A DNA stretch of 62,264 nucleotides, counting the filler, from Globobulimina sp. (Eukaryota): NCBI GenBank assembly GCA_003354225.1. It is 26 parts of 26 records of this genome, joined end to end, with 100 filler letters (N's around TTAATTAATTAA, not from the genome) between each part and the next. Parts side by side here need not be neighbours in the genome. Positions count along the whole stretch, not along the records: positions 7,201 to 9,500 come from PIVH01007541.1; 25 more parts are not named here. The stretch is one strand, 5' to 3'. A program made the position numbers and the translations under genes. The notes beneath the pieces are model-generated. The model ran no database searches. It saw only the letters and a program-made list of their open reading frames with translations, and was not told the origin of the DNA. Within the stretch, counting starts at the first letter, position 1. Each line of letters starts with the position of its first letter. Below are positions 1 to 62,264 of the stretch, piece by piece.

Positions 1-369
1 TCTCATTTTAAAATATTTGTTCAATCTGTTTTTCATTAAATCAATCTGTTTACTCCATGGCTTATGATCTGTGCTCATCATCGCAACACTCTCTTTTTGT
101 GGTTGCGGACCGTTTTTCACAATTTTAGCTAACGCACGCACACATTTTCTAAGTTTATTATTTTCTTTTTGTAATCTCTCAATTTCTTTTTGCAATTCAC
201 AAATCTTTGATGGTTCTGCTCGACTAAAATTAATATGTGGTATCGTTGGCAAATGGTTGTTGATTAATTGTTGCCAATGATTTGTTTCTTTATGTATACC
301 ATTCATCAATGTTTGGATACCATTATGTGATAACTTACGTCGTTTATTTGAAGGTTGTCCTAAACTCAT
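1..369 (-). CDS. Hypothetical protein, 3'-truncated; basic NLS-like start and short coiled coil
   Basis: Own translation: open frame from ATG at 369 to the window edge, MSLGQPSNKRRKLS...ICELQKEIERLQKENNKLRK...; absent from the ORF track because it has no stop. Confidence 0.5.
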   Translation of the reverse strand, partial: MSLGQPSNKRRKLSHNGIQTLMNGIHKETNHWQQLINNHLPTIPHINFSRAEPSKICELQKEIERLQKENNKLRKCVRALAKIVKNGPQPQKESVAMMSTDHKPWSKQIDLMKNRLNKYFKMR

Positions 370-1436
370 TATCAAAATATCAGAAAACGATTTTTCTGGA
401 CCAAAACGGGAAAACCGTTAAAATAAATACATGTCGAAACAATGAATGCTTGTTCAGCTTCAGCATATTCTGACAGTGGCACAACAATGATATGGATGAT
501 GATATAATAATTATAAATGAATCAACAGATGATATCCGTGGGCGACATCATCTGATGATTCATATGCCTCTCTATCAGAGAGTGCAGTGTATCAAAAACA
601 ATAAATTTAACAATAAATAGGAAAAGTTGAACCAATTCAAACGTTAACATTACAGCCCCATCACCAAAAAGGAGAGCATGTCAGAGGAAAATATAAATTA
701 TGATCGAGAAATTAAATATTTTGATAGTTCATAGTCATACCGGCAACACGCCGAAAACATCGATATCGGAAAACATGAATGATAATGAAATTGACATATT
801 TTATCTTACTTTTTACGTGTTTCTTTTTCTTTTATCTTTTTATATATATATATCGTATTTAGCATCATTCGATATCGATCGATCATGTTTTGAGCTAATA
901 ACAGTAATGGATTTATCATAATATTACACAATAAAATCATTCTATAGCTCTTTACCTTGAATATCAATATCATTTAAACATTAATTTTAATGATAAATAA
1001 AATCCATAAACATTTATAAATTGCAGCAATTGCCGCGAGTCATTGATTGGACCCAATTGCTACATAATGCTGCACAGAATCAGTCCAACTGAAAAGACAT
1101 TATTATTATTATTGTGACTATATTTATTTTTGATTCTTGTTGACCTTCGTAATGATGAGGTTTCTTTGTGGAGTGAGTGTATTTTGGTGTAGATTTTGCA
1201 ATGTTCGGTGTCGATAATGCACTTTCGCAGTTTCTCTGCTTTGATCATCTGGCATTGAATGGTAGCTATTTATATTGAAAAAGGTTGAATAATATAGTAC
1301 TAATCATTGAAGATGACTTAAGTTGGTCGCCATGCTCGCTAACTATTAATTTAGATAAATTACAAAAATTTTTTTTTTTAATTGCTGAAATGAACTAAAA
1401 GCTAAAATTCTATTGAAACGCGATTTGATTCGAATT

Positions 1437-2300
1437 ATGAAGCCATGGAACAATATTCATACTCCACAAAGAGTTAAGTAATTCAGCTAGTCATATTTTT
1501 ATACGCTTATACGCTTATATTTTTATAATCAGATTGTGTCACACTCACAAATTGCTTATATTGTGGTCCCTCAATTTGATGTCTATCCAATTAATATTCC
1601 ATGCCCACAACCGGTACCTCTAAAATCTCCAGTATTCATATTAAATAATAACGTATGCATTCAGTTCTCTTAAATTCTCTTTTTGTTTTATATAGAATTT
1701 AAATTAGTGACTTTAATATTAATATAAGATTCTGCCGCAAATTGAATTTCAACTCCAGAATAAGAATAAGAATACAAATATACGTCTACTTGGCAACAAT
1801 GCCGAGACACCTCCAAATATACAAATGCAACCACTAATATTTGATGAGCTGCCAATTAATAATCAATCTGTCGATATACGTAATAATAGCAATGGTTTAC
1901 CAGCAATACCATTCGCAGTGCAATCTAATATAATTAATCCACAGTCAAAGTCAATTGCAAGTTGTCATGTTTATAATAATGCTGCAAATAATGTGAATGT
2001 TAACAAATATAAATGTGGAGCATGTAATAAATCATTTAAACATGAAACAAATTTGAAGATTCATTATAAAATACATTCATCGCAAGCATTAATATGTTGC
2101 TTTTGTTTAAAGCGATTTGCGCGAAAAACCAATTACAATCAACATTTGCGAGTGCATACAAACGAGAAACCATTCAAATGCACAGAATGTCCAAAACAAT
2201 TTAAACAAAAACATAGTTTGGTGGATCATTTACGTGTTCATAGTGGAGACAGACCATTTAAATGTGAATTTTGTTCAAAATCGTTTACTGCGAGATGCAA
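1437..2300 (+). CDS. C2H2 zinc-finger transcription factor, 3 exons, 3'-truncated
   Basis: Tandem CxxC-x12-H-x3-H fingers with HTNEKPFKC and HSGDRPFKC linkers; two phase-0 GT-AG introns join MKPWNNIHTPQR and IVSHSQ...NNN in frame to ORF 1825. Confidence 0.9.
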
Positions 2301-2400
2301 NNNNNNNNNNNNNNNNNNNNNNNNNNNNNNNNNNNNNNNNNNNNTTAATTAATTAANNNNNNNNNNNNNNNNNNNNNNNNNNNNNNNNNNNNNNNNNNNN
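2301..2400. other. Artificial contig-joining linker (first of 25; the others start at 4701, 7101, 9501, 11901, 14301, 16700, 19099, 21498, 23897, 26296, 28695, 31094, 33492, 35890, 38288, 40686, 43084, 45482, 47880, 50278, 52676, 55074, 57471, 59868)
   Basis: Identical 44N-TTAATTAATTAA-44N block (stops in all six frames) every ~2.4 kb; contig lengths fall monotonically from 2300 to 2297. Confidence 0.99.
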
Positions 2401-2867
2401 TTTCCAGGCAATGTTTGCAATTGCAATTGCGATATAAATGCAGTCAGTTCCTCTCCAGAAACATAGGCAACATTATCATCAGCAACATGCGCAATATTAA
2501 CAAATCGAGTTTGACTTAAATCACTTAATTGAGTCATAGGTTGCATAAATATTCCTAAAGCGTCACCATATTTCTCTTTAATTTGAGGCACAAACTGTTC
2601 TATCACGAGAAAAATAATTAATTCAAGATAATGCTCCATAATATTTTCTTGTAAAAATGTAGCGAAATCTAAATCTAAATCTTGATTCGACATTTTATCC
2701 TTCGACTCGGATATGATTTTTTTTAATTCGCCAATCACCGATTCGCTTAAATTGAATTCTCTCAACATTTGGCTAAATTCCTCTAAATCGAGTGCACCAT
2801 TTTCATCCAAATCAAATTTACCAAATAAGTTTCCATTGTCGACGGTTGTAATTGAAGCAGTACTCAT
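2401..2867 (-). CDS. EF-hand protein, 3'-truncated
   Basis: Canonical EF loop DLDENGALDLEEF near the N-terminus; further degenerate loops follow. Confidence 0.7.
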
Positions 2868-3002
2868 GTTTCGGTAATATTAAAGGGGTTGGAAAAAATG
2901 AGCCTCAGCTATTAATAATTCTATTATAATACAAAAACAAAAAGCAAAATATATGTACATAATATATATACATAGTATACAAAAAAGCAAAACATATAGC
3001 AA

Positions 3003-4700
3003 TCAACATTGATCATCAGAGGACTCTGATGCAGCATTTACAGCTTCATATTTTATAATCTTATCATAACTAAATACATTCCATAATATGGCAATTGATA
3101 ACATTATGACCATTAACATTACCATTATAAAAGCAACAAAAAGTAAGGATATTTTATGATTATTTTTATTACCAACATCTGTACATAGACCCATTACACA
3201 TTTAACATTTTTTGATTGCAATTGCCAGTCTTTACATTCCCTATCAACTATACAATAATCGCCTAAATCATTGAATGGGCACATATTAATATCTGTATTC
3301 ATACATATTTTTTTTGGACCCCGTGGTGAACCATAACAACATTCACTTTCTTCATCATAATCAATATGACATTGGAACGAACTTAAACAACGATAACTAT
3401 TTCTATTCAATTGCAAACCGACTGCATTAATATCAATCTTGTCACATTTCAAAACAACATCATGTCCCATACCACAATGACCAAACTCACCCATATCGTC
3501 ATACAAATTTCGCTCATCATCCAGCTGCAATCTGCCATATTGATTTATATATTTTTTACTTAAATCCACCACATCACTCAAAATATGCAAAATATTTATT
3601 GCATTATGTCCCTGGTCATCGCGATCATAAATGCCATCAAAAACTGACGAATATCTGGCTCGACACGAAAGATCCTCAAAGGGCGACATATAAATACATT
3701 CCCTGTATTGGCACATGACATTATTGGTGTAATCGCCGGCGCCGTAATGTATTTCAATGCCGCAATGTTGATAATTATGTGGTTCCACCCAAAAAGGTAT
3801 CCGTGGGAAAGGATCATCACTATCAACTATCCGATAAAATTTATAATCAAAAACATCATTAACCAAAGCTGCGAACGCATCGTTTCCAACTCGCGATTGG
3901 CCAAACGTATAAATCTCAATCTCAAAATCGCTCGTCAACGCTCGACCGCGTGTATTATAATAATATGCATATAAATCTAACACAAATATATTCATTAACG
4001 AAGCACCAAACGAATAGCCAGTTACATACACCTTATAATCGCGATAATTATTATTACCTATCACTTGTAATACATATTCATAAAAACCACTATTTCCTTT
4101 CACATAATCATAAACAATGCTGTATGCTGCCATAATTTTCACGCTTTTGTCAATGTTGTGAGAGAACAGAGAGATGTCCTCTTTATCCCATGCCACTTGA
4201 CACATACTCGAATCTGTTAATTTCATCAAATAACTCAACATTGTGGCGGTTGTACTGCTCGCTCGAGATGCGATCACTATGTTTCTCTGTACATCATCAA
4301 CAGCAACGATTACGCGATAAGTACCCCAATCTGTATATTATATATTTGTATATTGTATATTATTATTTGTATATATTTATTGTATATCGATGTATATAGT
4401 GTATACTGTATATATGTATACTGTATACTGTATATAATGATATTTAGTATGTAGTCAACCTTTATCCAAATCCGCATCCGCTTTATACACATTATATAAT
4501 TTACGCATTTCTGAAAATGCATGTTTTAATTGCTCTTTTGTTCCGCTATCGGCGTGATACAGAAAATTTGAATCGTTTTCTAAAAATAAACATTCAACAT
4601 TTTGAGTTACACTGTCGACGCTGTTTTCAAGTTTGCCAATTCCGCCCAAATCTAATGTAAATACTTGGTAATTGGTATAACACGTGTGGTATAAGTATCA
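3003..4700 (-). CDS. Class-3 lipase-like protein with Cys-rich region and C-terminal TM helix, 5'-truncated, intron at about 4331-4458
   Basis: IVIASRASS (cf. IVVAFRGT), VTGYSFG nucleophile elbow, YTFGQSRVGN, DPFPRIP, YQHCGIEIHY; hydrophobic ISLLFVAFIMVMLMVIMLSIAILW. Confidence 0.85.
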
Positions 4701-4800
4701 NNNNNNNNNNNNNNNNNNNNNNNNNNNNNNNNNNNNNNNNNNNNTTAATTAATTAANNNNNNNNNNNNNNNNNNNNNNNNNNNNNNNNNNNNNNNNNNNN

Positions 4801-7100
4801 GAGACCTCGCAGAGGAAGCGAAGGCAGTGAATGAAAGTATTGAATGCGAACTCGATTCTCAAGAAGATCAAACTGAAATCAAACGGTCAGCAATATTTCG
4901 TAAAGAAGTAAACACAGTTATCGGATTATCAAAAGATGCTTTACAAAAAATTGAGACCGAATTTGAAGCTCGTAAACAGACCCCTATTGTACCTCAAGTT
5001 AATCAGAACGATCAAATGATGCAAATTTTGTTAAAACATATGGAAAATACTGATAAAAGAATTGATCAACAAATGCAACGCGCAGACCAACAAATGCAAT
5101 TACAAAAGGAAACATCGGATAGACAATTGTACATACTTTCAGAGGAATTAAAAAGGCAAAGTTCACAAGTAAATAAAACGCTTGAAACACAAACAGTTAT
5201 ACTTGACAAATCAAACGAAAATAGTCAAAGTAAAAACGGTAACAATACAGTAAAATTACCTAAATTATCTATTCAACCCTTCTATGGTGACATCTTGCGT
5301 TGGCCAGAGTTCTGGGACGCTTTCAATTCGACAATACATACAAATGAAGGGTTAAATGACATCGACAAATTCAACTATTTTAAAAGTTTCCTCCGTGGCA
5401 GTGCTTTGGATATGTTAAGTAGCATGCACGTTTCAGAGGCTAACTATAAAATCGCAATAAATATGTTGATTGATAAATATGGTAACACAGATGTGATTAT
5501 ACAGGCTCATACTCAAAAATTATGCGAATTGGTGACGGTGACAGAAAATCCGATGCAACTTGAAAAATTCTATAGTGAAGTTGAAAGTCATATACGCAGT
5601 TTGGAAATGTATAGTCAAAATGTTACAGACAATCCATTTATAATCGAACTCATTTTGACAAAACTACCCGAAAATATGTGTAATAAATTACGTCGGAATG
5701 TAAAGGGTTTAGTAGCAAAGGAGGCGTTAAAACACATATTAGACAAATTGAAAAGGAAAGTAAACGAAAATCAAATAGTCGGGAGTAAATCATATACGGT
5801 CGAAAACGAAAGGTCTTCGAGTAGAGTAGAGTTATTTCGAGACAGACGACCATATATGGAAAAGCCACAAATAAAATCGATGAATGTCGCAAACGTTGAC
5901 AGACAATATGTGCCAACAAGTCATAAATTCGATCAATCATATCTCCATGAGGATAGACAATGCGTTTATTGCAAAAAGATTCACTTTTCGAGTGCATGTA
6001 GGACAATTCCCGATATAGATAATCGAAAAGGAATATTACAAAAAGAAAGTAGATGTTTTCGTTGTTTGGGAAACGATCATCAAATAAATAAATGTCCATA
6101 CAACATCGTATGCTATTACTGTAAACAAAGTAATCATCATAGTAGCATATGTTTTCGAAAGTTTCCACGTAAGGAATTGGACAGTAAATTACCACATGAC
6201 AAAATGCACTCTATAGTTACAAATGAGGTAGACACAAACAATGATGTCAAAATTAACGCAGACATAAAAAATGAAATCAAAAATATAATCGAAACCGAAG
6301 TGGGTAGAATGCACATGGGAATAGAAGACTTGATTGAAACTCGATTAGATTCGATAGACGTGATTAAGTCAGAAAACACGGGCATTTTACACATGACAGA
6401 AACAGAAAGTAAACGAGATGTTATGCTATTGACAGCTTACGTTGACGTGAAAAATTTAAAAACAGGTAGAATACAAAAGGGTCGAATATTACTGGATCCA
6501 GGTAGTCAACGTACAATCATCAAAAGATCATACAGTGAAATTTTTGAATTAGAGCCTATAGATCATGAAAAAATAACGATATCCGGGTTTGCACAGAAAA
6601 TTCCTACAACTGATACTTTTCCGTTAGTAAAATTTGGCGTAAAGACAGTTAATCATGGATTTAAAACAATCGAGGCAATCGTTAGTGATCGTATAACACA
6701 TGATATCAAACAAATGCCATTAAATATAGACAAGTATCCTTGTCTGAAAGATGTTAAGCATTTTGCACAGCCATTGATAGACGAGGTACGGTATTTTGAA
6801 ATCGATATATTGATAGGCAACGACTATTGTTTTGAGTTGATAAATAACCGAGCTCAGTACAAAATGGACGATGGTTTATTTTTGATTGAGACACAACTCG
6901 GTCATATGGTTGCCGGAAGAATTGCACCCGAAAGATTTTATCGACGACCGATAGTAGAAAATATTATTATTTGTCATAGCGAAAATGGGGAATACAGTTC
7001 TCAGGACACCCCAAGAGACAAAGAAACAAAAATGGTTATTGACAGTAAACTCAAAAATGCAACGGGAGATAACGGTTTTCATGAAGGCACTCCTTTTGAC
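4801..7100 (+). mobile_element. BEL/Pao LTR retrotransposon Gag-protease polyprotein fragment
   Basis: KLPKLSIQPFYGDILRWPEFWDAF...DKFNYF (DUF1759-type Gag); three zinc knuckles CVYC..H..C, CFRC..H..C, CYYC..H..C; protease LLDPGSQRT and IDILIGND; intronless open frame across the contig. Confidence 0.92.
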
Positions 7101-7200
7101 NNNNNNNNNNNNNNNNNNNNNNNNNNNNNNNNNNNNNNNNNNNNTTAATTAATTAANNNNNNNNNNNNNNNNNNNNNNNNNNNNNNNNNNNNNNNNNNNN

Positions 7201-8048
7201 AATATAGGTGCTACAATCCAAGTGATTGCTCTGATTGCAAATATTATACCAAACCCAATCCCTTGCTCAGATTTCATCAAATATTTGGCGACCAATCCAT
7301 TTGCAACCGGACCTGATATCATTCATTCCCAATGCCAACAATATACCACTTATTACCACAAATATCAAATGCGGCAAAAATGAAATGATTGACATAAAAC
7401 CAAATGCAATCACTGATAATACACATCGATATCCAATGCATAATATATTGATATCGGATACATTCAATTCTTGTAACTTTGGCAAAATATAAACATTTCC
7501 AACTAATAATCCAACAGCGGCAGAAATTAAGAAGACACTGCTTACAATCATGGATTGTGAGTCATCATTCACATTCATCGCAAAAAATAGCGCCACACCA
7601 ATCCATGCCACAAAAGGATGCGCTGTCACTTTACATAATAGCTTTAAGGGATTGAATAACTTTTTTATATCATATTTTTGACGGACTTCCTAATTGCATT
7701 CCATCTGGCGCTCAATGGATAATTATATGAACAGGTTTCATTCTCAATTTCTTCTGATGTGCAATTTGCAAAATATTTTGCTGACCAACTGGGCATAAAT
7801 GTTGCTGGCATATAACCCGCGATAACCCATAAAAATATCAATGGAAGAAGGGATAATAAATGTTTTTCTAAACATATTTGTTTCAATTTGCTTACCACGG
7901 ATTTATTATTTTCAACCATTGTTATTGGCTTTTCATTGGTTCCCTGACTTCCGTCACTTATTTCGAATAGGTTTGAGTCAGTGCTAGAATTCGTTTGGTC
8001 GTCGATTACTTGATTTATTTTAGCGATATCTGAGTCTGATGTGTACAT
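7201..8048 (-). pseudogene. MFS transporter pseudogene (internal deletion plus frameshifts)
   Basis: TM segments lie in shifting frames: ...SARWNAI / NPLK-LLCKVTAHP / LALGM then MISGPVANGLVAKYLMKSEQGIGFG after an ATGA duplication; the N-half helices are missing. Confidence 0.65.
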
Positions 8049-8312
8049 TGTTAATTTGGTTCAGTTATTGAGTTTTTAAGATGTTTTCACTGTACTTCTT
8101 AATGAAACCCTTTAAAATAATGTTTGTCTGCTTATTTGTATTATTTACATATACAGATCCAACCATCGATTGAAAGCATATGATTGTACGGATAGTTACG
8201 CTTCAAAAGTTATATTTTATGTTTGTCGGTGGGTTATCTATCTATACAGTATACGGTGGGTACCAATGCAACATCCTTTCACAATCCACGTCTCCTTTTT
8301 CTTATACACCAT

Positions 8313-9500
8313 TTATTTTAATTTCTTTTTAATGCCTAGGTTTTTCATTTCTAGCTCAATCTCATCCACTTTATCACTCCTTTGATTATTATGATAAATA
8401 TGCCGTAACAACGTGTATGCTCCAGCAACTTCTGCAACATTTGCATTGTTTATTAAATATTCTATTCTATCATTAAAAATATGTTGTGCTCGTAGCATAT
8501 CATTATGCACCCGGCACGAAGACAGCAATGATGATAAAATTGAACATCTATATTTACAGTCTAACTCATCCCAATATTCATTATACAAATTCTCTGCTTC
8601 CTGCAAATGATTTTTCCTTCCAAAGCAATCAATCATTGCATTCACAATATTGCCATTCTTATATGCAATCTCATTAAAAATACATTTTGCTTCATCCACT
8701 AAACCAGAGTGGGAACAGCCATTTAAAACAATGCTATACATAATATTTGGTATTCTAATTTTTTGTTCATTTTTAATTTTATTAAACAATGGTAATAATT
8801 TATCAATATGTCCACTCTTTGCGTAAAAATCCATAATTGCACAATAAATATTACCGCTCCTATCATCATCCAACAAATCAGTGTTGATATTATCAAATAT
8901 GCTCAGCACAGTCTCTGTTTCTCCTGTTTTTGCATAAAATCGTATTATTGCTGCTTGCACATTGACATCATATAAAATATCTGCATTTTCTCTCGTTTCT
9001 AAACGATTAATAATGTGTAAACCTTCATTGATTAATTCAGTGTCGGCACTGCAACCGCATGCATCTAATGCTATACTATAACAGTATGCATCACGTTGTT
9101 TAGTATCATATTTATAAAATAAACTCAATGATTCATTGTACCGTTCATGAATATTATATACATTCATCATTGCACGAACCAACGCATTATATTTATGCTT
9201 TGTTTCCTTTGCAATGCTGTTAAATATATCCAACGCGGCATTAACATCTCCAATGCGGCCATAAAAGTCAATCACTGTGGTTATATATTCAACACTGTGA
9301 TCATTAATGTTGTTAAAATATTTGTTAATGATTTGTTTTCCTGTAACAAATTGATTAGTATTTATGCACGCTTTTAAATATAACAAATGTAACACATCAT
9401 CATGTTTTTTAGTGTTACTTTGTTCATAAATAAGCATACATTGTTTGTATTGTTGGTTATTATTTAACTGTTTCATCATTACACCAATTGATATGGTGCT
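8313..9500 (-). CDS. PLS-class pentatricopeptide repeat protein with E1/E2 extension, no DYW domain; probably 5'-truncated
   Basis: PPR repeats (VIDFYGRIGDVNAALDIF, IMDFYAKSGHIDK), L2 motif GCSHSGLVDEA, S2 motif MIDCFGRKNHLQEA, E motifs SLLSSCRVHND and AYTLLRHIY...EMKNLGIKK. Confidence 0.9.
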   Translation of the reverse strand, partial: STISIGVMMKQLNNNQQYKQCMLIYEQSNTKKHDDVLHLLYLKACINTNQFVTGKQIINKYFNNINDHSVEYITTVIDFYGRIGDVNAALDIFNSIAKETKHKYNALVRAMMNVYNIHERYNESLSLFYKYDTKQRDAYCYSIALDACGCSADTELINEGLHIINRLETRENADILYDVNVQAAIIRFYAKTGETETVLSIFDNINTDLLDDDRSGNIYCAIMDFYAKSGHIDKLLPLFNKIKNEQKIRIPNIMYSIVLNGCSHSGLVDEAKCIFNEIAYKNGNIVNAMIDCFGRKNHLQEAENLYNEYWDELDCKYRCSILSSLLSSCRVHNDMLRAQHIFNDRIEYLINNANVAEVAGAYTLLRHIYHNNQRSDKVDEIELEMKNLGIKKKLK

Positions 9501-9600
9501 NNNNNNNNNNNNNNNNNNNNNNNNNNNNNNNNNNNNNNNNNNNNTTAATTAATTAANNNNNNNNNNNNNNNNNNNNNNNNNNNNNNNNNNNNNNNNNNNN

Positions 9601-11836
9601 CAAGATGGCCAAGATGTCAATGCAGCGGATCCAGGAGTTGAGAGAGAGTCTGTCGCCGTAGGCCACCAACGCGCTGTTGATAGTCTGCATGGCGCAGTTC
9701 CGCACATCAGATCTGCCGTCGACGCAGAGCACTTGCAACTGTTTGAAGATGGCCACTTGCAAACCATCCGCGACCTCTTCGGTCAGCTGTTCCTGGACAG
9801 CTATGTTCTTCTTACTTTTCGTGATTAAGGTGATGTGGTCCGATATTTTCCATAGCAAACCGATGGAGGAATAGCTGATGTTGTTATCGGCAGTCTGTTT
9901 GCCGAACAGTCCCACCGTTTTGATCAAGCCTAGGATGCAAAAGTTGGGCAAACATTCCATGAAATCTGACGAGATTAAGCGTACGTCGTCGAATGCCAAT
10001 TTCAAACACGTCAATGTCACCGTGTGGTGGTTTTCTGTGCTCGGCACATAGTTTAAGAGCTGGGTGTTGCATATGTAATGTTTGTGGATTAAAAATGGGG
10101 AAAACAACATACTTCGACAATGGTGGGCCAGCCTGCTGATATTTTGTCGCCCGCAGTTTCCAGCAACTCACTGACAGCGCGGATCACTCGCTCCCTCGTA
10201 TCGGCATATTTGGAGCGGAATAATTTCAAATATGGACTGAATAATCGCTTCTGCAATTTGTCCTTTTCTATGTCATTGGTTTTACTCTCAGACACTGCAT
10301 TTGTGGCTGATATGGGCGACACAGCTTTGTTAAGCTCGTTGTTATATGGTTTGATTAGTCGTTTTTGTTTCGGTTTCTTTCTGTTTCGATTATCTTTGCC
10401 AGGATCTGTCAATACTTTTAATTGGATGCGGATTAATGTTTTAATTCCAAAGTGCCGCAAAGTGGAATTTTTAAAGTTCATAATAACGTGCAAATGGGCG
10501 ATGACATGGTCCCAGATTTTGTCCAAGCGATAGATGTTCACTTCGATGGTCTGCACAAATTTGCGCAACGCGAAACTCTTTACTTTATCCACGGAGATCT
10601 ATCGACACATATTTCGAAATCAGGGCAGTTTCTTTGAAAACAACTGGCAAAGTATATCGATTAAAGTTTAGTTTTCAAAGAAAAAGCAATGATTTTGATT
10701 AAAGCATACAGCATCGTCAGAAGATAGGATATTTTTATTCGTGTTGGATATGCGTTTAATACTGCTCTGCGACGATGTGCTCGATGTCTTATCCAAAGTG
10801 GTGGCCAATCCCGCTAAGGAAGACGACGATAAATGGCCCAAAGCAGCCAACAGTTCACATAATGAGCCATCGTCGAGATACTCGCTGGAGTCAAATAGCT
10901 GCTGCAATCTGAAAATGGTTATAGACTGCATGTAAAAGGGCAGTCACATTCACCAAAAACGCTTGGAAAGTACCTGGAGTCCAACATATTCACTTCATCA
11001 TTCCAATGCGAATCGGGCGAAATAATATTATTGTCAATGTCCACCAACTGTATATTTTGGCGATGGAAGATGTAATCCAATTTCTCAAAGGTCTCCAATA
11101 ATACACTCCATGCGGAGCCCAATATGGATCCCAATCCGTGCGCAATATTTACCAACGCGTGGATGGTGCACACGTTCTTGATCGACAGTTTTATCGTTGG
11201 CACGGTGGAATTCACATCATTTTGCTGCACAAATGAGATATTGCCATGCATCGAAGCCGCAGCAGAGCCGTTATTCAGTTTAGGTTCCACAGAGTTTAAA
11301 TTGCTGGAACTGACATTCATGTCATTGGTTAGATTATTCCCAGCAAACATGTCCTTATCTCGGCTCAATTTGTACAAAAGATCACTAAATGTGTAATTAA
11401 AGAAAGGATGAGGCAGTCCATGCTCGCTCATGGAGGACAATAAGCGTTCCAATGGCTTCGTTAATTGGATCCGGCCACATATTCTTGCCGTGGTTTGATA
11501 AATACTGTATACCACATATCACGCACAAAATCGTTGAAAAGGCAGACATGCAACAAAAGTTAATACATACCTCAATAATTGCTGATACTGCGATTCTTGA
11601 ACACTGTGTGACAACATATGGCTCAATGCAGCTAACAACGGCTTCCACACTACCTCCACCATATGACGTGCAATGTCCTTGGAGACATCCAAGGTGATAT
11701 CCTGATGGTTCTCCATATCTTCAAAGACAATGCCATCATAACGCGGCGGATAATTCGTAGTCTCAATCACCGGAGAATCCATTGCTTTGGGCGTGTCGCT
11801 GGGGGCACGCGGCGATGTCGGTGGTGACGAGGACAC
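9601..11836 (-). CDS. MON2: MON2 (Sec7/Arf-GEF-like Golgi-endosome protein), internal fragment with at least 4 introns
   Basis: VWKPLLAALSH, ALVNIAHGLGSILGSAWSVLLETF, WDHVIAHL, AFDDVRLISSDF, QTADNNISYSSIGLLW, DGRSDVRNCAMQT; the consecutive ORFs splice in frame through GT-AG introns. Confidence 0.9.
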
Positions 11837-12000
11837 ATTGCATACAAAGGCTAAGCCTATTTATACACATACAGTGTGATAGTGACATTGGGTCAAGGTT
11901 NNNNNNNNNNNNNNNNNNNNNNNNNNNNNNNNNNNNNNNNNNNNTTAATTAATTAANNNNNNNNNNNNNNNNNNNNNNNNNNNNNNNNNNNNNNNNNNNN

Positions 12001-12061
<61 letters not shown>
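12001..12061. repeat. Poly(A) homopolymer at contig edge
   Basis: 61 consecutive A. Confidence 0.95.
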
Positions 12062-12062
<1 letters not shown>

Positions 12063-12090
12063 CAAAAAAAAAAAGCAAGATTTCAACAGT

Positions 12091-13020
12091 ATGGGTAATA
12101 CCAATGAAAAAGATTTCGACCCATTGGGTATGGGAGCTCATTATGGATTTGCACATCGAGTTAATGATAAAGATATGATTAGTAATGTTTTGAGCGGAGG
12201 TGCAAATGGTATTGAAATTGATATTTGTCTTGGCTCAAGTGTGGAATTATGTGGTGGTTGGTTTCCATGCGGTTTTATTTATGATTGGTGGGTAAGTCAT
12301 AACGATTTAGGTGTTTGCAATAATCCGACTGCACAAAAATTAAGTGAATGGTTAGCACAATTAAACGCTGAATTAGATGACGATGATTATGCAGCTCAAT
12401 TAGCAATGTTATGGTTAGATGTCAAAACGCCTGGTGATGATGCTATGGATGAAGTGCCTGGGATTGTGCATGCCGCAAACTTACCTGCAAGTCTTGACAT
12501 ATTATATGATTTAACTGCATTTGGACCAGAAAGTAAAAAGGGATTTCAAAACATTAAAGATAACTTAAATGATAATGAAGGGGTTAGTTTTTGTGCAGGA
12601 AAGTCATGCGGTGGCGACTTAGATACAGTCAAAGCCATTTACGACTATTACGTAACAGAGGAGTTTACGCGCGGTACTTTTAATCATGGTGATTCGATAA
12701 ATATTGATGAAGATTTTTTAGAAGAAGCAAATAAATATAAACAAACGTGGACCAATAAAGATCCATATGGATTTAAAATGGTATTAACGTGGACCAATGG
12801 CCTCCAAGACAGCATGGAAGATTACATGCAGTTCAGCCACGCGTATCACACAGACGGACAAATTATTGGCGGTTGGCATGAGGAATGGGACTCAAATGAT
12901 GATGAAACATATCTGGTGAATTTTGAGAATGCACTGGATGCAGCTTCAGAAACGAACTGGATAAGCAAAGCCAAAGCTTCACATGATCCATTCCATCCAT
13001 TCGCGGCGATCGGGTATTAA
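12091..13020 (+). CDS. Sphingomyelinase D / phospholipase D toxin-like protein (GDPD-like TIM barrel)
   Basis: FAHRVN (catalytic His), GANGIEIDI (Mg-binding E-x-D), WWVSHND (second His), LWLDVKTP (Asp/Lys), C-terminal ASHDPF plug-like motif. Confidence 0.82.
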   Translation: MGNTNEKDFDPLGMGAHYGFAHRVNDKDMISNVLSGGANGIEIDICLGSSVELCGGWFPCGFIYDWWVSHNDLGVCNNPTAQKLSEWLAQLNAELDDDDYAAQLAMLWLDVKTPGDDAMDEVPGIVHAANLPASLDILYDLTAFGPESKKGFQNIKDNLNDNEGVSFCAGKSCGGDLDTVKAIYDYYVTEEFTRGTFNHGDSINIDEDFLEEANKYKQTWTNKDPYGFKMVLTWTNGLQDSMEDYMQFSHAYHTDGQIIGGWHEEWDSNDDETYLVNFENALDAASETNWISKAKASHDPFHPFAAIGY

Positions 13021-13256
13021 TATTATTAGAATATTATGTAAATATATAATTATTAGAATGAGTTTTTGTCTCGGCATCCAAGAAGTTGTCAGGGATATTA
13101 ATAAAAATTTTTGTGTGTTTTATTAATATTTTAGTTTCTCATTCACTTTCGAACTTTTTTGTTGCGCGCTCAATGTCTTCAAACTATCCGTTCTATCATT
13201 TAATTTCTCGCCGGACAGTGCATAAAATAAAAACAAAAACCACAAATCAGCCATCA

Positions 13257-13733
13257 TCATTCATCAGTAATCAGTTCATCACAACAATGTTTCTTGTCAA
13301 TGGTGCCAAATAAGCGGGTGTGATATGGGAACTCTATGTTGTTGGCCAAGGCCAAGTCTTTGTCAATCTCGCTGTATACACATTGTATATAATATGTTTA
13401 AGATAATATATTACAATTTTGATACTGCGAAACATAGCTTAACTGTTTCCGAAACCACATCCATGGCATTTCCATCCTTTTGATATGTTTTATCATTTTG
13501 CTGATTTGGATATGATTGATACGTCTGATCAATTTCTTCATCGTCTCCCCAATTCGCTGCATCATCATCTCTGTAAACCAAAATAACAAATCCTGTTCCT
13601 TGCTTATGTTAGTTATGCTATTTCGAATTCGTATTTTAACGGAGAATTATTTTTATTCAAATGAATGTCAAATGGTTCATCCTATTTTTGATCAGGTTTA
13701 ATTGTTTTGGCTGCTTTACTTCCAATCTTCCAT
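13257..13733 (-). CDS. Small acidic hypothetical protein, 3 predicted exons
   Basis: Two GT-AG introns give MEDWKDDDAANWGDDEEID...FAVSKFEIDKDLAL...DELITDE*; no recognised domain. Confidence 0.4.
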
Positions 13734-13883
13734 TACTTCAAACTTGTGTTTTTTCTGGATTTTTTGGATTATTTTATCATTGTGACAGTGTGACTGCAAA
13801 TCAAACATATATACAGTAGTCAGTAGTGGACTAAGTGGATTCATAAACAAGTATATATTTCAATTTTAAATCAGCTTTTTTTC

Positions 13884-14300
13884 TCAACAGAACAAAAAAC
13901 ATGTTCTTGCTGTGATATCTCTTTTCTTATTACATATTTTACATTGATAACAAATACAACAACAACAATACTTTGTTGTACATTTCCAATATTTATGCGA
14001 TGACCCAAACATTAACCAAATACATACAATATTTATCATTATTAGCCATACAATTTGAGCAATAAATTTGCTGCTTGCAAATATCAACAAAAATAGCCAT
14101 AGAATACTACTTATCACAATAATGAATATCAATATGGTATGTTGTTTAATCAACTCATGTAATGACCATATTCGTTTAGCAGTATAATTATGTTTACCAG
14201 ACGCAGCTTCCTCCATTACTTCGTCCACAGTCAATCGCCTTGGTGCCACTGCCACTGCCTTATGTAATTCAATTTTATTTCTGCTCATTTCATCCAAATG
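13884..14300 (-). CDS. C-terminal part of a GPCR-like multi-TM protein
   Basis: Long loop, then two TM helices and a Cys cluster (KYCCCCICY) typical of palmitoylated 7TM tails. Confidence 0.55.
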   Translation of the reverse strand, partial: HLDEMSRNKIELHKAVAVAPRRLTVDEVMEEAASGKHNYTAKRIWSLHELIKQHTILIFIIVISSILWLFLLIFASSKFIAQIVWLIMINIVCIWLMFGSSHKYWKCTTKYCCCCICYQCKICNKKRDITARTCFLFC

Positions 14301-14400
14301 NNNNNNNNNNNNNNNNNNNNNNNNNNNNNNNNNNNNNNNNNNNNTTAATTAATTAANNNNNNNNNNNNNNNNNNNNNNNNNNNNNNNNNNNNNNNNNNNN

Positions 14401-15083
14401 ACGAGGGAGCGGGAGAGTTACGTGGGATGCAGAGACATTTGTATTTGTCGCATAAGTTAAATCGGAGAGGTGGCCGCGATATAAGCTCCTTAAAATTCTG
14501 TCCGTACGAAGATGTGTTAGGTATTGGGAACACCGATGGATTTGCCTCCATTGTGGTGCCTGGAGCTGGCGAGCCGAATTATGACTTATTTGAAAACAAT
14601 CCATTTGAAACTAAGAGACAGAGGAATAATAAAATCGTGTACCAATTGTTGGATAAGTTGCAGCCTGACATGATTCAAATGGATCCGAATTTTATTGCAA
14701 ATACGCCGCGGGCCAATTATATTGAAGAGAGTCAACAGGAAAGCAAAGTTGATAGGAAATGGGCGCGGAAAAATGTCAACAAAAATGTGAAAAAGGGATA
14801 TCGCGGTGTGATTCATAAACGATATTCGAAATATTTACATATGAAGGATTTGCATGTAAGACAGGAGAGATTGATCAAACAATTGAATGTGCGAAAGAAA
14901 TTGCATTCCAATGAAGCAAAAGCACAGAGTTTGAAAACCAAAGATAAGATCGTAAAACATTTAACAAGACGAAGGGATGAAATACCCGCTGCTTTGAATA
15001 GATTTAGCGGACCAAAACAAAGCACAAATCATCAACAATTCAAATCTCATTGGCGAAGGAGAGCAAAAAAGATACATTTTTAA
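14401..15083 (+). CDS. WDR46: WDR46/Utp7 SSU-processome protein, C-terminal (BING4CT) part
   Basis: FCPYEDVLGIG, SIVVPGAGEPNYD, NPFETKRQR, LLDKLQPDMI, ALNRF. Confidence 0.93.
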
Positions 15084-15210
15084 CATTTATGTTGTTTTAT
15101 TACCTTTATATACGTTGCAGTGCTTGCATCAGTTCAGTTGCATGAAAATTAACATAATTTGATTTATGAAACGTGTTTCTCAATTTAAGACCGTCTATAA
15201 TTGCTATTCC

Positions 15211-15960
15211 TCATTTTTCTTTGTTTTTATCCGGTTGAATTTTTCCATCCAGATAAGTGCTTTTGAACGCAATCAAATTATGATGAGCACATGATATGAT
15301 TTCCATTGTTTTATCTCTTTTAATGAGCAAACCGATGCCAACAATTATTATGGATAACGTTGAGATCAATGCCAATAATGGAATAACAATGGATGAATAA
15401 AGAAACCAGATTGCAACAAATGTTCCAAACAATAGACCTTTTAATACTTTTTTGTTATCTCTAAAGCTCCAAATTAAGACAGCCCACGAGAACGCTGTGA
15501 GTAAAATGCTCCAATAAGTTGCCATGATGTGTTACCAAAAAATGAATTCAAATCTCATCATATCCTTGCACTCAAAGCAAAATTGAAATCATTAATGATC
15601 TAAAATGTACTCAATATATGTTGAATTTTATTTACATTATCTAATATCAGTTAATTTTATGATAGAAACCTCGAGTAAGTGATATCAAATTGCATATTCC
15701 CACCTTTTTCATTATATCTATATGCCATGGTTTCGTATATTCCAACCCATCATACCACTTATTATCATATCCGGTAACGCAGCAACACAATTTCCAATTT
15801 AATTATATATACTTGTTCTTATAGGTTTTGTTCACCCTCCACAACGTCCACTAAATTCCATCTCAACACTCCAATACCAGGTCGATGATCGACAATAATT
15901 TTGAATCTCTTTTGTAACCACCGGATATTTCAACCAATCAACACGCGAACTGTCCATCAT
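15211..15960 (-). pseudogene. Fragmented membrane-protein gene, probably decayed
   Basis: Hydrophobic ORF 15211-15525 plus upstream coding-like pieces (MMDSSRVDWLKYP..., WYDGLEYTKPWH) that I could not splice cleanly into one frame. Confidence 0.3.
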
Positions 15961-16799
15961 TTGTCCACAACAACAACATCAATTTGCCGCTTTCTTAGTA
16001 TGGTTGTTTTATTACAAAATACATTGACGTTTGATGTCGTTTTTAACTAATCCAATTTAAATGGCCATGGATCTGCTGCAGTTGTTTGATAAGTTTGCTG
16101 ACTAAAACGAAAAAACCTTTTGAACAGAAAAGCTGTCAAATTTTATTAAAACTAGTACTGATAAAGAAACATCATTTGGGTGTATCCAATTTAAATTTTG
16201 TGCAAGGATAAATAAAAATAAATAATTAAAAAATAACAATGGTATAATTAATGACAGAATTTGAAACACATTAACCATAAAAATTATTGTTTGAAGATCC
16301 ACACTGTTAATAATTTAACTATTCCATATGGCCAATGTCGACGTTGCGTATGGTAATTCTGCATATAAAATAATATATATATGGTGTTAGTGTTAAGTAA
16401 GAAGGGCATGATCAATATTTATGTATAAGCCATGCTAGCGGCAAAACGACAAATTTTTTATTTGTAGAATCAAAATTAATACGGATTAGTCCTTTCCGTA
16501 TCAACGCTACTGTAAAAGTGGTATGTCATCCACCGTGCATTTGTATGTAGGCCAGTGCACACCCGGGCAATTACGGACTAATTAGAGGTAACACCACAAG
16601 AGCTACCCGCTAGTTTTAACACATAGAAATATATAGATTCACGCAGAGAGACTCCTTAACTGTCTACATCTAAACCATCAGTGCAAGGATACACAATCTN
16701 NNNNNNNNNNNNNNNNNNNNNNNNNNNNNNNNNNNNNNNNNNNTTAATTAATTAANNNNNNNNNNNNNNNNNNNNNNNNNNNNNNNNNNNNNNNNNNNN

Positions 16800-17165
16800 G
16801 AAGGTGATGGATTTTTTATTGTTTATGCAGTAAATTCACGTGAATCCTTCGAATAGGCTGAACTCATTCGAGGTAAAATCATTCGAATATTGGATGTAGA
16901 CAGCGATGAACCGGATATCCCAATGGTTTTGGCTGGGAATAAATGTGATTTAGTGAACGAACGTAAAGTGCAAAGGAGTGAATTGGATGAAATACAGAGA
17001 GAATGGAAATGTTCTGTTTTTGAAACATCTGCAAAGGACAAAACAAATATTGATGAGGCCTTCTTTCAGGTTGTGAGGGAAATTCGGGACAGAAAAGAAA
17101 AGGATACACCCGATGTTAAAAAGACCACTGGGAAAAGATCTTTCACACTTTGTAATATTTTATAA
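16800..17165 (+). CDS. Ras/Rap-family GTPase, C-terminal half, with in-frame TAG at 16854-16856
   Basis: EGDGFFIVYAVNSRESFE*AE, LAGNKCDL (G4), FETSAK (G5), CAAX box CNIL. Confidence 0.88.
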
Positions 17166-17339
17166 GCAAAATGTATGCTTATTTACTTTTTTTTTCTTGT
17201 TGAAAGTGTCTTATTAATAAATTTTTGTGATTGAAAATTAAATCTTGCAAAGAGCATCTATGAGATTGAGATTGAGACAGTGAGTCTGTGACAACAAACA
17301 GTGGCCGGGCGGGCGAAGTAGATTGTTACAAGCGATTTA

Positions 17340-17585
17340 TTATTCAGTATCTTCGGGATCATTGTATCTGTTCCCTCTAAATCTATTCCTCGGATCCCAT
17401 TCGCCATGTCTGCATAACCATAATATCCTCCTTTCGTGATAACAAGGTGGGTCTGGCTCACCTTCATCAAATATTTGTTTCCAATGTTTTATGCATTTTT
17501 CAAACGATTTGTGCTCTTTATAGCATTTTGATGTCAATACACATTCCAAAAATTTCACTTTTGGTTTATGACAGGATTCAGCCAT
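17340..17585 (-). CDS. COA5: Cytochrome c oxidase assembly factor 5 (Pet191)
   Basis: Twin CX9C-type Cys spacing and C-terminal DPRNRFRGN. Confidence 0.85.
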   Translation of the reverse strand: MAESCHKPKVKFLECVLTSKCYKEHKSFEKCIKHWKQIFDEGEPDPPCYHERRILWLCRHGEWDPRNRFRGNRYNDPEDTE

Positions 17586-17770
17586 TATATATAAAAAGTA
17601 GACAGCAGGCGAAATTTCCAATAACTTCTCGTGTAATACAACTTAAAACCACTGTACTTCGTCTTAAAATATGAGCGTGAGGATGGTATCCATTTATTTT
17701 GAAACTAAATCCGATATTTTTTTTAAGTTGTTTTTTTATTTGTATCGCCGCAACTGAACTGAACTGCATA

Positions 17771-18482
17771 ATGGCTTCTGACATGAAACAGCAAGGGTTA
17801 GAAAAAGTTGATTTATCAAAGGAGAAACGGAAATACACTAAATTGGCCGATTTATACTCCATTATAATCACCGTTGAACATTTAGAGATAGTATGGGCAC
17901 GAGGTTGCTGTGAAGATGAAGATTACACACAACAGTGCCAAAAACTAATAACACGCTACAAATCAATTCTACCGACCATAGATGCGTATTATCCTAAAAT
18001 CGATGCCTTTTTCCAAGAATATTGTCCCGACTGTCATGCTGCTCGCAATAGATTGGTAACTATCGGGGTGCCGGCCACTACATTCCATGGTTCCTCGCAA
18101 AATAAATTAAATGATGCAAAAGGTTTACAATTAACAATTGCTCAAACTGTGCAATATTTTATTACCACTGTTGATGGATTACAATTAAGTTTAAAAGCTG
18201 TGGATGAAGTTAAGTACATTGCGATTATGCGTATTAATTATGATATAATTAAATTACTCTATTTTTCAGATCCATCCCCATTTAAAAGATTTAATGGAAT
18301 CTGTGAATAAAGTGACGACATTGCCACCTGATCACGTGGCAAAGACCAAGGTTCAAGAATGGTTAATAAAATTAAATGCAATGAAAGCAGCGGATGAATT
18401 AAATGATGATGATATAAGACAAATGACTTTTGATTTAGAGAATGCTTATTCTGAATTTGTTAAATTTTTGCAAGGAAATTAA
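17771..18482 (+). CDS. VPS28: ESCRT-I subunit Vps28, intron 18209-18269
   Basis: LADLYSIIITVEHLE, AQTVQYFITTVDGLQL..KAVDE|IHPHLKDL, WLIKLNAMKAADEL..DIRQMTFDLENAY. Confidence 0.95.
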
Positions 18483-18562
18483 ATGTTTAAATTGTAAAAG
18501 CGTGATTGTGAGTGTTGAAAAAAATTTTGTTGTGCAACTCAACTAACTTTGTTTTTTAATAA

Positions 18563-19098
18563 ATGGCAACTTTAAATCAAAATCCTTTAATCAACGCGAA
18601 TTCCGACAATGTATCGTCGATTGTTTTAGCACATAATAAAAATATTGGTTCTATTTTTAATGTGAATAATAATTATAATGAATGGGAAAATGAAAATTTG
18701 TTATTTGATGATGATGATAATGATATTGAAATGAATAACGAAAACAAGGAGTGTAAAAGTGGCTCATTTGATACAGATGAATTTACAACATCGGAGATAT
18801 TCGAAATGATTCGAAACATTAACGATCCGGAACATCCGTTAACTTTGGAACAGTTAGCTGTGGTAAAAGTGGATGATATTAAAATAAATGAAAACAATAA
18901 AAACAAAATATTGGTAAATTATACACCAACAATACCGCATTGTTCTATGGCAACACTAATTGGATTAAGCATAAAAGTAAAATTATTGAGGTCTTTGCCA
19001 TCCAGATTCAAGGTGAAAATTAAAATAACGCCTGGAACACATCAATCTGAAACAGATATAAATAAACAATTGAATGATAAAGAAAGAGTTGCTGCTGC
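18563..19098 (+). CDS. CIAO2B: Cytosolic Fe-S assembly component CIA2 (FAM96/MIP18), 3'-truncated
   Basis: [45 protein letters not shown]. Confidence 0.93.
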
Positions 19099-19198
19099 NN
19101 NNNNNNNNNNNNNNNNNNNNNNNNNNNNNNNNNNNNNNNNNNTTAATTAATTAANNNNNNNNNNNNNNNNNNNNNNNNNNNNNNNNNNNNNNNNNNNN

Positions 19199-19738
19199 AG
19201 TCATATTTCTACAAATATATAATAATATTTAGTGTGCAGGAACATCTTGTAGCGATGCAGCATTTCTTTATGAAGAAGACAACACATCATATGGTGATAT
19301 TAAATATGAAGATCTTTGCGATATTTGTGAGGCAGTAAATATGGACGACTGCGGTCCATGTCAGAATAAGGTGTGTTGCAAATAAATATATAATTATCCG
19401 GATATTGTATATTTTTTGTGGTTGAAAATATCCAGTTAGCCGGGCAAATATGGTTTGGTTGTGTGATTTGTGGTATATGTTTAGGTGCCTTTGGTATAAT
19501 ATATTTAATCTGTTCAGCGACCCGAGGCTTTGGTGGAGTGATGTTAGTGATAAGTTGTGGTGTCGGGTTAATTGCTGTTGTTGGATTTATTGCATTAACA
19601 AAGGTTGATGCTGGGTGTTATGATCGGACCAACGCAGACTATGAACCTGCTGCATCAATATATTGTGTTATTGTTGGAATGGTTTGTTTTTTAATTGGTG
19701 GTATTTTATCATGTGGAGCGGGCAAATATGACACATAG
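19199..19738 (+). CDS. Small multi-TM (claudin/tetraspan-like) membrane protein, 5'-truncated, with introns
   Basis: Cys-rich extracellular exon followed by three Gly/Cys-rich TM helices. Confidence 0.5.
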
Positions 19739-20430
19739 AGTTGTTTAAAAATACATGTACATATTGTGCAAGGATACATTTGATTTATAGATTCACTGTA
19801 GTAAATATTCACTGTTCTTTTTTTTAGTTGTCATTTTTAATTGTAATTATAATGTAGTTCAATTTTAGTTGAGATTGCAACATGTACAAAAGACTAGATT
19901 GTTTTCACAAATACGATTTAAAAAACGTTGCTGTGATTAATTCAATTCAGTTATCCGAAAGGATAATTTTTTTTTAATTGTAAACAGAAGATGCACCGAT
20001 AAGTTTTGATACAATTTAAATAGAAAAGAAAAGAAACACTATCTATTAAGAAAATAAAAACAAAAAAATATGCGAATTTTGAATTTTTGTTTGCTAGATT
20101 ATATAAATAACGATCAACAACACAAAAAGAAACATGCGTTAGTTTGTGGTGCTTTTTTAATTAATATGAATACAATGAAAAAAAAAAGAAAAAAAAGATA
20201 TATAAAAGTATACAATAAACTTAAAAAAATACAGATTAAAATTAAATCTTTTGAACTAGAAACGGGTGAAATATCCGCCCATCAAACATTTCGTTTCCAC
20301 GGCCATTCAAAACATTTATTCAAAGAAAAAAAAAGGTAATAAAAAAAAGGATAGGAGTATAAAAATATAAAAGCTAAATTTCACACAATAAAAATTCCAA
20401 AACGATGTCGAAAATTCTTTCAAAACTAAC

Positions 20431-21497
20431 TCAATAATAAATTGATTTTTGTTTTTTCAATAAGTGTGAGACGGCTTTTGTATTTTGAATTATTTTTTTA
20501 CTTAATCTCGTTTTATTTGCTAGTCCTAAATCTTGGATGATTTCCTTCGGTCTCACCATTAAACCCTTACCATCTTTTTATGTTTAATTTGTACACAACA
20601 AAATGTCAACACGTTTCTGTAAATAAAAACACAAACCTTTGCAGGAAAAGTATCGTATTCCATCCACAGTGCCATCATGTTCACCATCACCATATTCAAC
20701 CATAATTCCAACCCATTCCTCATAATGTTTACCAAAATCTGTGCGTCCGCGAAATTTACAAATGCCAATGGTATTATCTTCCAATCGATATCTACGTTTT
20801 ACTTTGATTTCCCTCCCCGTTTTGGATAAATTATCCCTTTCCCGGTCCTCTTTGGATTTTTTTCTTTTCTGCTTTTTCTTCTTTTTCTTTTTTTCTTTTT
20901 TATCGTCTTCATGATCCAATAGCCGTTGTTTCTCGATCGCTTTTCTCCGCATTTTATCCAATTGACTTTCCGGTTTATATGTTTTTTGATATTCGTATAA
21001 ATCCCATGAATCATACACATCTTCTTCGATTGCATGCGATTCGCTGATAATAATTGGTTTGGGGGTTTTGTGTTTTTTCTTTTTCTTTTTCTTTTTTGTT
21101 CGCGGTGTATTGTGCTTTTTGATATATTCTTCGTATTTCGCTATTTCTTGATTTTCTTCGCACTCAGATAATGGTTTTAATTCTTTGTTAATTTTTAAGG
21201 TGGAAATATCTGTTTTAATATTTTGGTTTTCAATCGGTGCGTCTTCCACTTTCGATTCTTTCTCATCGCCATCTGAAACCTCACTGTTATCCCACGGACA
21301 ATCATTCATTTCCCCATTTTCATGTTCGTTCTTTTCATGGTTTTCGGTGTTATCAATATTATTTTCGTCCATATTTTCGTCCACATTTTCGTTATTTTCG
21401 GTGTTTTCAATATTATTGTTTTCGGCCACATTTCCATCCACATTGTCGTCCACATTTTCGGCGTCTTCAATATTATTTTCACTCTCATTTTCATCCG
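20431..21497 (-). CDS. CAP-Gly domain protein with N/E/D-rich low-complexity N-terminus, 5'-truncated, one intron
   Basis: GICKFRGRTDFG...WVGI...GEHDGTVDGIRYFSCK|DGKGLMVRP. Confidence 0.85.
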
Positions 21498-21993
21498 NNN
21501 NNNNNNNNNNNNNNNNNNNNNNNNNNNNNNNNNNNNNNNNNTTAATTAATTAANNNNNNNNNNNNNNNNNNNNNNNNNNNNNNNNNNNNNNNNNNNNCAA
21601 CGATTAACTATTGCTATTTTTAATGATGGTCCTTTTGATGGAATGATATATCAATATGATGAAAATCAAAAACTTTTCCCATACAAAACATATAAATCGC
21701 ATATTGAGTCCATTTTGTATTCTATAGGTGGCCAAGATTGGGCTAAGAATAATAATTAAATTATATGTACATTTTTCTTTGTATAATTTACCGATTTCCG
21801 AATTTGAACACTCCCTTATACCAACTCCAACATTTCCCCTTTAGAAGTTCATAAAATTCATAAATTTAAGTATTAACTACAGAACAAATAGTACGACATC
21901 GCTATCGACAACTGTTTTGGTATCTGATTAAGGTAAATTCGATGATAAATGTATGTACAAATTAATGTTATGTACAATATGTATTCAATTTAA

Positions 21994-22813
21994 TTATAAA
22001 CCAAAGATAATCAACAACACACTCACTGGACCAATTATCATAAACCCTATAGCTGTATGAACAGTAGCACCACCAGCCAGTACTAACGTAACATTATAAC
22101 TTGTTGAATTGGAGTTACTGGATGAAGTTGGTGGTGCATTAGGGAACCATTTAGCAGTATCATCGCCAGGCGGAGGCGCTATTGTAAATGTATATGTTTC
22201 AACTCCACACGTTGTATATCCCTCATATGCAGATGGCCCACCTGTCGATAAATCATATGTCACCATATCAACACTGAATACAACATCGCAACTGTTTGGT
22301 TTTGCTATAACACTGGCCTCTGATGCATGCACTACTGAATTCCATCCATATTTATTCATCGCAAAGTCATAAACCGCTATCTCTACTTGACGCCATCCGC
22401 CTGTTCTCTGCCACTGAGCAGACTGAGGTACCACATTCAGACTGATATCAGGCCCTCCATTGCTGAGTGCGATCACATGACCTTTATCCAAACCATATGC
22501 AGTGCCTGTTGGATATCCATTGTATGGATCCGGCGCGGCTGGCCTTCCAGTCGTTGAAAGTGGCACTATAATTCCTTGCACCTTCCATATTTGTCCTGCT
22601 ATATTCCCTGACAAAGGACTATAAGTTATGGTTACATCACCTGCCCTGTAGAAATATATAATGTTCTGTAGTTATTACACATAAATAAATATAACCATAC
22701 CATCCTGGCCTATAATAACTACCCCATATCACATTTGTTTGGTGAATTTGATTTTGAGAGTTTGCCATATGAACCAATGTTAACGCTTCCACAAAGATAG
22801 CAAGCAGTGCCAT
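21994..22813 (-). CDS. Secreted, C-terminally anchored DNA/RNA non-specific endonuclease (His-Me finger, Endonuclea_NS_2-like), one intron
   Basis: Signal peptide MALLAIFVEALTLVHMANS; LDKGHVIALSNGG...NVVPQ...GGWRQVE; S/T-rich linker and hydrophobic C-terminus; intron joins RPGW to AGDVTITYSPLSG. Confidence 0.8.
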
Positions 22814-22869
22814 GATGAAATTCAAAAACTTGTGTATTTCTTTTTACTTTGGACTTTAGTTTATCGACC

Positions 22870-23896
22870 ATGGCACATAGCGCTTCCGCGCCACCGTACA
22901 AAAAACGGCGAGTAATGCCACAATCTGTTACTGATTATTCAAGAACACCGTCACCACCGATTACTCCGGATCCAAAATACAGGAATAATAAAAATACAAA
23001 TTCATTTAAAACCCCTTTGTGGAATCATCGAATTCGAGTACCTCACGTCAATTCAACACCGATTCGAAATTACTTTACGCAGTTTACAAATAATACAAAT
23101 GTAAATGCAAACTCAGAGAGAAATACAAATCAGGCAATAACACCAAGAACCAAATGGCAAAATTCTGATAAAATTATCCCTTTTCCACCAACTACATTAT
23201 TACAACACAAACAACGCAAAAATGTAACTATATCAAATAATAAATATAACGAATTGTATCATCCATTATGTGATAGTATCAACAATCGAATAGATTTAAA
23301 TGTATTTGGTGAATCATACTTGAATAAAAGTAAAAAATATTATGATAAAAATCCATTTTTAGATCCTTTGTTACAAACAAAACTGAGAGATAACGTATTT
23401 AAGTTAACCTGCGACATAAATGACTATAAAAAGGCGAAAAAACAATCCGATGACAGTGACAACAGTGACTGCAACGACAACGACCATGACTTTGCTATGG
23501 ATATTTTAGAAACTTATGACGACGCTGCAATCACAGATATATTGAACAATGTGGACAATGACTCTGATTTCGAGCTTGCTCCTTCAAAAATGGAGCGAGC
23601 AAAACAATTCATTCAATATTTGCGTGGCGACAACGGTAAGAATGGCAATGAGGAGGACAGTTATAATGAGATGAAAGAAGGAGTTATTTTTCTGAGCGGA
23701 GTTCTGGAATATATCGCTATGAACATTGTAGACAGTGCTGGATACTTAGCCATCGCAAATAAGTCAACAACAGAGCCGGATGGTAATGGCGATGGTAACC
23801 ATGCAGAAATAGTTCGAGATTTTATGAATGAAAATAAGAATATGCTGACCCAATACGATAAAGATGTATTTAAGCATGATATTGATAAGAATTGTA
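22870..23896 (+). CDS. Hypothetical protein containing a histone H2A-like segment, 3'-truncated
   Basis: GVIFLSGVLEYIAMNIVDSAGYLAIANK resembles the H2A helix 2 [28 protein letters not shown]; N-terminal PPYKKRR NLS-like motif. Confidence 0.6.
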
Positions 23897-23996
23897 NNNN
23901 NNNNNNNNNNNNNNNNNNNNNNNNNNNNNNNNNNNNNNNNTTAATTAATTAANNNNNNNNNNNNNNNNNNNNNNNNNNNNNNNNNNNNNNNNNNNN

Positions 23997-24165
23997 TTAA
24001 ATGATGATCGTTTTGCTGGTTTAAATAGTTTTGATAAAAATGATTAAAAATGCATGCCAATATTATCTTTGTATCAAATAATTCAATTAATAGTTGCAAA
24101 ATAACATACAATTCTGCTTCTGTTAATTTGGACGAGAGCAGTCGGAATTGAATCAATTGTTCCAT
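23997..24165 (-). CDS. Hypothetical protein, N-terminal fragment
   Basis: ATG at 24165 opens MEQLIQFRLLSSKL... to the contig edge; head-to-head with the next gene. Confidence 0.4.
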
Positions 24166-24230
24166 TTGCACGGATTTTAATGCTAAAAACAAAGGTAGAA
24201 AAGATTTTGTTTTTTGTAGTAAAGAGAACA

Positions 24231-26295
24231 ATGTCAAAGTCTGTGACAGGTTCTCTTCTTCGATCAAAGAATCAAGAACTTGTCGTTTCACATTTCCTTC
24301 GCATGCATGGGAAAACTACATATATTCCGCAAGATATTATTGATTTGATTGTATTATTTTTTGTTCGATTTGATTTTATTTTTTCACCAAAATTGTACAA
24401 ATATTTACGACGAGAAAGTACAACATGTTGGATCAATAATTATTGTGTATTGAAATGCTGGGTCGAAAAAACTGTCAAAACAGTGTCAACGATGGGAAGG
24501 ACGTGGGTTAATGGCGCAATGCAATATGTTGATGGCGTATGGCAATGGGTTGATGGCCATGTTGCCCGCCCCGTGGATAGTTTCTGCATATTCAGCATTG
24601 AAACTGCAAAATTGTCGCAATTTATTAAGCATATCTCAATGCAATTAAATTTATATTGTAGTGAAGTGAGCCAATTCTGGACAAAGCAATTTGGTGTCGG
24701 CACACAGCAACTTTGCGTCACACAGAATTTATTCAAGCCGCTGATTATGAATCAAATCAAAACATTGCATGTTATCTGGAATACAAAATTACTGTCAATT
24801 GAATATAAACCAAATTCCATGATATACCACAAACCTCTCACAAATATTTATACATTGAATATAGATTCAAAAGAGAAGTTGGAATGGCTTATTACTGCGA
24901 CAAACGCAAAGCATATATTATTAAACAATTGTAAAGTATTAAACAATCCTATTATTCAACAAATATATTGGTATCGAAAAACATTTTATTTTCAAATGTC
25001 ATCATATCAACAAAATGCTGCAATTACATTTGTAATAAACTTATTCGGCGAAGAGAAAACCTTTCAACTCAACATTCACAACAAAAGTAAAACAAAAATA
25101 GGTATTAAATTTGATAGATTTGAGTCCGTTTATTATAAATTAAAGTTTTCAGGCAAATCAAAACCAGATATTACTACGAAAAATGATGGAAAAATCATCA
25201 TCACATTGAATTCGAAGCCATTTGGTTTTTCTCTTCATGAAGATGTCGATGGATTGAATGCAATCTGTGGCAGAGTGAAAAAAAAAGAATTGCGACGCAA
25301 ACAGTTGAAGAAAGGATTGTATATTCACAGTATTAATGATATCATAGTTGACAACAAACCTTTCGATGACATAAAATCATTGCTACGCAAATCGTTGCCA
25401 CCAACAACGATAATATTTAGTCGCCGCCCTCAATCAAATATTTCTATATCTTCTCGTTATACGGCACTGCTGTTAGTTGGCGGCTATATTCATGAAATCG
25501 AGGATAATTTGTTTGATTCGGGTATAATTATTCCGCAAATAATTAATCAAATATGTTTTCAATTTTATTTCACTTCGACGTTAATATATTGTTTAATTTC
25601 CAGGTCTGAGAGTATGGGCCATCATCCTTTGCACATTGCCGATATTAATGACGAAATGAAGAAAACATTAAAAAGTTTTGAATGTAATATTTTCTGTTTA
25701 AATGAACCAGAATGCATAGAAACTGCCATTGATAATCCATCGCCGCGCTCGTTTGGTTTATGTCGTGCAAATAATTTAAAACTACCACAGAATGTAAATA
25801 ATCAGTTATTGAGTAATTATAGCACTTTAACCTCATTTCATTCTGTTGATTATTATAACGACTCTCCAAATGTCGTATTGTTTAAAATCGGCGGTCATGA
25901 TCAATTTCACGGAGCAACGGATGAGTGCTATGCCATTATTTTAACTGACTCGCAGTTTACAATTAAAAAAGAAGAAGAACAGACCAATTCTGTCAAAGGT
26001 ATGAAATATGTATGTTGCAACTTTCTCTTTTTCAATATATATTTGTCAGAAATCGATACGTTTAGCTGGAGATTACCATCGTTACCAGTTCCAATGCAAG
26101 ATATTTGTGCATGTTTTTCAGATCGAAGGCAATCATTGATTTGTATTGGTGGTGGAAGCGGGAAAAGGATGGCTTCGAATAAAATTTATAGTTTATCATT
26201 TTCAGAGATTAGAAACAGAAACTGGTTGAATGAAGAAAATATGATAGAATGGCAACATTTGACTGATATGACAGAAAAAAGGAGAGAAGCATCAG
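24231..26295 (+). CDS. Multidomain protein: two IP-helix modules, PDZ-like domain, kelch repeats; 3'-truncated (may be two fused genes)
   Basis: KPFGFSL...GLYIHSINDIIVDNKPFDDIKSLL (PDZ-like); LFKIGG, LICIGGG, WQHLTDMTEKR (kelch); YIPQDIIDLI and IIPQIINQIC. Confidence 0.7.
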
Positions 26296-26759
26296 NNNNN
26301 NNNNNNNNNNNNNNNNNNNNNNNNNNNNNNNNNNNNNNNTTAATTAATTAANNNNNNNNNNNNNNNNNNNNNNNNNNNNNNNNNNNNNNNNNNNNTGCAG
26401 ACGGTGTGACATTAAAATTAGACTGATAAATTTCTCAATTTTCTGATCTTTTACAATTTTTGGTTTGTTTGTGTTCTTCAATCAGTGCCATGCCTATTAT
26501 CATTGCATCAAATAAACTATTAAATTTGTGCAATCTATTAGCTGTAACAAAACAGATCTTTGTTCTTTGTTCTTTGTTTTTGCTTGCAACTGAAGCTGTT
26601 TTGTATGTTCTGCAGACTCAGTAATCATCCGTTAAATTTGGAGTTAAATATAGCTCAGATACGCCACATCCGAAACTGCAATTAAATAATTATGAAATGT
26701 TGTCATTATTTTATACATTGCATAACGATTATGATTTATGAACAATAGATTTTCAACAA

Positions 26760-27395
26760 ATGGCTGATTGTTATGATGGAAAGATAATAGAAAATTTAAA
26801 AGATGAATTATCAAATATCGCTAAAAACTATAATAGATTGCAAAAATATTGTGATGGGTTGACATTAAAATGTAACAAACAACAGAAGAAAATTACATTG
26901 CTGAAAAATGTGATAAATGATTCATTCCATTGCAAACAACAAAGATGTGCGAACATATGCATTCACGAGATACAATTCAAGAGCTGGTTGTGCGATGTAG
27001 TTGGCTTAATGCAATATTTATCAGTATTTGCAAAGTATAAATGTGACCATATCGGAATGATTGAATTTTTTGATGAAGAATTTGTTAAAAACAAGTTAGG
27101 AATAAGCATCATGCCGCATTATAAATTAATATTAAAGCGAGTCGATGAATTTAAAGCAAATATGAATGAATTCAATCATTTGCTGCAAAATAATAAACGT
27201 TTAAACAAATATGAACATAAATTTATTGAACTTGGCATATTAACCTTGCAAATGTTAAGAAATGATATACAAAAAGAACAAAATGTGAAGAATTTTTTCA
27301 ATGCAGAAGAACGAGCGCAAATAATGAGCATTCTAAATAATGAAAGTGAGAACAAGGAAGGATTGATAACTGAGCAAATCACATATTGCTGCTGA
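26760..27395 (+). CDS. Coiled-coil plus SAM-domain protein (upstream exons possible)
   Basis: FKSWLCDVVGLMQYLSVF...LGISIMPHYKLILKRV is SAM-like; second SAM-like LNKYEHKFIELGILTLQML. Confidence 0.7.
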   Translation: MADCYDGKIIENLKDELSNIAKNYNRLQKYCDGLTLKCNKQQKKITLLKNVINDSFHCKQQRCANICIHEIQFKSWLCDVVGLMQYLSVFAKYKCDHIGMIEFFDEEFVKNKLGISIMPHYKLILKRVDEFKANMNEFNHLLQNNKRLNKYEHKFIELGILTLQMLRNDIQKEQNVKNFFNAEERAQIMSILNNESENKEGLITEQITYCC

Positions 27396-27562
27396 TTAAA
27401 GGGTTTCCACCGCCCCCATATTTAAACTGTTTATTTACATATTTTATAAATGTGTGTATCTGATATTCTAATATAATCTGTTGCATTTATTTATATTTTA
27501 TCTTGTATTTGGGGTAACACATCAGTTGGGGTTTTTGAATATAACATTTACATTTTACAAAC

Positions 27563-28318
27563 ATGGGCTCTTTAGTTTGCAACTCCTCGACACAGGAAAT
27601 AAGCATACTGATGATTGGCTTAGATTGTTGTGGTAAAACAACCCTCTTAAAATATATGAAATGTGGTGAGTTAGATACATCATTACTTCAAACCATTGGA
27701 TTTACCGTTGAAACGATACTATATAAAAAGAAAGCATTTACAATATGGGATGCTAGTGGTAAGGCTAAAATGCGTGTATTATGGAAACATTATTATAGCA
27801 TGGGAGGGGTACAAGTGTTAATATGGGTGGTTGATGCAAATGGGAGGGATAGAATCAATGCGTATGGATCGTACGTATACAATGGAAAATCATCGTGCGA
27901 TGAACTACATTATGTGCTGAATGACAAGCTACTTCCGAATGACATCATTGTTTTAATATGTTGCTATAAGTGGCCGTGTCCGAATGAAATGTCCATTGTA
28001 GAGATAGCAGAAAAGTTACAGGTAAACACAATTAAACAACCTTTTTGTATGCAGGTAATCAATTTGGCACAAGATGGAGAGGGAGTGTATGAAGGGTTGG
28101 ATTTGATTATTTCAATGTTAAATGCTGAACGTAAAGGTGTCAGTTTCTACAAAAAGGATGATTGGCAAACTTGGATAAATGGGACAAATTATACAGTGAA
28201 ATACAACAAAAGACGCAAGATGTCGGTCTTAGGCTGGATAAGAAATAACAACGTTTACAAATTGAATATTCCTTTGGAGTTAACCGTCATAATTTATCAA
28301 TTTCTAATCTATTGTTGA
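27563..28318 (+). CDS. Divergent Arf/Arl GTPase with C-terminal extension
   Basis: MG start, GLDCCGKTT, TIGFTVET, WDASG, LWKHYY, WVVDA; G4 degenerate (CYKWP instead of NKQD). Confidence 0.88.
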   Translation: MGSLVCNSSTQEISILMIGLDCCGKTTLLKYMKCGELDTSLLQTIGFTVETILYKKKAFTIWDASGKAKMRVLWKHYYSMGGVQVLIWVVDANGRDRINAYGSYVYNGKSSCDELHYVLNDKLLPNDIIVLICCYKWPCPNEMSIVEIAEKLQVNTIKQPFCMQVINLAQDGEGVYEGLDLIISMLNAERKGVSFYKKDDWQTWINGTNYTVKYNKRRKMSVLGWIRNNNVYKLNIPLELTVIIYQFLIYC

Positions 28319-28530
28319 TCAAATGGCTGCACGAGTGTCATCTGGAAACTTGCTTCTTTTATCCTCGCTCACAATTTCAACTTTGGTCTGGGGTCTGTAA
28401 AAATTTTCAAGTGGAAGTGATGCAGTTACGATGCAGCTGCACAATAAATGAATAATCAACAGCTATCCCGATTAATCGCAACTTTAATCATTTAATTATC
28501 CGACACAAATAAACAACTAAAACAAGTGGA

Positions 28531-28694
28531 ATGTCTCGGTTCCTGAAAATTGCAAAACTGACTAATAAACAGTATGGATATACCAACAAAGTGTATGTAA
28601 ATCCAAAAGAATTAGAAGCTTTGGGGGTTGTTGACAATGACATTGTTGTAATCAATGATAGAATTTGTTACCAAATTACGATTGATTCATCGTT
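28531..28694 (+). CDS. NSF/Sec18-like (CDC48-N type) N-terminal fragment
   Basis: MSRFLKIAKLTNKQYGYTNKVYVNPKEL resembles the NSF N-domain start (x-TN-xx-Y/V-xN/S-P-x-D/E). Confidence 0.5.
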
Positions 28695-28794
28695 NNNNNN
28701 NNNNNNNNNNNNNNNNNNNNNNNNNNNNNNNNNNNNNNTTAATTAATTAANNNNNNNNNNNNNNNNNNNNNNNNNNNNNNNNNNNNNNNNNNNN

Positions 28795-30914
28795 CAAATC
28801 AAAGCTTTTATAATCTAAAAATACGCGAATGTCACGATATAATATCTGTTTTGCATGAGATTGAGGTAACAATTTGTTTAAACGGGAGGACAAATCAAAG
28901 ATAAAATCGCGTATAAAATTGAGGGTATTAATGAGATTCCATTTTGATTTAAATAATGACGTCAACTCAGTGGTTGGTGATAATTTATCAATGAATTTCA
29001 TTGAATTATTGACGTATTTACAAATTCGATAAGTAAGGGCAATAAAAGAAAAATTTGGTTGAACCATGCCATTAATAAATTTAATAATTTGTACGTAGGA
29101 TAAAATGGTGTCCGATTCTTTGACGGATGACTGGATTTTTGCAGAATTTGATGGTGCCGATAAATTCATTAAATGTTTAAGGGTTAAAGGCTCTGAAAGT
29201 TATGGTCAAATTTAAAGTTTGTGTATGTTTGTCAGAATTTGGTGTTTCTCAGAAATTAGGAAGTTTGCATTGAAAAATTTGTATGCATTTCAGAAACGTT
29301 TTAATGAAAATACAGAGAAGAGGGTAGCCACAGAATGCCGCTCCATTTTCTTCAATGTAAAAAGGAGAGAAAAATAACAAAAGTTGCACCATTTTCCGTG
29401 CTTTCAATAGAAAGAAGGGGTCAATCCAAGCAAACTAAAGAAGAAAAATAGTGGTTCTGATGAGATACATCTCCCCCAAACAGAAATATATATAGAAAGG
29501 AAAGAATACCTTCCAAGTCTTGGACGATATCACGACCGGTGATTTTCCGGCCATTTTCAGTTAAATTCGAGTTGATTAATTTATTGATGATGGAAACCTC
29601 GGCATTGACCACCTGATTGACTGCCAAGTTTACCATCGTCAGAACACAATCTTGCTTCTTCTTTTTGTCAACGCCTGGAGCAGACAACAAATATTTGTCC
29701 ATCGTAATAAGGCGCTGCAAATTATTGGTATTCGGGTTAAATTGCAATGGCGGTTTGTTGGCATAATTTTTCCGATCCAATTCTCGTTTTAGGTTGAAAT
29801 GTTGCTGTCGAACTTGCTCTGAAATGGAAGATCTGAATGAATCCAAATCAGCTTTTGTGATGGCATTGGCATCGGAAACGGGCCGAGAAGGCGGTGCAAT
29901 AAAATCAGGAATTCTAAATCGTGAATGTGCCGCAGTGGAAGAGGTGGCCTGTTTCGACTCTGTTTCCTCAGCTTGGCGGCCTTTGTTTGGTTTCCGTCTC
30001 TTTGGAGGGCGTTTTGGTGAATTCGTGGGTGAGAGGTCGCGTTTTTTATTGGTATTACTACTTTGTGGCGAATATCGATCAATGATTAATGGCGGAATTT
30101 GGCGGTCTTTCAATATCAGGGGAAATTTGCGCAAATTGGTGAGATTGATCTTTTTATCAATAACACCGCGTTTGATTAATCGGCTGCGGATATTTGGGTC
30201 AATTTGCTTCAAAAATTCACGGACTTGATCATGGTTTGCGACATTTGCAATCTTCTGAATACTGTCAATCAACGGCGAACTGACAGGGAGTGATAATTCG
30301 AAATTGAATAAGGTCATATTGGCGGAGATGGCGGATAAAACGGTGGACCGTTTGATATCAGTATTTCCGCTAAGTTTCGCGATCTCGTCGACTTCGGTAA
30401 GGACAGAGTTAATAAAATTATCGTAATTTGTTTCCATTGCTTCTTTGAAAGGGTCAGATATGATGGTTTGCTGTGAGTTAATTAAGTTAATCAAACCATT
30501 TGTCTCTTGGGTTAATTCTGTTTGTGTAGTTTGTGAGTTATCAGAAGAGAGAGAGAGGATAGACGGCGTTTTATTTGATGTAGGATTGGTGGAATGGAGG
30601 GAATAACTGAGGCCATCAAAGAGGTCACCATTTGGTGAGTCCTCCTCGTTCTCAACCTCTTCCTGACTGTGCGATAACATTAAATTGTCATTGTCATCAT
30701 CACTGTCATCGGTAAATGTGGCGTTATCACTATTTAAGAATTGTAATGCGTCTAAATCGCGGATTTCTTCATAGTTTGCATAGTCTGTGGAGCCGGAAAA
30801 CGTTTTATAATCGTCATTGGAGAAAGGGGCAGCACATAAAAGCAATAAATCATGAACGCTTCCAATTTGTGTGCCTGATTGGGCACGTTTAAAAGTTGAT
30901 GAAGTTTCAAACAC
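28795..30914 (-). mobile_element. Two tandem ORFs of unknown function, possibly the ORF1/ORF2 start of a transposable element
   Basis: Long low-complexity ORF (acidic N-terminus, KRPPKRRKP, RFRIP) followed by a second ORF on the same strand, downstream of a strongly self-complementary contig end; no diagnostic domain seen. Confidence 0.3.
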
Positions 30915-31673
30915 ACAGAGTTTTTCACTTCAACATACACACAAAAATACACACTCAAAATAAGCAGATCTTCTTCTCAGGTTTGAAAATATGGAATATA
31001 TATATATGATCAAAGTCTCTATGGAGACACACATATATGTAGTTGTGTGATCATATCATATATATATAGATATGATCAAAATCGCTAGGTACANNNNNNN
31101 NNNNNNNNNNNNNNNNNNNNNNNNNNNNNNNNNNNNNTTAATTAATTAANNNNNNNNNNNNNNNNNNNNNNNNNNNNNNNNNNNNNNNNNNNNCGATTTG
31201 CAAAATATACACGAATGAGACAGATAAAATATCGATTGAAATAATTGTACTTAACTTCATCTATTTAATTTTGATAATTCAGAAAAAAACAAAAAAAACT
31301 TCTTAATGGGAATACAAAAACAATTGCAAATCGATCTAATATAATTTTGTATTCTATCAACAATTGCACTTTAAGTAAGTCATAATAATATATACAAGAA
31401 TGTTCCAAATCCAACAAACCATTCATTTCATTATTGTGGATTCTGTAACGTTGTTTGTATCAATATGACTGCTCTTGTATATGCGTGTACGTTCTTGTTG
31501 TATTTATATGCACCTTGCGCCGCCATGGCCACACCACACAAAAAAGTTATATTTATCTTTATGTTTACTAGCTTTGCTTAGCTTGAATCAAAAACTCTTC
31601 TGACTCGATCCTTAAAACCAACAGACAAACAACGTAAGTGCAAAATACAGAGTACTTAGTACTCATTATCAGG

Positions 31674-32894
31674 ATGACTGAATTAGAAAAACAAATGGAG
31701 AGTGCGCATGAGCTCTCGGGAGATATAGAATTAGAAGAAACTACAACTATTAAGATAGCTGGAGCCGGAGCTGGAGCTGAAGCTGAAGTAAATTCTGTCG
31801 ATGGCGATCTCTCTGAATTTTTGGCAGATGCATTTAGATGGTTAGAACCCTTCCTTTATTATTCCCCAACATGGATTCCAAAAAAATCAAACAACAAAAC
31901 GATGAAAATTTATTTTGGATTATTATCAGTGAGCGTTGGAATTGTTTTACTTTGGTTTGCATTGCAATTTTTTTTCCAAATCACCCGCTGGTATTTATAT
32001 AGCAATATTGATAATATTATCTGGTGCTGTTACATTGTATTTATTACGTCGGCCAGACTTCTCTCAATTATTTATTGTCACAAATATTTTAGTTGGCCCT
32101 GGAAATATGAATTCGAATCTTACCAATTCGAATTTGAAAATCATGTGCAATCATTGCCTGCGTACAAGAAATGGATTACAGGATGCAAGAGATTGGCTAT
32201 TTCGGTAGCTATTTGTTACGTTGTTATCGATTTCATTGTGGTATGGCTGGAAACCACAGCATTGTTGCCTTATTATCACGATTCACTGTTAAACTATATT
32301 GCGATGAAATTTATGTGCAGAGTTTTTTTTTTATATCCTCAATTTATTGCTACTATCATTCAATCGGTCGTACTCTTAAAATATTGTTTATGTTTGCATG
32401 AGTTGTATGAAAATATGAATATCTCGATGGCCAACGTTGATTTGCAAGATATATATGAGCATTATGCGAAATTATATAAATTATTCAAAAAAGATTATCA
32501 TTGGACATTAGCATACTCAGTGCAGTTCTATTTAGCTGCGGAAATATTGTTCTTTTGGGACAGTTTGAATTTTATCGGTGCGTTTGTGATGTTTTTTATT
32601 GCAGTGAGAGAATTGCCAGTATTCGTGCTTTATTTTTATGCAGCTTCCATTTTAGATGCTGTCCACAGACAGTTTGCAAAGGCGTTATGGGAAAATGCGC
32701 ATTTTTGCTTAGCTAATAAAGAAAAGGCATGTTATTATAATTATATTTTGCATTATATCCAAAAATATCCTATTTATTTACGATTTGGATCAGTAATTGT
32801 GTCAAGAAAGAATGTGCTTAAGTTTAGTATTGGTTTGCCCGCTGCGAGAGCCATATCATTTGGGCTTAGACATTGGATACAGGAAAATTATTGA
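31674..32894 (+). CDS. Gustatory-receptor-like 7TM ion channel superfamily protein (7TMIC/GRL)
   Basis: About seven hydrophobic helices, no signal peptide, long loop after helix 4, C-terminal YILHYIQKYPIYLRFGSVIVSRKNVLKF; apparent 5'-UTR intron just before the ATG. Confidence 0.65.
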   Translation: MTELEKQMESAHELSGDIELEETTTIKIAGAGAGAEAEVNSVDGDLSEFLADAFRWLEPFLYYSPTWIPKKSNNKTMKIYFGLLSVSVGIVLLWFALQFFFQITRWYLYSNIDNIIWCCYIVFITSARLLSIIYCHKYFSWPWKYEFESYQFEFENHVQSLPAYKKWITGCKRLAISVAICYVVIDFIVVWLETTALLPYYHDSLLNYIAMKFMCRVFFLYPQFIATIIQSVVLLKYCLCLHELYENMNISMANVDLQDIYEHYAKLYKLFKKDYHWTLAYSVQFYLAAEILFFWDSLNFIGAFVMFFIAVRELPVFVLYFYAASILDAVHRQFAKALWENAHFCLANKEKACYYNYILHYIQKYPIYLRFGSVIVSRKNVLKFSIGLPAARAISFGLRHWIQENY

Positions 32895-33257
32895 ATTTTG
32901 TCTTGTTTTGTGTTGTTTTTCCTTGTTATATATTGATTTGTGTTTTTTTTGTATGATGTATTACTGTATTTTTGCCACCACACTTATTAAATCCGTACAC
33001 TCCCTTTATTTCTGTTATTATTGTCAACTCCTATTGTTTCTGTTTTTGATTTGTGTTTTGTAGACAATTAAATTAATTGACAAAATTAATAAAAGTGTTT
33101 TTCTGCACATTCGATAACGGAGGTTGTTTGCATCTGTCGTTGTTGACATATTCTTAATCACAAGTTTTTGAAATCCAATCCAATATTTATATCGTTGATA
33201 GTGATGCTATGCATATCAAAACATTTCCGGTGTCTCATTTTCGGTATCTCTGTGTTT

Positions 33258-33491
33258 TCATAAAAAGCAGTGGCTAAATACTTGTTCCCAGGCTGGACCG
33301 CCAGAATTACCACCGACAAAATCTCCGGTTTGCGTCACCATGGAATTATAATATATTTGGTAATCAAATCGCATCCATTGATGTTGCAGCACTTCGCCTT
33401 TGTCCACGGGATAGCCATTCACGCCAAACACAGACGATGTGGTGATATAATTATTATAACCAAACGAAAACCATCCATATCCCGTATCTGC
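33258..33491 (-). CDS. Trypsin-fold serine protease (V8/glutamyl endopeptidase-like), C-terminal fragment
   Basis: Own translation: TGYGWFSFGY...VNGYPVDK...GDFVGGNSGGPAW; missed by the ORF track. Confidence 0.8.
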   Translation of the reverse strand, partial: ADTGYGWFSFGYNNYITTSSVFGVNGYPVDKGEVLQHQWMRFDYQIYYNSMVTQTGDFVGGNSGGPAWEQVFSHCFL

Positions 33492-33591
33492 NNNNNNNNN
33501 NNNNNNNNNNNNNNNNNNNNNNNNNNNNNNNNNNNTTAATTAATTAANNNNNNNNNNNNNNNNNNNNNNNNNNNNNNNNNNNNNNNNNNNN

Positions 33592-35032
33592 AGCGACGAT
33601 GATGAAAAATTGCAACAGGAACAGGTATCAAACTTTGTCAAGGGAGAGAAATATATTTTGATTGATGCTGGGGGTGGTACCGCCGATATAGGTATGATTT
33701 CAGTCTCATATTGCAACATAAACAGCATTTTAAAATATATTTTTTTGATGTAATTCAGCCTGTCATGAAATCTTGAGCGAATATGGTGAGTATGGCGTGA
33801 AAGAAATATTGGAACCATCAGGTGGGCGATGGTGAAGCTGCTATATTGACGATAAATTTATTAGTTTATTAAACGACATATTTACAGCAGAATGGATTGC
33901 TGAGCTTAAACAGGAAGCGGCCAATATTTTCACAGAATTAGTGGATAATTTCCAAGCTGCAAAAGCTACATTTTATGCTGAAAAGAAAGATGGATATAAT
34001 GTTCGCATTCCAATGGACTTTATTGCCTTTATTCAGGATAAACTGGATGATGACAATGAGACAATGGATTCTGACAACGATGTGGAGATTGAAGATGTTG
34101 TGTCTGTGTGCACTGTATTTGGGAAAGCAAAGTTAAGTTAGATTGTTATTAATATATTGCAGTTGCACACATATCAGGAATCTGGCAAACAATGCGGATT
34201 CTTGACAGTTTGTTAGTTTGTTAGATTCCGGAATGTATTGCAAATTGATCATACATAATGCAACATACATAGTATGGTGTCATTGAAGGATGGATATCTG
34301 ACCATTAGTTTTGAAGGATGGGAAACGATGTTCAATCATGTTATAGAGCCAATTGTTGGTCATGTTAAAAAATTGTTGACTGGCTCAACTTTAATGAGCC
34401 ACTGTAAATGGCTATGTTTGGTGGGCGGACTGTCGACTTCTCCATATTTCCAAGCCAGACTAAATGAAGAGTTTGGCGCTAAATCAAAGTATGGATTACA
34501 TTTAATCATACCACAAAGGCCAATTTTATCGGTGGTGGAGGGAGCTGCTTATTTTGGGATCACTCCCAATTTTATAAAAGCCAGGCGATTGAGGTATACG
34601 TATGGAGTGATCATGACATTGACTGAGGAGCATGCAAAGGATAGAGATGTTCCATTGCATCATATTGCAAGCAACAGAGTGTATGATGAATATGAGAGGA
34701 AGTGGCGAGTTGATGATTGTTTCAAAGTGATTGCACGCAAAAATGAGGAAATCTATGTAGGACAAATCAAACGAATGGTGGGGAAAAGAGCAAAACCAAC
34801 CACTAAAAATGTAAGGACAGTGATAATGCGGAGTATGATGGAACATCCCACGATAAAAGAACATGGCACATTGTTAGGGGACGTTACTGTTAAATTTCCA
34901 AATGTGGATAAAACGGATATGGACTGTACTTTGGAGTTTCATTTTTATGACACTGTAATCAAAGCAGTAGTGTACAGAGATAAAGACCCAACTGATAAAT
35001 CCGAGATATTAATTACAAAAATCCCATTTTAA
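33592..35032 (+). CDS. HSPA12-like atypical Hsp70, C-terminal part, two introns, in-frame TGA at 33833-33835
   Basis: YILIDAGGGTADI, PSGGRW*SCYID, LCLVGGLSTSPY, IIPQRPILSVVEGAAYFG, RRLRYTYG. Confidence 0.88.
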
Positions 35033-35108
35033 AAAAACTTGTCAGTTCAGCATCTATTTCAACATCATCAAGTCACGCAGAGCAACTTATCCATTGAAAG
35101 GCCAGAGC

Positions 35109-35889
35109 ATGATGCTACGTTCACGTGATAATTCCAAAAATGCTCATCCACGCACTGGAATCCAAACAGATGAGGTCATTCAACAGTCATCGTCCACTAA
35201 ATACTGTATATTGGCCTGTGTGTTATTCACCATCGTAATCATTTATCTAGGATTCAGAGACAGTAACACCGACATAATCACATCCACTGTAAGCACACTC
35301 AAAGAATCAGGCAATACTGGGCCAAAAGTATTGGATGATTTAAATCCGATCGACACTCAAAAACTGCAACGTTTAATGCACCGCGCAAATGATATGGTGT
35401 CACAAGTAGGTGGTTTTCAAAACATATTAAATCAAAGAGCAGGTACCTTGGATGAAGGTATGATGTGTAACATGTTACAATTAATTAATATGAAAACATC
35501 CTCGCACTTCTATGTAGAATTTGGCTCTGTCACTGATTCAAATGCACCGCTACCGGAACCTGTGCATATCGCGGATACAAAGGAAGTGTCATTTACATTA
35601 TCTGTCACATCATTGCCTAGTGCCCCGGGCAAACAATCGGACATATTTATACGACAAAGCTATCCATTAAATACATTTTCACATACTTTTGTCTTGATAT
35701 TCCTTCATGGCGCGGCATATTCCAGTGCAACATGGTCGGAGTTGGGTATATTGCAATCCTTAGCAGAAGAGGGATATGTTAGTTATGCATTGGATGTACC
35801 AAATTATGGACAGAGTGTCCAGACTCCGGCAAATGATAATAAATGGTTGAGGTAAGCAATGAGTGTTTTTCTTTTATGTTTTAATGCTG
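35109..35889 (+). CDS. ABHD14-like alpha/beta hydrolase with N-terminal TM anchor, 3'-truncated
   Basis: LIFLHGAAYSSATWSELGILQSLAEEGY..ALDVPNYGQS; TM YCILACVLFTIVIIYLGF. Confidence 0.8.
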
Positions 35890-36151
35890 NNNNNNNNNNN
35901 NNNNNNNNNNNNNNNNNNNNNNNNNNNNNNNNNTTAATTAATTAANNNNNNNNNNNNNNNNNNNNNNNNNNNNNNNNNNNNNNNNNNNNGCCATTTGCTG
36001 GTACATATTGACAACAATTCTGTGAGCAATTACACTCTTCTGATACTACCATATGTACATAAATAACAAATATAAGAACAACGAACATGTGATGTACAAC
36101 AGTTTTTTCCTTGATTGAAAAACACTTTTTAGAAAATTATTATTATACAAA

Positions 36152-37495
36152 ATGGGAAACAAAGCAAGTAGTTTGAAGATACATACAATAGTTCCAGATA
36201 AAAGTCACGATACAGATACAGACATTGAGCATGAGGTTGGAAAGGATAAACTAACGAATTCTTTATGGTCATTGAAAACGTTAATGTTATTAATTGAGGG
36301 CTACATTAAAAAGAATATGCGATATGATTTTAATGTAACAATACCAGTGGAACTAATTTATTTATGTTCTCAATTTTATGGTTTTAAAGTATTAATGATA
36401 TTACAATCGAAACTCTATACATACCCAAATATGCCAAATGCATTAAAATTCCTAAAAACAAATCCTAAAAACAATATAAATTGGGTCCAATTTAAAATAC
36501 ATGGCTATGATGGTCCAAACATCATTAAATATGACAGTTTTGCTGGAGAAGAATCAACATTTAAATATAACAAACAATTAACCCAATTATTTGAATATAT
36601 TCCGTCAATAAATTGGAAACGAAACACTGTTTCATCCGCAATAATAACATATGACAATAACATCATTTCAGGATTAAGGTTCACACAAAAAGGATACAAA
36701 GGATATGATAATGATACAATTATTGATGGCTACGAGTTCGCAATGCCAAGCAGTATAAGTTTAGATGCGATTGAATGTAAAAAAGAGAATCAAATTAAAA
36801 TGCGATATTCAAAAGTTAATGAATCATTGTTTGCGACCATTCAAACATTGCATAAAACATATTTGTATCAACTGCCGCTATCTTTTTATGAATATGATCA
36901 TGAATCAAATAATAAATGGAAATGGGAACATGTAAATACATTTATGTTAAGTAAGAATGTGAAACATCAAAAGTTTGCTAAACATAATATACATTTGATT
37001 GACAATGATATGAGATTATGGTTAGGACATTCTTTGTCTATATATTATAAAACAGAGCTAATGAAAGCAATGATATATGACTTTGGTACTAAGCAATGGT
37101 CGAATGGAGCGACAGTGGAAAATGAACAGTTGATGGAAGAACATGGGAATTCGTGCTATAATGTGCATAAAAATGGAATATATTGCTTTGGTTCAAGATA
37201 TACAAATAATTATACATTGTACGATTATAATTTGGTGGATAATAAATGGTACATATATGATACCAATGCATTGGATATATATAAAAATAAATATCATAAA
37301 ATTCAACAAATATCATTGTGGAATGACTATTATAGTCCAAATTTATTATATTGTTCCGTTGCGTCGGAAAACGAAATTGTTGTTGAATTTATTGATGACA
37401 GAATGAAGGATAAAGGATGGATTATTGACGAGCAAATTGTTCAAAGTATTGGCAAAATATGTGATCCAACTTTTATCCATCCATGTTTTTGTTGA
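36152..37495 (+). CDS. IP-helix module plus degenerate kelch/beta-propeller protein
   Basis: MGNKASS (myristoylation-like); LLIEGYIKK...IPVELIYLCSQFY; YDFGTKQW, IYCFG, YNLVDNKW blades. Confidence 0.7.
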   Translation: MGNKASSLKIHTIVPDKSHDTDTDIEHEVGKDKLTNSLWSLKTLMLLIEGYIKKNMRYDFNVTIPVELIYLCSQFYGFKVLMILQSKLYTYPNMPNALKFLKTNPKNNINWVQFKIHGYDGPNIIKYDSFAGEESTFKYNKQLTQLFEYIPSINWKRNTVSSAIITYDNNIISGLRFTQKGYKGYDNDTIIDGYEFAMPSSISLDAIECKKENQIKMRYSKVNESLFATIQTLHKTYLYQLPLSFYEYDHESNNKWKWEHVNTFMLSKNVKHQKFAKHNIHLIDNDMRLWLGHSLSIYYKTELMKAMIYDFGTKQWSNGATVENEQLMEEHGNSCYNVHKNGIYCFGSRYTNNYTLYDYNLVDNKWYIYDTNALDIYKNKYHKIQQISLWNDYYSPNLLYCSVASENEIVVEFIDDRMKDKGWIIDEQIVQSIGKICDPTFIHPCFC

Positions 37496-37624
37496 GCTGT
37501 TACCCTTGTGTTTAATTGTGGTGATGACATATTTTATTTGTGGCCATAATTGTTTTTGCAATCTTAAAATATATTAACACAGAAAAAAACTTAAGCAAAA
37601 AAGTGTTTGTTGGGTGTAGAGAGA

Positions 37625-38287
37625 ATGGCAAGTCTCGAAGAAACAATCCATGACCAAATGCAAGTTGAAGGTGCAGATGATTTTGATTTTAATAAATGGA
37701 TCGAAGCAAACCATCTCGAACAGGCCAAACAATTCTTGATAAAGCATGGCATGACCGATAGAGATTCCATATCAACGAACTCTCCTTCATTTATTCAATT
37801 AATATCAGATTTATTCGCATCTCAGCCTTTGTCCGCTCCTTTGGTGGTTTCTGCCATTCAAAAGACACAAACAGCAAAACATATAATCGTAGCAGAGGAA
37901 GAACATAATGTCATCGATGAAATAACAGCAAATTTGAAAGAAATGGATGCCTTTGAAATGAATATAAATTCATTAAACAAACAATTGGCAGCGAGTTTAG
38001 ATGAAATTAAAAGAGAAAAATTGAAACAAATTAAAAATAGTAAAGAAAAAAGCAAGTATTCATTGAATGAAATGAAAGAAAAAATAATTGTTTGTGGCGA
38101 AAAAATAGAAAATGAGTTCAATAAAATTCAATCAAAAATAAATGAGAGCGAAGAAACGAAAGAAAGTGAAATATTGAGAGAAAGTGCAAAAATGATGCAA
38201 TCAGAGCGAGCATATTTAGCTCAAAAATTAAATGAATGCAATGATAAAATTAATTGGATGGGAAACGAGCAAAGACAGCAAAGAAAA
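37625..38287 (+). CDS. SAM-like plus coiled-coil protein, 3'-truncated
   Basis: FDFNKWIEANHLEQAKQFLIKHGM followed by a long heptad-rich region. Confidence 0.55.
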
Positions 38288-38448
38288 NNNNNNNNNNNNN
38301 NNNNNNNNNNNNNNNNNNNNNNNNNNNNNNNTTAATTAATTAANNNNNNNNNNNNNNNNNNNNNNNNNNNNNNNNNNNNNNNNNNNNTACAAATCAAAAA
38401 CATTTTTTTTTATTTTCATCAATATTTATTTAAAAACATGTCAATTTA

Positions 38449-38543
38449 ACCGGGTAATCTGACCTATTCACTTGACCAGGCTATCTGACCTGGTTATATA
38501 TCCTCTTTACCTGGTCATATGACCAGGTTATATGACCTGGTAA
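38449..38543. repeat. Cluster of GACCWGG motifs in both orientations, including a perfect 20-bp palindrome at 38509-38528
   Basis: ACCTGGTCATATGACCAGGT plus flanking TGACCAGG and TGACCTGG copies. Confidence 0.75.
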
Positions 38544-38814
38544 ACATCAAATCCCAAATCCATGTACTCTGCAGTGCCATAAACAGACTACTTGAAACAC
38601 CGCGTGTTTGAATAATTTGAAATCCTATGGAGATTTACATGCAGTGCAAGGATATTAGGATAATGTATACAATTTCAAAAAAAAACTAGAATGTCATAGA
38701 ACTAAGAAGGGGAAAGAATATAATATAAAATTATAAATAGGTACCTATACAACAATAGATATACAAGTATTAATAGGAATTATATATATTATATTGAGGA
38801 ACATAATCATAAAA

Positions 38815-39806
38815 TTACCAAACCGACCATCCCAACACTTTACATTGACTTAAATCCTGTTCATTATTCGGCCTTTGAATGAATTGATTTCTTGCATTTT
38901 TAACTCCATTTAATTGTTTAGATTTTAATTGATTTATATGTATATTTTTCTGCATTATTTTTTTTTTATATGCAACAATTTGTTGATTCAATTCATTTGT
39001 TTCTGCTACGTATTTTTCAAGCAATTGTTCTTTCTCTTCATCGGCAGAATTATTTTCTAATTCAAATGTATGCGACCCAGCGGCTACTACACTGTCCATT
39101 GAATGAAGCTCATTCACTTTGACACTGTGCATAAAGTTAAGTCGTAAGGTTTTATTGTCCGATATTACACCACCAACATCTGGCTCTGGTGAGAGAGCTT
39201 CAATTTGCTTTTTAAACTGTTGTCGAGTTTCCTGTTTTAACAAATTCAGTTCATTTGAAATTTGCTCATATTTCTCGCTCATTTTATTTTGTTCATTGTT
39301 GCCTTCAACAATTTTATTTTCTAACATTTCAATTTTATTTTGATATTCTATTTCTTTTTTTTGTGCGTTGCGTTTCATATTTTCTAATGCTAATTGATAT
39401 TTTTTATGTTGTTGCTTTAAAATTTTATTTTCTTCAATTAACCCAACATTTAAATCCTTATATTGATCATTTTGCGCACTTATCTCTTGTTGTAATGAAT
39501 CCGCATCATTCAAAGCTGTCGACAGTGTTTGGCATTGAAATTTTGTGTATTGATCAAGTTCCAATGCCTCCAAATTGGCACGATTAGACTGTTTTAATTC
39601 TAAATTTTGTGCTACCATTTGTTTCATCTACGCAAATATTATAATATGTCAGTACTTATATTCTGTGAATAAGTACAAACAAATATACAAACCTCTTTTT
39701 CGTATTCCACCCTTTCTAATTCCATAGTCAACACATGTTGAGCTAAAGCATCATTTTTCGCCTTCAAATCTTCATATTGTTGCTCCATTCCCTTCAAAGT
39801 TCTCAC
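38815..39806 (-). CDS. Coiled-coil protein, C-terminal exons
   Basis: Q/E/K heptad-rich ORFs joined by a GT-AG intron (YEKE|MKQMV). Confidence 0.65.
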
Positions 39807-39837
39807 TGAAAAAGATTGAAAAAACACGTTTTGTGAT

Positions 39838-40630
39838 CATGGCAAATGATGACCATGTCACGCAGTCAATGATGGATCTCGGGTTGGATTTATATGATAC
39901 TATACACACATCATTGCATGGCCGAGATGAATTCGTGGATAATAAGAATGATGCGATCCTATACGAGTATGATCCTGAAATTATCAATGAAGTATTCGAA
40001 ATCACTCCAGATAACAATAACGAGAGAAAAGTACAAGAAACAGATAACAATGCGATTAACAATGAGAATGAGAATCAGAATGAGCCTGAAAATAAGGATT
40101 ATAATCCAATGATTGATACGTTAAACACTGTCATGAAAACAATGAATAATAAAAAATTGAATAAATATACAGACAAAATTGCAGAATATTTCACCCAAAA
40201 TAACATTGATTATATTAAATTAAAAAGTATGGCACGGAAACCGTTCATGGTAAATGTATCGGAATATTGTGGCGATAAAAAAATAAAAACACCATTAGGT
40301 AAATTGTTAAAGGCATTGACAGAACATATTAAGAACGAACATAAAGAAGAAAGTAAACAAACCGATGAAGATGTAACAAAAGGTAACAATGTTGATTCCA
40401 AAATAGCAGACAACGAACAAAATTCAAATGATACGAATGCAAACAATGAGAATCATAACGAAAATCCAATGATTGATACGTTAAATAATGCCATGGAAAC
40501 ACTGAATAATACAAAATTGAATAAATATACTGAGCAAATTACAGCATATTTCACAACAAATAGCATTGATTACTATAATTTAGAAAGTATGGGAAGTAAA
40601 CCATTCATGCTAAATGTATCTAAATATTGA
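39838..40630 (+). CDS. Protein fragment with a duplicated ~55-aa SAM-like helical unit
   Basis: NPMIDTLN...KLNKYTDKIAEYF..NNIDY..LKSMARKPFMVNVSEY repeated as NPMIDTLN...KLNKYTEQITAYF..NSIDY..LESMGSKPFMLNVSKY. Confidence 0.6.
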
Positions 40631-40785
40631 ATCCTTGCTTCTGCAACTTTTGAAATGCATCAGAGATTCCTTCCCCCCCCCCTTGNNNNNNNNNNNNNNN
40701 NNNNNNNNNNNNNNNNNNNNNNNNNNNNNTTAATTAATTAANNNNNNNNNNNNNNNNNNNNNNNNNNNNNNNNNNNNNNNNNNNN

Positions 40786-40884
40786 ACTACCAATAACGCA
40801 AATTACACCAAATATAAGCACCACATAACATAGCATTGTCAACAAAACTGCTTTCATATTATATTTATTTTTGTTTGCCACAAA
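40786..40884. repeat. Exact 99-bp direct copy of 41246-41344 (3' part of the permease gene)
   Basis: Identical by inspection, offset 460 bp, begins at the contig edge. Confidence 0.9.
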
Positions 40885-41203
40885 CATATTATTGGATTGA
40901 AAGCATTGAAAAAACGTTGTAAATGATTTTAAAATTTTTAATACTTTCCAGAAATTTCTTGTTGGTGAAATATTTTTCATATTACCAATTTTACGCGTCT
41001 CCATTTACTGTGTCTGGAACTGTTCTAAAGTATCTCCGATCGTTAAATATCTATTTTAGTGATCAGATACAGTCCCGTATTTACGCTGGATTTAATTTAA
41101 TGTGCGAACACAACAAATCAAAGACGTAGAATAATTATCGTAAAGTTTGTTAATTAATTCGGAGTGTATGCAAGATGGGTTATGTAGCAACAGTACATCT
41201 TTG

Positions 41204-42793
41204 TCATTGAATATATTCAAACCACCACATAATGGCGGCACCACAACTACCAATAACGCAAATTACACCAAATATAAGCACCACATAACATAGCATTGTC
41301 AACAAAACTGCTTTCATATTATATTTATTTTTGTTTGCCACAAATTGCTCATTTTTCATCATTTGTAAATAAAATATCGCAGGGAATACAAACACGATAG
41401 CATTTGCCAATAACGACTGTGCAACATACAGAATTACAACAACATAATGACTCGCAAGAAGAGCAACTATCCAAATCGTAAAAGTCACCACAAAATAAAG
41501 AAATAGTTTCGAGCATAAACATGTGTATTTTCTTTTTATTTTTTGAATTTCCGTATGATTTATGTTTGTAATATTCTTATACAAACACAAATTGTCAATA
41601 CAGATTTTAATATTCCAAAACAACAACGGATAGATGGCGATTATCACCAATACCATCATAAATTGTGCTGTACTGACTACGATGTCATGATTCAATCCAT
41701 TTAATATGTTCTCATTGCATTGTGCGCCAAATATAAAATATCCGCATATTCCAATTACAAAATTAAGAAACAAAACAAAAAAAAATGAAATGGATGAGAC
41801 ATTTATAAATTTGCGAGTCGATTTATTCCTTAATTCACCAAATAAGACAGGAGCATTAAAGTGTGTATTAAAACAAGTTACAAATATATTGAATGAAAAT
41901 AACCAAAACTTAAATGACGTATAATGCAATGATAAATGTACAGTGCGTGAGATATAATATCCATTTTTATCCTTTTCGTCAAACAATGTAAATACAATCA
42001 AACCGATAATATAAAAACAAGCAAGCATTCCTAAGAAAGAAGAATATTTTAAAGAATCTAAGGTTGGCAATAACGACAATGGGAATAAAATGCAAAAAAT
42101 GGATATTGTAATGACGAAAAATGTTGTCGATAGAAAGTGTTTTACCGATTGAATTAAATATAAATTTGAAAAACTGATATCATCAGCAATTTGAATGTTA
42201 AATTGCATCAAAGCTACTTTGAGAAATTCAGCTAAAAATATGCAATAAATAAGACACGATAAGTAACAAAATATTAATAATATCAAATCTAATAAAGTTG
42301 CAAATGAAGGACCAAATATTATTGCGCCAATATCACGATATGTATAGACGGCGTATTGCGAGGATAATAAACATAAAAATATCCAGCTTACATAGGATAA
42401 TATGAATGATATTGAAATTAATATCAAGGCAGGTAACAAACCAATATTTGCGATGGACAATGGCAATGTTAATAAACTAATACCGATTATACCTTTCATT
42501 ATATTGAAAGAGGTGGACATTGCTGAGGCTTTACCGTTGGCGTTAAAAGGTAATACATTCTGATTTATTTTATTATTGTTGGTATAATTGGTGTTATTTT
42601 GGCCGTTGTCAATAATAATGAGAGATGAATTGCCATGCATTATTCTTTGATTTTGAGGATTAGTATAATTTGGTAACTTACCTTCATTGAACATTATCAA
42701 TGGATTGTTTATGTTCGATTTTTGGATTAGAGTTGGATAACGAATGGGATCCTTGCTATTCGCAACCCCTTCATTGCCAAATGGGTTTGACAT
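41204..42793 (-). CDS. Amino acid/auxin permease family (SLC38/AVT-like) transporter
   Basis: FNIMKGIIGISLLTLP, LFPLSLLPTLDSLKYSS, CFNTHFN, GICGYFIFG, FVFPAIFY; about 11 TM helices. Confidence 0.93.
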   Translation of the reverse strand: MSNPFGNEGVANSKDPIRYPTLIQKSNINNPLIMFNEGKLPNYTNPQNQRIMHGNSSLIIIDNGQNNTNYTNNNKINQNVLPFNANGKASAMSTSFNIMKGIIGISLLTLPLSIANIGLLPALILISISFILSYVSWIFLCLLSSQYAVYTYRDIGAIIFGPSFATLLDLILLIFCYLSCLIYCIFLAEFLKVALMQFNIQIADDISFSNLYLIQSVKHFLSTTFFVITISIFCILFPLSLLPTLDSLKYSSFLGMLACFYIIGLIVFTLFDEKDKNGYYISRTVHLSLHYTSFKFWLFSFNIFVTCFNTHFNAPVLFGELRNKSTRKFINVSSISFFFVLFLNFVIGICGYFIFGAQCNENILNGLNHDIVVSTAQFMMVLVIIAIYPLLFWNIKICIDNLCLYKNITNINHTEIQKIKRKYTCLCSKLFLYFVVTFTIWIVALLASHYVVVILYVAQSLLANAIVFVFPAIFYLQMMKNEQFVANKNKYNMKAVLLTMLCYVVLIFGVICVIGSCGAAIMWWFEYIQ

Positions 42794-42886
42794 GGTCTTA
42801 CTGCGTATTTTCTGTGAAAACCTTTCAAGAGTAAGTATTATTGCCTTAATTTATCCTTGCACTGAGAAATTGATCTCATATCAATA

Positions 42887-43083
42887 TTATGCACTGTCCA
42901 ACAACTGTGCTCCATAATGCTGTAACCCTTCAATAACACCCAATGTCCTGAACTGCTTCGTTTTGATCATATTTCTATTCTTATGATTCTCGTCATAAAA
43001 CCTCAACAATTCCTGCGATGCATTTCCTAGTATAACACTGTTATATCCATCAACACCTAACATACTTATATCATTTCCCGAAT
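42887..43083 (-). CDS. HAD-IIB phosphatase, sucrose-phosphatase (S6PP)-like C-terminal fragment
   Basis: Own translation: DSGNDISML...SVILGNASQELL...GVIEGLQHY; missed by the ORF track. Confidence 0.75.
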
Positions 43084-43183
43084 NNNNNNNNNNNNNNNNN
43101 NNNNNNNNNNNNNNNNNNNNNNNNNNNTTAATTAATTAANNNNNNNNNNNNNNNNNNNNNNNNNNNNNNNNNNNNNNNNNNNN

Positions 43184-44043
<860 letters not shown>

Positions 44044-44328
44044 AAATAATTTTGATTTCGGTTGATATTTGTTGCTAAATAGTACATCTAATAACATATT
44101 TAATTTGAAGCTTTGTTTGATGGAAATGCCTAAAAAGTTCCATAAAACGAGCAAAGCGATAAATTGAGAGATGAAATAAATTAATTTTGCAATGTTATTG
44201 GTTACCCAGTGCATGAATACAACGTCATTTGCCTCGAAATCCCATACATCGATTTGTAAAGTATTTATTATTAACTATATGTTATTTTGTACGTTTTTGT
44301 TGTACATTAATTTGTTGATTGTATAGCG

Positions 44329-45077
44329 TTACTTAACAATGATTGATTGCGACATTGGAATAACTATCATGCTCCAAATATATTGCGTGACAGTGGTATA
44401 ACAGGAACAAAATGTGTTTTTTTGATAAAGACCGATGGCTAAATCAAGTGGTTGAGATAATGGTAATTTACATAAGCAGTATGATGCAATAATTAGATTT
44501 AGAATAATTGGTAAAAAAGTGATGTATGATAAGATTGGAAGAAGTGTTTTTAATTGGAAAGTGTTTGTGATTTCAATTAAGATATAAACAACAATGATAA
44601 TGATTGAATATATGCAGGATATGGTTAATGTGGTATAAATATAACGTTTTGTGGTAGGAGAGGCAAAACCAAATAAATCAGCGAATAAACTAAACCAACA
44701 ACATATGGTTAGGCAATTTAGCATAAAAGTTAGCCATAAAATGACATAGACGCCAATAATATGGATAATGTCTGGGATTTTATCGTGTTGATGGAATTTT
44801 GTGTAAATATTTATTTGATGGACCACTATCATTAATATCATGAGTGCGTTTGTAAATAATGTTAGAATGTATGTTGTCGTCAGTAATGGTACAATTCCTT
44901 TCTGTATAACATTTTTGTAATTTGTAGAATCAATATAGACAAACATATTTGAATAACCTGAAATCCGTAAATTGAACAGTTACACATTAATCTACAAGTT
45001 GTATATAGGAACAACGCAGAAAATGCAATACCTGTCCCAATGACAAAGTAATCGTAAGTTGCCATGCTGATATCCAT
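44329..45077 (-). CDS. GPCR-like multi-TM protein, one intron; C-terminus uncertain
   Basis: Five or more TM helices; a phase-0 intron joins YGFQ to KGIVPLL. Confidence 0.55.
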
Positions 45078-45122
45078 TATGTGCCTTAATTCGATTTGAC
45101 TTCAAATTAACTATCAAATATC

Positions 45123-45481
45123 ATGTCAACAGATAGTATGTTTGATGTATCAGTACATTATGACACCATTATTAACAAAGCACGACCAAAACAATTGAGA
45201 AAATTCATTAATGCTTTGGATGATAAGTGTTTAAAGAATATGATTGCAATGTACATAAATTCAATGATTAAACACCCAAATTATAATAAAATGACAGCCG
45301 CCCAAACACGAAAAAAAATGGAAGAAAATTTAAATGAAAAGAAAAAGAATCCAAATCAAAATATATTATCATTACTCAACAAATATTGCAAGAAAAAGAA
45401 AAAAAAAAAGAAATCTTTATCAAAAACAATCGAAATTATTAAGTTTATTACCGATGGAATTAATGGCTCATTCTTTGTCAT
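45123..45481 (+). CDS. Hypothetical protein, N-terminal fragment
   Basis: ATG-initiated open frame to the contig edge; poly-K stretch comes from an A-run. Confidence 0.4.
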
Positions 45482-45624
45482 NNNNNNNNNNNNNNNNNNN
45501 NNNNNNNNNNNNNNNNNNNNNNNNNTTAATTAATTAANNNNNNNNNNNNNNNNNNNNNNNNNNNNNNNNNNNNNNNNNNNNAATAATATTTTGCGAAAAA
45601 TTGAATATTTATATACAAATATTT

Positions 45625-47007
45625 TTACATTTTTATGATAATAATTGTGGTATCAGATCCAGCCACAACAGAGTCAATTCTATAATTTTCATCGATACCG
45701 ATTTCAGTCCGTGTGAGCAACCATGGATGTGATATTTTTGTCTGTTTACACTCTGAACTGCATTGATTATATTCATTATCACCAAATGTAAAAATATCAT
45801 TATACTGTGACAGTAAAACCGTGTGTTGGTATCCAGCGGACATGGCATCAAATAAAATATTGTTTAATTTTGGTAATTTATTTATTAAATGTGGTGTGGA
45901 TATATAATCGACAAAATCCTTGCCAGTGCCTATTTGTCCATAATTATTTTGTCCAAATAAAAAGCAATTTCCCTCTAAATCTAAAACACATGAATGTGTA
46001 TTACCTGCCTCGATTTTTGTTATTCTAAAATTTCGTTTTTTAAAGTATTCACATTCAATGGGTTTACATATAATATTTCCATCATTCTCTGAAGATAATT
46101 GGTGTCCACATTGACCATATGGGTTATCACCGAACACAAACAGTGTATGTTTGTCATTTATGCATAAATTATGATATGAACCACATGCAATATCGACAAT
46201 ATTGTACAGCTCTTTTATGTGTGTAATGCCTAGATATCCGTTTTTCTGTTTTTCATTACATTTTATACCAACACCACATTGGCCATATACATTATCACCG
46301 CATGCAAATACATCTCCATTTTTAGTTAGAAATAAGGTATGATATTCACCACATTTTATTTTTATAATTGTGTCTGTGGTAAATATGTCATTATAAAATA
46401 TTTGTGTGGGATAGAAATTTGATTCTTTGCCTATGGTTCCATCAAATTGTCCTTTTCGATTACTACCAAATGCATAGAATTTATTGTGTGGATAATTGCT
46501 AACAATAATTGTATGATTGGATATTGTTCCATCACCAATAACATTACAAACAAAATTATTATCCTCATCATTTTGTAAAATCGGTGTAAACCTTTCTATT
46601 TTTGGTGAATCCGGATCATTACAACCAACATCACCCCGGTAATTATTGCCAGAACAATATAACTTGCCATAAATAGTTTTGATCATAAAACGACCGTATC
46701 CGCGATATATATTTGAAGGATGATCCAATAATTTCTCAATTTCATGCAATCTCTTATATTTTAATATTGATTCACTATGTCCTAAGCCCAATTCACCAAA
46801 ATTATTATAGCCAATGCCATATATTTCATACCTACGAGGGCAATAAGCAATTATTAAATATATTATTGGCGATTTGAGTATATCGAATTGTCCTCTATAA
46901 TTTCGTTGAAATTGACCAACATATCCGAATGCAACTAATGATAATTTAGTTGCATAAAATGAGTTATTTGCGTTACCAATTTTCGCTTTGCCTGTTGTTT
47001 GTCCCAT
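45625..47007 (-). CDS. RCC1-repeat beta-propeller protein with N-terminal IP-helix-like module
   Basis: Repeated GxNxxGQ/ELG and CGxxHxL (CGEYHTLFL, CGSYHNLCI, AGNTHSCVL, AGYQHTVLL); MGQTTGK start. Confidence 0.92.
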   Translation of the reverse strand: MGQTTGKAKIGNANNSFYATKLSLVAFGYVGQFQRNYRGQFDILKSPIIYLIIAYCPRRYEIYGIGYNNFGELGLGHSESILKYKRLHEIEKLLDHPSNIYRGYGRFMIKTIYGKLYCSGNNYRGDVGCNDPDSPKIERFTPILQNDEDNNFVCNVIGDGTISNHTIIVSNYPHNKFYAFGSNRKGQFDGTIGKESNFYPTQIFYNDIFTTDTIIKIKCGEYHTLFLTKNGDVFACGDNVYGQCGVGIKCNEKQKNGYLGITHIKELYNIVDIACGSYHNLCINDKHTLFVFGDNPYGQCGHQLSSENDGNIICKPIECEYFKKRNFRITKIEAGNTHSCVLDLEGNCFLFGQNNYGQIGTGKDFVDYISTPHLINKLPKLNNILFDAMSAGYQHTVLLSQYNDIFTFGDNEYNQCSSECKQTKISHPWLLTRTEIGIDENYRIDSVVAGSDTTIIIIKM

Positions 47008-47430
47008 TATTTTTGACAAGTTAAAATAAACTGGATATCCAATTATATAACGCCCCCTCCCTACATTTTTCAATTAAACTGGAAACTGTTTGCTATAGGT
47101 TTGTCTTGGATTTGTATACTGGGTTTGCTATATCTTTGTCTTGCATGGGTTTGCAAATCCAGCACAAAGTTATAACAAATTTATAATTGAATTTATGTAT
47201 ACAAAGGGGTGTTATCCAATGGGATATATAGTTAAAGCACATGACAGTTGTTAATGGACGGAGACGGAGTAGAATGTAAGTTGTTAATCAGTAGAATATA
47301 ATAAAGTATTCTTGTAAATAAAAATTGAAATTTTATAATTATAAATTTGTAAACCAACCTAACCAAAAAAAAAAAGAAAGAAATCAATAAATTGAGGTCA
47401 AAACAATTTCTGGGCAATATCAAAGCAGTT

Positions 47431-47879
47431 TCAATTCTGGGCAATATTTGAGGTATCTTCATTTTCATCAGATCCTTTTATAGCATTTTCATTTTCAAAC
47501 TCAATCTCATCATCAATATCCTTGCTATAATCCTCCGTATCTTTTTCCGGTAAATATTCTTCATCCTCTTCATCATCAAACATATTTGCATTAATTTCGG
47601 ATTCAAATAACATTCCGGTGGCCAAAAATTCTTTCAATCTCTTAGTATCGTCCTCTGTTGGCGCCCTACCATTAATCTTCTCAAATTTAGCCGAGGCAAA
47701 TTCCAAAGTCTGTATATTATATTTCCGTCAAAATGAAAAATTCAGAGCCAAATAAATCACAAAACTTGTTTTTCATCCGGTTGATCCAAATAAATACCCA
47801 TTCTCGAGCCAGCTGCTTTTTTCTTCACCGGAGTCACTAAGATTTTTACTCTTTCTCTAAGATCAACACCACCAATATC
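47431..47879 (-). CDS. Acidic hypothetical protein, C-terminal exons
   Basis: ...LVTPVKKK...; FEKINGRAPTEDD; D/E-rich tail. Confidence 0.5.
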
Positions 47880-48212
47880 NNNNNNNNNNNNNNNNNNNNN
47901 NNNNNNNNNNNNNNNNNNNNNNNTTAATTAATTAANNNNNNNNNNNNNNNNNNNNNNNNNNNNNNNNNNNNNNNNNNNNCTTAAGTCGTCTAAATATAAA
48001 TACGAGCGTAGAGTACGCTTGTTCGCACCCCGGCATTTACATACATGGCAAGGTGTACGTGTCTCCACGCCCCAATTATTGACCTTCCTAATACTAAACT
48101 TTCTGAATCAATGTATCGGTTCTAAATTGAACGTATTCATGTTGAACGTATTCATGTTTGTTGTTATTCCAACAAACAGTGTGTAGTAAATTATTATTGT
48201 TTAGTTTGCGGT

Positions 48213-48549
48213 GATTGTTGCATAAGTCCATAACTCTTGTGTGTGTTTTTGTGATTTTCTTTCTCCATTGCAACAAACTTGAATTGAAATGCATCACGTT
48301 CAAACGGATCAATGGTATTTAATAACAAGCTTTTATTGTTGTTTCTAGATTGGTCGACCATAAAACATTGTGATCTCCATTGTGCAAGGATAAAACATTT
48401 GCAATCCGTGGTAGTATGTACACAAACTCGTTTATGATTGACACAAATAGAATACACAAAAATGTAGCACACACAAAATATATACACAAAAAACAAGACA
48501 CAATTATCAAAAAAACACACACAAGCGTTATGGACTTATAGCAACAATC
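48213..48549. mobile_element. MITE-like segment bounded by ~38-bp imperfect terminal inverted repeats
   Basis: GATTGTTGCATAAGTCCATAACTCTTGTGTGTGTTTTT (48213-48250) matches the reverse complement of 48511-48549 with one mismatch and one indel; no clear TSD. Confidence 0.5.
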
Positions 48550-48747
48550 TCTTCTATGCTTCTATGCTCTTATCAGTATACTTCTATGCTCCTATCATTG
48601 GACGAATGAAAAACTGTTCTGCCATGAAAAAAAACAAAAAAGTTTTAGTGAGTTATTTACATATGTTATAACCTCACAGCATATGATTGTTTACTTGGTG
48701 AAATGTGGAATGGATAATTATTCTACGTAAAAAAATAAATACTCTTA

Positions 48748-48826
48748 GTTTAGGATAGAATACGATAGTTTAGGATAGGATAGGATATGATAGGAGAGTA
48801 TAGGATAGTTTAGGAAAGTATAGGAC
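48748..48826 (+). repeat. Degenerate (TAGGA)n microsatellite
   Basis: TTTAGGATAG...TAGGATAGGATAGGATATGATAGGAGAGTATAGGATAG... Confidence 0.8.
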
Positions 48827-49340
48827 ATGAGCTACTTCTAGAATGATTATATGGCAAACAATATAAATTACGCCGGAATGACAATTTTCGAGTCAAATAT
48901 GAAATATAAATATATCGACGGACAAATGCGAGGAATTCTGCCTTTTAACCTTAGAGAACCAATGATACAGCTGGCAAATTGGAACCAAGCAAATTAAAAT
49001 ATCATAATGACGGTTACGTCTTTGATAAAATTTGTGATAAAAAATTGGTATCAAACGAGGTGGATATGTCTCAGTTCGAGAGAGATACATTTGAATATGT
49101 GGTGATGCAAACCTTCCCTAGGTCTGCAAAAGATGAAAACGATTATCATAATCCGAAATGGATTACGATATCGAGAGATAGAATTGAGGATGAATTGAAT
49201 TGGGATCACTGGATATATCATTTGTTTGTTGGGTCCATAATTAAAACGCAGATTGGGAAGAATAAAGAGAACTGTGATTATTATGGAATCCACCGCAGAC
49301 TTTACGTGATTTGAAGAATTTAGAGGGCAAAAATGATCGA

Positions 49341-50068
49341 TATTTAGGTGGATTTTGGTTTAATAAAGTATTACATCATTATCCTCGGCATTTTAACTGG
49401 ACTGTTGACGCGAATGGAATTGATGCACAGGATTATTGGCCGAAAAATAATCCTTTTGTACAGGTAAGCGATGCGGTGGAATTGTAAGCGATGCGGCGGA
49501 ATAATCCTTTAGAGATAAAATGTGGAATTGTAAGCGATGCGGTACATCAAATACTAACAACCGTGCGTTATGTCATAATTGTAGTGTGTTGTGTATGGTA
49601 TATTACGGCCAAGATAGAGTGCAGCAACATCAGTTAAATGATAACAGAAATAAATCACAACCATTAAGGACGCACAACCGCAATCAATATTAAGTAATAA
49701 CGTGGACGGTGGTTTACAATATGATATTGATAACGGCGCTCAACAGTTGATCCCAGAACAACGAAAGCAAGCTCAAATACAACAAAGCCAACGAAAGCAG
49801 GATCAAAGACACCAAGGACTCACACCTCCTCCCAAGCCGTTGATGAGTATGAAAGAAATGGAATTAGCAACTTGGCGAACAAAAGTTAGTCGGTTTAGTG
49901 GATTGCCACATAAATTTGATAGCCCGTTTAGGATGAAAAGAACGCCTGCACAAATGGATTATTTTTCTGCCAATAATCCTGTGCATCAATACCATTCGCG
50001 TCGACAGTCCAGTTAAAATGCCGAGGATAATGATGTAACACTTTATTAAACCAAAATCCACCTAAATA
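49341..50068. repeat. 124-bp inverted duplication (49341-49464 and 49945-50068) of a coding segment
   Basis: Both arms encode YLGGFWFNKVLHHYPRHFNWTVDANGIDAQDYW(P/Q)KNNPFVQ; six substitutions seen. Confidence 0.9.
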
Positions 50069-50377
50069 CAAATGCTTGGTGTGAGTTATACTCCCAGATG
50101 CTGGGCTTGATGTAGATGGTGGTTCTTTTAATGACAGATTGTCTCCACCCCACACAAATCCAGAAAGAATGTTTGTGTTTGTAATGTACTCAACCTCGCG
50201 AAGTCGCGATCTGAGAGACTAGAAACACAGGGACCCCTTCTACAGCATATGTGATGGGATGGGAGTCAACAAACCACNNNNNNNNNNNNNNNNNNNNNNN
50301 NNNNNNNNNNNNNNNNNNNNNTTAATTAATTAANNNNNNNNNNNNNNNNNNNNNNNNNNNNNNNNNNNNNNNNNNNN

Positions 50378-52675
50378 TGTCCTAGTTTCACTGCTTTGTA
50401 AAAGCACAATAAAATATACGTTTCACTGCTTTCAGACGAAAGCATAATAACAAACCAGTTTCACTGCTTCATGTGAAGCATAATAACTACTTTTCACTGC
50501 TTGTTAATAAGCATAATAACTTAATATATCTTGATATCAAAATAAATAGATATCATAATGAGTGCAAGACAAACTCAAGTAACGTTGGCATCGCGCATGT
50601 TAGAGTTATCAAATCCAAATTCGTTTACAGCAACGTTCTCTGGCAATCCGCGTGAAACATTGAAATATATATTCGCTGCAAAATTATTCCTAAAAATAAA
50701 CTGTTTTAAGGATGAAAATGTGTGCTTTGCAAGAATTTTTAATTCATTAGACACCGAAACACAAACCTTATTTATGTTGGAATATGGGGATGAAAGTGAG
50801 CCATCAACGGATGAGGATAACCAAAACGTTGCAGCTGCCAAACCAACTACGGAGACAGTAAAAAATCTGTTTAAATGGATGTTAGATAAATATCCACCTC
50901 CACCATTAAAATACGAATTTGTTCAGAAGTTGAAATCTGATACACAGCGCTATAATGAAAATCCTGTTATTGTGTATCAAAGATATAAAACAAAATTAAA
51001 AAAGATATTAAAAAGTATCAAATTAATTAATTAATAAAGCACGCAGTTTAACAAATAGAATAAAAACAGTGTCACAAGAAGTACAGTTGGATGCATTAAA
51101 AGGTATATTTATTAGAAAAAATTACTCAAAGAAATATAGAAATGAGGGGTTATTGAATAAATTAACTCGAAGCTATATTGCAAAAGCGAAGCCAGCGACC
51201 ACTGCAGATTGGGATACAATATTCGAATCAATTAAATACGAGTTAATATCCTCAATGTATGATGGTATGGCAGAGTACGAATATACTGTTTATAAACCAT
51301 CGCCGTCGGACTTCGAAATATATAAAATGATGTTTATAAACGACCAAATCCGAATAAAAACTTACCAAATCCTAAACGACAACGTTTGAATGACTCAAAT
51401 TATAATATCACTTGCTATCGATGTGGCAAGTTGGGACATCGTAAAAGTGCTTGCTATGCAAATTGGCATAAAGATGGAACGAAACTGTATAAAGAGACTG
51501 GTTTATTTTGTACTCGATGTGAGCGTAATAACCATAACATTGACGATTGCGGTGCATCATATTATTCAGATGGTACATTCATTGATGATAATAAAAATAA
51601 CACATTTAACCGTAATAAAAATAAAAAACAATTTTATACAAAAACTAATAAGGATAAAAAAGCTCCATTGAAACCAGAGATAAATGCATTAAATCGTAAT
51701 AATAAAAATATTAAAAACGCCATTCACAAATTACGTAATTCAATAAATAATAATAACCATATTAATGCAGAGGAATTGGAGCTATATAATACAATGTGCG
51801 ATAACGTTGAGTCAATAAATAATGATAATCAGCGTGCGCTGCACGACTCGGCCTAAAACACAATATATATCTCCATCGCTATTAGGAATTGAATCAATCA
51901 ATACCTGCGATATTGACATCCCAATTGATATAATTGATTTGAATGTAACTGCACCAATATTGAGCACAGTACGTGCAGCAGCTGATAATGGCGCAAATAT
52001 TGATTCCATATCTGGCATTGAATCATTTAAATATAAGAAACACATTAAATCAGCAACACGTGCTTTTAGACGCTGACATTGAAAAAGAGCGAGTGACTTA
52101 CCCAATAATTAGAAAAAAACGGCGAAAAGTCAGACACAGATATTGATTTGCAAGATGTAATTATTTCAAATAAAGACATAAATTTGAAACAATATATCTT
52201 AAATAAATTAAAAGCGTACAAATCAGTAATAGCGTCACATGAATACGACATTGGTCAAATACCAGGAGCTGAATTTACAATTAAATTCAAACCAAACGTT
52301 GATACAGATATCAAATGCCGAGAATATCCACATAATATAGCACATACAGATGAGATTGAACGTCAATTGACTGATTATCGTTTGTTAAATAAAATTACAG
52401 AACGAATGAAGTATCCATTGCCATCCATTGATAAATTGATTCGTACATTCCGTAATAAAGAATTTATAACAACCATTGATATGAAATCAGGATATTGGCA
52501 TATTCCCCTTAAGCCATCCGATAGATACAAAACAGCATTCGCTTTCAATGGACAAAAACACTTAACAGAGGTTTTTAAACGTATTGAAAAATACAAAATA
52601 AAAATCAGATTAGATAAATGTGCGTTTGCTCAACAATCCGTTGAGTATTTGGGATTTTTGGTGGATAAAAATGGA
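50378..52675 (+). mobile_element. Decayed Ty3/Gypsy LTR retrotransposon (gag, protease, RT fragment)
   Basis: Zinc knuckles CYRCGKLGHRKSAC and CTRCERNNHNIDDC; protease-like AADNGAN; RT motifs DYRLLN, YPLPSID, IDMKSGYWHI, KTAF, KCAFAQQSVEYLG; stops, frameshifts and internal deletions. Confidence 0.92.
50386..50519 (+). repeat. Four tandem hairpin units TTTCAC-TGCTT[var]AAGCA-YAATAA in the retrotransposon leader
   Basis: Units at 50386, 50421, 50459 and 50492 have constant flanks and variable but self-complementary centres. Confidence 0.85.
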
Positions 52676-52775
52676 NNNNNNNNNNNNNNNNNNNNNNNNN
52701 NNNNNNNNNNNNNNNNNNNTTAATTAATTAANNNNNNNNNNNNNNNNNNNNNNNNNNNNNNNNNNNNNNNNNNNN

Positions 52776-54468
52776 GAAAAAATGGATTGGTACACGACAC
52801 CATTTAATTTTATCACAATTTACTGAACTCATTAAATATATCGCACCACATATATCTCCAGAAGACGCCACAAACATATTTCATCGCATTGATAGTTTCA
52901 GCAATGGACAAATTGCAACACATATCTTGTTACAAAATGAATATTTGTCACGAATGATTTTAGTTATGTTACACAAGTAATTTGCTCGTTTTTCTGTTCG
53001 ATATTTTAAATCTGTTTTTTTAATTCGTGTTTTCAATTATTTTTCAACAGAATGAGAGTCAGTATATCGATATTGATGGAGATGCTAAACAGTTACGTGA
53101 GGAAACAAAAAGATTACAAGAATGGATAATTAATTATGGTGAACCCGCCGTAGATAAAGTAATGGAGTTGAAAGCAATTATAAATATTTATGAAAACGAG
53201 AGACATTCACAACAAATCCGTTTAGATAAACAAGATTCGGTAATGCAAGAATTGAATACTTTGGAAAACGAATTAAAACAAAGTACAACACGCTCCTCAT
53301 ATTTATGTGTTGATAATAAACATTTGATGTTACAAGCTCAGCAATCCGATAATCGATGGCTTTCTCAACGAAATTTAGTCGCAGCTAAAGATAAAGAATT
53401 AAAAACGTATAAGAAATTATCGACGGAGATGAGCATTATAAATGAAAAATACTTGAAGAAAAATCAACAGTTAACTGAGAAAAATAAAAATTTAGAGAAA
53501 GAAGTACAAGAATTAAGGTCTGTACATATTTATTTTTAACATCAATTCGGATTTTGATGTGACACGTTATCATAAGACAAATTATGTTGTCATTGGAGAA
53601 TGAAGCAATGCAAATATATCAGGACAATTATATAGAAATGGAAAGTTTGAGAAATGAAATAACTGTTTTAAAGGCCCAAACAGACAAAGTAGGGGCTGGT
53701 GGCCATGGAGTAGATGGTATTGCTGCTTTGTTACAACAAAATACAACAATAAAAATTGATAAAAGCGCTTTAGAAGATAACACAATGGCAAATATTATGA
53801 AAGCGGCAGATACAAAGACATCGAGATTTTATAATATGCATAAAAGACGGTCAACATTAGCTCATTGGTACACAAATTCATCATTTATGAGTCACAAAAC
53901 AAACGATATCACAAATTCGAGTCAGTGTATGCTACAGAATTCAGATGGTCGTGATGTTTTTGATGGCAATGTTACGGAATCGCAAACTGTAGATATATTT
54001 GAGGAGGCAATGAGTGCGGAAATTAGAAACGAATTAAAAAATGAAATAAAACAGGAATTTATGGAAGATTTTGAAATGAAATTAAATCAAAAAGATATTG
54101 AAAACGGATTGCAATTAAATAAAGAAAGAGAGGGATTGGAGAATGAAAAAAAAGATTTGATTGAAAAATATGAAGGATTAATAGAAAAATATGAATCAGA
54201 TTTACAGTCAACAAAGGAAATAAATACAAATACAAATTGTGATACATTTGAAGATGAAAAATCAAATAAAGGAAATCATCAATTTCTTCCCATATTACAT
54301 ACAAAAAATAGACAAAGTGTAGATATCGCATTGCAATCAGATACCAAGTCAGATATTGATGCAATCACAAAATTACAGTCTGCAATAGACGAGAAACCAA
54401 TGTATTGTAACATGGAACACTTAATCACTGAATGCACGTTGTTATGGTATTTTGCATTGGTTAAATGA
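52776..54468 (+). CDS. Long coiled-coil protein with degenerate EF-hand, multi-exon, 5'-truncated
   Basis: IFHRIDSFSNGQI followed by heptad-rich ORFs separated by GT-AG introns. Confidence 0.6.
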
Positions 54469-55211
54469 TATTTTGTGTATCATATTTATTTTTAGCTTCC
54501 CCATCTGTTCTACATCGATTTAATTTGCAGTTGAAAACGTTTTCGCACTTTGCGGATTTGTCAATTGCCAAAAAAAAGACTTTTTTAAGAATTTATCGTA
54601 AAATTTTGCAGAATTTGGTAGTAGCCGAATCGTGTGGATTATACTATAATATAAAGGACAAAAATGTTTGAATCCCGTAATGGAATGTTACAAAATATCC
54701 TACAACAGAACCTATTTTCGTCTGAAAAAAAAACTGTTTGTCCTTTATATTATAGTATAGAAAATAAAATTAAATTGCATTTTGAGTATGTCTTATTACT
54801 TAGTTATATAATAAAAAAATTAAACAAGTTTGAACCCACAGAAAATAAGAAGAGAAGTGGTATTATTACCATTTTCGATACCATCTACCCTTTTTTTTTG
54901 TAAATATCTTGATCTCAAAAAGCTTCAAAACCGTAAAAAGTCCAATTTCTCTAAAACTTCAAAAACTGTCAATTCTCTAAATGACACTTTATGCTCAAAA
55001 AGCAAATTCATCTAAAAGTCAAATTATGCATTTTTTGAATTTGCTGAAATATGGAATTTGCTGAAATATGAAANNNNNNNNNNNNNNNNNNNNNNNNNNN
55101 NNNNNNNNNNNNNNNNNTTAATTAATTAANNNNNNNNNNNNNNNNNNNNNNNNNNNNNNNNNNNNNNNNNNNNACATTATATATAAAATAGAATATTGAA
55201 TACAGTCAGTC

Positions 55212-55694
55212 TCAGTTATTTATAGTATTTACTGTTGAGGCACAATACATGATGGCAATCATCATCAAAATACAAATTATCTCTTGATAATAATATCTAA
55301 ATTTATGCGACTGTTTAAATTCATTATTATCGTAGGTTTCCATTGTATAACCATCGTATTTCTCTGAAATTACAGTTATTTCCATTTTTTGTGTATTATC
55401 AGCGGACGTTTCAATGACATTTTCAGCGTTTTGCGTATTTGTACAAACCAAAATATCAGATGTTTGTAAATTGCATACGTTGTTGTTCGTGATGGCAATA
55501 TCAATGCAATCATCGGCATATGAATCAAAGTCTGAATCATATGAATCATAGTCAGAGTCTAAAAAGCCAGAATCGATTAATCGTTTGACTGTTTGTTCAA
55601 TTTGCAGTGCATGTTCTTTTTCTAATAATTTTATTTGTGCCTCAGCATATTGGATGGATGTACCGAGAAAGTGATCCATGGATCGTGCAGGCAA
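55212..55694 (-). CDS. Hypothetical protein with C-terminal TM (tail-anchor-like)
   Basis: 160-aa ORF with acidic DSDYDS tract and hydrophobic IICILMMIAIMYC; start uncertain. Confidence 0.45.
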   Translation of the reverse strand: MPARSMDHFLGTSIQYAEAQIKLLEKEHALQIEQTVKRLIDSGFLDSDYDSYDSDFDSYADDCIDIAITNNNVCNLQTSDILVCTNTQNAENVIETSADNTQKMEITVISEKYDGYTMETYDNNEFKQSHKFRYYYQEIICILMMIAIMYCASTVNTINN

Positions 55695-55914
55695 AGCTGC
55701 ACGTTTTCTAATTCTGACTGAAGAAAGGATTTTCTCATCAAAATCTTATATAAACTATAGCCCCTCTACGAATACACAAATTCAGACTTTAATAATTGTA
55801 TACACCGGTATTAAAACAACGCGCATATGTTTCTTTTCTGAAATAAAATTAATTAATATCTAATATTATATTGGTATTCAAAAAATTGTACAAAAGACTA
55901 AAAAGTTTATTTAT

Positions 55915-56727
55915 TTATTTAAGATTTGCTTGTTCAGAATCACAGTTGACAACATGTGCATATCTCACTTTTTCCCCTTTATACCGTTTACCTTTACCCA
56001 TTGCGGCACAATACACATAAGCCATTACTCCCAAATTAACCATCAATAACGCAACAACCATAATATCTTTATATGTTTTCCAAAATGAGGTCATTGTACC
56101 GGTACCGGTGTCTGTACCAACCGCAGAATAATCCGTATACGTATTCCATCCAACAGCTTCCGCATTGGCCCTCCTCCGCTGTTGCATTGCTTCAATCTCG
56201 AGTTGCATTGCAATTATTGCTGCATTATTAGCAGAGATAGCATCCTCTGCTTGCGGGAATAAGCTAGAACAAAAATGCGCAAAGTTATCGCAATCCTCTA
56301 TATAAATATAAAAATAAAAATAAATTTGCTATACAATTATAAATAAGATAGAAATATATATACCAGTCACGGCGCAGTAAAATGTTGTCTTATAAGGTAA
56401 CTCACCAACCGCCGTTCCCCACGTTGGTTTGTCATGATAATTGCCATTTCCATCTTGTATTTCTGTATGTAATAAGCCATACGCCCACGGTGGACCTCCT
56501 CCAATTTGAAGCCAATCATTATCGCCCAAAACCGGTGTCCAAACATCATCCTTTTCGAGCCCTCCTCCCAAATAATCCAATACTTCTTGTTTAGTGGCTA
56601 AAGCACCCCCTGCGTCGGCACAGGCTTCTGCACATTGTGCGTAATTCTTTGTTCCTATGACGTTCTCTGTGATTTGAACGCCTCGGGTAAGGGTAATTGT
56701 TAATAACAGCCCTACAATACGCATCAT
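55915..56727 (-). CDS. Type I membrane protein with C-type-lectin/Link-like ectodomain, one intron
   Basis: Signal peptide; NYAQCAEACADAGGALAT, DVWTPV, DWLQIG, FYCAV; short coiled coil; TM IMVVALLMVNLGVMAYVYC. Confidence 0.7.
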
Positions 56728-57121
56728 TTTAATTGTTAATTAATTTGTATGGATTTGTATGGATTTGGTAAATATCAACGGTTCTAGATAGGGTTCGTCG
56801 GGAATTTAAGTGGAATTTAAAAGTTAAGTGGTTTTCTTAAATAAGAAAAACCAAAACTAAAAAACTTTATCACTATGTACAGAAACGATCGAAAGAAAGA
56901 AAGAAGAAATATATAAAGGATACAAAAACAAAAGACACGAACCAATCAATAATTATTAAATCCAGAAAAAAGAAACAGGTAAAGAAATGAATAGGAAATT
57001 AAGGGATAAATAAATAAATAAAAGAAAGATTATTATTATACACTATACACAGTATACACAAAGAAAGTGTTGTTCTTTACACGATTTTGAAAGATAGTAA
57101 ATGCACACAAACAATGATAAA

Positions 57122-57470
57122 TTATTCCATTTGAAGATTATTCTGTGGTTTATATTTACAAGTTACATAACCAGCACACAATGTAACTAATAATGCCGCC
57201 ACGAAGCATATTCCCACCACATAATACATTGAATTATGCATATTCTCCCAAAACAATGATACAAATAATAATGCAAACGCTTTCAACCAATTTCGAAATA
57301 ATCCCTTTGCTCCACTAACTTTGCCACTATCTTTTGTCGATTGGATGTCCAATATAATCATTTCCGACGTCATAGAGATTACACCCAAGGTAGAACCTAT
57401 ACTTATGTCAAAAATCCAATACAATTTCAAGGATGGAAGGTGCGGATATAAATACAGCAAATGAAATATC
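57122..57470 (-). CDS. MFS transporter C-terminal fragment
   Basis: Three TM helices with KDSGKVSG loop motif. Confidence 0.6.
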
Positions 57471-58500
57471 NNNNNNNNNNNNNNNNNNNNNNNNNNNNNN
57501 NNNNNNNNNNNNNNTTAATTAATTAANNNNNNNNNNNNNNNNNNNNNNNNNNNNNNNNNNNNNNNNNNNNACTGCCATAGTGTAATATGGATAGTTGCTA
57601 TATATTCCAGAATATAAATATTCACCATTTATGTTGGTACTTGAGACAGACGCCGCCGTCATTCCCCAGACACATATACTAGTATCTAAATATTATTATT
57701 ATCTTATTTGATTATATACTTTTGGGTATAGTTTCATGTATACTACAGATATAATATAGGTATACTAGTACATATGAATCATATTATGTGCATATACTGA
57801 ACTTTGAGCATCCATGGCTTTTATAAACATGCATAAAATGAAAAACGAGACCATGATTACACTACCGACGAGTTTTTTGACTAGAAAACTTCACAGTTTG
57901 TTAATAATTTCACCTTTATGTTTATCTTTGTAACTGTTCTACTTTCTGTTTATATTTATTCCAAAATATATCAATAAGGATACAGAAACACCAAATAAAA
58001 CTATAAATACAATATTATTTTTATTACCATTGACATTATCATTATGATTGTCATAACTCGTTGTTATCGGATTTTTTTCAATAGCCAATAGTTGGCTCAT
58101 CAGTTGCCAGCTTTATTGAATGGATCATAAAATATATAATAAAATAAAAAAAAAGACACACAAACAACAACCGAATGGTCTTTGATACGTTGGAGATCGT
58201 TCGAGATACATTGGTATGCTTTCTCATCGGAATTGGATACGTTGGGAAACGTTCGCAACATAACTTAAAAAAACGCCTGCAAACGGTACATATTATTTGG
58301 ATGTGCTCTAATCAATTCGATAATCGTCAAATGCATCATTAAATTCCTTTGCATATACACATAAACCATCGCTGTCACGATTCAAATATATAACAACCAC
58401 TTCTTAATAATTGTATGCACTGCCAGTGGGTAGTATATTCCTGCAATGAACCTGCGCCAACTCGAGTTTTTTTATAAAAAATTCTAGATATTTGAAAAAG

Positions 58501-59867
58501 ATGGGAAATGAAACGAGTGGTGATATCATGTTGTCAAAGAACTACAAATACAAGTATAAAAACAGACGGTGTATGTATCGGTATGAAATGTTGGAAATCA
58601 GTCCAAAAGAACTAAAAACAATCAATATTTTACTCGAAACTGCAAAGTCAAAAACAGAAAGTAAAGAAGAACAATACAATCCTTATCAACAATTATTAGA
58701 TATAACATCAAAAAGACCCATTAAAATAATTATAGACACCGATATTGGAACAGATATTGATGATGTTTTAGCATTACTTCAATTCATCCATATGCCACAA
58801 AAAGATGTAGAATGTTTGGGCATCACTACCAATTATCGACCCACTTTACTTCGTAAACATATCGTTGAAAGAATATTGCATGAATGCAAAGATAAAAAAT
58901 GGAATGAAAATAAAATCAATGTTGTTGCTGGTAACAGTCATCTCTGTGGCACCCATCGTCCTTTCTACTATGCAGGAAATGAAGGCCATGGCTTAGGATT
59001 ATCCAACTCCGAACAAGCAGAATTATGGAACACTGTGGAAAATAGTCAAGCGGAAGATTTCATATATCAAACTATCAAAAAATATCCAAAGCAAGTTACC
59101 ATAGTTTCCATTGGAATACCTACAAATATCGGTAATTGTATCCATAAATATGGCAAAAAAGAATTTGAATCATTGGTTGGACATATTATGGTAATGGGTG
59201 GTGGCTCGATTATGGACCAACGATCGAAAATAAATGGCAGTGTCGGTCAATATGTTCGTAAAGAGACACTATGGAAGCACAGAGGCAATATAACCACTGA
59301 GGAATTGAATAAAATTAAGCATCCGTTCGAATTGCCATCGTTGATTGTTAAAGCATTAAATTGGTGTAAAAATTATGAATATGATAAAGTGGTACACTTT
59401 TTCCCGAATCATAATATTTCGGGAGATACAGTAGCATCGCAAATGATGTTTGAATGTAAATGTCCGATATCAGTCATTCCACATCATATAACAAGGAAAC
59501 ATATATTGAAAGGAAAAGCGATTGAAACTTTGTTGCATATTTCTACAAAATGCGAGACAGGAATTGGTAAAGCTAAATATATTGAATATGAAAATGGAAT
59601 TTGTGCCTGTTTAATGCGCGAATGGTTTCGAGTAAGAAGAGGACAAAGATTGCAATGCTTACATGACCCATTAACTTTATATGAAGCGGTTTATCCAATT
59701 CATGAGAATGAGAGTGACAAAGAAGAGAGGAAAGAGAGTAAAGAGGATGAAGCACAATTTGAGATTGGAAAATCGTGTTTGAAGTATTGTTATGGCACTT
59801 TTCTTGTTCATGAATGGGCTGCGTTTATGACATTTGTGCCGGATAAACACGGACCTCATCGTTTTGC
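58501..59867 (+). CDS. Inosine/uridine-preferring nucleoside hydrolase family protein, 3'-truncated
   Basis: IIIDTDIGTDIDDVLAL, VSIGIPTNI, VMGGG, HN, CLHDPL. Confidence 0.92.
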
Positions 59868-59967
59868 NNNNNNNNNNNNNNNNNNNNNNNNNNNNNNNNN
59901 NNNNNNNNNNNTTAATTAATTAANNNNNNNNNNNNNNNNNNNNNNNNNNNNNNNNNNNNNNNNNNNN

Positions 59968-60871
59968 AGATGGCGTTAAGGAAACATTTAAAAATCGACA
60001 GTATTTTAGTTTGCCAGAAAATATGGATTATTTTTTAGGTAAAGTTCCAGTCACATTGTATACACTGCGAATTATATTAATTTATTTTCTATTTTTTTGT
60101 TGCGGTTTCTTGCCTTAAATATGTTGTTTTAGCTATAAATCTGTATCGCACTACGAATAAATTGCGTTTTCAGTTAATTATTTTCAAAAACAGGTTGTTG
60201 TTTGTTAATGTTCAGACAAAATAAGTGTAATAATGGATGAGAGTGCAGATAAAATGTACACTCCGTCATTGGAAGACATACTTAATGCTCGTATAAAGAC
60301 AACAGGCATCATTGAAAGGACCTATTTCATAAAGAAAACCACATTTAATATGTTTGATGTCGGTGGACAGAGAAATGAAAGAAAAAAATGGATTCAGTTA
60401 TTTGATAATGTGCAAGCCGTTATTTTTGTTGCTGCGTTGAACCATTATTGTTCGGTTTTAGTTGAAGATGAAAGAATAAATTCTATGCAAGAATCATTGC
60501 AATTATTTGAACAAACTGTGAATTTAAAATGGTTCTCAGCAAATAATACACAATGGATATTATTCTTAAATAAAAACGATTTGTTTATTAAGCGGTTAAA
60601 AAATGATAGGATCCCATTACAAATATGTTTTGGCGATGAATTCAAGTACGATTATAATGGAAAGCAACAAGACTTTAAGGAATATTATCAATTTGCTATT
60701 CATTTTATAAAACAACAATATTTAGCACAGATTGAGGATGAAGAGATTAAAAAAAATATCAAAGTTCATGTGACTGTGGCTACGAATAAATCCAATGTTG
60801 AAAAGGTATTAAAAGCTGTTATTGCTGGAATCATAAAAAATACGTTGAAGGAGTTAGAAATAATAAACTAG
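59968..60871 (+). CDS. Heterotrimeric G-protein alpha subunit, C-terminal part, one intron
   Basis: DILNARIKTTGI, FDVGGQRNERKKWI, ILFLNKND, HVTVATN. Confidence 0.95.
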
Positions 60872-61153
60872 TTTTTTTGTCTTCTCTTTTTGTAATTTTT
60901 GCGCTCATTTTTATAAGATAAGGCAAAGGATTATGTATTTAAATCATATTTTTGTTCCTCCAAAATTATTCTGTATTAATTATGTTATGCGTTTTAACTT
61001 TTTTTTTGCTGTATTTTATCTCAATTTATCACTTTTTCTCAAAAACAGTGAGGTCACTTCAAATCAGCACTACAACATGAATTATATCATGACAATACAA
61101 CTAATAATTTGGTTTCTGTTGGTCAAAAAAAAAATTAATACTGAAAAAAAAAA

Positions 61154-61639
61154 TTATTTCTTGAAAATGAATGCACAGCACCCACATGACGCAGGTATTA
61201 ACATTGACAGCGCGCCAAAACATATCCACCATATATCTCTTACTTCGCTCAAGCCACCGCATGATTGCTGTAACCGTAGATCCTCAAAATAAACAAAACT
61301 GAAAAATAACCAAATATACATTAATAGTATGATCCATACAATATATATTATCACATAAATGCATAATACCACAAAAAATGGTACCATGGTACGACCAGCA
61401 AAAATTATTGCTGCATACAATAAGATGGCACATGCCAATCCCGCATAGGACGCGTCACTTAAAAACTCGCTCCAATCACCATTCACGTAATCATATTCGT
61501 TTTCATATATGCACGTTGTATAAAGATCAAAAATATCCCTACTCCAATCTGCTGCTAGTAATCCAAATACATGTCCTAACACTAAACACGATGATATGAC
61601 AAAACCAACTATCAATCCATAGAAAAACGATTTGGCCAT
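61154..61639 (-). CDS. Four-TM membrane protein
   Basis: ATG-initiated 161-aa ORF with four hydrophobic helices and Cys-rich tail. Confidence 0.6.
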   Translation of the reverse strand: MAKSFFYGLIVGFVISSCLVLGHVFGLLAADWSRDIFDLYTTCIYENEYDYVNGDWSEFLSDASYAGLACAILLYAAIIFAGRTMVPFFVVLCIYVIIYIVWIILLMYIWLFFSFVYFEDLRLQQSCGGLSEVRDIWWICFGALSMLIPASCGCCAFIFKK

Positions 61640-61779
61640 AATGCACTATGATATGTTTTATAATTATATTGTATTTCGATGTAGTGAGTGTTGTGTATTT
61701 TGTGTGGTTTTAATTTGTTTTTGCTTCGTCAAAGTGTTGCCATCATTCTGAGCTCAAGAAAACTTCAACTAAACTGTTC

Positions 61780-62264
61780 ATGATCATGTCACCTATTCTT
61801 TTAATTCTCATTTCATTATTTATAATATCAAAATGCGATATAATATGGTACGACCCATTGAATTCAGCCAACGGTTCGCCAGTCAATTGGACAATAACCA
61901 ACAACGCCAACGTCGCCACACCATACAATATAACTGATGTCTGTCCAGCCAATACAAGCTGTTGGGAGTTCATGCAGCCTTCGTCTGCCTATCATATTGA
62001 GTCAACATTAAACTATTACAATCTCTCACTTTCATATTATGTATCTGCTTTCGACTTAGATGGCCAGGATGAATGTAACATATATTACAGCATCAATTCC
62101 ACCACGAATTGGATACAGATAGGTACGCCGTGGAAGACCAACACAAAATCGCCATTACTCACAATTAATCTCCCCGCAGATTCAGACAATAATACAGGTG
62201 TTGGGATACGATTAGAAGCCATTCACAAGAATGCAAACACCGACGATTGGTGTTATTTCAGTAA
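61780..62264 (+). CDS. Secreted glycoprotein with beta-sandwich-like domain, runs off the window
   Basis: Own translation: signal peptide MIMSPILLILISLFIISKC, then IIWYDP...CPANTSCW...DECNIYYS...GIRL...DWCYF with several N-x-S/T sites; missed by the ORF track. Confidence 0.75.
   Translation, partial: MIMSPILLILISLFIISKCDIIWYDPLNSANGSPVNWTITNNANVATPYNITDVCPANTSCWEFMQPSSAYHIESTLNYYNLSLSYYVSAFDLDGQDECNIYYSINSTTNWIQIGTPWKTNTKSPLLTINLPADSDNNTGVGIRLEAIHKNANTDDWCYFS

Follow-up and report, generated by a model that had tools for sequence, protein, structure and literature searches.

The minus-strand open reading frame (ORF) at 8313-9500 of the window, by which we mean the whole 62,264-nucleotide stretch of Globobulimina sp. 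DNA analyzed, is a genuine gene of a foraminiferan and encodes a plant-style guide protein for RNA editing, now without its enzyme end. Plant factors use their repeats to read the RNA ahead of a cytidine, which is then deaminated at the zinc site of the DYW domain. We are fairly confident that the best overall explanation is a foraminiferan host with a plant-type organellar editing toolkit of nuclear PLS-E1-E2-DYW proteins, in which the repeats would bind a mitochondrial transcript and the zinc deaminase would turn C into U, restoring conserved codons, and of which the window gene would be a deaminase-less member. We infer the mitochondrial targeting, the role of these proteins as editors, and the editing by this host of its own mitochondrial RNA, and the datasets listed with the window sequence include no RNA.

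The window consists of 26 short contigs joined by spacers, and the gene lies within 7201-9500, which is contig G000:C7541 (PIVH01007541.1). Its 5' end is cut by the contig end, and its 395 codons run free of stops and frameshifts to a stop codon at 8313-8315, directly after E2 (...GIKKKLK*). Pfam PPR matched the 395-aa ORF with an E-value of 1.7e-19, and Pfam E_motif scored 21 bits, under its cut-off of 27.3. The P/L/S array ending in P2-L2-S2 was recognized with the Pfam PPR model and with two blocks that align to the PLS repeats of 9kfx, a synthetic PPR-DYW protein. The terminal block, presumably S-P2-L2-S2-E1-E2 in motif nomenclature, occupies 8322-8969 on the minus strand (aa 178-393), aligns to 9kfx 274-477 (E-value 1.1e-16) and is about 48% identical to the intact paralogue L004. 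Both E1 and E2 are present at the C terminus according to the alignments to L004 and to 9kfx up to residue 477, the Pfam E_motif match being sub-threshold. The E2 part (8322-8426, minus strand, aa 359-393) matched PF20431 with an E-value of 4e-4, likewise under the cut-off, and is also found in the alignment to intact relatives. The PLS-E architecture (P2-L2-S2-E1-E2) proposed in the first-pass annotation is thus borne out by Pfam PPR and the 9kfx alignment, and all five motifs that it had read (GCSHSGLVDEA, MIDCFGRK, SLLSSCRVH, AYTLLRHIY, and MKNLGIKK) occur in the ORF. It had also placed the frame stop at the start of the PG box, and this agrees with the 9kfx alignment, which halts at the lysines right before that box. 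An in-frame PG box and E+ are absent from the ORF, as the stop precedes them and EIKING occurs out of frame only, and a DYW profile search found neither the HxE(x)nCxxC zinc site nor the terminal triplet on contig C7541. Land-plant PLS-E1-E2(-E+/DYW) factors (9kfx, OTP86 DYW 7o4e, and DYW1 7w86) have the same terminal repeat order and E motifs, whereas the PG box in the family studied here often reads EIxING rather than WIE, the ending is usually DYY, EYY, or EFY, and the window copy stops before the PG box.

Elsewhere in the window, two further open frames were noted by eye. One at 4801-7100, 2.3 kb long, resembles the gag-protease part of a Bel/Pao retrotransposon, and the other, at 12081-13020 behind a long poly-A run, carries a phosphodiesterase-like motif (AHRVN...GANGIEIDI).

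Intact DYW paralogues, whose existence the first-pass annotation had thought probable, are present, as PF14432 (DYW) has at least 34 matches in the assembly. Thirty of these were fetched, and 13 (L001-L013) keep HxE, CxxCH, and a DYW-like terminal triplet; L015 has this type as well, although cut short, 15 belong to a divergent short-tailed clade, and L029 is unplaced. The short-tailed, long-branched clade (L014, L016-L028, and L030) consists of DYW-like deaminases reading H[SA]EKKALA...MCxDCH, which end soon after CxxC or CSC and have poorly scoring repeats ahead. With the C-terminal half of the window protein as query, 73 matches were obtained in the assembly; the 30 loci fetched comprise 10 with DYW, 18 (window gene included) whose frame stops within S2, E1, or E2, and 2 truncated by the contig end. 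The deaminase-less state of the window gene is therefore not unusual in this genome. In a quick tree search without bootstrap, the gene groups with the DYW-less L032, L033, and L035 (SH-aLRT 87, clade support below 95) and adjoins the intact L004 (86), which aligns end to end with 9kfx 337-612, HSEK and CxxCH included. Several full-length family members have basic, acid-poor N termini by a crude count. Within this large family, the window gene is a truncated member of the usual kind, and the intact foraminiferan DYW paralogues would be the likely catalysts of C-to-U sites.

The break at the end of the gene is not an assembly error, since contigs of two runs from two studies cross it: record 10 of X2 (8258-8774) and record 16 of X3 (8142-8405) both span it gap-free, the latter with zero differences. 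Two ways of restoring the DYW domain were considered and rejected. Rescue by an intron would place a DYW match on contig C7541, which has none, and the search for an intact allele at another locus of the assembly yielded, after the gene itself, a protein match of just 48-49% identity at best.

On the minus strand at 8302-8325, overlapping the stop, an out-of-frame EIKINGV* was read in the first-pass annotation as a PG-box relic. Its position and frame are correct, and intact paralogues have EIDING, EIDIYG, or WIEIDG at the PG-box position, with WIEMNGV in the relative P0106. EIKING was matched in 1 of 20,000 local shuffles, a figure that refers to six profile columns picked post hoc. In the fair test, with the full 26-column PG/E+ profile and any segment allowed, the score was reached by 36/2000 shuffles and 10/1500 real windows for 40 nt and by 62/2000 shuffles and 32/1500 real windows for 101 nt, i.e., a p value of about 0.007-0.03. 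A BLOSUM local alignment of the remnant to the five nearest intact relatives was not significant (1106/3000), and hmmsearch behind the stop gave nothing significant. We consider a PG-box remnant probable but not certain, with modest support.

A small deletion, to which the first-pass annotation had attributed the loss of the deaminase, falls short of what is seen. EIKING could be accounted for by a short deletion that shifts the frame, though the missing E+ and DYW could not; nothing of the remaining E+ or of the entire DYW domain is left, and pieces of an unrelated gene stand at 8064-8229 instead, so the loss was larger. The 72 nt at 8230-8301 carry no assigned feature; an in-frame TWI..GTH with weak resemblance to E+ was rejected as a remnant because its score was matched by 2147/3000 shuffles. 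Next, at 8169-8229 on the plus strand, is an internal piece of the C7052 gene (G000:C7052 1406-1346, 95% identical), which matches high-depth contigs in three runs, followed at 8064-8167, also on the plus strand, by a piece from the 5' part of that gene (C7052 2226-2123, 95% identical). The two pieces are joined across about 716 skipped bases of this 518-codon gene. Membrane-protein-like ORF pieces in two frames and without a Pfam match lie farther downstream of the PPR gene (7267-8060, minus strand). Contig C7052 itself opens with part of a peptidase, bacterial in appearance and higher in GC (L069:1-500), that is joined to eukaryotic DNA rich in AT, a junction that suggests chimeric contigs in the assembly. 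The window gene probably lost its deaminase through a short frameshifting deletion at the PG box, with fragments of another gene taking the place of the DNA downstream.

Such a protein cannot edit alone, and the chances that it guides a DYW partner in trans or is decaying seem about even. That it works as an E-class specificity factor and recruits an intact DYW protein, e.g., of the L004 type, falls slightly below an even chance in our estimation. This reading would account for 395 codons staying open at only 46-48% identity to the nearest paralogues, for a DYW-less subclade of four members in a genome where such members are common, and for a variant contig (X2 record 10) that keeps the frame with two silent and two missense changes. 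Plants offer a precedent, in that E/E+ factors without DYW borrow a deaminase in trans and E+ proteins depend on DYW2, according to the accessible text of PMC7076377. The stops of the DYW-less paralogues are, however, scattered over S2, E1, and E2, which looks like repeated breakage, and an out-of-frame remnant that can still be recognized suggests recent loss. We assign the same just-under-even probability to the reading that the gene broke recently, as one copy of a family evolving by birth and death, and has no present function: the probable frameshifted PG box, the scrambled captured fragments 70 nt downstream, and the neighboring ORF, likewise in pieces, all point that way, but the uninterrupted frame and the identical break in runs of two studies do not.

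The protist, non-plant origin that was claimed for the gene is confirmed by its relatives. The direct homologue search of the window protein gave mostly named land plants, and contamination by plant or algal DNA, or an assembly chimera, would be in keeping with this result and with the foreign DNA in the assembly, where a ciliate-like cox1 occurs along with a cob that is not of the host type and pieces of bacterial DNA. The named plant proteins share only 20-28% identity with the window protein, however, the GC content of C7541 (0.32) is similar to that of the adjoining contigs, the gene groups with host paralogues, and the junction is bridged in two runs, so that this explanation is largely refuted and in our view extremely improbable. 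The best named relatives of an intact paralogue are from Nonionella stella (49-50% identity, versus 30-39% for named plants). A profile search added further N. stella proteins and one Bolivina argentea protein and also matched Naegleria, Willaertia, and Adineta, and the ESM Atlas search returned rotifer and plant clusters only. In the E+/DYW tree (108 domains, quick search, SH-aLRT without bootstrap), host and N. stella domains pair as L015-P0019 (99), L010-P0098 (98), and L006-P0020 (95), and L004 groups with Bolivina and a Nonionella protein (92). All 33 named plant rows fall to one side of a branch, and no host DYW domain is nested among them. The groupings with Nonionella and Bolivina indicate that the host is a foraminiferan and that the family is older than these species.

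Pfam profile searches of the assembly found no host mitochondrial cox1, cob, nad7, cox3, or member of the nad2/4/5 family, and consequently no editing target can be tied to the window gene. PF00346 and PF00510 had no match in the assembly. Matches to PF00115 (cox1) were rejected as host cox1, being one ciliate-like cox1 and nine that we take to be of nitric-oxide-reductase type; the single PF00033 match, a cob unlike the foraminiferan type, and the bacterial-looking pieces matched by PF00361 were also rejected as host genes. The first of these (L060), with a long insert and TGA read as tryptophan, we presume to be ciliate-like and the cob (L070) diatom-like; both are probably foreign mitochondrial DNA from prey or contamination. 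A 799-aa gene of the heme-copper oxidase superfamily (L059:595-2994), without an NCBIfam match, recurs in several broken copies with AT-rich flanks (L061-L067), and we take it to resemble the nitric oxide reductase of denitrifying foraminifera. A reduced-mode search for 18S gave no match in the assembly.

Evidence of editing in the wider lineage comes from cox1 in metagenomes. The foraminiferan COI primers in Table 1 of PMC8589990, for which DNA from named specimens was used, encode GWTSHA, P/LWFLRHPE, and SLSHPEA. Solved cox1 proteins read GWTVYP and FWFFGHPEV where the primers encode GWTSHA and P/LWFLRHPE, and the published primers thus appear to encode unedited residues. A pattern derived from the primers retrieved 43 metagenome loci, among which 34 were cox1 of foraminiferan type, 8 were not cox1, and 1 was left out; the foraminiferan assignment is based on primer matches, and the homologue search contained no named foraminiferan cox1. 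Seven loci, including L082, match both Rotaliida primers at the correct spacing of 330 nt.

L082 and L079 overlap without gaps for 1415 nt and differ at 43 positions, 40 C>T and 3 A>G from L082 to L079, with no other difference; the first 239 and last 24 nt of L079 are unmatched in L082. The C>T changes fall at codon position 1 (n = 15) or 2 (n = 25) and the A>G changes at position 1 (n = 3), hitting 39 codons and altering the residue in every one. Third-position Cs were changed in 0 of 27 cases versus 40 of 178 at positions 1 and 2 (p = 0.003). Familiar cox1 motifs are restored, i.e., RGHH to WGHH, GHLHHV to GHFHYV, and PWFLRHPE to FWFFGHPE, and the Pfam COX1 score rises from 328.6 bits in L082 to 394.3 bits in L079. 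Compared with 33 non-foraminiferan cox1 sequences, the edited residue was the commoner one in 30 of 38 assessed codons, rarer in 2, and tied in 6, after the last 13 of 51 listed differences, in which the C-terminal alignment is shifted and which include 1 of the 39 changed codons, had been dropped. The protein P0276 is a second edited-type counterpart of L082, with 31 of 32 differences of the editing type. These differences are a strong signature of heavy C-to-U editing in foraminiferan mitochondria.

L082 and L079 are the single near-identical pair found, both are metagenome sequences, and the library type of L079 (DNA or RNA) is unstated. This, and the fact that many foraminiferan-type cox1 proteins already read WFFGHPE, could favor a source other than in vivo RNA editing, namely L079 as DNA of a lineage without the sites, or an artifact of deamination damage or a code change. 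Against this, not one changed codon is synonymous only, the 1415 nt hold no transversion, and the changes run in one direction, avoid third positions, and restore conserved residues; a code change is a poor fit with so many different codons involved. We regard these alternatives as improbable. A retroprocessed DNA copy as the source of L079 would also fit, yet itself needs editing.

Editing signatures extend beyond this pair. Among 24 cox1 loci scored at conserved columns, 7 have 1-2 mismatches that C>T would repair and 17 have 7-40, and the ciliate-like control has 1. L105 (QHPPWSPSHPEAH) is an extremely edit-dependent cox1, in which 40 of 84 mismatches at conserved columns are C>T-repairable, over 149 conserved columns. 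The atp1 of L095 and the cob of L106 show the same codon types as cox1, with CGA at tryptophan, AGA or AGT at glycine, and CCT at phenylalanine, and two serine codons of atp1 would edit to F where references have L. A>G sites would need a second enzyme; a search with PF02137 (ADAR-like deaminase) gave no matches, but neither did its controls. At the level of the lineage, these sequence patterns give good support to heavy C-to-U editing, along with some A-to-G, in the mitochondria of foraminifera. The possibility of mitochondrial editing raised in the first-pass annotation therefore finds support in foraminiferan-type cox1, but not in this host. Two gene arrangements were also observed among these loci. 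In L106 (1123-3189), the 5' part of cob and cox1 share one stop-free frame of 689 codons (table 4), and P0295 likewise contains both Pfam families. In L095, cox1 lies in two overlapping pieces on opposite strands of one contig (1719-2762 and 9223-9927), which may represent a split gene, a rearrangement, or a misassembly.

Within Rhizaria, the paradinids (Ascetosporea) have PPR-DYW proteins with mitochondrial C-to-U and A-to-I editing, and the accessible text of PMC11946409 gives about 20 C-to-U and more than 300 A-to-I sites for the mitogenome and one to three DYW genes. Foraminifera resemble them in being rhizarian and in having both edit types, restorative and at codon positions 1 and 2, whereas by count the proportions are reversed: cox1 by itself has 40 C>T and 3 A>G differences, and the DYW matches number more than 30. 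The DYW-PPR proteins of Naegleria/Willaertia, Physarum, and bdelloid rotifers, as described in the available portions of PMC4758236 and PMC13386178, are likewise lineage-specific non-plant expansions and branch apart from the foraminiferan rows. Table S10 of PMC13386178 counts 31 rhizarian DYW domains, and foraminiferan ones may be among them in this partly accessible source. Published foraminiferan mitogenomes and COI barcodes share the table 4 code, the 330-nt primer spacing, and cox1, cox3, and atp1 with the metagenome loci, and the accessible parts of these papers suggest repair after transcription for a frameshift in a miliolid cox1 alone and do not suggest base-substitution editing (PMC10127745, PMC8589990). 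No report of DYW proteins or substitution editing in foraminifera was found in the literature covered, which leaves out most subscription journals, and the lineage-level editing result appears to be unreported.

Foraminifera probably perform mitochondrial editing at land-plant density, hitherto unreported. C-to-U sites would number in the dozens for each gene and be driven by an ancient, conserved PLS-E-DYW family with DYW-less guides acting in trans, and a second, A-to-I activity would restore invariant glycines; the editing load would vary widely among lineages, and part of the apparent divergence of the proteins would be unedited DNA translated. If this is true, plant-type editing, so far the property of a few lineages, extends to a major marine protist group, where its density far exceeds the one reported for paradinids, and further PPR-target pairs and DYW enzymes become available as an independent set. 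It would also give a reason for the divergent look of foraminiferan mitochondrial proteins, and DNA-derived translations and the trees built on them would need to be re-read. For COI, now in use as a barcode for the group, sequences obtained from RNA and from DNA of the same species would diverge by about 3%, and distances would be inflated as editing sites are gained or lost.
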